A stretch of DNA of 25,121 bases. Source: a virus (lineage: Duplodnaviria; Caudoviricetes). Positions 1 through 25,121 of this stretch are shown in pieces (the first letter of the stretch is position 1; every line of letters begins with the position of its first letter). The notes beneath the pieces are model-generated. The model made no database searches and was not told where the DNA came from. It was given only the letters and a program-made list of their open reading frames with translations. A program made the translations under genes and the position numbers. Location of the stretch: positions 1 through 25,121 of the IMG/VR virus record IMGVR_UViG_3300014169_000022. One strand, given 5' to 3'.

Positions 1-39
1 GGAATATTGGGTTGATATGACATCTTAGCTCCTTAAGTA

Positions 40-1110
40 TCAACTTCCTGCAAAGTAAGGGGTACCATCAGTTATAGGCGTTTGCCATGGTTGAGAATAA
101 ACGGTTGGGTTTCTAACTCTGGTAATCTGGATCAGTCCGCGAGCCCTGGCTATCGATTCGTAGTAGTCATAGCGTCCTTGCAGTTTCGCTATGCTGTCAA
201 CATCTAGGTTATCCTCAAAAACAGACATAGCCGCTCCAAAAGCAATCACTTGCCACAGCTCTTGAAGTTCGGGCAATGAAGTGTTGTACATGAGAGAAGC
301 AGGCTTTCGATAGGTCTTCATTTCGACAATATAGCCATTATCGGGCACAGGAGAGACAAGGATCTGATTTTGAAAGAAAAGCACATATCGAGGCCTTGAA
401 GCTGCGTATACATAGACACTTGCAAAGATCTGGTTGCCTTGGGGTACAGGCTGACTAAAGGTAATTTCGACAGCGCCCGTGAAATAGTTAATGCTTCCCG
501 ATTGCTGAACTTGGACATCTCCAATAAACGTGCCCGTGTCCTGAAACCTGGCATTTAAACCTGTGCCTGATCCTGAAATAAGAGTAGGAGTGTCAGTCGC
601 ATTCAATGAATAGCTATTGCCCATCTGCGCCGATATCAACACCTCATTCTCAATGCCTATCGGTGTCGTGTAAGGAAAGGTAGAAAGCGTCGTGTCCGAA
701 GGGTTGTTGTTTGTCGTGTTGTACGATCTATGAAACGGAGTGCTTGATATCTGACCTGTATAGGGTCCCATTGTGTTATTACCAGTAGCTATCTGCTGAA
801 CATAAGAATATCTAGGCCTAACAGCATAAAACTGTGCAGGTTCTGTAAAGAGTTTGCACGGGTATCCGCCAATTCTAACAGGATCTTGCACATAGTCGTA
901 ATTCTCAGAGTCAAAGGCGTATACGTCAATTCCTGGCTGAGTACTAAACGTATACGTATCTTCCATCTTCAAGATGCGAAGATCAGCCGGCATTCCATAT
1001 TGTAAATAATTGTTTATGTGATAGTCGCAAGCAGCATCTGACAGCTGAGATTCATCTCTCGCCGTCAAACTTCTCATCTTATTTCTAATGGTCTGAAGGG
1101 TTGCAGACAT
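40..1110 (-). CDS. virion structural protein, putative head-tail adaptor / tail tubular protein A-like
   Basis: 356-aa ORF downstream of the capsid genes. Helical N-terminus (TLQTIRNKMRSLT...DYHINNY) and C-terminal 'ILVSPVPDNGYIVEMKTYRKP...PELQELWQVIAFGAA' resemble podovirus adaptor proteins. Assigned from position and pattern. Confidence 0.55.
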   Translation of the reverse strand: MSATLQTIRNKMRSLTARDESQLSDAACDYHINNYLQYGMPADLRILKMEDTYTFSTQPGIDVYAFDSENYDYVQDPVRIGGYPCKLFTEPAQFYAVRPRYSYVQQIATGNNTMGPYTGQISSTPFHRSYNTTNNNPSDTTLSTFPYTTPIGIENEVLISAQMGNSYSLNATDTPTLISGSGTGLNARFQDTGTFIGDVQVQQSGSINYFTGAVEITFSQPVPQGNQIFASVYVYAASRPRYVLFFQNQILVSPVPDNGYIVEMKTYRKPASLMYNTSLPELQELWQVIAFGAAMSVFEDNLDVDSIAKLQGRYDYYESIARARGLIQITRVRNPTVYSQPWQTPITDGTPYFAGS

Positions 1111-1604
1111 TAGTTTATAAACTCCTCAATCATGAAGTTAAAGCGCTGCTTTCCTCCTGTCAAAAGAGGCACATATTTTCTAACGCCTGGCGAAATTTCT
1201 ACTGGCGATTCGCTATATTGCGTTAAACGACAGTTGTTGTTGATGTAATCGGCTATGTATTTTCGAATGATATAGGTCCCACCGTCTACCATGACATGAG
1301 TTTGGATCTCTTCCCAAGGTCCCATGTGAAATTCAATCTGACCGCTCATGCTTTCGTGATTTAAAAATCGTCCCTTTACAAACTTATGATCCAAATCATA
1401 CTTTTGCTTCATCTTAGGGTGCAACTTTTCGTAGTTGAATCCTGTTTTCTTCTCACGATGGTATAAAGAGGACTGAACAGGCTCATTTTTTTGCCTTTCC
1501 ACCACGCTTCCCATATCAAGAGTGGCTACGCTTGATTGCTGAATCATGTTCTCTTCATTAAAAGCACCTTCTCCAGAGAAAAGAGCGTTTTTTTCTTTTG
1601 TCAT
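1110..1604 (-). CDS. hypothetical protein in virion module
   Basis: 164-aa ORF with SD AGGAG. TAATG overlap couples it to the next gene. Confidence 0.75.
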   Translation of the reverse strand: MTKEKNALFSGEGAFNEENMIQQSSVATLDMGSVVERQKNEPVQSSLYHREKKTGFNYEKLHPKMKQKYDLDHKFVKGRFLNHESMSGQIEFHMGPWEEIQTHVMVDGGTYIIRKYIADYINNNCRLTQYSESPVEISPGVRKYVPLLTGGKQRFNFMIEEFIN

Positions 1605-1626
1605 GTTATTTTCTCCTGCCAGTTAA

Positions 1627-1700
1627 CACAGTTAAAGGGACGGAGGGGTAACGCATAAGTTAACTGTGCAACAAACCTTTGCGTATTTTCCCCTCCTTCC
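1627..1700 (-). other. structured intergenic RNA (long hairpin, possible pseudoknot or antisense loop)
   Basis: Arms 1638-1655 and 1680-1700 are complementary (GGAGGGG/CCCCTCC, ACGCA/TGCGT). Loop segment 1660-1668 is complementary to flank 1627-1635. Confidence 0.6.
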
Positions 1701-1706
1701 TAATTT

Positions 1707-2630
1707 TTAGGTTGCTTGTTGAGCGGCATAAGCTGCGTAGTAAACTACGTCTCCTGAAGCGCCAACGATAGCTGATCCAATTATGATTCCCATCTGACCG
1801 GCGTTATAAGTGGAGTTAGTTAAAACCACCTGTTCACCAATCGGCAAAGCTTGAGGCTGCGTATAAGCTGGGCCTCCACTTGCCGGATAAGCAAATGCCG
1901 TAAATGCGCTGGTATTGATGTTAACTACATAGTTCAAGGCGTCAACGACACTGATGACTTGTCCTACCATGTTGTAAATCTGTACCATCCCAAATGGAGC
2001 ATACACATAAAAGTTTACGTAAGCGCCAACGGTCAAATTGTGAGGAACGCTAGTCGATACCTGAGCGTTTGTAGCTTGCGTAATGTTTGTGATGACAACA
2101 TCAGCCGGCTCAAATAGACCAGGATCTTGGACTTTGGTTGAATAACCACCGGTAGCCGCAGCGGCAAATCCAGATGTATTGATTGGAATGCTAAAGCTGT
2201 TAGCATCAATAACCGTGATTTGAAACAAGATACCGTTTAACTGCGTCATCCCAACAAGGTTAGTCAATCGAACGTAGTCGCCGGTTGAATAACCGTGTCC
2301 TGTTTCGCTAACAACCGCTGGGTTTGCCTGGCTAATTCCACTCAAAGCTTGAGCGGGATACAAGACAGGATTGTTATCATTGAAAAGGGTAAATCCACCC
2401 GATGTAATGACACTTGATGAATCGGTCGCGGCTGAGTTTGTGTTTTTAGTCACAAATGCACTACCGGCCGGCATTCCATTAAACCAATTCGCTTGCTTCA
2501 CCACACCTGGGTTAGCCGTTGAATTTTGGTTGCTATAGTTGTACAACTCAAAACGATCTACTCCAGAGGGAATATCAAGTAATAAAGCTGCACCTGTAGA
2601 GACATATGAACCTGTTATAATAGTAGCCAT
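1707..2630 (-). CDS. capsid decoration / minor structural protein with two repeated beta domains (E1-FCCH-like)
   Basis: Directly after the major capsid gene. Two repeats: 'ISQANPAVVSETGHGYSTGDYVRL...GMTQLNG...FSIPINTSGF' and 'ITQATNAQVSTSVPHNLTVGAYVNF...GMVQIYN...YVVNINTSAF'. Confidence 0.65.
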   Translation of the reverse strand: MATIITGSYVSTGAALLLDIPSGVDRFELYNYSNQNSTANPGVVKQANWFNGMPAGSAFVTKNTNSAATDSSSVITSGGFTLFNDNNPVLYPAQALSGISQANPAVVSETGHGYSTGDYVRLTNLVGMTQLNGILFQITVIDANSFSIPINTSGFAAAATGGYSTKVQDPGLFEPADVVITNITQATNAQVSTSVPHNLTVGAYVNFYVYAPFGMVQIYNMVGQVISVVDALNYVVNINTSAFTAFAYPASGGPAYTQPQALPIGEQVVLTNSTYNAGQMGIIIGSAIVGASGDVVYYAAYAAQQAT

Positions 2631-2643
2631 ATAGTGTTACTCC

Positions 2644-3603
2644 TTAAGCTGCTTGTGTGCTTCGTAGATTAATAATCCATCCATCGTTCAACACACGCTG
2701 AGCCATAGCAAACTTAAAGCCAGCTGTCTGTCTCAAGTTGGTTGGGTCATTTCCCCAGCCAAGTGGTTTGTAAATGAATTGAGCCGTAGCGCCATCAAGA
2801 TAGATTTGGCCGTAGCTTTCCATACCCACAACAAAGTTGTTATAAACGGTATTTCCAAGACCTGAAGCATTTAAAGAAAGGCTTCCAAGTGGGCTAAGCA
2901 ACCATCTCGTGTTTCGAACGGCTCCCCACTCTGGTCTTAAAATATGTTCTTGATACGGGTATTCGGAAACGGGTTTGAAATCCAGAACGTTTTCCAAATC
3001 GCTCGATAAGTTGGTATGCGCCAAAACCATGTAGGCTTGACGTACTGGGCTTGTACCAAATTTCATCGCGCCGTCTTCAACATCCATGATTGTACGAGCT
3101 GAGTTGGTCAGCAATGTACGTGTCACGTTTGAAATATCGGTCGCTGTCAATTCTGTTGGTATATCGCCGTTTACACCCGCTGTGCAGTTCACGAAGGAAG
3201 CTGTCGCAAGCAAAGTATCTCGCATCAGCTGGTCTTCAGTTTCACGCAAGCATTGTGCAAGCAGATCAACAGTTTGAGCGAGTACGTCCTCTTGAGAAAT
3301 CAAGCTAACCTGATCCGTCAAAATCACATAGCCGTTATACCACTGAATCGTTGCATCAATGTTAACGTTTGAAAGAGGAAGCGCAGGGCCTGTTAGGCCT
3401 GATGCTCCGACAGGGACCGGCACAGTTGGCAGGTTGTTATAGCGTCTAAATCTATGGATATTACCAGACGCCATCGGGTGCTGCTTTTTCATGGAAAGCA
3501 GACTGTGAATAGTATAAGGACGCTTACGAGCTAACAATAAGTCGTCAGCGTATTGCTGCACTTGGGGTGGCAGCGTATTAATGGTATTGATTGGGCCCGA
3601 CAT
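2644..3603 (-). CDS. major capsid protein, N4-gp56-like family
   Basis: 319 aa after the scaffold gene. Motifs 'FRRYNNL', 'LRETEDQLMRDTL', 'EWGAVRNTRW' and 'DPTNLRQTAGFKF...LNDGWI' resemble N4-gp56-type capsids. Confidence 0.85.
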   Translation of the reverse strand: MSGPINTINTLPPQVQQYADDLLLARKRPYTIHSLLSMKKQHPMASGNIHRFRRYNNLPTVPVPVGASGLTGPALPLSNVNIDATIQWYNGYVILTDQVSLISQEDVLAQTVDLLAQCLRETEDQLMRDTLLATASFVNCTAGVNGDIPTELTATDISNVTRTLLTNSARTIMDVEDGAMKFGTSPVRQAYMVLAHTNLSSDLENVLDFKPVSEYPYQEHILRPEWGAVRNTRWLLSPLGSLSLNASGLGNTVYNNFVVGMESYGQIYLDGATAQFIYKPLGWGNDPTNLRQTAGFKFAMAQRVLNDGWIINLRSTQAA

Positions 3604-3641
3604 GGTCGCCTCAAGCTTGTAGCTAAAGGCATCAGACTAGG

Positions 3642-4322
3642 CTAGTAATTTCCGCCGAGATAGTTTTGAGCTCTTTTTAAAGCTGCCGCTTGCCGTGCTT
3701 CAATCTCTGCTATCGTGTTACCTGTCCCCATCGATGCGCTAGGATTTTTAGCCCCAGCCTCATTCAATGACCTTGGCGTAGAGGAAACTTCCTCTAGCTT
3801 TTTTCTCAAGTCAGGTTCACTTTTTTTAGTAGTCGGAGTATGAAGTTTTTTTAACAATTGGTACGCTGCCTCGTAGGGATTATCACTTTTCCTAACCATC
3901 TGCGCTAAAGCGGGGTTGCTAAGCAAATGTGTTTCTACGGTTTCGTCTGAAACATACTCGTCGTAATCCCGATACTTTATCCGCGCGATGTCTTCCTCTG
4001 ACAAGGCAGGCTTTTTTTGATTCTTAAGAGCTTCTATCTCACGCTTCAGCTTTTTTAAATGCTTGGCTTCTACCGTGTCATCATCAGCTAATGAATCAAA
4101 CTCATCTGGCTGACTCTGCTTTGCTCTTTCAATCTCCAAAAGTCTTGCTTCAAGTTCTTGGGCTCTTCTTTCTGCCTCATTCTTGCGCCTTTCGAGCTCC
4201 TTAAAATTCCTCTGAGCTACTTCAGAGTTAGGAGTTCTCGACGCCTCGGTGACCACATCTTGAGCAGCGACGGCCTGCTCTGTTACGCTAGAAACATCTT
4301 TAGATGCTGTTTCATCAGACAT
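3642..4322 (-). CDS. putative capsid scaffolding protein
   Basis: Charged coiled-coil protein immediately upstream of the capsid gene. Start at 4322 preferred because SD AAGGTG precedes it. Confidence 0.7.
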   Translation of the reverse strand: MSDETASKDVSSVTEQAVAAQDVVTEASRTPNSEVAQRNFKELERRKNEAERRAQELEARLLEIERAKQSQPDEFDSLADDDTVEAKHLKKLKREIEALKNQKKPALSEEDIARIKYRDYDEYVSDETVETHLLSNPALAQMVRKSDNPYEAAYQLLKKLHTPTTKKSEPDLRKKLEEVSSTPRSLNEAGAKNPSASMGTGNTIAEIEARQAAALKRAQNYLGGNY

Positions 4323-4382
4323 ATTCACCTTATTTGCACAGTTTCGGCTTGAGTGAAGAGCCATAACACTCAGTTAACATTG

Positions 4383-4411
4383 AAAGTATTTATAAATTGA
4401 ATTTTATGCAA
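4383..4411 (-). promoter_or_regulatory. sigma70/66-like promoter for scaffold-capsid genes
   Basis: TTGCAT-17 bp-TACTTT on the minus strand in the intergenic gap. Confidence 0.45.
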
Positions 4412-4420
4412 GCCATTCTT

Positions 4421-4882
4421 TTATTTGAATGAAGAAAAATCACCTCTTGCATACTCTTTGACCCATTTTACTAGGGTTTGATCGTATTCTTGCGGCATAG
4501 CCAGTATTTTACTCATCGAATAAGGTGGAGGCAGGGTCCATTTTAGCTCCAAAACATCTGTTCGGTGATTGTAGTAATAAACCTGTGTAGAGGGTTGTGG
4601 TTCAGGTCTAGTCCATCTAGCCTGTATCACTTGCCTCACCACAGTTTCCTTTTTCATGTCCTTCCACATAGCTATTTCTATCCAGAAAGACTTTCCAGGA
4701 TGTTTCTTTACTTCACTAGCTAAAAAGGTGTCCCTGCGCTTAATCAGTTCATCTTCCATCGATAAACGCATTTCAATGACCGGTATTTCCGGTCCATCAA
4801 GCATTTTCGTCTGTTCGATCAAAAGCTTACTGGCGAAATCTTGCGATTTCTTCACACCCATCTCGTAAGAGTTTAGTTGCAC
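4421..4882 (-). CDS. hypothetical protein in head module
   Basis: 153-aa ORF with GTG start preceded by GAGGT. Confidence 0.75.
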   Translation of the reverse strand: MQLNSYEMGVKKSQDFASKLLIEQTKMLDGPEIPVIEMRLSMEDELIKRRDTFLASEVKKHPGKSFWIEIAMWKDMKKETVVRQVIQARWTRPEPQPSTQVYYYNHRTDVLELKWTLPPPYSMSKILAMPQEYDQTLVKWVKEYARGDFSSFK

Positions 4883-4893
4883 AGTTATAACCT

Positions 4894-5094
4894 CTAAACT
4901 TCACAATTTCGAGACATATGACCGCGAATCTTTGCGGAATCGTGTCTGTAATCCTCTTCATTCTTTGACATATAAGTTTTGTCATCTGGGTACATGTTAT
5001 TGCCATACTTTGGCGCGCTAACAAGTGTACCGCTGTTTTCCATTCTAGCTGGGATTCCAGCCATTTTAGGGCCTCTAACTCTATCTTCTTTCAT
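4894..5094 (-). CDS. small hypothetical protein
   Basis: 66 aa, SD AAGGAG, fills the gap after the portal gene. Confidence 0.7.
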   Translation of the reverse strand: MKEDRVRGPKMAGIPARMENSGTLVSAPKYGNNMYPDDKTYMSKNEEDYRHDSAKIRGHMSRNCEV

Positions 5095-5123
5095 AGTGTG
5101 TCTCCTTGCAAGTTGACATCTTA

Positions 5124-5152
5124 AAACTAATTTTTAATTGACGATTTGTCAA
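5124..5152 (-). promoter_or_regulatory. sigma70/66-like promoter
   Basis: TTGACA-17 bp-TAGTTT on the minus strand at the end of the portal gene. Confidence 0.5.
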
Positions 5153-7215
5153 GATTTTACTGCTGTTTCTTTTTCTTTATCTTGCATCGATAACTCGCTC
5201 AAATGCTTCAGAGTTTCTATTTGTGTCTTCAAATGCTCTAAATCAAGCCCTTTCAGCTCTTTGAGCGCTTTAACCAGATTGAGCATAGCTTGGGTATCTT
5301 CAGCATGGGCTTTTTCCATACGCTCAAGGCTTTCCATTTTCTCGACTTGCATCTTTGACATACGCTCAGCTGCAAGCGCTTTATCACTTTGTGATTTCGC
5401 AATGAGCACTTCATTCTCGATCTGCATGTTTTGCATTTCAATTTGTTGCTGATGAGCCAATTGCTGTTGCTGTTGCTGCATCGCTGCCTGAGTCGCATTC
5501 ACAAGATCGTTTTTGTTCTGAAGATTCATCGTCTTCATAATCTCTTGAACAATTTCAGGGGTTTGGATACCCATTTTGTAGATGTCATAGAGCTGAGCTG
5601 CTTGCATCTGTCGTTGTGTTGACGTATTCATGCCATCTTCGATCGAAATGTCATATTTCTCGATGTAAGGAGATAGAATATCTTCTGACGGCATGCGTCC
5701 CAAAATGCGCGCAAACTTCCACTTATTCCAATTCTTTTGCATGATCTCGATGTCGATATCGCCTATCATCGCTTGTGAGTTATCAAATCGGTTAAAGATG
5801 GTTTCGAGTGTTACAATACCCGCCGATTGCCTCAGCATGTTCAATACGCCCGACTGCGTATCATTTGTATCGAGTCCGAGCAACGCTTCCGATATGCCCG
5901 ATATCTCCATGACAGCCTCTTTCATCATCTGCGACATTTCAACCATGCCTTGATTGAGCTGAGCCGGTTGCTCTCGAATGCGTGAAAGTGCAGGATCTTT
6001 ACCGCGCTTGAAGAATCGAACGGTGCCATTACCTGTTTTTTGAGCATCTTCGGGCGTTAAATAGAAGTCCTCTTCGACAAGCTCACCTGCGTTCACCTGA
6101 GATTCCATGCCATCCAATCCAAGCACAATCATGCGATTAAAGATGTATTGCGGATCTCGTAAACGTCTTGTAATGCCTTGAAACTTAAATGGCCAATCGT
6201 TAAAAGCTGGCTCGAAATAAGATAAGATTGGAGTGAATGGATAACGATCAATCTTTAAGGGATTAGGGCCATGGTACAACACTTTTCGATTCGCAATGAT
6301 GCCAAGTCTAACCGTCGGCTTCATATACTTTATTTCTTTGATGTCTTCCATTTCCACGAATAATTGAGGATCAACCTTGGTGCCCTCTTTTAGCTCTTTC
6401 ATTTCTCCGGTTTTCATATTGACTAAAGCTCTAACTTCTCGAACGTCAGCATACCAGTACTCATCGACGGGAATCATGCCTCGAACTGAGTACTGATTAT
6501 TCTCGGGCATGAAATAAAACTTTGCGTCTCGAAGATCGGCTGTACTTATAGACATGATTTCTTCTGCCATTTTTGGCATCAGAGCTACTAGCGCTTTCCT
6601 GTCCATATAGCGCCTTACCCATATGTAAGAACAGTCACTTAGGTTAGGATTTCTCCAAAACGGATCACAGAATATGCTCGAGTACTCGAGCACTCTGTGC
6701 TTAATATCGCCATTAACAAGATCTTCTCGTCTGTCTAGCCAAGATTCTATAAAGCTAAGCCCTACTTTCTGAGCGCTTGCAAACGCATCGCTAAAGTGCT
6801 CATACGCTCCACTTTTCGCATACGCCCACTGAATGCAATTGCTTAAGTCATCAGCCATCTGCTGTTGTGAATATCCAGTCTGCTGGGGTGTGACAATCGT
6901 CGTTTTACGCTGCTGCCTTTGTCTACCGCACACCATCTCGATGCATTTATTGACGATGTTGAAGTGAAGTTGTCTCTTGCCAGTGGTGGGAAAGTCTGTA
7001 CCGTAGCTCGACCATACGCTTTGATCGCCTACTACCGTGCGCATATCCATATTGGCCTCATTCCAAAAGCCTTGCCAAATCGGACTTGCTTGCGAATAAG
7101 ATATGTCGACTCGATCGAGAAGGGCTTTCTCGTTTGCGACTTCATCTAAATCTTTGTACCACGTAGGGATCGGAGGATTTTCAGGCTCAGACCCAGGAAG
7201 CACTTGAATCGGCAT
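5149..7215 (-). CDS. portal protein (P22-like)
   Basis: 688 aa after TerL. Motifs 'LHFNIVNKCIEMVCGRQRQ', 'YPFTP' and 'GITRRLRDPQYIFNR', plus a Q-rich C-terminal coiled coil, fit P22-type portals. Confidence 0.85.
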   Translation of the reverse strand: MPIQVLPGSEPENPPIPTWYKDLDEVANEKALLDRVDISYSQASPIWQGFWNEANMDMRTVVGDQSVWSSYGTDFPTTGKRQLHFNIVNKCIEMVCGRQRQQRKTTIVTPQQTGYSQQQMADDLSNCIQWAYAKSGAYEHFSDAFASAQKVGLSFIESWLDRREDLVNGDIKHRVLEYSSIFCDPFWRNPNLSDCSYIWVRRYMDRKALVALMPKMAEEIMSISTADLRDAKFYFMPENNQYSVRGMIPVDEYWYADVREVRALVNMKTGEMKELKEGTKVDPQLFVEMEDIKEIKYMKPTVRLGIIANRKVLYHGPNPLKIDRYPFTPILSYFEPAFNDWPFKFQGITRRLRDPQYIFNRMIVLGLDGMESQVNAGELVEEDFYLTPEDAQKTGNGTVRFFKRGKDPALSRIREQPAQLNQGMVEMSQMMKEAVMEISGISEALLGLDTNDTQSGVLNMLRQSAGIVTLETIFNRFDNSQAMIGDIDIEIMQKNWNKWKFARILGRMPSEDILSPYIEKYDISIEDGMNTSTQRQMQAAQLYDIYKMGIQTPEIVQEIMKTMNLQNKNDLVNATQAAMQQQQQQLAHQQQIEMQNMQIENEVLIAKSQSDKALAAERMSKMQVEKMESLERMEKAHAEDTQAMLNLVKALKELKGLDLEHLKTQIETLKHLSELSMQDKEKETAVKS

Positions 7216-7258
7216 TAAAAACGTCTACACTTTGCACAGTATAAATTTTTAATTTACT

Positions 7259-8749
7259 CTACATATACCGCGTTTTACGCGCAAAGTCTATCTGTTTGCG
7301 CTGATCTGCCGTAAAACCTGTATTTTTCACAAAATCTAAGCCTTCTATGGCGTACATTAAACTAGATGCGCCGTGCGAATTTTCGTCATGAAAGGGCTCT
7401 CTAGCCCAAAAGCCGGTACTTACCCACTTTTTGCGATAGTTGTCTAAGCATTTGATCCCAGCTTTACACTTTTCTACGTCGAACCAGCATCGATTAAAAT
7501 GGGTTCTAGCTAAGTCAATCGAAAGCTGAATGTCTGGCGTTCGTCTAATCACATCAAAATCTATGCCTAAGCGTCTTGCGAATTCTCTTCGAGTCAAACC
7601 GGTTTGGAGCTCATGTGCTTCGATATCATGGGGCGCAAAATGCTTAGCGTATTGATATGGCTTGTTTCTGATTAGCTCGATGTATTCCTGAAGGCTCTTG
7701 CCTTGGTCTTGATAGTAGTCAATGAAATGGATCTCCTGGCCGCATATCTGAAAAAACCAAATTGCTGTGTGATCTGAATAGCCTAAATCCCACGCGGTGT
7801 AAACAAGCTGCGATCGATCGAGCGGTACATGCGATATGCGATTCTGAGCTCTTGCTATCATCAATTGTGGGCCGAAGATAAGTCCCTCTTGTGAAGCTTC
7901 AAAAGCTTCAGCTGGCGTAGTGGGATATTCTCTCATCATATCTTCGCCAAGCGCTGCTTTTTTCTTTGTGTACCACACTTTTTGCGAAGGTCCTAAAATA
8001 ATGCCTGATTTTTCCAGTACATCAAAGTATTTTTCCGTCTCAACCGGTATGTAGACGGCTTCATCAATCTTGTAATCGGGCTCTTTGTACCAGGGAAAAA
8101 AGTGGAATTGATAGTCTAGTGTGGTAAGTTTTATCTTTGATTTGGCTGCGTCTTGAGCTTCTATGCACAAGTCATGAAAATGGCCTTCTCTGCCTTCTGC
8201 GGTGGATTCAATAAAGCAGATACCATTCTTTGGCACTGCTTCAATAGCGCCTGTGCGTATTTCTCTAGCCTTTTCAGGATACTTAGCGCATATCTTCCCG
8301 TATTCTGATACTAGCAGTCTCTGCAAGGTATCCCCACGCATCGAAAGTCCTACACGCAAGCTAGAACCGTTTGATAAGCTAAGTTCTGTCTGTGAATCGC
8401 GAATGGGGTAGATGATCTTTTTGAATGATTCGGGAAGGTTGTCATAAGCATATTTAACGCGTCTGAAGATTTTGCGAACGTCTTCCTCGGTATGTGCGAT
8501 GATACCGGCTTTCAGATCACTGGTGAAAAGACAATCGTCTAAAAAGAAAAGGCTTATAGCCGTTGTACAACCCAGCTGTCTAGCTTTCAGAATGACGTTT
8601 CTATACCAAATGTTTTGATATAACTCTATCTGAGCCCAGTTCGGCTGATAAGTGATCTGCTTTCCGTCCTTGTCTACTATCTTGTACATGCAAGACAGGC
8701 GCTTCCAACGATCTTTTATAAGCTCATCAACTGTAAAGCTGCTTGACAT
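7259..8749 (-). CDS. terL: terminase large subunit
   Basis: Walker A-like 'LKARQLGCTT', Walker B 'LLVSE', coupling motif 'ESTAEG', nuclease motif 'AWDLGYSD', also 'APHD'. Confidence 0.93.
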   Translation of the reverse strand: MSSSFTVDELIKDRWKRLSCMYKIVDKDGKQITYQPNWAQIELYQNIWYRNVILKARQLGCTTAISLFFLDDCLFTSDLKAGIIAHTEEDVRKIFRRVKYAYDNLPESFKKIIYPIRDSQTELSLSNGSSLRVGLSMRGDTLQRLLVSEYGKICAKYPEKAREIRTGAIEAVPKNGICFIESTAEGREGHFHDLCIEAQDAAKSKIKLTTLDYQFHFFPWYKEPDYKIDEAVYIPVETEKYFDVLEKSGIILGPSQKVWYTKKKAALGEDMMREYPTTPAEAFEASQEGLIFGPQLMIARAQNRISHVPLDRSQLVYTAWDLGYSDHTAIWFFQICGQEIHFIDYYQDQGKSLQEYIELIRNKPYQYAKHFAPHDIEAHELQTGLTRREFARRLGIDFDVIRRTPDIQLSIDLARTHFNRCWFDVEKCKAGIKCLDNYRKKWVSTGFWAREPFHDENSHGASSLMYAIEGLDFVKNTGFTADQRKQIDFARKTRYM

Positions 8750-9189
8750 TATGATTTCTTGATTGCTGATTCGCTCTTGTTAACGATCTCTTCCATAGCC
8801 TCGCGAGCACCGACTAAAGCTTCATTCTCTTGTTTCTTTAGAGAGCTTTTGAATCTAGATTCTGCGTCCTCTTCATCTCTAACTTCGCTGAAATAATATC
8901 TCAAGAATCTATGGCTTATTGATGGATTAACAGTGCCGTTGATATATTGTAGAGCTATTTCTCTCATTGCAATGTCATAATAGGGGACAAACTCAGGTCT
9001 CTTCGACATAGTATCAAAATCGCTTTTAGATATACCCATGTGACTACTATAGTATTCTGATATATGCATAGGTGAATTTTCTTCAATCCAGCTTAGCATA
9101 TACTCGCCCATTTTAATCATCTCTTCGGGCTCTAGAGATACTGTGCGCGGTCTTCCAATTCTCCTTTTTTTTACAACCTGTTCGGACAT
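8749..9189 (-). CDS. terS: putative terminase small subunit
   Basis: 146 aa with N-terminal 'GRPR' motif, directly upstream of and coupled to TerL. Confidence 0.7.
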   Translation of the reverse strand: MSEQVVKKRRIGRPRTVSLEPEEMIKMGEYMLSWIEENSPMHISEYYSSHMGISKSDFDTMSKRPEFVPYYDIAMREIALQYINGTVNPSISHRFLRYYFSEVRDEEDAESRFKSSLKKQENEALVGAREAMEEIVNKSESAIKKS

Positions 9190-9317
9190 TACTTACCTCT
9201 CTTTAGAACAGCTTTAAGAGTCTTTTTACTATGCTCGAATTGCTTAGTATCACCGTACTTTTTAGTGATAAACCTTTTAGAGGGAGCACGAGCGCTCGTG
9301 ACAGAGAATGAGTGCAT
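9189..9317 (-). CDS. 42-aa basic protein (not in ORF track)
   Basis: MHSFSVTSARAPSKRFITKKYGDTKQFEHSKKTLKAVLKRGK. SD GAGGT and TAATG coupling at both ends. Confidence 0.65.
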   Translation of the reverse strand: MHSFSVTSARAPSKRFITKKYGDTKQFEHSKKTLKAVLKRGK

Positions 9318-9454
9318 TACTTACCTCTCCCTCTAGCTTTACGTTGCATGCTGTAAGCAGCGGCTACAGATTGTTTTTCGGGATGACCTGATCTTCGCAT
9401 CTCAGCGATGTTTTCAGACAAGACTTTCTTTGATTTACCTTTCTTGAGCGGCAT
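9317..9454 (-). CDS. 45-aa basic protein (not in ORF track)
   Basis: MPLKKGKSKKVLSENIAEMRRSGHPEKQSVAAAYSMQRKARGRGK. Resembles a widespread small phage protein. First gene after the promoter. Confidence 0.75.
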   Translation of the reverse strand: MPLKKGKSKKVLSENIAEMRRSGHPEKQSVAAAYSMQRKARGRGK

Positions 9455-9474
9455 AGAGACTCTCTGTTAGAGCC

Positions 9475-9502
9475 ATGATACTAAAATGTTTATTTGAGTC
9501 AA
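9475..9502 (-). promoter_or_regulatory. promoter of packaging/head operon
   Basis: TTGACT-16 bp-TATCAT on the minus strand. Confidence 0.55.
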
Positions 9503-9506
9503 ATGA

Positions 9507-9588
9507 GAAAAAAGAGAACGTGGGCGGATCAGTGTCTTACGCTTGCCGAGCCTACGTTCTCTAAAATTCTAAGAGGCTAATCTTAGAT
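9507..9588 (-). ncRNA. candidate ~80-nt antisense sRNA (sRNA-1)
   Basis: Promoter TTGCAG(9618-9623)-17-TAAGCT(9595-9600), 5' hairpin UCUAAGA-UUAGCC-UCUUAGA, terminator-like stem 9513-9525/9550-9562 plus U-tract. Carries a 13-nt complement of the RBS at 9725-9737. Confidence 0.6.
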
Positions 9589-9638
9589 GACGCTAGCTTA
9601 ACGATTACCTATTTTTTCTGCAACATCCATTTTTTATA

Positions 9639-9667
9639 TTGCGCATAATTCTTGCATTTGTTATATT
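9639..9667 (+). promoter_or_regulatory. promoter of rightward early operon
   Basis: TTGCGC-17 bp-TATATT. Confidence 0.5.
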
Positions 9668-9737
9668 TATGACATACAAGCTATAGAGTTGCTCAAGAGC
9701 AATCTAGGGCGAGTTTTAAAACTATAAGAGGCTAATC

Positions 9738-9995
9738 ATGAAAAAACTAATTGGTGACACATATAATTTTCGAGAACAAATCAAATCAAGCGGCGGCAAA
9801 TGGGACTCTACACAAAAATGTTGGTTTGTGCCCGATGACAAATACGACGCTCTGCAAAAATTAGTTGGAGCGATAGATGATGGTTTAAAGCTGAATACGC
9901 AGTTATGGGAAGAATGTGAAATTTGCGGACAAGAGCCGATTTATCTAGAAGTTGGAGTTTGTGCTGCATGTGCACGAAAGGGGCGTCGAAGATGA
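9738..9995 (+). CDS. small protein, DUF5710-like N-terminus plus C4 zinc finger
   Basis: 'TYNFREQIKSSGGKWDSTQKCWFVP' pattern; CEIC...CAAC. Confidence 0.7.
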   Translation: MKKLIGDTYNFREQIKSSGGKWDSTQKCWFVPDDKYDALQKLVGAIDDGLKLNTQLWEECEICGQEPIYLEVGVCAACARKGRRR

Positions 9996-10201
9996 AAATA
10001 GACTTAGGTTGTAATATTAAAGAATCTTTTGGTCAATTAGAGCCGGGCGATGTTTTTCAAGTGTTAGGGCGTAATATTGTTTATTTAAAACTAGAATCTT
10101 CGATTGGAAAAGCGGTTGTTTTGGAAAGTGGAAAAATTCATGACTTTGACGATTTTACGATAATTAAACCCTTAAACTGCAAAGTCGTATTGAATCAATA
10201 A
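9992..10201 (+). CDS. hypothetical beta-rich protein (paralogue A1)
   Basis: Start at 9992 via ATGA overlap. Aligns with 10211..10438. Confidence 0.75.
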   Translation: MKIDLGCNIKESFGQLEPGDVFQVLGRNIVYLKLESSIGKAVVLESGKIHDFDDFTIIKPLNCKVVLNQ

Positions 10202-10210
10202 GGAGTCAAA

Positions 10211-10438
10211 ATGAAAATTTACTTATCAAGCAACGACAAAACTTTCAATCAACTTGAAGAGGGAGAGGTCTTTCACCTCTTCGATTCTTCAGCGATCGTC
10301 TACATGAAACTAGATGGTAACTACGGCAGTGAAGGCATAAACGCGACGGCTGTAAATATAAGTAGTGGGGCTTTAGTTTTCATCCACGATGCAACTAAAG
10401 TTAAAAAAATAAACTGCAAGCTTGTGTCGGACGAATAG
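10211..10438 (+). CDS. hypothetical beta-rich protein (paralogue A2)
   Basis: SD AAGGAG. Shares F.QLE.G.VF, IVY.KL and NCK.V motifs with the previous ORF. Confidence 0.8.
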   Translation: MKIYLSSNDKTFNQLEEGEVFHLFDSSAIVYMKLDGNYGSEGINATAVNISSGALVFIHDATKVKKINCKLVSDE

Positions 10439-10447
10439 GAGAGTAGT

Positions 10448-10705
10448 ATGAGACCCCTCGAACCCTTAGAAGATCTATCGCTAGTAGAAGAGCGAAAAGA
10501 GCAGTCTCGCGAGACCTGGATACAAGAGCATGCAGAGTCGCTATCTATGTACGACTACAACTATATATTTGATTTGACGGGACTAGACGAAAGCGAGATA
10601 CAAGACAAAATCTACTCTTACTGGGAAGAGCAATACGATAGAAGCGCGTCTTCATCGAAGCTCGAAGAAGAGCCGACTAGCGATGACGATTATTACTACA
10701 TTTAG
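10448..10705 (+). CDS. very acidic hypothetical protein
   Basis: SD AGGAG. 85 aa rich in D/E/Y. Confidence 0.75.
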   Translation: MRPLEPLEDLSLVEERKEQSRETWIQEHAESLSMYDYNYIFDLTGLDESEIQDKIYSYWEEQYDRSASSSKLEEEPTSDDDYYYI

Positions 10706-10724
10706 TTAAAAATAAAGGGATTGT

Positions 10725-10997
10725 ATGAAACAAAATATAGAAAAAAAAGAGATAGAAGAACAAATAAATAATTTAGATTGTCGAATCTCTTTTCTCCAGA
10801 AAATGATTAATGAACTAGACGGTAAAGTAAGACGTATTCAAATAGAATCAGAGCACTTTCACTCTATGAACGAGTTGTTTAAAAACGAGATTTTAGCTCT
10901 AAAAAAATCATCGTTTAAAGAATCTATAAAATTTGGGGCTATTTCTGGAGTTATTTATGCTATTTTAGTTTTAATAATAAACTATATTTTTAAATAG
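10725..10997 (+). CDS. coiled-coil protein with C-terminal transmembrane helix
   Basis: Heptad-like N-terminus followed by GAISGVIYAILVLIINYIF. Confidence 0.7.
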   Translation: MKQNIEKKEIEEQINNLDCRISFLQKMINELDGKVRRIQIESEHFHSMNELFKNEILALKKSSFKESIKFGAISGVIYAILVLIINYIFK

Positions 10998-11005
10998 GCA
11001 ATCAC

Positions 11006-11101
11006 ATGAGCGATGACACTATTGTTTGTATTGCAATGATCTGTGGAGTAATTATTATCACTTGTTGTGGGTTAATTTGTGCTATTTTCAATGTATACTA
11101 A
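11006..11101 (+). CDS. 31-aa Cys-rich hydrophobic peptide (not in ORF track)
   Basis: MSDDTIVCIAMICGVIIITCCGLICAIFNVY, starting 8 nt after the previous stop. Confidence 0.5.
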   Translation: MSDDTIVCIAMICGVIIITCCGLICAIFNVY

Positions 11102-11146
11102 AAGCATTGTGTACATACCAGTGCACACAATGATCCTGGTGTATGG

Positions 11147-11272
11147 ATGAAAAGAATGAAAACGAGGTATGAACGTGAAAGAGAGGAGCGAAGATATGGT
11201 ATTACACTAATATTAATATTAATATTTTTAACAGCAATAATACTAGCACTAGCTCACGCTATCTTCGGGTGA
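11147..11272 (+). CDS. 41-aa single-TM peptide (not in ORF track)
   Basis: MKRMKTRYEREREERRYGITLILILIFLTAIILALAHAIFG. Confidence 0.45.
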   Translation: MKRMKTRYEREREERRYGITLILILIFLTAIILALAHAIFG

Positions 11273-11488
11273 AATGGGCTTGCTCTCGGGACATTCTATA
11301 GCCTTGACCCAGGGGTCGCTAACCTTGTGATGGGACTCCATCCACTCTATCGCTACTTCATGGGTTTTCTGCTCTTCAGGTGATCGGCTAGGCTTAGGCG
11401 TTCTGCGCCAGATAGGGCAGCAGGAGCAGTTGCAAGAGTCTACAACTACGGGCTGAGCTTTAACATGGACAGGGACAGGTATAGCCAT
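11249..11488 (-). CDS. hypothetical protein with CNCSCC cluster
   Basis: SD GAGG, 79 aa. Confidence 0.65.
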   Translation of the reverse strand: MAIPVPVHVKAQPVVVDSCNCSCCPIWRRTPKPSRSPEEQKTHEVAIEWMESHHKVSDPWVKAIECPESKPISPEDSVS

Positions 11489-11527
11489 AGGGCCTCACTT
11501 TTCTCTATCGTACGAGTAGCAATTTTT

Positions 11528-11785
11528 TTAATCAAGGCTACACTTTTTCACTTGAGAATCGTAAAAGTCCCTGCCTATCGTGCAATCTTCGTAAGTATCG
11601 GATTCCAGTGCGTTAAGAGCCCACTTGTTTATAGACATAACTTGATCGTGTAGGCATCTTCCATCGAATCCCTGCCAGCAAGCTCGCCAGCCTTGAGTCA
11701 ACCACATGTTCTCTCGCATAACAGCTTCGAGAATGGCTCTTTCTTTATGTCGCGTATACTTTTTCAAATTTTTCTTCACAGTCAT
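11528..11785 (-). CDS. hypothetical protein
   Basis: 85-aa ORF in operon order after the exonuclease. Confidence 0.6.
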   Translation of the reverse strand: MTVKKNLKKYTRHKERAILEAVMRENMWLTQGWRACWQGFDGRCLHDQVMSINKWALNALESDTYEDCTIGRDFYDSQVKKCSLD

Positions 11786-11795
11786 AGTTGAAAAA

Positions 11796-12674
11796 TTACT
11801 CTTCCTCTTTTCCTTTTGTCAACCTCACTTGCATACTGCCAGGTTTCCTATATTTCTCAATGTCAATGCCTGTCTCTTCAGCTAGTTTTTTCATGTCATA
11901 GTGAGCAGACTTACAGAAAGTTTTTGAAAACTTGTAAGGCCCTATTCTCATACGTTTATAACCTTGCGACTCAACGTACTCCTCGATCGTCGTCTTTCTC
12001 ACTTTCTTTTCGTATTGCGCTTGTTTTTCTATTATATCAAAGTGATCGTACTCCCTCATAACTTTGATAATTTCATCCTCTGGGCACTTGGGGTAATCTT
12101 CGTCTATTAAAGGCGGCTCTTCAAAATCTCTCATAGATATGTTGAATTTCTTCAAAAAAGGCAACGTATCTTCGATAAATGTGGGATCAGGCAACACTTC
12201 GTGAAAGTAGCCGTCGAATCCGTCGAACACGACAAAATACGCGATTTTAGCTTCACTTACGAAAAGCTGCATCTGTACTTGAATCCAGTAATGCTTGGGC
12301 ACGCCAGCTTTAAAAGCTTCGAAATTCTCTTTCCCAGGGCACTTGATCTCTAGTACAGCCGCATGCTCTTCGCTATAACCATCTAAAGACGCGCCAATAA
12401 AATCATAATCGTCATGTATCGCTACGATCGGTTTAAACTTGATCCCCATCTTTTGCTCGAACCAAATCTTCGCGGGAGTCTCATGGCGCTTGCCCCATTC
12501 AATCGCTGGCTTATAGAAACTAGGCTCTTCCCCTAGGCACTTTTGCCGCCAAAGTTGATTAGGCGTAAGATAAGGGCTTTCGCATAGAATAGCCGCGACT
12601 TCGCTTGCGAAGATGCGCGGGCGTCTCAAATCTAGCCACTCTTTCGACCCTTGCTCTACGTCAATGATTCTCAT
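11796..12674 (-). CDS. YqaJ-like (lambda exonuclease family) recombination nuclease
   Basis: 'EQGSKEWLDLR...ASE', 'WGKRHE', 'ASLDG', 'LEIKCP', 'YWIQVQMQL'. Confidence 0.92.
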   Translation of the reverse strand: MRIIDVEQGSKEWLDLRRPRIFASEVAAILCESPYLTPNQLWRQKCLGEEPSFYKPAIEWGKRHETPAKIWFEQKMGIKFKPIVAIHDDYDFIGASLDGYSEEHAAVLEIKCPGKENFEAFKAGVPKHYWIQVQMQLFVSEAKIAYFVVFDGFDGYFHEVLPDPTFIEDTLPFLKKFNISMRDFEEPPLIDEDYPKCPEDEIIKVMREYDHFDIIEKQAQYEKKVRKTTIEEYVESQGYKRMRIGPYKFSKTFCKSAHYDMKKLAEETGIDIEKYRKPGSMQVRLTKGKEEE

Positions 12675-13083
12675 TTTTCACCGCTTCAATCGATTGTTGC
12701 AAAAATGATTCCATCTTTTCATCGTCGCACCAGTATATAGACTGTGTTTTCCAATATTCTAGATCTTCTAAACGGTTTAAAACCTCTTCTTTTGCGAACC
12801 ATCGAATATCATTAAAAAGTTTGGTTCTCAGCTGTTCTATTTCCTCAAATGAATCACATCCCTGCAACGCATCACAACCAGAACAAGATCCCCATCCAAA
12901 AATTAAGATGCCGTACTTATCTCCGTCTTTGTATAAAACCCTAGAATCACCACTGTAATCATGATCATCTACTTTGACTAAGATTTGACCCATTGATTCC
13001 AAAAGAGGTAAATAATCGCCCTCCGCGATAAAATAACCTTCTGTATCTTCACAATGTGTATAAATTTCTTTAATTGGTTTCAT
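12661..13083 (-). CDS. hypothetical phage protein (GWGSCSGCD motif)
   Basis: 140 aa with 'DYSGDS' and 'GWGSCSGCD'; coupled to neighbours. Confidence 0.75.
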   Translation of the reverse strand: MKPIKEIYTHCEDTEGYFIAEGDYLPLLESMGQILVKVDDHDYSGDSRVLYKDGDKYGILIFGWGSCSGCDALQGCDSFEEIEQLRTKLFNDIRWFAKEEVLNRLEDLEYWKTQSIYWCDDEKMESFLQQSIEAVKNENH

Positions 13084-13928
13084 TTTTCACCTATCGATAT
13101 CATCGGTATGTTGTCAGAAGTGACTCGCGGCAACACGCCATCCCATTTTTGAACCGCTTGCCATCGTATCAATTCTTTTGTGATTGATCGTGAAAGCAGG
13201 TCATTAGCTTCAGCCTCAGCTTGAGCCTTTAGTACAGCGCAACGTGATTCCCCTTCTGCTTGGGCTATTCTTTTCTTAGCCTCAGCTTCAGCCTCTCTAA
13301 GTTCATTTTCTCTTTGCTCAGCTCGTTGATTGGCCTCAATCTTAGAATTCAATGCGGCTATAACGTTTGTTGGGAAATGAAACCTTCCAATCAAATAAAT
13401 TCTACTTAACTCTATACCCATGGGAGATAGATCTTCTCTCACATGCTTTTCTACGTCTTCAAAAAAGCACTCTTTTCCTGAATACAAGTCTTCGATGCTA
13501 GTTTTGCTGGCTGCTTTGTTAATAGCGTCTCTAATGTAGTTTCTTATGAAAACGTGAGTGATTTCATCCATGCCTCTTCTATAGCGTTGAAAGATCAAAG
13601 GGATTGATTCAGGTCGTAGATGATAAGTTATTCCAATGTCGGCTGATACAGCCATCCCTTCTGAAGTCTGAAAGTTGAAGCCTTCCCTGTCTCCTTCCCA
13701 TGTGTCATTTTGTTCGAATATAGGAAACTGGTAAACGGTCTTCCAAGGCGCAATCCAATGCATGCCGACATGTAGCTCTTTTGTTTCTACACCCTTAGAA
13801 TCTCCAAGCATATCTACCACAACGCCCACATATCCCGGCGATATCATTTTGAAGAAACAGAGCCAGATTAGGAATAGAAAAGCACCTACTACGGCTATCT
13901 TTATTTTAAAAAGTTTGTACTTATCCAT
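13080..13928 (-). CDS. SPFH/band-7 (prohibitin-like) membrane protein
   Basis: N-terminal TM, 'PGYVGVVV', C-terminal AEAEA coiled coil, 'KWDGVLP'. Confidence 0.9.
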   Translation of the reverse strand: MDKYKLFKIKIAVVGAFLFLIWLCFFKMISPGYVGVVVDMLGDSKGVETKELHVGMHWIAPWKTVYQFPIFEQNDTWEGDREGFNFQTSEGMAVSADIGITYHLRPESIPLIFQRYRRGMDEITHVFIRNYIRDAINKAASKTSIEDLYSGKECFFEDVEKHVREDLSPMGIELSRIYLIGRFHFPTNVIAALNSKIEANQRAEQRENELREAEAEAKKRIAQAEGESRCAVLKAQAEAEANDLLSRSITKELIRWQAVQKWDGVLPRVTSDNIPMISIGEK

Positions 13929-13933
13929 TGGTT

Positions 13934-14248
13934 CTAATCCTCACAATCTGGCACGTAATTAGTTCGCTCTTGGTATTTTATATCAACGTTGTGAATTTCA
14001 GTAGTTTCTAAAATCAACTTGTTTACTTTTTTAATAAAATCTGTCATAGATTCCTTAGTTATGTTTGAATTTCCTGCTTTTACTATCATTTTAAAAACAG
14101 AATTTTTTAACAAATTGACGGGAGCTGATATAGAAACGGTTTCATAATTTACCCCCAGTTGTTTTGAAGCATCCATATAAACTTGAACACTTATTTTTTC
14201 AAAATATTGCAAAAACTCAAAAAATTCATCTTCTTGTCGCTCGTTCAT
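13934..14248 (-). CDS. hypothetical protein (AT-rich)
   Basis: 104-aa ORF with ATGA overlap. Confidence 0.65.
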   Translation of the reverse strand: MNERQEDEFFEFLQYFEKISVQVYMDASKQLGVNYETVSISAPVNLLKNSVFKMIVKAGNSNITKESMTDFIKKVNKLILETTEIHNVDIKYQERTNYVPDCED

Positions 14249-14928
14249 TTTTGCCTCTTGGGTCTACCGCGTCTGCGTTTTTCTAAAATATAATCCATAG
14301 CTTTCTTATCTTCTTTTTCAATATAATCCAAAACTTCTTTGGGAAGATCCGTAGTAGTTGTCAAAGAACTGGTTCTTTTAGGTTTTTCTAAAATCAAGCT
14401 TTTGAGCTCATTCGATGCTTTATTTGCTATACCTGAAAAGTCCGTGCCTTCTTCTGTTTTCAAATACAGATCTGGCGTAGGTAAAATTTTGTTATTTAAA
14501 ATATATTCTCTAAATATAGATTTTTTAATAAAAATTTTCCTTCCAACTCTGCAAACAACATTATTAAATCCATTATAATTTCTATTATTTATCCATCGAC
14601 GGATTGTATTTATTTTGAGGGGAAATTCGGGATCATTAGCTATTTCTTCGGGTGTATATAAATCCATCTCTCGACCCTCTAAGACCGATCTTTCAGCAAG
14701 CTGCTTTTCTAGCCCCTCGATCTCACTTTTGAGGAGTTGATTCTGCTCAAGTAGAGCGTTTCTAAATCTTTCTTCAGTTTTTCGACTTTCTTGTAAAACT
14801 TCGAAACATTTTTGTGAAACATCTCCGGATTCATCAACCAACTTTCTCCACGCTAGACACTTTTTGACCATGACAAATGACGAAAAAACCGATATAGCTG
14901 TTACTATTCCTAAAAAAATATCTATCAT
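14245..14928 (-). CDS. TM/coiled-coil plus excisionase-like HTH plus AT-hook protein
   Basis: N-terminal TM, coiled coil, 'LYTPEEIA...INTIRRWI...VVCRVGRKIFIKKSIFREYI' and C-terminal RRRGRPKR. Confidence 0.6.
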   Translation of the reverse strand: MIDIFLGIVTAISVFSSFVMVKKCLAWRKLVDESGDVSQKCFEVLQESRKTEERFRNALLEQNQLLKSEIEGLEKQLAERSVLEGREMDLYTPEEIANDPEFPLKINTIRRWINNRNYNGFNNVVCRVGRKIFIKKSIFREYILNNKILPTPDLYLKTEEGTDFSGIANKASNELKSLILEKPKRTSSLTTTTDLPKEVLDYIEKEDKKAMDYILEKRRRGRPKRQK

Positions 14929-15737
14929 TACTCACCGTCCATTGCTTTTTGAAAGTCTAATTGTTCTTGGGGTACTTCCATTGTTTGAGACTGTGACTTT
15001 TCTTTTTTTACTCTTAATATTGGTATTATTCTTTCATAATTTTCTTTTGACATTTGATCGTACGATCTTATGTGAGATTTGATATTATCAAGCAATTTTT
15101 TCGGCGCGTACTGCTCTAGCTCGTAAAGCTCATTGAGCTGCTCTTGTGTCAATTGCCATTTTACCTCTACATCGATTGTTTTTCCTTCGAGCTCTAATGC
15201 CTCTTTGCTTTGAAATCCACTCAGCTGCTGAGGAAAACTATTTTTAAGATTAGCGCATAAGCAACACTTGTATAGCATGTGCTTAAACATGTTCTTCCAG
15301 CATCCTTGATCTTTTGCATAGTCGCTTGCAAAAATCATAAATTCGCATTCATGCCAAACTCCATTATCATCTTTCTTTTTGACAAAAGTTTTGCAAGTCA
15401 CAACCTTGCCCTTATCGTCGTATGTGTATTCGGGACAGCGCCCGGGCATATAATTTCCCGTTCTTTCGGCGATCACTCTAAAACCATCAACTCCTACAAC
15501 ATGAGTCCACGTTGCGCCATATCGTATAAGATAAATTTGATTAGCTAGAGGGTTGAGCTGGCTTTCATCAGCCCTGATAACAAAAGTTAATATTTCAGAA
15601 TCAGGGGGGGGGTCTTTTTTTGCTCTTTCCTTAGCATAAATTAGTGCGATGTTCCTCATCGATAGAAATTTTGGGCCATAGTTGTTTATGTCAAACAACT
15701 CAGGTTCAAACACTGTGATAGCGGAGTTCATTTTCAC
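14928..15737 (-). CDS. single-strand annealing protein, Bet/RecT family
   Basis: 'LNPLANQIYLIRY', 'VGVDGFRVIAERTG', 'WKNMFKHMLYKC...FP'. Same operon as YqaJ. Confidence 0.88.
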   Translation of the reverse strand: MKMNSAITVFEPELFDINNYGPKFLSMRNIALIYAKERAKKDPPPDSEILTFVIRADESQLNPLANQIYLIRYGATWTHVVGVDGFRVIAERTGNYMPGRCPEYTYDDKGKVVTCKTFVKKKDDNGVWHECEFMIFASDYAKDQGCWKNMFKHMLYKCCLCANLKNSFPQQLSGFQSKEALELEGKTIDVEVKWQLTQEQLNELYELEQYAPKKLLDNIKSHIRSYDQMSKENYERIIPILRVKKEKSQSQTMEVPQEQLDFQKAMDGE

Positions 15738-15806
15738 CTTCCTTTTAATGCTTGGTTGATTTATATTGTGAATAAATTACACATTTTTTGCAAGGAGAAA
15801 AAGAAA

Positions 15807-16019
15807 ATGGTGAAAAAACCTCATAAGGTACCCGAAAAGCGATACCACTTTGGATTTGCTGTTAACAAAGAGGAGTTTGAGAGATTACAAAAATATCATG
15901 ACGCTATCCGATACCGCGTAGCTATGAAACGGGAGATCATACCCCTGAAGCACTTTCAATTATATGAGCATATTTTAAAATACTACATTGAAAAAGAGAA
16001 GATTCTTTTGGAAGAATAA
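15807..16019 (+). CDS. small putative DNA-binding protein (possibly ribbon-helix-helix)
   Basis: First gene of a divergent operon, SD AAGGAG. Beta-strand 'YHFGFAV' followed by helices. Confidence 0.5.
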   Translation: MVKKPHKVPEKRYHFGFAVNKEEFERLQKYHDAIRYRVAMKREIIPLKHFQLYEHILKYYIEKEKILLEE

Positions 16020-16098
16020 AAAACCCCTTCTTTCATATCCAGAAGGGGAGAAACCATCGCCTGATTTATATGGAAACGCGGGTAAAAGGAATAACCGC
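16018..16098 (-). ncRNA. candidate ~80-nt anti-SD sRNA (sRNA-2)
   Basis: TATAAT at 16105-16110 (minus), 5' hairpin GCGG...CCGC with loop UUCCUUU, terminator CCCCUUCU/AGAAGGGG plus U6. Confidence 0.55.
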
Positions 16099-16139
16099 GG
16101 CCCTATTATAGTTAGAAGCATCTTTAAAAAAAGGAAAAT

Positions 16140-16427
16140 ATGAATTACATATTGTTTTACTGCGAAAAAGATTATTGTCCTCATCACAAGATTTTTGTAG
16201 GTATAGAGGAAGTTTTGGAATTTTTGAACTCTCATCCACTTCTCGAAAAGCAAGTGGGATGGGACAAAGACCGGTACGAAAAGAGTGGTCTTGAAAATAT
16301 GCATTTTACCGATCTTTACAAATTGTTATTGGATGGGGAGTTTATGGTCTATGAACTGGTTGCAGATAGGTTCAAGATTGTTACTAAAGAAGTGCAGTGG
16401 GATTATGTTTTAGACGATGAGGATTGA
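16140..16427 (+). CDS. hypothetical protein
   Basis: SD AAGGA, 95 aa. Confidence 0.7.
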   Translation: MNYILFYCEKDYCPHHKIFVGIEEVLEFLNSHPLLEKQVGWDKDRYEKSGLENMHFTDLYKLLLDGEFMVYELVADRFKIVTKEVQWDYVLDDED

Positions 16428-16620
16428 GGAAAATATGGCATTGGATAAAGAGAACATTAAAAGTTTGCCGCCGTATAAGCGCCCTGTAGGTTATCAAAAT
16501 AGTCTATGCAAAAGATGCTGCTGTATCATGGTTAATTGTAACATGGAAGGTTTTACAGGACCTTACTGCGAAGAATGCCGCAAACACATTGCTGAGGAAG
16601 ATCAATTACCAGATCGGTAG
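16417..16620 (+). CDS. small Cys-rich (zinc-finger-like) protein
   Basis: CKRC...CEEC. The second ATG (SD GAGG) may be the real start. Confidence 0.6.
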   Translation: MRIEENMALDKENIKSLPPYKRPVGYQNSLCKRCCCIMVNCNMEGFTGPYCEECRKHIAEEDQLPDR

Positions 16621-16634
16621 GTTTCGTTAGGAAA

Positions 16635-16883
16635 TTGGTAGTTAAGGAAGGAAAAAAGATGATTACAGAAGACCTAAACTTTAGAAAATTGGAACTAGAC
16701 GCGATAGCTAGGCGCATAAAAAATCACAAGGAAGTGGAGCATGTTCTGGTTGTGACCGTAAAAAGGGGTCATTACTATTTTGGTGCCACAAAAATGGATC
16801 GCGGCGAGTGTGGAGACATGCTTATGTTTGCTTCGTTTTTAGTCGCTGAAAAAGTACTCGAAAGAGAGGGTAAGCTTTCATGA
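16635..16883 (+). CDS. hypothetical protein
   Basis: ORF in operon. Real start is probably the internal ATG (MITED) after AAGGAAGG. Confidence 0.65.
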   Translation: MVVKEGKKMITEDLNFRKLELDAIARRIKNHKEVEHVLVVTVKRGHYYFGATKMDRGECGDMLMFASFLVAEKVLEREGKLS

Positions 16884-17077
16884 GCTTTTGCGATGTGTGT
16901 AATCAAAAAATCCGTTGTCCAGATGAGTACGAACGTAGTTTTTTGTACGCTTGTCCGATTTGTGACACTCCAGTAGAGGAGCGTATGTACAATGTGATTC
17001 AAAGGTTAGCCCTTGAAAAGCGAGAGATGATTCCAAAAATCATAGTAATGGAAGAGATTAGTAGAAGGCTTGGATAA
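16880..17077 (+). CDS. small zinc-finger protein
   Basis: CDVC...CPIC, ATGA overlap. Confidence 0.65.
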   Translation: MSFCDVCNQKIRCPDEYERSFLYACPICDTPVEERMYNVIQRLALEKREMIPKIIVMEEISRRLG

Positions 17078-17124
17078 ATAAGAATTGCCCCAAAAGGGGG
17101 GTTACGGCATAGTTCAGCCATTGT

Positions 17125-17225
17125 AAAAAAAAGAATGCCCAGGCCTTTAATCACCTGGGCAAAAAACTCTGTACTTCCCATACAGAAAAAACCATAAGTT
17201 TTACACTCTTTTTTGTGCAAGAGGT
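17125..17225 (-). ncRNA. candidate ~100-nt RNA antisense to the rep leader (sRNA-3)
   Basis: Promoter TTGCCA(17254-17259)-18-TAAGAT(17230-17235) on minus; terminator stem 17136-17143/17154-17161 followed by a U-tract. Confidence 0.5.
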
Positions 17226-17291
17226 AATGATCTTAACTTATGGTTTCTTTAAATGGCAAGTCAGAGTTTCTAACGATAGGAGCTCTCATCT

Positions 17292-18221
17292 ATGACAACC
17301 CATTTTGAAATCCAAGAAGACATTCCAGACCACGCTTACAGAACAGAAATTCCCAATATAGTTTTTCACCTAGGGCTAGACCCTTACGAATTTTTGGTCT
17401 ACTCTCAAATAAAAAATATAGCTTGGGATAGGCGTTTTTGCTGCAAGAGCTACAAAGATTTAGCTAATTTACTAAAAGTCTCAGAAAGAAAAATTATCCT
17501 TGCCGTTCATAAACTTGAAGCCCCTTTCGAAAAGTTGGGTGGAAAATCTTTAATCAAAGTAGATCGAGATCGCAAGGATTCAAAAGGTGGTAATCTCCCA
17601 AATCTGCTGACTGTTACGAATATTTGGCGTATCAATGGTGAGTATTTCCGAAAAGATCAAGAAATTTCTAAGGTGGTGCACGAGGTGCAGGGGGGGGGTG
17701 CATGTGATGCACCAGGGGGGGTGCATATGGTGCACCCAGATAAAGATAATATAGAGAAGATAACTCACACACATACGCGCACGCGCGAGAGAGATCCACC
17801 CTTTTCGATCCCCAAGAAGAATCACGAGTTGGATGCAAATGGCTTGCCGGTCATAAACCTCAAGGACCAAGAACATGAACGCTTGATCGCAAACACGATT
17901 CAGCTGCACTCGAAATCCAGGGAGGAAGCGAAATGCATTGTGGACGATGTTATTCGCCAGTATCGGCTCACTTGCGGCTCAAATGGTCATGAGCATGAAA
18001 AACCCTACTACGCGATTTTGAAGTGGATCGATAAAGCTGTAAAAGACGAAAATGTGCGCAAAAAAAATCAATGCACGAGAGATAAACAGGTTAGACCGAA
18101 GTGGTTAGATGAACCGGAAATATATAAAGCTAAAACAGTTAGAGATTTGCCAATAGAAGAACTTAGAAAAATTGCTAGCGAAGATGAGATAAGGGAACTT
18201 TTAGGATATGGAACAAACTAA
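17292..18221 (+). CDS. replication initiator (lambda O-like, N-terminal winged HTH)
   Basis: N-terminal 'LDPYEFLVYSQIK...CCKSYKDLANLLKVSERKI' HTH, internal iterons, upstream of a DnaC-like gene. Confidence 0.8.
   Translation: MTTHFEIQEDIPDHAYRTEIPNIVFHLGLDPYEFLVYSQIKNIAWDRRFCCKSYKDLANLLKVSERKIILAVHKLEAPFEKLGGKSLIKVDRDRKDSKGGNLPNLLTVTNIWRINGEYFRKDQEISKVVHEVQGGGACDAPGGVHMVHPDKDNIEKITHTHTRTRERDPPFSIPKKNHELDANGLPVINLKDQEHERLIANTIQLHSKSREEAKCIVDDVIRQYRLTCGSNGHEHEKPYYAILKWIDKAVKDENVRKKNQCTRDKQVRPKWLDEPEIYKAKTVRDLPIEELRKIASEDEIRELLGYGTN
17675..17736. repeat. iterons of putative replication origin
   Basis: Three GGTGCA-N3-GRTGCA units at 17675, 17697 and 17720 separated by G-runs, followed by an A/T-rich tract. 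Confidence 0.75.
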
Positions 18222-18861
18222 GGAAATTTTTGAAAAAACATATGCCCATAATTTTAGGGATTGTTTTGACCCGTTTATGCGTTATTCTCTCAAGTCAGAC
18301 CCTACTGCGTTGATTGAATACATAGATAAAAAAAAGTCTGTCATATTAAAACGTTACAACAATTGTTTGTGGGATTTAGGATTTACTCCCAATATAAAAA
18401 TGTCTATTCGATCATGGTTAAATAATCCGGAAAAATGGCTATACATGCATGGAAACATAGGGTGTGGCAAGACAACCTTAATGTCAGCTCTATACCTTGA
18501 GTTATTAAAAAAAGGTATTGATGTTTGCATATTCAACGTTAGACAACTTGAGTATGAAATCAAAGATGGCATAGAAACAAATAGTGAAAGAAAAATCTTG
18601 AAACAAGCAAGGAATACAGCAATTTTAATGCTGGATGACCTAGGGGTTGAAACGCTTAGTGAATACAATTTGGGTTGGATTTATAATTTGATTGATGAAA
18701 GACAATCTGATTTTAGATCTACAATTATTTCCTCCAATTTAAATATGAATGATCTACGAGAACACTACTCTAAAGTTAATGGAATTTTTGCAAAGCGAAT
18801 AGTTTCTAGAATTAAGCAAAATTCATTCGAAATTGAGTTCGATAATGTGCCCTACAGATAA
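18208..18861 (+). CDS. DnaC/IstB-like AAA+ helicase loader
   Basis: Walker A GNIGCGKT, Walker B LMLDDLG, 'IDER...STIISSN', 'RIVSRI'. Confidence 0.9.
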   Translation: MEQTKEIFEKTYAHNFRDCFDPFMRYSLKSDPTALIEYIDKKKSVILKRYNNCLWDLGFTPNIKMSIRSWLNNPEKWLYMHGNIGCGKTTLMSALYLELLKKGIDVCIFNVRQLEYEIKDGIETNSERKILKQARNTAILMLDDLGVETLSEYNLGWIYNLIDERQSDFRSTIISSNLNMNDLREHYSKVNGIFAKRIVSRIKQNSFEIEFDNVPYR

Positions 18862-18873
18862 AAAGGAATAGCC

Positions 18874-19140
18874 ATGGAAAAAATGGAACTTAAGCCGGGT
18901 GATGTCGTCCAGATCAATCCCGACTCAATCTACTCGTATAAGGGACTAGGAGGCGCGCTACTTGTGGTAACAGAGCCCAAATCTTTTGGCTGCCAAGGCT
19001 ATTTGCTCTTGGATCGTCAAGTTTATGGTTTAGCAACATACAAAGGAAGGGCCTTTTTAAGGCCTGAGTTCAAAGATATTGAGTTGGTTGGTAGGCTGGT
19101 ATGGATTTATGACGATGAGCAGTCAGAGGGCCTAGAATGA
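18874..19140 (+). CDS. hypothetical SH3-like phage protein
   Basis: 'LKPGDVVQINP...VVTEPKSFGCQGY'; SD AAGGA. Confidence 0.7.
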   Translation: MEKMELKPGDVVQINPDSIYSYKGLGGALLVVTEPKSFGCQGYLLLDRQVYGLATYKGRAFLRPEFKDIELVGRLVWIYDDEQSEGLE

Positions 19141-19316
19141 AGAATTTAAAAACACCACTGGACGAATGGTCAGAAGAAGACCTGATTGAAGTTTTGCGAG
19201 AAAATCAAAATCATGACTCCCAAACTTTAGCTTATGTGTGCTCGGAAATTCTAAGGCGACAATTTTATCTTAAGCGAGTCTGTCGTCATTACCCTGACTT
19301 GAGGATGTACCAATGA
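19137..19316 (+). CDS. 59-aa hypothetical protein (not in ORF track)
   Basis: MKNLKTPLDEWSEEDLIEVL...RMYQ with ATGA overlaps at both ends. Confidence 0.7.
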   Translation: MKNLKTPLDEWSEEDLIEVLRENQNHDSQTLAYVCSEILRRQFYLKRVCRHYPDLRMYQ

Positions 19317-19684
19317 AATATACATTAATGATACAAGCAGATTCCAATAGTGTAGAAATAAGTTTAGATTTGCTTCCAGAAAAAATAATAGCGTGGCCTC
19401 ATCTTACAACAGGACTACCTGTAGTAGACTATCTGCCAGAGAGTAAATGGAAATCAATAAAAGACCACACTCCCGAACAGAACAAACCCTATCTAATATA
19501 TGAAGTTTATCCGACCGAAGCAAGATTTAAGCTTATTTGTGCGCCTTTAGTAGATTGCAAATATAAACTCGCTGAGTGGTCTAATTACTATAAAGGATTT
19601 GTTAACCGTGAATCGAATGTCTACAAATACGCAGCTTTTTTCATGGAATTGCCGCAGCCACCCAAAATTGAGGAAAAACCATGA
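19313..19684 (+). CDS. DUF551-like protein
   Basis: 'WKSIKDHTPE...FFMELPQPP'. Confidence 0.6.
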   Translation: MKYTLMIQADSNSVEISLDLLPEKIIAWPHLTTGLPVVDYLPESKWKSIKDHTPEQNKPYLIYEVYPTEARFKLICAPLVDCKYKLAEWSNYYKGFVNRESNVYKYAAFFMELPQPPKIEEKP

Positions 19685-20148
19685 AATGGATTAGCGACAG
19701 AAACCCAAGCTCGCCCGGTATGTACGCCGTTAGAAGGGTAAATTATTCAATAGATAGCAAAGACCTGAATTTTTATTATTTTGATGGCGAGAAATGGTTG
19801 AATGCATCTTATCCGTATGACGTAATGTCACCTTGTGAATGTCGTTCTCAATGGTCAGTTATCGACTGGGGAAGGGACGATAAGCCTAAAAGTGAAGGGC
19901 ATGTACTTACTGGCAATCCGGATGTAAAGCTTAGTTTTATTCAACACGGCGTTTGGTACAAAGTTTCTGAAACTCCTATTCCTGATGATATTGATAAAGT
20001 TCTTTTTTATTTTACTGATTGTGATGAAATTGAAATTTATGAAAGAGGATCATTACCAAACCTATGGTTTTTTTATAACACTGATGATACATGTAATTTA
20101 TTAAGAGTAACTCACTGGATGCCCTTTCCCGAACCGCCTAAATGTTAG
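19681..20148 (+). CDS. DUF551-like protein
   Basis: 'WYKVSETP...VTHWMPFPEPPK'. Confidence 0.75.
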   Translation: MKWISDRNPSSPGMYAVRRVNYSIDSKDLNFYYFDGEKWLNASYPYDVMSPCECRSQWSVIDWGRDDKPKSEGHVLTGNPDVKLSFIQHGVWYKVSETPIPDDIDKVLFYFTDCDEIEIYERGSLPNLWFFYNTDDTCNLLRVTHWMPFPEPPKC

Positions 20149-20161
20149 TTGGAGATGATTC

Positions 20162-20494
20162 ATGATACCTGAAATTAAAATTGATTTTATGGCCAATTTA
20201 TTATCCGTGCCAATGCCATATATGGGTGATGACTCAGATACGTTGATCAGAATTTTTAACTACATAAACATAAAACTGGCTAAACGTGTCGGAAAATGCC
20301 CTATAAGACAAAAAAAGTTTATAAAACTACAACAGGAATTTTTAGATTTATATGAAAAGATTGAAAAAAAGGAGCTTGAAAAAGAAGCAGAAGGCTCAGG
20401 AAAGGAACCCTTTCATTTCATTAGATTGCCTGATAAGCGGCGCCAAAGAATATTTTGGTCACTTAGAAAAAGGGCCAATAGATTTCAAGCATAA
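20162..20494 (+). CDS. hypothetical protein
   Basis: SD GGAG, 110 aa. Confidence 0.65.
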   Translation: MIPEIKIDFMANLLSVPMPYMGDDSDTLIRIFNYINIKLAKRVGKCPIRQKKFIKLQQEFLDLYEKIEKKELEKEAEGSGKEPFHFIRLPDKRRQRIFWSLRKRANRFQA

Positions 20495-20500
20495 GACGCA

Positions 20501-20701
20501 TTGTTTCAAATTTACACGAGTCAAAGCTTAGAAAAAATGAAATATCTCTACTACATACTCCGCCTCTTCTTTTGCCCTCATAAGTGGCAAGTACTCAGAG
20601 AGTGTGAGGTATTCCAATTTAAAGATTCAAGGTTACCATATCGTATGGAATATATTTGCAAATGCCGATATTGTGGAAAGATAAAGGTGTTCAAAGCTTA
20701 G
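20501..20701 (+). CDS. small Cys/His protein (C.HKW...C..CG)
   Basis: 'FCPHKW...CRYCGKIK' pattern common in phage small ORFs. Start may be the internal ATG. Confidence 0.6.
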   Translation: MFQIYTSQSLEKMKYLYYILRLFFCPHKWQVLRECEVFQFKDSRLPYRMEYICKCRYCGKIKVFKA

Positions 20702-21074
20702 ACACCCAGATGTGCGTCTCGTCGCAATGCCACCATTTTTTGTGGCAACACTCACTACAAACCTGAGAATCATTTTTATAAGCTACTCCTTGAAGCAAAT
20801 CCATCCAGCTTTTCAAAACTCCATTGTCAACGTCAGGGGCCGTCTCTTTCCAATTGCCAATAAGTTTTTTATTAGAAGTTTTGTAATGAGCTAAAATTTC
20901 AAGTTTTACGGGGCCTTCTATCGGTTTATCAAAGTAAGGACGTGCCCACATAGCTATAACCTTTCGTTCTGCCAACTTAGGGTCATAGAAATGTGTTTTA
21001 TTACACCTAGGCCGTGACCACACGGGCGAACGATGTGGATATACTACGTGCACTGTCAATCTAACCACCAGCAC
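20691..21074 (-). CDS. rusA: RusA-family Holliday junction resolvase
   Basis: 'RPR...YDP', 'PIEGPVKL', 'PDVDN...MDLLQGVAYKNDSQV'. Start uncertain. Confidence 0.88.
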   Translation of the reverse strand: MLVVRLTVHVVYPHRSPVWSRPRCNKTHFYDPKLAERKVIAMWARPYFDKPIEGPVKLEILAHYKTSNKKLIGNWKETAPDVDNGVLKSWMDLLQGVAYKNDSQVCSECCHKKWWHCDETHIWVSKL

Positions 21075-21190
21075 CCAAGGGTGTGTTCGATCGGCGGTAC
21101 TTTTACCGATTCTTTTTTTCCGGAAATGGCCGTAACTAGCCTAATGAGTTTATTGTAAATGTATTGCATATTCTTAATATAGCAACTTAT

Positions 21191-21604
21191 TTATTTAAAC
21201 TCAACTTGATTTTGATGCTCTTTCCTGAGGATGATAAATCGGGCTCTGAAGGGGTACTTTGCATCCCTGAATTTTGGGTCATGCTCATGGACGATATCGA
21301 ATAAGTTTTCTTGGATGCTCTCTTCCAGTTTGTCGCAAAATTCCTTCTTAAGCTGCATAAGATAGGCAAGTGGCGTTTCGGTTACCTCATAGCCTCGACG
21401 AGCTCGCTTGATAAGTCTATGCTCATAATCGGACCAAAGGAGCGCGGCTTTGACAAGATCTTGCCATGGCGTAAGATCGCCAGTAGGCTCCTGGACCTTG
21501 AACTGCCAGCAATTGCAGTCGTATTCAATAGTAGCTCTGGTAAGTGAATTGACGATCATAAATGACCCTCCTTCCTTACCCTTTCTTTTTACGCCGACTC
21601 TCAT
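21191..21604 (-). CDS. hypothetical protein
   Basis: ORF in operon with a strong SD before the internal MIVNS start. Confidence 0.7.
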   Translation of the reverse strand: MRVGVKRKGKEGGSFMIVNSLTRATIEYDCNCWQFKVQEPTGDLTPWQDLVKAALLWSDYEHRLIKRARRGYEVTETPLAYLMQLKKEFCDKLEESIQENLFDIVHEHDPKFRDAKYPFRARFIILRKEHQNQVEFK

Positions 21605-21951
21605 TATTTGGGAATGTAAACGTATTGCATCTTTCGGGTCTTGATGCGATGCATCTCTAAAACAAAGTGACGTTCATGAAAAAGTCTATCTATGTCTGTG
21701 ATAGGCCCGTATCGCTCAGCTAACTTGTGAAACTTATCTATCTTATGATAAAGCATTTTTATCTCTATATCGCTGATGTCGGTAACGTTTGGTTTTTTAC
21801 AGAGCTCTTCCTCTTGTCGTACCCAGTCTATGGCAGCTCTGACAGTTCTAGAATATTTAGTAAAACCCCAAAAAGGCCTGTGATGGTATCCCCAGTCGAT
21901 CATACTATAGCTAAATCCCCTTGGGTGAGTACTAACTGTGATAATGTCCAT
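21604..21951 (-). CDS. hypothetical protein
   Basis: SD AGGA, 115 aa. Confidence 0.7.
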   Translation of the reverse strand: MDIITVSTHPRGFSYSMIDWGYHHRPFWGFTKYSRTVRAAIDWVRQEEELCKKPNVTDISDIEIKMLYHKIDKFHKLAERYGPITDIDRLFHERHFVLEMHRIKTRKMQYVYIPK

Positions 21952-22022
21952 TTATTTTCCTAGTGATAAATGTTAATGCTGTGTTAAAAAGGTTCGAAAT
22001 CGTCCAACTACGATTTTTCACA

Positions 22023-22057
22023 CCCGCCCTAGCGAAAGTTAAGGCGGGATTTTTTTT
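22023..22057 (+). terminator. intrinsic terminator on the non-coding strand
   Basis: CCCGCC-CUAGC-GAAA-GUUAA-GGCGGG followed by AU8. The GNRA loop and G-U pair favour a plus-strand RNA. Confidence 0.65.
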
Positions 22058-22268
22058 GTTTCCATCAAAGCATACTTCGGCTACCTTGAACTTGGAAACA
22101 AAAAAAGGAAAATGGAATGCATGAAGTAGCCCCCATTGCATTAGTGGTGTTACTCGCCTTCACGTTCTTGATACGTGAGTTGTAACAGCGCCACCCACTA
22201 GTTTGTAAAGAGCTAGTGGGGTTGCTTTAACAACTGCTCAGCATTTTCCCTGAGAAAACTTCAACACA

Positions 22269-22338
22269 TGTATAGGAAATGGAGTTTTTCTATACATAGG
22301 AACAAGGTCATGTATAGAAAATCGTTGTTTTCTATACA
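22269..22338. repeat. two tandem 28-bp palindromes (11-6-11)
   Basis: TGTATAGGAAA-TGGAGT-TTTTCTATACA at 22269 and TGTATAGAAAA-TCGTTG-TTTTCTATACA at 22311. Confidence 0.8.
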
Positions 22339-22353
22339 CAGATTTCATGAAAA

Positions 22354-22698
22354 TTATTTCTTTTTTGAAGATTTTCTTTTATTAAGCGAGTCGATCTCAG
22401 TTGCTTCATGATACGCAACTTCTCGCCTTTCCTTAGATGGAACCATTTTAGAAACTTCGATAGTTCCTTTTTTTGAGACTTTCCCCAGTAATTCGCCCTT
22501 AGGTACTTTACGCACGAGATTTTTAAGATCTTCATAGCCGCTGGGGTAAGCCTTCTTTTCAGCTTGGTCCGCTTTCTCATGGGAAGTGGCATAATGTTTC
22601 CGGTTAACTTGTGAGCCCTTTTCCTCAGCCCACTTCACTGTTTTAAAATGGGGATGGTCAGTGCTGTGATACATCCCGCATTGTGGGCACTTCGACAT
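22354..22698 (-). CDS. basic hypothetical protein with N-terminal CxxC and HExxE motif
   Basis: SD AGGAAG; CPQC...H; 'EVAYHEATE'. Confidence 0.7.
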   Translation of the reverse strand: MSKCPQCGMYHSTDHPHFKTVKWAEEKGSQVNRKHYATSHEKADQAEKKAYPSGYEDLKNLVRKVPKGELLGKVSKKGTIEVSKMVPSKERREVAYHEATEIDSLNKRKSSKKK

Positions 22699-22754
22699 TT
22701 ATAACTTCCTGCCTATAAATTACAAAGGACAGCCTACAAGACTGTCCCCTGCAT

Positions 22755-22788
22755 TAAAAACTAGAGAAGCTTATAACTCTAGTTTTTA
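22755..22788. terminator. possible bidirectional terminator
   Basis: TAAAAACTAGAG/CTCTAGTTTTTA inverted repeat directly after the peptide gene stop. Confidence 0.5.
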
Positions 22789-22790
22789 TT

Positions 22791-22934
22791 TTACTCGTCC
22801 CAAGCACCTGATCGAGGGTCCCATGAACCTGGATCCCAAGAAATAGGGCTTTTTTCGTGTACGCTGACTTGTGCAGCAAAACTTTGAGTTGCAAATCCTA
22901 AGACTGCAACCGCTACCAACATTAGATTTTTCAT
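22791..22934 (-). CDS. 47-aa secreted peptide precursor (not in ORF track)
   Basis: MKNLMLVAVAVLGFATQSFA-AQVSVHEKSPISWDPGSWDPRSGAWDE. SD AAGGA and Sec-type signal peptide. Confidence 0.75.
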   Translation of the reverse strand: MKNLMLVAVAVLGFATQSFAAQVSVHEKSPISWDPGSWDPRSGAWDE

Positions 22935-23006
22935 CTTTTTTTCCTTTTTTTGTGGTTTACCACACGGAAACTATAACTCAAAGTGAAGATATTTGGGTAT
23001 AAAAAT

Positions 23007-23091
23007 TGCCTCGTGTAGGACTTGAACCTACGCATTAGATTTGTGCCCATGAAAGACACCAACTAAACTCTACCAACTGAGCTAACGAGGC
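23007..23091 (-). tRNA. atypical tRNA-like RNA (Lys-like body, elongated anticodon arm, no encoded CCA)
   Basis: Acceptor GCCTCGT/ACGAGGC+A, D-arm GCTC-AGTTGGTA-GAGT, T-arm GTAGG-TTCAAGT-CCTAC. About 12 extra nt in the anticodon arm. Confidence 0.75.
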
Positions 23092-23095
23092 GTTA

Positions 23096-23461
23096 TCATT
23101 TTAGGAATTCGTATCGTTCTTGATCAATCTTTTTCTGGTCTTCAAGATCGGGTCGATTATATATGTAGTAGTGAAGCCTACTTCTTGGGTGAAATCGTGC
23201 CTTCAAAGCGTACGGGTTTCGCGTACGCTTGACATTGCGATTGATATCGCCATAGATTTTGTTTGGCATCGTGTCATAATGAAAAGCTAGTATTAGTGTT
23301 TCCCCAGGCTCACGTATGCCATAAGACGGCCACGGTAACAATTGGATCACAAATTCGCTTCCAACTCGGTTAATGCACCTTCCAGGGCAATATAGTCCTC
23401 GCTTTCGGTCGTAATGGCACCAAACAAAATCCCCGATCTTAGGTTTTACAACATGCTTCAT
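23096..23461 (-). CDS. hypothetical protein (paralogue B1)
   Basis: Strong similarity to 23466..23891. Confidence 0.8.
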   Translation of the reverse strand: MKHVVKPKIGDFVWCHYDRKRGLYCPGRCINRVGSEFVIQLLPWPSYGIREPGETLILAFHYDTMPNKIYGDINRNVKRTRNPYALKARFHPRSRLHYYIYNRPDLEDQKKIDQERYEFLK

Positions 23462-23465
23462 GTAA

Positions 23466-23891
23466 TTATTTTAAAAAATCGTGATATCCTTGAGCAGATT
23501 TTTTAGCTTCCAGGTAATAATCGCCGAAATAATCACGAGGTGCTGCATGAAAGATCGCATAATAATCTCCTCTTTTTTCTCCCAGCATCCTTAAAATACC
23601 ACATTCGCCTTTTCCGCTAACCCATCCCTCTAGCATATAAGGATTACGTTTGGTTTTGACGTTTCGGTTTATATCACCATAAACTTTATTTGGAGTTTTA
23701 GCATAACTAAATGCAACTGTAACATGCTTAACGTTTTCTGGCTGTAATACATCCCAAGCGTAGGTCAAAAACTTTACAATGAAAGTACTTCCTATCCGGC
23801 GTATACACTTTCCAGGGCAAGGTCTACCACCCTTTCCGTCGTAGTAACACCAAACGAATTCGCCTATTTTAGGCTTGATTACATGTTCCAT
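23466..23891 (-). CDS. hypothetical protein (paralogue B2)
   Basis: Shares KPKIG.FVWC.YD, CPG.CI, PNK.YGDINRNVK..RNPY and C-terminal Y.FLK with B1. Confidence 0.8.
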   Translation of the reverse strand: MEHVIKPKIGEFVWCYYDGKGGRPCPGKCIRRIGSTFIVKFLTYAWDVLQPENVKHVTVAFSYAKTPNKVYGDINRNVKTKRNPYMLEGWVSGKGECGILRMLGEKRGDYYAIFHAAPRDYFGDYYLEAKKSAQGYHDFLK

Positions 23892-23894
23892 CGG

Positions 23895-24080
23895 CTACTT
23901 TCGGTGCATTTTCTTGAGGGTTTCGGCTAGGCGCACCTCCTTGCCTAGAGAGCCCTTAGCATGTTCATGCTTTTTAAGCTTGGATTCGGGTATCTTTTCG
24001 CCCTCTTTAACCCCTAACTTCTTATGCAACTTACCCTTACTCGAAGGGGGTAGTGCTTTCTGTATCCACTTTTCGGCCAT
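23895..24080 (-). CDS. 61-aa basic protein
   Basis: 'KWIQKA...GKLHKKLGVKEGEKIP...RLAETLKKM' resembles a widespread small phage protein. Confidence 0.8.
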   Translation of the reverse strand: MAEKWIQKALPPSSKGKLHKKLGVKEGEKIPESKLKKHEHAKGSLGKEVRLAETLKKMHRK

Positions 24081-24084
24081 TTTA

Positions 24085-24258
24085 TTACCTATGCTTACTT
24101 TTTTTGGCCGTTATGCCGGCCCTCTTAGCTCGATCGATAATGGGATCTCGAACCTTTTGATCGTAGTCGGCAAGCTTATTATTCTTTCGCTCAGCATCTT
24201 TAATCAAGGACTCCCCCTTTCTAAGCTCAGCGCTAACCTTCCTCATCTTTTTGTCCAT
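24085..24258 (-). CDS. 57-aa basic helical protein (not in ORF track)
   Basis: MDKKMRKVSAELRKGESLIKDAERKNNKLADYDQKVRDPIIDRAKRAGITAKKSKHR. Ends 4 nt before the next start. Confidence 0.7.
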   Translation of the reverse strand: MDKKMRKVSAELRKGESLIKDAERKNNKLADYDQKVRDPIIDRAKRAGITAKKSKHR

Positions 24259-24359
24259 CACTTCATCTCATCAACATAATTGAATTCATTTCATCATATA
24301 TTTGACACAAATTTTTGCGAAATGCTATTTGTTTTTTTTACGAAAACCTAAAGGTGCAT

Positions 24360-25079
24360 ATGCCGTCCCCTCTAGTCATCATAAAGAATGAAAGTCTTTT
24401 AGTTCGAACATCAGATTTATCGAAAGGTTTCGGTGTCGAACATCGAGACCTCAAAAACATCATCAATAAGTATAAAACTGAGTTTGAAGAGTGGGGGGTT
24501 ATTGCATTTGAAATGCATAAACCTACCTCGAAAAAAGGGGGTAGACCTATCGATGATTTTTTGCTAAATGAGGAACAGGCAACCTATCTTTGTACACTGC
24601 TTAGAAATCATGACATGGCTAGATCTTTCAAAAGAACTCTGACTAGAGAATTTTTTAGACAAAGGCGATTCTTGATAAAACTCCTTTCTCAAAAACAAAA
24701 TAGAGAATGGTTAGAAAAACGAGAGGCTGGAAAAATCGAGAGGAGATTGGAAACTGACACTATAAAAGAATTTGTTGATTACGCTAAATCTCAAGGAAGC
24801 TGTAATGCTGAAAAGTACTACATGATCATATCCAAAATGGAAAACAATTCACTATTTGCCTTAGATTTTATTGGGCAAAAGTTTCCGAATCTTCGCGACA
24901 TATTGGATGGGTTCGCTCTCGACTCATTAAAAATGGCGGATCATATTGTAGCTAAGTCTTTAAAGGATGGGATGTTAGAGAAATTAAATTATAAAGATAT
25001 CTATAAAAAGTGCAGAGATTGTGTTGAACAATATGCAAAACTTATGGGAAAGACCCCATTAAGGCTAACCTTAAAATGA
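24360..25079 (+). CDS. Rha-family phage regulatory / antirepressor-like protein
   Basis: 'TSDLSKGFGVEHRDL', 'GGRP...FLLNEEQATYLCTLLRN...FKRTLTREFF'. ATG at 24360 with SD AAGGTG. Confidence 0.8.
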   Translation: MPSPLVIIKNESLLVRTSDLSKGFGVEHRDLKNIINKYKTEFEEWGVIAFEMHKPTSKKGGRPIDDFLLNEEQATYLCTLLRNHDMARSFKRTLTREFFRQRRFLIKLLSQKQNREWLEKREAGKIERRLETDTIKEFVDYAKSQGSCNAEKYYMIISKMENNSLFALDFIGQKFPNLRDILDGFALDSLKMADHIVAKSLKDGMLEKLNYKDIYKKCRDCVEQYAKLMGKTPLRLTLK

Positions 25080-25121
25080 CTGAGTCAATCATTCCCCTTT
25101 TCGATAGCTCGTTTAAAGAAC

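Follow-up and report, generated by a model that had tools for sequence, protein, structure and literature searches.

A hairpin loop after the capsid genes of a tailed phage is complementary to the start regions of head-module genes: a candidate antisense RNA element

Introduction

Unequal output of capsid, scaffold and portal proteins from shared late messages is usually ascribed to the strength of ribosome-binding sites or to protein autoregulation. RNAs that pair with start regions are known from several described systems. In Vibrio cholerae, OppZ and CarZ are small RNAs derived from 3′ UTRs of operon messages; they base-pair with start regions in upstream genes of their own locus, inhibiting translation as a negative feedback (PMC7398697). 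In phages P1 and P7, the C4 antisense RNA is cut from a longer transcript, and its exposed loops pair in trans at or near a ribosome-binding site (PMC5320573). Cis-encoded phage antisense RNAs include lambda OOP, P22 sar and sas, and BTP1 STnc6030, the last of which targets a structural (tailspike) gene (PMC12197685); the terms capsid, portal and stoichiometry are absent from that 2025 review of phage small RNAs. The start-associated sequences (SAS) of cluster K mycobacteriophages are 13 bp long with a GGGATAGGAGCCC-like consensus that includes AGGAG, lie 3–7 bp before starts in 11–19 copies, and are conserved across phages at non-structural genes only (PMC3203893).

Here we describe a window of 25,121 nt from an uncultured phage (positions 1 to 25,121 of IMG/VR virus record IMGVR_UViG_3300014169_000022, Caudoviricetes), in which a hairpin loop after the decoration gene is complementary to a nine-base word at the starts of several head-region genes. 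What the sequence itself establishes is the hairpin with its predicted fold, the exact complementarity, how rare this is, and that all sense copies lie at starts. The reading that we prefer, with a confidence evenly poised between belief and doubt, is that the capsid message gives rise at its 3′ end to an antisense RNA, which would act in trans on the starts of head genes by pairing, in the manner of OppZ and CarZ. Like these, it would derive from the 3′ end of a message, on the same strand, and pair with start regions of its own locus, here through 9–12 contiguous pairs at three starts, by which it may exert feedback. OppZ and CarZ are bacterial, cut by RNase E, associated with Hfq and experimentally shown, whereas the present element is phage-encoded and predicted from sequence; it also differs in that a long hairpin presents the seed in its apical loop and one word is common to several starts.

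Comparison with the phage systems gave a similarly mixed picture. Like C4, the element is a phage loop with predicted trans pairing at or near ribosome-binding sites; C4, however, folds into three stem-loops, pairs through two of its loops, matures by RNase P cleavage and has a role in immunity and lysogeny (PMC5320573), whereas here a single hairpin presents one loop toward head-module genes, has no Rfam match and lacks the C4 fold. As with OOP, sar, sas and STnc6030, a phage RNA is proposed to repress phage genes by pairing, but RNAs of the OOP/sar type lie opposite a single target with long complementarity, and the distant genes and short common seeds seen here fall outside that type. The word resembles an SAS in being short, asymmetric, start-associated and in one orientation, with three sense copies and one inverted copy off a start; it departs from it in its length of 9 nt, the lack of a Shine-Dalgarno core, its variable spacing, its three exact copies at structural-module genes and the position of the inverted copy within a hairpin loop. 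We found no phage RNA of such a design in a literature search that covered mainly openly accessible papers.

Results

All features lie on the minus strand unless stated otherwise. The major capsid protein (2644..3603) is N4-gp56-like, as judged by its match to phrog_1357 (E 3e-25) and the names of its homologues. The gene at 1707..2630, assigned to decoration in an earlier sequence-only reading, encodes an FCCH-like domain and weakly resembles families of tail and head proteins. The product of 3642..4322 is probably the scaffold protein, given its position before the capsid gene and its coiled-coil-like sequence; it had no family match. The portal protein (5149..7215) is P22-like (PF16510, E 3e-62; phrog_156). 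Two further proteins are conserved: one of 153 aa (ORF 4421-4882), with 98 distinct family members in the fetched loci, itself included, and one of 164 aa (ORF 1110-1604), encoded after the hairpin, with 92. The model of the former reached a pLDDT of 88.8 with a best PDB Z of 4.0, and its database matches were uncharacterized phage proteins only; none of 83 members of the latter family matched PHROGs. Two of the three best targets described below are thus proteins without functional assignment. The start codons are upheld by homologue P0082, which starts at the GTG position of ORF 4421-4882 and has Leu at the downstream ATG, and by P0084, which starts at the 4322 scaffold start. Two sigma-70-like promoter candidates were picked out by eye, at 4383..4411 (TTGCAT, 17 nt, TACTTT) before the scaffold leader and at 5124..5152 (TTGACA, 17 nt, TAGTTT) before a 66-aa ORF; both fell under the promoter-scan threshold.

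The hairpin spans 1638..1700, 6 nt past the decoration-gene stop at 1707 and on the same strand, in a 3′ UTR position. Read from 1700 to 1638, it folds at -27.4 kcal/mol (z = -4.08), a stability reached by none of 200 shuffles. It consists of a G/C-rich lower stem, an asymmetric internal loop, two 5-bp upper stems and an apical loop, UGUUGCACAGUU (1662..1673), whose 12 nt are open and contain the 9-nt seed UUGCACAGU (1671-1663). The seed positions have predicted unpaired probabilities of 0.38–0.99. The 18-mer that the sequence-only reading took as exposed is shortened accordingly: its ends base-pair in the weak upper stem, and the 12 nt at 1673-1662 form the open loop. The G/C-rich stem, at a position conserved in the family, was not called by the terminator scan, and termination here is doubtful because only three U (1636-1634) follow the stem. 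Searches against Rfam gave nothing meaningful in positions 1-10000 of the window at E up to 5, and no hits across 18 related loci. The loop forms an inverted repeat with 1627-1635, 24 nt away. A cis pseudoknot between the two was ruled out, as a 20-bp stem lies only 2 nt from the site; the alternative fold reaches -18.0 kcal/mol versus -32.6 kcal/mol for the hairpin, a cost of 14.6 kcal/mol. The hairpin is a candidate antisense RNA element and likely an expanded form of the terminator-like hairpin of its family.

On the mRNA strand, ACUGUGCAA occurs three times, always at a start region (portal, ORF 4421-4882 and scaffold), and its sole complement in the window sits in the 12-nt hairpin loop. 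Counted over both strands of the whole window, ACTGTGCAA has minus-strand copies at 4334-4342, 4877-4885 and 7232-7240 and one plus-strand copy, at 1663-1671 in the loop. The earlier estimate, under uniform composition, was about 0.2 chance occurrences per 50 kb; an order-2 Markov model expects 0.14 per 50 kb, against four found. Across 2.35 Mb of other loci, both strands together contain 15 copies. ACTGTGCAA is the only 9-mer common to three of the 42 start regions, and the loop word is the only non-coding 9-mer with a complement in three distant start regions. In two types of null, each of 5000 runs with low-complexity 9-mers left out, some 9-mer stood at three start regions in 10–12% of runs, and in 0.7% such a 9-mer was also matched by a complement at any non-coding position. 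The latter figure describes a laxer target than the real one, as the complement here fills a hairpin loop whose fold is among the five most stable in non-coding DNA, a far smaller space. The distance from word to start ranges from overlap with the start codon to 22 nt upstream. An additional 8-nt match, GUUAACUG, missed earlier, occurs at 4371-4378, close to where the scaffold leader putatively begins, and again at 1620-1627. In the window, no site precedes the capsid, decoration or terminase genes or ORF 40-1110, which bears out the earlier observation on the first two, and none precedes any gene in the 5.9 kb of tail module past the window end (L173).

The five sites and the hairpin on which the sequence-only reading built its case are all present at the coordinates it gave, but they differ in how well they pair with the loop. 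The best target is the start of ORF 4421-4882 (4871..4893, duplex prediction), where 12 contiguous pairs (4876-4887) span the GUG start and extend by 5 pairs past a 1-nt bulge and by 4 pairs over the Shine-Dalgarno past a 2-nt bulge; its duplex energy of -23.0 kcal/mol is the best of the 42 when accessibility is left out, and with accessibility it ranks second of 42 (-10.5). The scaffold target (4334..4343) offers 10 contiguous pairs 1 nt ahead of UAAGGUG and 11 nt ahead of AUG, flanked by a leader pseudoknot and the Shine-Dalgarno, and with accessibility ranks first of 42 (-11.7 kcal/mol). Third of 42 by the same measure is the target ahead of ORF 1110-1604 (1620..1635; -9.1 kcal/mol), in which UUAACUGUG and GUUAACUG overlap; it is carried only by transcripts that read through the hairpin. 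The portal target (7232..7240) has 9 contiguous pairs 16 nt ahead of AUG. A local hairpin (z -2.54) has its GUGCAA as the loop, so that only a 6-bp loop-loop contact is free, and its rank falls from fourth without accessibility to ninth with it. The bulged partial site ahead of the 66-aa ORF (5106..5114) was dropped as a target, as it pairs no better than background (rank 12 of 42, or 22 of 42 with accessibility).

By duplex energy alone, the top four of the 42 start regions are the four motif sites, which lie 2.7–5.6 kb from the hairpin where they are distant and share 9–12 nt with it. They match staggered portions of one 22-nt segment, the best of them across bulges and G-U pairs, and such matches are more in keeping with paired RNA than with a DNA-binding site of fixed sequence. 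The raw duplex energy stands out only moderately (p = 0.0115 in a comparison with 2000 shuffled loops, and 0.04 without the best site); the loop ranks 11th among 2530 non-coding 22-mers by this energy, and a coding stretch at 21672-21761 pairs with it equally well (-23.2). Binding is predicted to change the opening of the ribosome sites in no uniform direction across the targets, the opening cost shifting by +0.3 to +1.0 at scaffold, -0.8 at portal, -1.0 at the 66-aa ORF and -2.8 at ORF 1110-1604.

We then compared the locus with its relatives. A hairpin of -10 kcal/mol or better is found in 82 of 93 post-decoration spacers, the window's included, and 78 of these 82 have loops of 3–8 nt; the median span is 29 nt over 69 spacers, versus 63 nt in this phage. 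Since most relatives have a plain short-looped hairpin here, an antisense insert appears to have been added to the terminator-like hairpin in this phage, and the loop element looks like a lineage-specific gain in which, by sequence comparison, the seed was inserted in an older hairpin of this kind. None of 83 distant relatives has the pattern, loop and sites both being absent. Among 84 loci, three start-proximal copies with a non-coding complement occur in the window's own record only, as does a 9-mer common to the starts of portal, scaffold and the homologues of ORF 4421 and ORF 1110; in a further 66 loci, L182 alone passed the test for three starts plus complement, through a Shine-Dalgarno-type word. 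Capsid homologues of 73–97% identity were found at the protein level, and DNA scans of viral contigs, metagenomes, genomes and GenBank phages returned just the same phage or relatives of ~35–65% identity. Exact loop matches outside this phage (12 of 13 and 5 of 6 loci) came without homologous genes and were taken as chance.

The case rests on one phage plus one variant. The variant of run X3 has 5 differences in the 102-nt spacer, none of them at 1658-1703, and retains the hairpin fold and the open seed, a conservation that is not significant (0 of 37 versus 5 of 65 positions changed, p = 0.16); X3 contigs across 3957-4939 and 4956-5357 show zero differences. In homologue P0082, from a close relative, codon 2 is His versus Gln in the window, which implies a one-base change there that replaces the final A of the best site's word.

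Discussion

The antisense reading, first put forward by the sequence-only reading and supported here in part, draws on a lone complement that fills the apical loop of an mRNA-strand hairpin after the decoration stop, on sites that match overlapping parts of one segment, on the word's place in predicted loops of the portal and ORF 4421-4882 leaders, and on a loop that cannot pair in cis; the modest raw pairing energy, the weak portal site and the failure of the 66-aa site count against it. Next to it, a rather unlikely alternative is that an RNA-binding translational regulator reads ACUGUGCAA in start-region hairpin loops, the inverted copy being a decoy on an antisense transcript. The word does lie in predicted loops of the portal and ORF 4421-4882 leaders, the plus-strand fold of the hairpin is stable too (z -3.60), and the family's scaffold and capsid leaders are structured, a kind read by proteins in other phages; the autoregulation of T4 gene 32 and of P22 scaffold are precedents for protein-read leaders. 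On the plus strand, however, the word is partly paired, and neither a gene nor a convincing promoter feeds the hairpin: the promoter scan, which had fewer hits in total than its shuffled controls, gave two 9/12 consensus matches at 1361-1402. A regulator would also leave the staggered, bulged matches of the loop flanks unexplained, and no candidate protein emerged from fold and sequence searches. ORF 4421-4882 was itself set aside as the protein that reads the word, for want of an informative fold match, the weak match leaving some room for such a role.

Unlikely too, and by a little more, is that the word acts at the DNA level, as an operator- or stoperator-like site or as an SAS-type sequence, its inverted copy being an extra site in a terminator. 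The alternative that the sequence-only reading offered, a protein-bound motif with one inverted copy, has an anatomical precedent in the SAS of cluster K, which are asymmetric, start-associated and in one orientation, with a single inverted copy in four genomes (PMC3203893); the loop contains a palindrome, AGTTAACT, that is 10 bp long in the X3 variant; two sites lie shortly 3′ of promoter-like boxes; and AACTGTGCA, overlooked earlier, occurs on the plus strand at 830-838 within coding sequence. Yet spacing to the start, from overlap to 22 nt, contrasts with the 3–7 bp reported for SAS, a Shine-Dalgarno core is lacking, and a DNA site gives no reason for the exact fit to the apical loop or for the bulged extensions. 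Its overlap with the start codon means that the word is not a promoter for ORF 4421-4882. As a promoter element in general it was ruled out, since one copy runs into a start codon, another directly adjoins a Shine-Dalgarno, and the -10-like hexamers are out of register between sites.

We regard as improbable a third account, in which the hairpin serves for termination or for processing of the RNase III type, the loop arose as a local inverted duplication of 1620-1635, and the matches at other starts go back to something else, for instance a translation enhancer, with no trans pairing. The hairpins at the same position in the relatives and the nearby inverted repeat fit this account, as do the two helices with an asymmetric internal loop, which we take to resemble RNase III substrates. 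The adjacent copy shares UUAACUGUG with the loop but lacks the final GCAA, up to and including which the loop matches the three distant sites; a local duplication would not yield that match. That the pattern is chance, selected post hoc, seems highly improbable: the null frequencies above, the lack of conservation and the very many windows that could be scanned allow it, but the 0.7% ignores the shared head module, the extensions to 10 and 12 nt and the filling of the loop, and none of the 83 related loci has the pattern.

Under the antisense reading, the hairpin would serve as a stable 3′ terminus for the message of the scaffold, capsid and decoration genes, at which transcripts may end or be cut, as a family-wide hairpin there suggests. 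The RNA, either the message 3′ end or a clipped piece of ~60–80 nt, would build up late. UUGCAC would nucleate on exposed GUGCAA, and the duplex would then grow through the weak upper stem. Ribosome loading would be blocked at ORF 4421-4882 by covering of the GUG and Shine-Dalgarno, and at scaffold by covering of the bases beside the Shine-Dalgarno; at portal and ORF 1110-1604, pairing could act in either direction. The capsid and decoration genes would escape, having no site at their starts, and their output would rise relative to the targets during infection. Tentatively, and with more doubt than confidence, we propose that a terminator hairpin of the capsid message has become a multi-target antisense RNA by way of its loop seed and acts as a counter, whereby accumulating capsid message turns down scaffold, portal and two neighbouring proteins and so sets head-protein ratios. 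If true, a seed hairpin ending the capsid message would add RNA feedback to the dosing of head proteins, and it would show how a regulatory RNA can arise from a terminator, since most relatives have a plain hairpin there.

Some RNA contigs cover the region. In one RNA run they lie over 1672-1944, 3260-3870, 3996-4363 and 4530-5091. Among the contigs listed for run X5, from a single study that provides contigs only, none crosses the hairpin and one ends at 1672; two end 15–26 nt short of the start points of the putative promoters.

A covarying pseudoknot is predicted family-wide in the scaffold and capsid leaders. In this phage, the predicted H-type pseudoknot of the scaffold leader lies at 4345..4372, and its stem 1 is UGAGUG:CACUCA, with GGCG:CGCC being common in the family; as the scaffold site adjoins this element, the scaffold leader is already RNA-structured.

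A hairpin loop downstream of the capsid region is complementary to a word at head-gene starts

The window belongs to an uncultured tailed phage. The large terminase (7259–8749), a P22-like portal (5149–7215) and an N4-gp56-like capsid protein (2644–3603) are all encoded on the minus strand of the window, with recombination and replication genes to the right of this head module. The portal-to-capsid interval holds a 66-aa ORF, ORF 4421–4882 and a probable scaffold gene (3642–4322), and downstream of the capsid gene are ORF 1707–2630 (referred to as the decoration gene), a 102-nt spacer, ORF 1110–1604 and ORF 40–1110. The spacer is predicted to fold into a 63-nt hairpin (1700–1638, −27.4 kcal/mol, z −4.08) with a 12-nt apical loop, UGUUGCACAGUU. 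The sequence-only reading had described this loop as antisense to a motif at the starts of several late genes, and its site positions were all correct. An exhaustive motif count of the whole window gave three mRNA-sense copies of ACUGUGCAA, at the portal, ORF 4421–4882 and scaffold starts (matching the loop over 9, 12 and 10 nt, respectively), and a single copy of its complement, inside the hairpin loop. As that reading had also observed, the word is absent ahead of the capsid and decoration genes in the window; it was likewise not found there before the terminase gene or ORF 40–1110, nor before the genes of a 5.9 kb tail module beyond the window (related locus L173). Homologous proteins confirm the two starts that carry weight here: P0082 has its first residue at the GTG of ORF 4421–4882, with Leu where the following ATG lies, and the first residue of P0084 falls at position 4322, the scaffold start. 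Separately, AACTGTGCA occurs at 830–838; lying on the plus strand inside ORF 40–1110, it would supply the mRNA strand with a second word resembling the seed, and is probably there by chance.

The word and its complement together were seen four times, against 0.14 expected per 50 kb, and the word occurs 15 times in 2.35 Mb of other loci. It is the sole 9-mer present in three of the 42 start regions of the window, and its complement is the window's sole non-coding 9-mer complementary to three distant start regions. An expectation of about 0.2 copies per 50 kb had been offered earlier for such a 9-mer; a fair null is milder than this figure. Among 5000 shuffles, 10–12% contained a non-low-complexity 9-mer in three start regions, and 0.7% contained one with its complement anywhere in non-coding DNA as well. 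Beyond the terms of this null, all three sites are in head-module genes and the complement occupies a hairpin loop. Applying the same logic to related loci served as an empirical control. In 84 loci of at least 6 kb, 14 words had three sense copies and a non-coding complement, and all three copies lay at starts only in the window's own record (at most one for the other 13). Across 84 loci with homologues of at least three of the four target genes (portal, ORF 4421–4882, scaffold and ORF 1110–1604), a shared 9-mer was found only in the window's record and a 7-mer in one other, and among 66 further loci found via portal and terminase the only one passing, L182, did so with a Shine–Dalgarno-type word. 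We regard the pattern as a real, non-random feature, with one phage as its basis. A different word, AACCCTAGG, occurs at six start regions of one relative (L099:3640–5580), often followed by ACTTTATG; no complementary copy of AACCCTAGG was found in that locus.

Predicted pairing of the loop with start regions

Ranked by duplex energy, the top four of 42 starts were ORF 4421–4882 (−23.0), ORF 1110–1604 (−17.3), scaffold (−15.2) and portal (−15.1), with the 66-aa ORF 12th and the capsid gene 14th. When a custom script added the opening cost of both RNAs, scaffold (−11.7), ORF 4421–4882 (−10.5) and ORF 1110–1604 (−9.1) took ranks 1–3, followed by the next gene at −7.3; two of these three encode proteins without known function. 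Portal came 9th (−6.1, a 6-bp loop–loop contact). Five targets had been named from the sequence: the three best-ranked ones stand, portal is weakened, and the 66-aa ORF, 22nd of 42 with opening cost, was rejected. Raw pairing energy is only moderately unusual (p = 0.0115 versus shuffled loops; 11th of 2530 non-coding 22-mers), and a G–U-rich predicted duplex between the loop segment and 21672–21761 (minus strand, in ORF 21604–21951) equals the best start site at −23.2 kcal/mol. The signal is the common exact seed and its position rather than energy.

The predicted duplex at ORF 4421–4882 spans the GUG and, past a bulge, continues over the Shine–Dalgarno sequence; at scaffold it stops one base short of the Shine–Dalgarno sequence. 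Such placements are typical of repression. Binding at portal and ORF 1110–1604 would also loosen local structure, so the effect there could go either way. The ORF 1110–1604 site is present on read-through transcripts only, and its pairing with the adjacent loop in cis was rejected because the loop cannot reach it.

Variation among relatives and RNA contigs

A variant contig from sequencing run X3 (one contig, depth 3.8) differs from the window at 1641, 1645, 1656, 1657 and 1704, with no difference recorded at 1658–1703 or 1605–1640. It keeps the predicted fold and the open seed; the conservation contrast of the seed region falls short of significance (p 0.16). At the scaffold, ORF 4421–4882 and 66-aa ORF sites, X3 contigs are identical to the window. 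Codon 2 encodes His in the homologue P0082, implying a change to the word's final base within the best site in that relative; this counts against the pairing reading. One RNA run gave contigs over 1672–1944, 3260–3870, 3996–4363 and 4530–5091, with no strand, end or level readout and with DNA carry-over possible. Over window 1–10000, X3 contigs that are identical (3957–5357, 5927–6444) alternate with others about 94% identical (1089–2465, 6844–8913) at similar depth, which suggests a mosaic relative. The loop also contains the self-complementary AGUUAACU (1657–1666), lengthened in X3 to a 10-nt palindrome, so that two hairpin copies could pair together.

A predicted pseudoknot in scaffold and capsid leaders

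In this phage family, a small H-type pseudoknot is predicted beside the Shine–Dalgarno sequence of scaffold leaders; a pattern search found it in 60 of 103 leaders versus 9.9% of shuffles. Stem 1 is GGCG or GACG, stem 2 is variable and of 5 bp, and the element is also present in capsid leaders, often in tandem (copies include L010:7244–7269, L015:3695–3719, L119:7260–7284, L050:1640–1690 and L069:1920–1970 in related loci). The 69 pattern matches, duplicates included, are without exception on the coding strand; scaffold genes account for 43 of them and capsid genes for 17. When 25 distinct leaders were picked solely on their conserved stem-1 words, pairing in stem 2 reached 88.8%, versus 44.6 ± 4.6% for 5000 shuffles made without regard to relatedness, and its columns each show several pair types. 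No Rfam family was matched among 18 pseudoknot-bearing loci. In the window's copy (4372–4345, minus), stem 1 is altered; 13 nt separate this pseudoknot from the scaffold Shine–Dalgarno sequence, a gap filled by the seed site. Of the 25 relatives, 24 have a gap of 0–9 nt here, under a search pattern biased to short gaps. Just past the ORF 4421–4882 stop, GGCUUGCAUA (4405–4414, minus) overlaps a putative −35 box; on read-through transcripts, either the scaffold seed site or pseudoknot stem 2 could be its cis partner. An apparent second pseudoknot-like unit, GCGTAA ... GAGCAG/CTGCTC around GCCGTCG, lies within scaffold codons 10–22 (about 4290–4250, minus), and similar coding-start units are seen in relatives L036, L088, L096, L135 and L149.

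Origin of the hairpin

Hairpins of −10 kcal/mol or better are present in 82 of 93 distinct post-decoration spacers, the window's included, with loops of 3–8 nt in 78 of the 82 and a median span of 29 nt (69 spacers). Many share a purine-rich 5′ arm and a C-rich 3′ arm, and the window's lower stem is of the same kind; about 40 extra nt form its two short upper stems and loop. We infer that a terminator-like or 3′-protecting family hairpin acquired the seed in the window's lineage. Because only three U follow the window hairpin and a terminator scan of the window did not call it, its role may be that of a leaky terminator or of a processing stem.

Proposed mechanism and alternatives

We propose, with confidence about evenly divided for and against, that the message from the capsid region, either entire or clipped to its 3′ end, would pair through the hairpin loop with head-module start regions and lower translation of at least scaffold and ORF 4421–4882, sparing capsid and decoration. 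The further suggestion that this sets virion stoichiometry is speculative, two of the three best-ranked targets having no known function. The element is proposed to work like OppZ and CarZ (PMC7398697), and it would resemble C4 (PMC5320573) as a processed phage RNA whose loop pairs with a ribosome site. It does not qualify as a C4 RNA, a cis-encoded antisense RNA (PMC12197685) or an SAS (PMC3203893), and is a candidate 3′UTR-derived sRNA. Literature searches, based largely on search listings, turned up no published phage RNA with such a design, and the feature is most likely a variant of the 3′-derived antisense RNA theme, with one phage as its basis.

Recognition of the word in loops by an RNA-binding protein is an unlikely alternative that requires an antisense decoy transcript, of which there is no sign. 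That the word is a DNA operator or SAS-like repeat has a true precedent, single inverted copy included (PMC3203893), but this leaves the loop position and bulged extensions unexplained and we consider it rather improbable. A terminator plus an unrelated enhancer word is a poor candidate, and chance a very remote one; these two fit worst.

Other features of the window and its relatives

Other stable non-coding hairpins, some paired, are located at 22713–22788, 22161–22340, 9273–9590 and 17089–17250. A tRNA-His gene (GTG anticodon, 85 nt) lies at 23007–23091 (minus), and the adjacent ORFs 23096–23461 and 23466–23891 (minus) have similar N-termini, apparently from tandem gene duplication. In many relatives (L004:204–1517, L005:6322–8612, L096, L124, L125, L132, L135), the capsid gene is split by insertions of 0.2–1.4 kb, which are possibly introns.

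Follow-up and report, generated by a model that had tools for sequence, protein, structure and literature searches.

The ribosome-binding region of a small open reading frame, ORF 9738, is present twice in the window considered here, which is the whole 25,121-nt contig of an uncultured tailed phage from fresh water, and the additional copy, read on the opposite strand, falls in two predicted hairpins of a putative divergent small RNA. An antisense RNA laid over the ribosome-binding site is the best reading of this arrangement, because a promoter skeleton, a hairpin at the predicted +1, the repeat and a U-tract agree on the minus strand and are retained in a relative of about 90% identity, and on balance the unit probably acts as a lineage-specific antisense repressor of ORF 9738. 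We infer transcription, strand, pairing and repression from sequence, folds, statistics and this one relative. The unit was likely added recently, within this lineage alone, between two promoters that stand back to back.

A duplicated ribosome-binding site between two operons

The antisense-type unit occupies a 283-nt gap that separates two oppositely oriented gene blocks (Table 1). The head-gene operon, in which the gene annotation of the window places terminase large subunit, portal and major capsid genes, runs leftward on the minus strand; on the plus strand, a series of five small ORFs begins at 9738, with RecE/RecT-like, replication, DnaC-like and RusA-like genes in the right part of the window. 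A terminator-like hairpin on the minus strand at 11105-11132 lies where the recombination operon ends and faces the five-ORF cassette, a tandem 19/21 repeat at 17692-17736 within the replication-initiator gene possibly represents origin iterons, and a tRNA gene lies on the minus strand at 23007-23091 (Rfam RF00005). A related complete phage shows the same back-to-back layout, with a spacer of 157 nt and no antisense-type unit.

The capsid family to which this phage belongs is large, with 536 confirmed members among 600 pattern-matched viral stretches, and relatives of the capsid protein are mostly at about 50% identity among the 80 kept. Capsid matches were also found in 6 of 400 genomes of the phylum of a Simkaniaceae bin, which we take to be Chlamydiota, two of them on contigs of 137 and 223 kb. 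The 11 GTDB capsid matches stem from very mixed bins, and Chlamydiota are thus a likely host. Elsewhere in the family, the major capsid matches of L084 (204-1517) and L085 (8322-10612) come in two separated pieces, which suggests an intron or insertion, and a related phage carries a low-complexity, G/T-rich repeat array of about 300 nt (L130 9950-10300; L002 7900-8300).

The 13-mer TAAGAGGCTAATC occurs at 9570-9582 and again at 9725-9737, where it abuts ATG 9738, and it forms part of a longer repeat in which 19 of 21 nt are identical. Local dinucleotide shuffles of 9478-9740 reproduced the 19/21 repeat in 0 of 5000 trials and an exact 13-mer in 3 of 5000. Whole-window block shuffles gave a 19/21 repeat within 300 nt in 1 of 100 and an exact 13-mer in 22 of 100, and the 13-mer alone is for that reason weak evidence; within the same distance, the real window holds three distinct 19/21 pairs and three distinct exact 13-mers. 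It is clear that the 19/21 repeat is real and beyond chance.

Copy 2 looks like a true ribosome-binding site, since three of the eight chlamydial look-alike loci examined are start regions in register with an ATG. All seven pairs of the stem can form in copy 1, whereas copy 2, although it has the same loop and left arm, reaches a symmetry of just 4/7; RNA pairing therefore fits the repeat and a dyad operator does not. Duplications of ribosome sites are common in the phage family, being found at 9187/9315 in the window and in L085, L133, L145, L173 and L212, and in these other cases both copies precede a start codon. The pair in the window is an exact 15-nt minus-strand repeat (9187-9201 and 9315-9329) comprising ribosome-binding site and ATG, placed before the putative terminase small subunit gene and a 42-aa ORF, and for each of these genes the upstream stop overlaps the next start.

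Table 1. Features of the intergenic unit and of the genes on either side of it, in window coordinates.
Feature	Position	Strand	Description
Putative terminase small subunit	8749..9189	-	Position before terL; without PHROG match; weak matches in L161 and L171
First ORF of head-gene operon	9317..9454	-	45 aa; phrog_2423, E 5e-16
Predicted head-gene operon promoter	9475..9502	-	TTGACT-16-TATCAT, 10/12; 5 nt past U-tract
Predicted small RNA, ~81 nt	9508..9588	-	5' hairpin, 5-nt linker, long hairpin, U6
Long hairpin + U6, predicted terminator	9508..9562	-	13-bp base stem, 24-nt interior
Copy 1 of 21-nt repeat	9562..9582	+	Antisense segment when read on minus strand
5' hairpin	9568..9587	-	7/7 pairs; loop UUAGCC (9580-9575) with YUNR-type word
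Predicted small-RNA promoter	9595..9623	-	-35 TTGCAG (9623-9618), 17-nt A/T-rich spacer, -10 TAAGCT (9600-9595)
Predicted target-operon promoter	9639..9667	+	TTGCGC-17-TATATT with TG extension; 8/12
Predicted 64-nt 5' UTR of ORF 9738	9674..9737	+	Palindrome at 9689-9702
Copy 2, ribosome-binding region of ORF 9738	9717..9737	+	AAGAGG 9726-9731, 6 nt before ATG
Target ORF 1 (ORF 9738)	9738..9995	+	85 aa; DUF5710 (E 4.3e-7) + CxxC...CxxC
ORF 2	9992..10201	+	69 aa; start overlaps ORF 1 stop (ATGA); paralogue of ORF 3
ORF 3	10211..10438	+	75 aa
ORF 4	10448..10705	+	85 aa, acidic, no family match
ORF 5	10725..10997	+	90 aa; C-terminal hydrophobic segment, KD19 max 2.2; weak phrog_937 'hemolysin', E 7.4e-4

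The predicted small RNA, its pairing and its relatives

The promoter proposed for the small RNA ends 6 nt before the predicted +1 at 9588 and agrees with the E. coli consensus TTGACA/TATAAT at 6 of 12 positions, against 8 of 12 for the plus-strand promoter; a consensus scan of the window for promoters and terminators listed neither of these divergent promoters nor the terminator of the small RNA. It keeps TTG and TA...T around an A/T-rich spacer and is near the C. pneumoniae pattern (-35 TTGA, -10 TANNNT) given in the accessible part of PMC3333780. The window contains 72 such TTG..TA...T skeletons, which corresponds to a chance of about 1% of finding one in a given 7-nt slot. The predicted units run from 9588 to 9508 and from 9674 onwards, and their transcripts would not overlap because 15 nt separate the two -35 boxes. 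The palindrome in the predicted 5' UTR of ORF 9738 has 6-bp arms and a 2-nt spacer and is a possible operator; it is broken by a change at 9691 in the relative X4.

The 84-nt minus-strand segment folds at -25.7 kcal/mol (z -3.55), a value as good as which was reached by 0 of 200 shuffles. The loop of the 5' hairpin is predicted to pair with the spacer between the Shine-Dalgarno site and the AUG, and it contains a YUNR word such as occurs in several antisense loops according to the portion of PMC6562991 available; this word is lost in X4 and is weak evidence. In the long hairpin, 12 of 13 pairs form between 9513-9525 and 9550-9562 on the minus strand, enclosing 24 nt rather than a short loop, and a U-run follows the hairpins on the minus strand only. 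A search of Rfam, at the gathering score or E<=10, returned no family for the small RNA, one chance snoRNA row aside.

Beyond the 13-mer, pairing between the small RNA and its target extends over 11 more positions with 7 Watson-Crick pairs, 2 G-U pairs and 2 mismatches, the G-U part falling within the long hairpin. Among 43 start regions, that of ORF 9738 is the best partner, with a duplex of -24.7 versus -15.3 kcal/mol for the next and a net energy of -13.5 versus -6.1 kcal/mol, a rank that follows from the repeat itself and is not independent of it. When divergent start regions were scanned for upstream copies, the unit in the window came first of 141 (18.0; next 15.0). No clear site was found on either strand for a second target of the 24-nt interior of the long hairpin.

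Much of this anatomy had been proposed in a first-pass annotation made from the sequence. The two 13-mer copies with the second directly before ATG 9738, the minus-strand promoter TTGCAG-17-TAAGCT with +1 at about 9588 at the hairpin base, the target's own predicted promoter with transcripts that would not overlap, and the upstream pairing with G-U pairs and two mismatches are all borne out. A stem plus U-tract at about 9507-9562 was also described, and it is indeed there with its six U residues, but it encloses a long interior and the consensus scan missed it as a terminator. The proposal of a trans-acting repressor is supported in part by the agreement of the minus-strand features and their retention in X4, and weakened by the long hairpin, which favours the plus strand.

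A plausible course of events can be outlined. Transcription by the host housekeeping polymerase would start near 9588 and stop in the U-run near 9508, and first contact would be made by the 6-nt loop with GGCUAA, which separates the Shine-Dalgarno site from the AUG. The 5' hairpin would then open and the duplex spread over 13 contiguous pairs and on into the AU-rich upstream stretch (19/21), silencing ORF 1 by blocked ribosome loading; ORF 2 would likely follow, because its start lies in the ORF 1 stop. The long 3' hairpin may serve as terminator and stabiliser of the RNA and may also protect the head-gene promoter, which lies 5 nt beyond. The full proposition, in which a young RNA gene derived from its neighbour's duplicated ribosome site silences a non-toxin accessory operon without Hfq in a phage of Chlamydiota and, as its seed mirrors a chlamydial-type start region, could damp host mRNAs as well, can be offered only tentatively; no Hfq homologue is reported for C. 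pneumoniae in the part of PMC3333780 available.

Over the covered parts of 9494-9860, contigs of runs X3, X5, X6 and X7 match the window exactly, and X3 and X7 share its form near 9470-9510. The X4 contig is a relative of about 90% identity over 9508-9724, with 21 substitutions (19 of them listed) and 2 gaps in 217 nt; as it is a single contig at depth 2.7, its differences may include errors, and it ends at 9724, one base short of the target 13-mer. All 14 paired positions of the 5' stem are unchanged in X4. At 9553 an A-C mismatch in the long stem has become G-C, and the change at 9567 would have the same effect on an A-C mismatch with the target if 9722 is unchanged. Across 9589-9673 there are 13 changes, none in the 14 core letters of the two promoters (p 0.08), and those within the target promoter fall at non-core positions only. 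The loop of the 5' hairpin is altered, with 9579 missing and 9580 changed, which removes the YUNR word together with the pairs nearest the AUG unless the X4 target has changed too, and position 9558 of the long stem is absent. Divergence amounts to 5/71 in the RNA versus 13/85 in the promoter region, a difference that is not significant (p 0.13). Between 9504 and 9508 X4 carries 182 extra nt, beyond which it keeps 9477-9504 with the head-gene promoter, and X6, identical to the window right of 9508, differs from it on the left side, where a plus-strand TATAAT stands 6 nt before 9508. The X4 insert and the X6 divergence at this point suggest that the end of the U-run at 9508 is a module border.

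Searches for a second case of the RNA unit were carried out at several levels. Viral pattern scans gave 9, 18 and 0 matches, all judged from their flanks to be chance; BLAST against INPHARED phages gave short matches only, the best at E 0.3 among 20 of 25 matching records; and among the matches listed for 400 Chlamydiota genomes there were pieces of up to 61 nt. A covariance model, built from two identical copies and so amounting to a weak one-sequence model, found the window only in 100 sources (1.46 Mb) and nothing in 150 genomes. Geometry scans of the window with 101 related loci (3495 starts) and of 14 further related loci (689 starts) yielded no second case among loci that overlap and that in many instances fall short of the region before terS. 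Three candidates from these scans were set aside: that in L085 is a ribosome-site duplication, the match in L145 falls within coding sequence, and that in L254 is an A-rich repeat beside a palindrome. The L254 region (1975-2436) has a near-perfect palindrome of about 78 nt between two copies of a word of about 29 nt, with A-rich words before a gene, and is origin- or operator-like, and L128 has an operator-like 22-nt repeat at about 450-520, with 44-nt spacing, that overlaps a palindrome before a 282-aa gene.

The target cassette and alternative explanations

The product of ORF 9738 has no hydrophobic helix (KD19 max 0.9) and 405 relatives at E<=0.001, many of which match its DUF5710 part only. 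Its structure model is confident (pLDDT 85.6); Foldseek gave no match to it at E<=0.001, all Atlas matches fell under 0.9, and a PDB profile search returned weak zinc-ribbon matches only (uS14, E 7e-4). Two full-length homologues with DNA context, in L114 and L115, lie in mid-operon without an upstream copy, L115 offering just 306 nt upstream. ORF 2 and ORF 3 are tandem paralogues with 39% identity and weak phrog_7431 matches, ORF 5 is the only hydrophobic product of the operon, and PADLOC assigned none of the five cassette ORFs to a defence family. The target had been called the first early gene and possibly toxic in the first-pass annotation. It is the first of five small ORFs in the stretch from the head-gene operon to where the recombination operon ends, but 'early' is unsupported, and a soluble 85-aa protein with DUF5710 and four cysteines, whose homologues sit in mid-operon without the copy, gives no support to toxicity.

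Several other explanations of the unit have to be weighed. The main rival, so ranked because the plus strand gives the long hairpin a better fold and because of the TATAAT in X6, places the action of the hairpins on that strand, as a structured leader, a same-sense decoy of the ribosome site or an anti-antisense RNA, with a promoter left of 9508 in a longer haplotype. The plus-strand fold reaches -33.9 versus -25.7 kcal/mol, the long hairpin alone has a z of -4.73 versus -2.87 with 3 G-U pairs versus 0, and 9518-9552, in the interior of that hairpin, shows better pairing on the plus strand and no listed change in X4. Yet the window form, shared by X3 and X7, has no promoter skeleton near 9470-9510, neither hairpin is followed by a U-run on that strand, the ATG of a plus-strand mini-ORF at 9587 (MTLA) is lost from X4, and the X6 flank is known for just 18 nt; a plus-strand role seems unlikely. 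At pR'-tR' of phage lambda, the only promoter of the late operon yields a short RNA that terminates early unless an antiterminator lets polymerase pass, and a similar leader of the head-gene operon, the repeat being incidental or serving a second function, would suit a promoter, hairpins and U-run aimed straight into the terminase-portal-capsid operon. That operon nevertheless has its own predicted promoter, at 10/12 the stronger of the two, kept in X4 182 nt from the terminator; no antiterminator family was named among the 43 ORFs scanned on this contig, itself a fragment; the related phage has the same layout with its 157-nt spacer and no such unit; and a repeat that ends at an ATG is left unexplained, so that a leader of this kind likewise appears unlikely. 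Improbable too is the notion that copy 1 is the relic of a duplicated ribosome site whose gene was lost, beside an ordinary insulating terminator and without any regulation. Repeated ribosome sites before successive genes are indeed common in the family, and the in-register frame after copy 1 is open for 21 codons, but in the other family cases both copies precede a start codon, and neither the perfect 7-bp arm nor the promoter skeleton at the foot of it, nor the retention of both in X4, would be expected of a relic.

At the level of DNA, the two 21-bp copies might be sites for a protein, either an operator pair or terminase-binding sites near the packaging start, and a direct repeat 155 bp apart that flanks two back-to-back promoters and adjoins the putative terS would suit such a role. 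However, the copies agree in the loop rather than in the dyad arms (7/7 vs 4/7), neither overlaps a -35 or -10 box, and X4 shortens the shared part of copy 1 by one base, all of which makes protein sites quite improbable. An RNA that mimics a Cas9 guide, in the manner of vsgRNA or scaRNA, and silences at the DNA level is barely credible. About 20 nt of the small RNA precede a word that presumably resembles the start of a type II repeat, more closely still in X4, yet no anti-repeat closes a lower stem, no tracrRNA tail precedes the U-run, no tracrRNA or CRISPR-repeat match was found at E<=10, and beside the would-be PAM there is a mismatch and the flank continues the repeat. Phage vsgRNAs of 89 nt do exist, and their anatomy comprises guide, lower stem, tracrRNA tail and PAM-flanked target, as given in the available part of 10.64898/2026.06.01.729453.

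Comparison with known systems

The divergent antisense RNA preferred here has close parallels in layout. TimR/timP, tisB/IstR-1, zorO/OrzO, shoB/OhsC and dinQ/AgrB are adjacent, divergent, non-overlapping gene pairs, as here, in what is available of PMC7667032, PMC8594479 and PMC8167048, and the accessible text of PMC7667032 describes for TimR a complementary stretch (18 nt) upstream and on the opposite strand, within the 5' portion of the RNA and with a terminator after it. The small-RNA gene of the window is likewise 5' of its target and divergent without overlap, and it carries a short, near-perfect complementarity to the 5' UTR (13 contiguous, 19/21), then a hairpin and U6. Here the complementarity takes in the Shine-Dalgarno site and reaches the AUG; the TimR site, by contrast, lies more than 60 nt upstream (same part of PMC7667032). 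Type I toxins are hydrophobic peptides of less than 60 aa in the available portion of PMC8167048; the target here, in contrast, is soluble, 85 aa long and reaches a KD19 maximum of 0.9. A type I toxin gene would be expected to be paired with its antitoxin in homologous loci, and the homologues in L114 and L115 are without the copy. Unlike the type I loci cited, this is a phage locus, and no cross-species conservation was found for it. The likeness to tisB/IstR-1 and zorO/OrzO noted at first pass therefore holds for gene layout but not for the target, which is no small hydrophobic peptide, and the unit is not filed as a type I toxin-antitoxin system because it fails the hydrophobic-toxin test.

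Closer in biological setting are two regulatory RNAs of phages. C4 arises by processing from the operon that also holds its target and P22 sar overlaps its target antisense, whereas the unit here is divergent with its own predicted promoter and takes its complementarity from a separate 21-nt copy 155 nt away. Like C4 of P1/P7, it is a phage RNA that would pair near the ribosome-binding site of its own phage's mRNA through bases likely in loops (PMC12197685 and PMC8201110, in the parts available), and unlike C4 it is directed at a DUF5710 gene, not the icd/ant antirepressor operon, and has no Rfam match. Like sar (68-69 nt), as described in the accessible part of PMC12197685, it is a short phage RNA, here predicted, that would block translation initiation of a neighbouring gene. 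In the literature searched, mostly without subscription papers and without supplements, no paper was found on the element or the phage.

The mechanism class is already well known, and the unit represents a single lineage. If the antisense reading is true, the divergent layout of enterobacterial type I loci would extend to an accessory operon of a phage, where the target is soluble, and the unit would provide a clear example of a small-RNA gene born from a copy of its target's start region, as well as a compact RNA switch in a phage family that is large and uncultured and whose hosts are likely environmental chlamydiae. In its manner of working, as predicted here, the unit resembles TimR or P1 C4 and is not a member of the type I toxin-antitoxin family.
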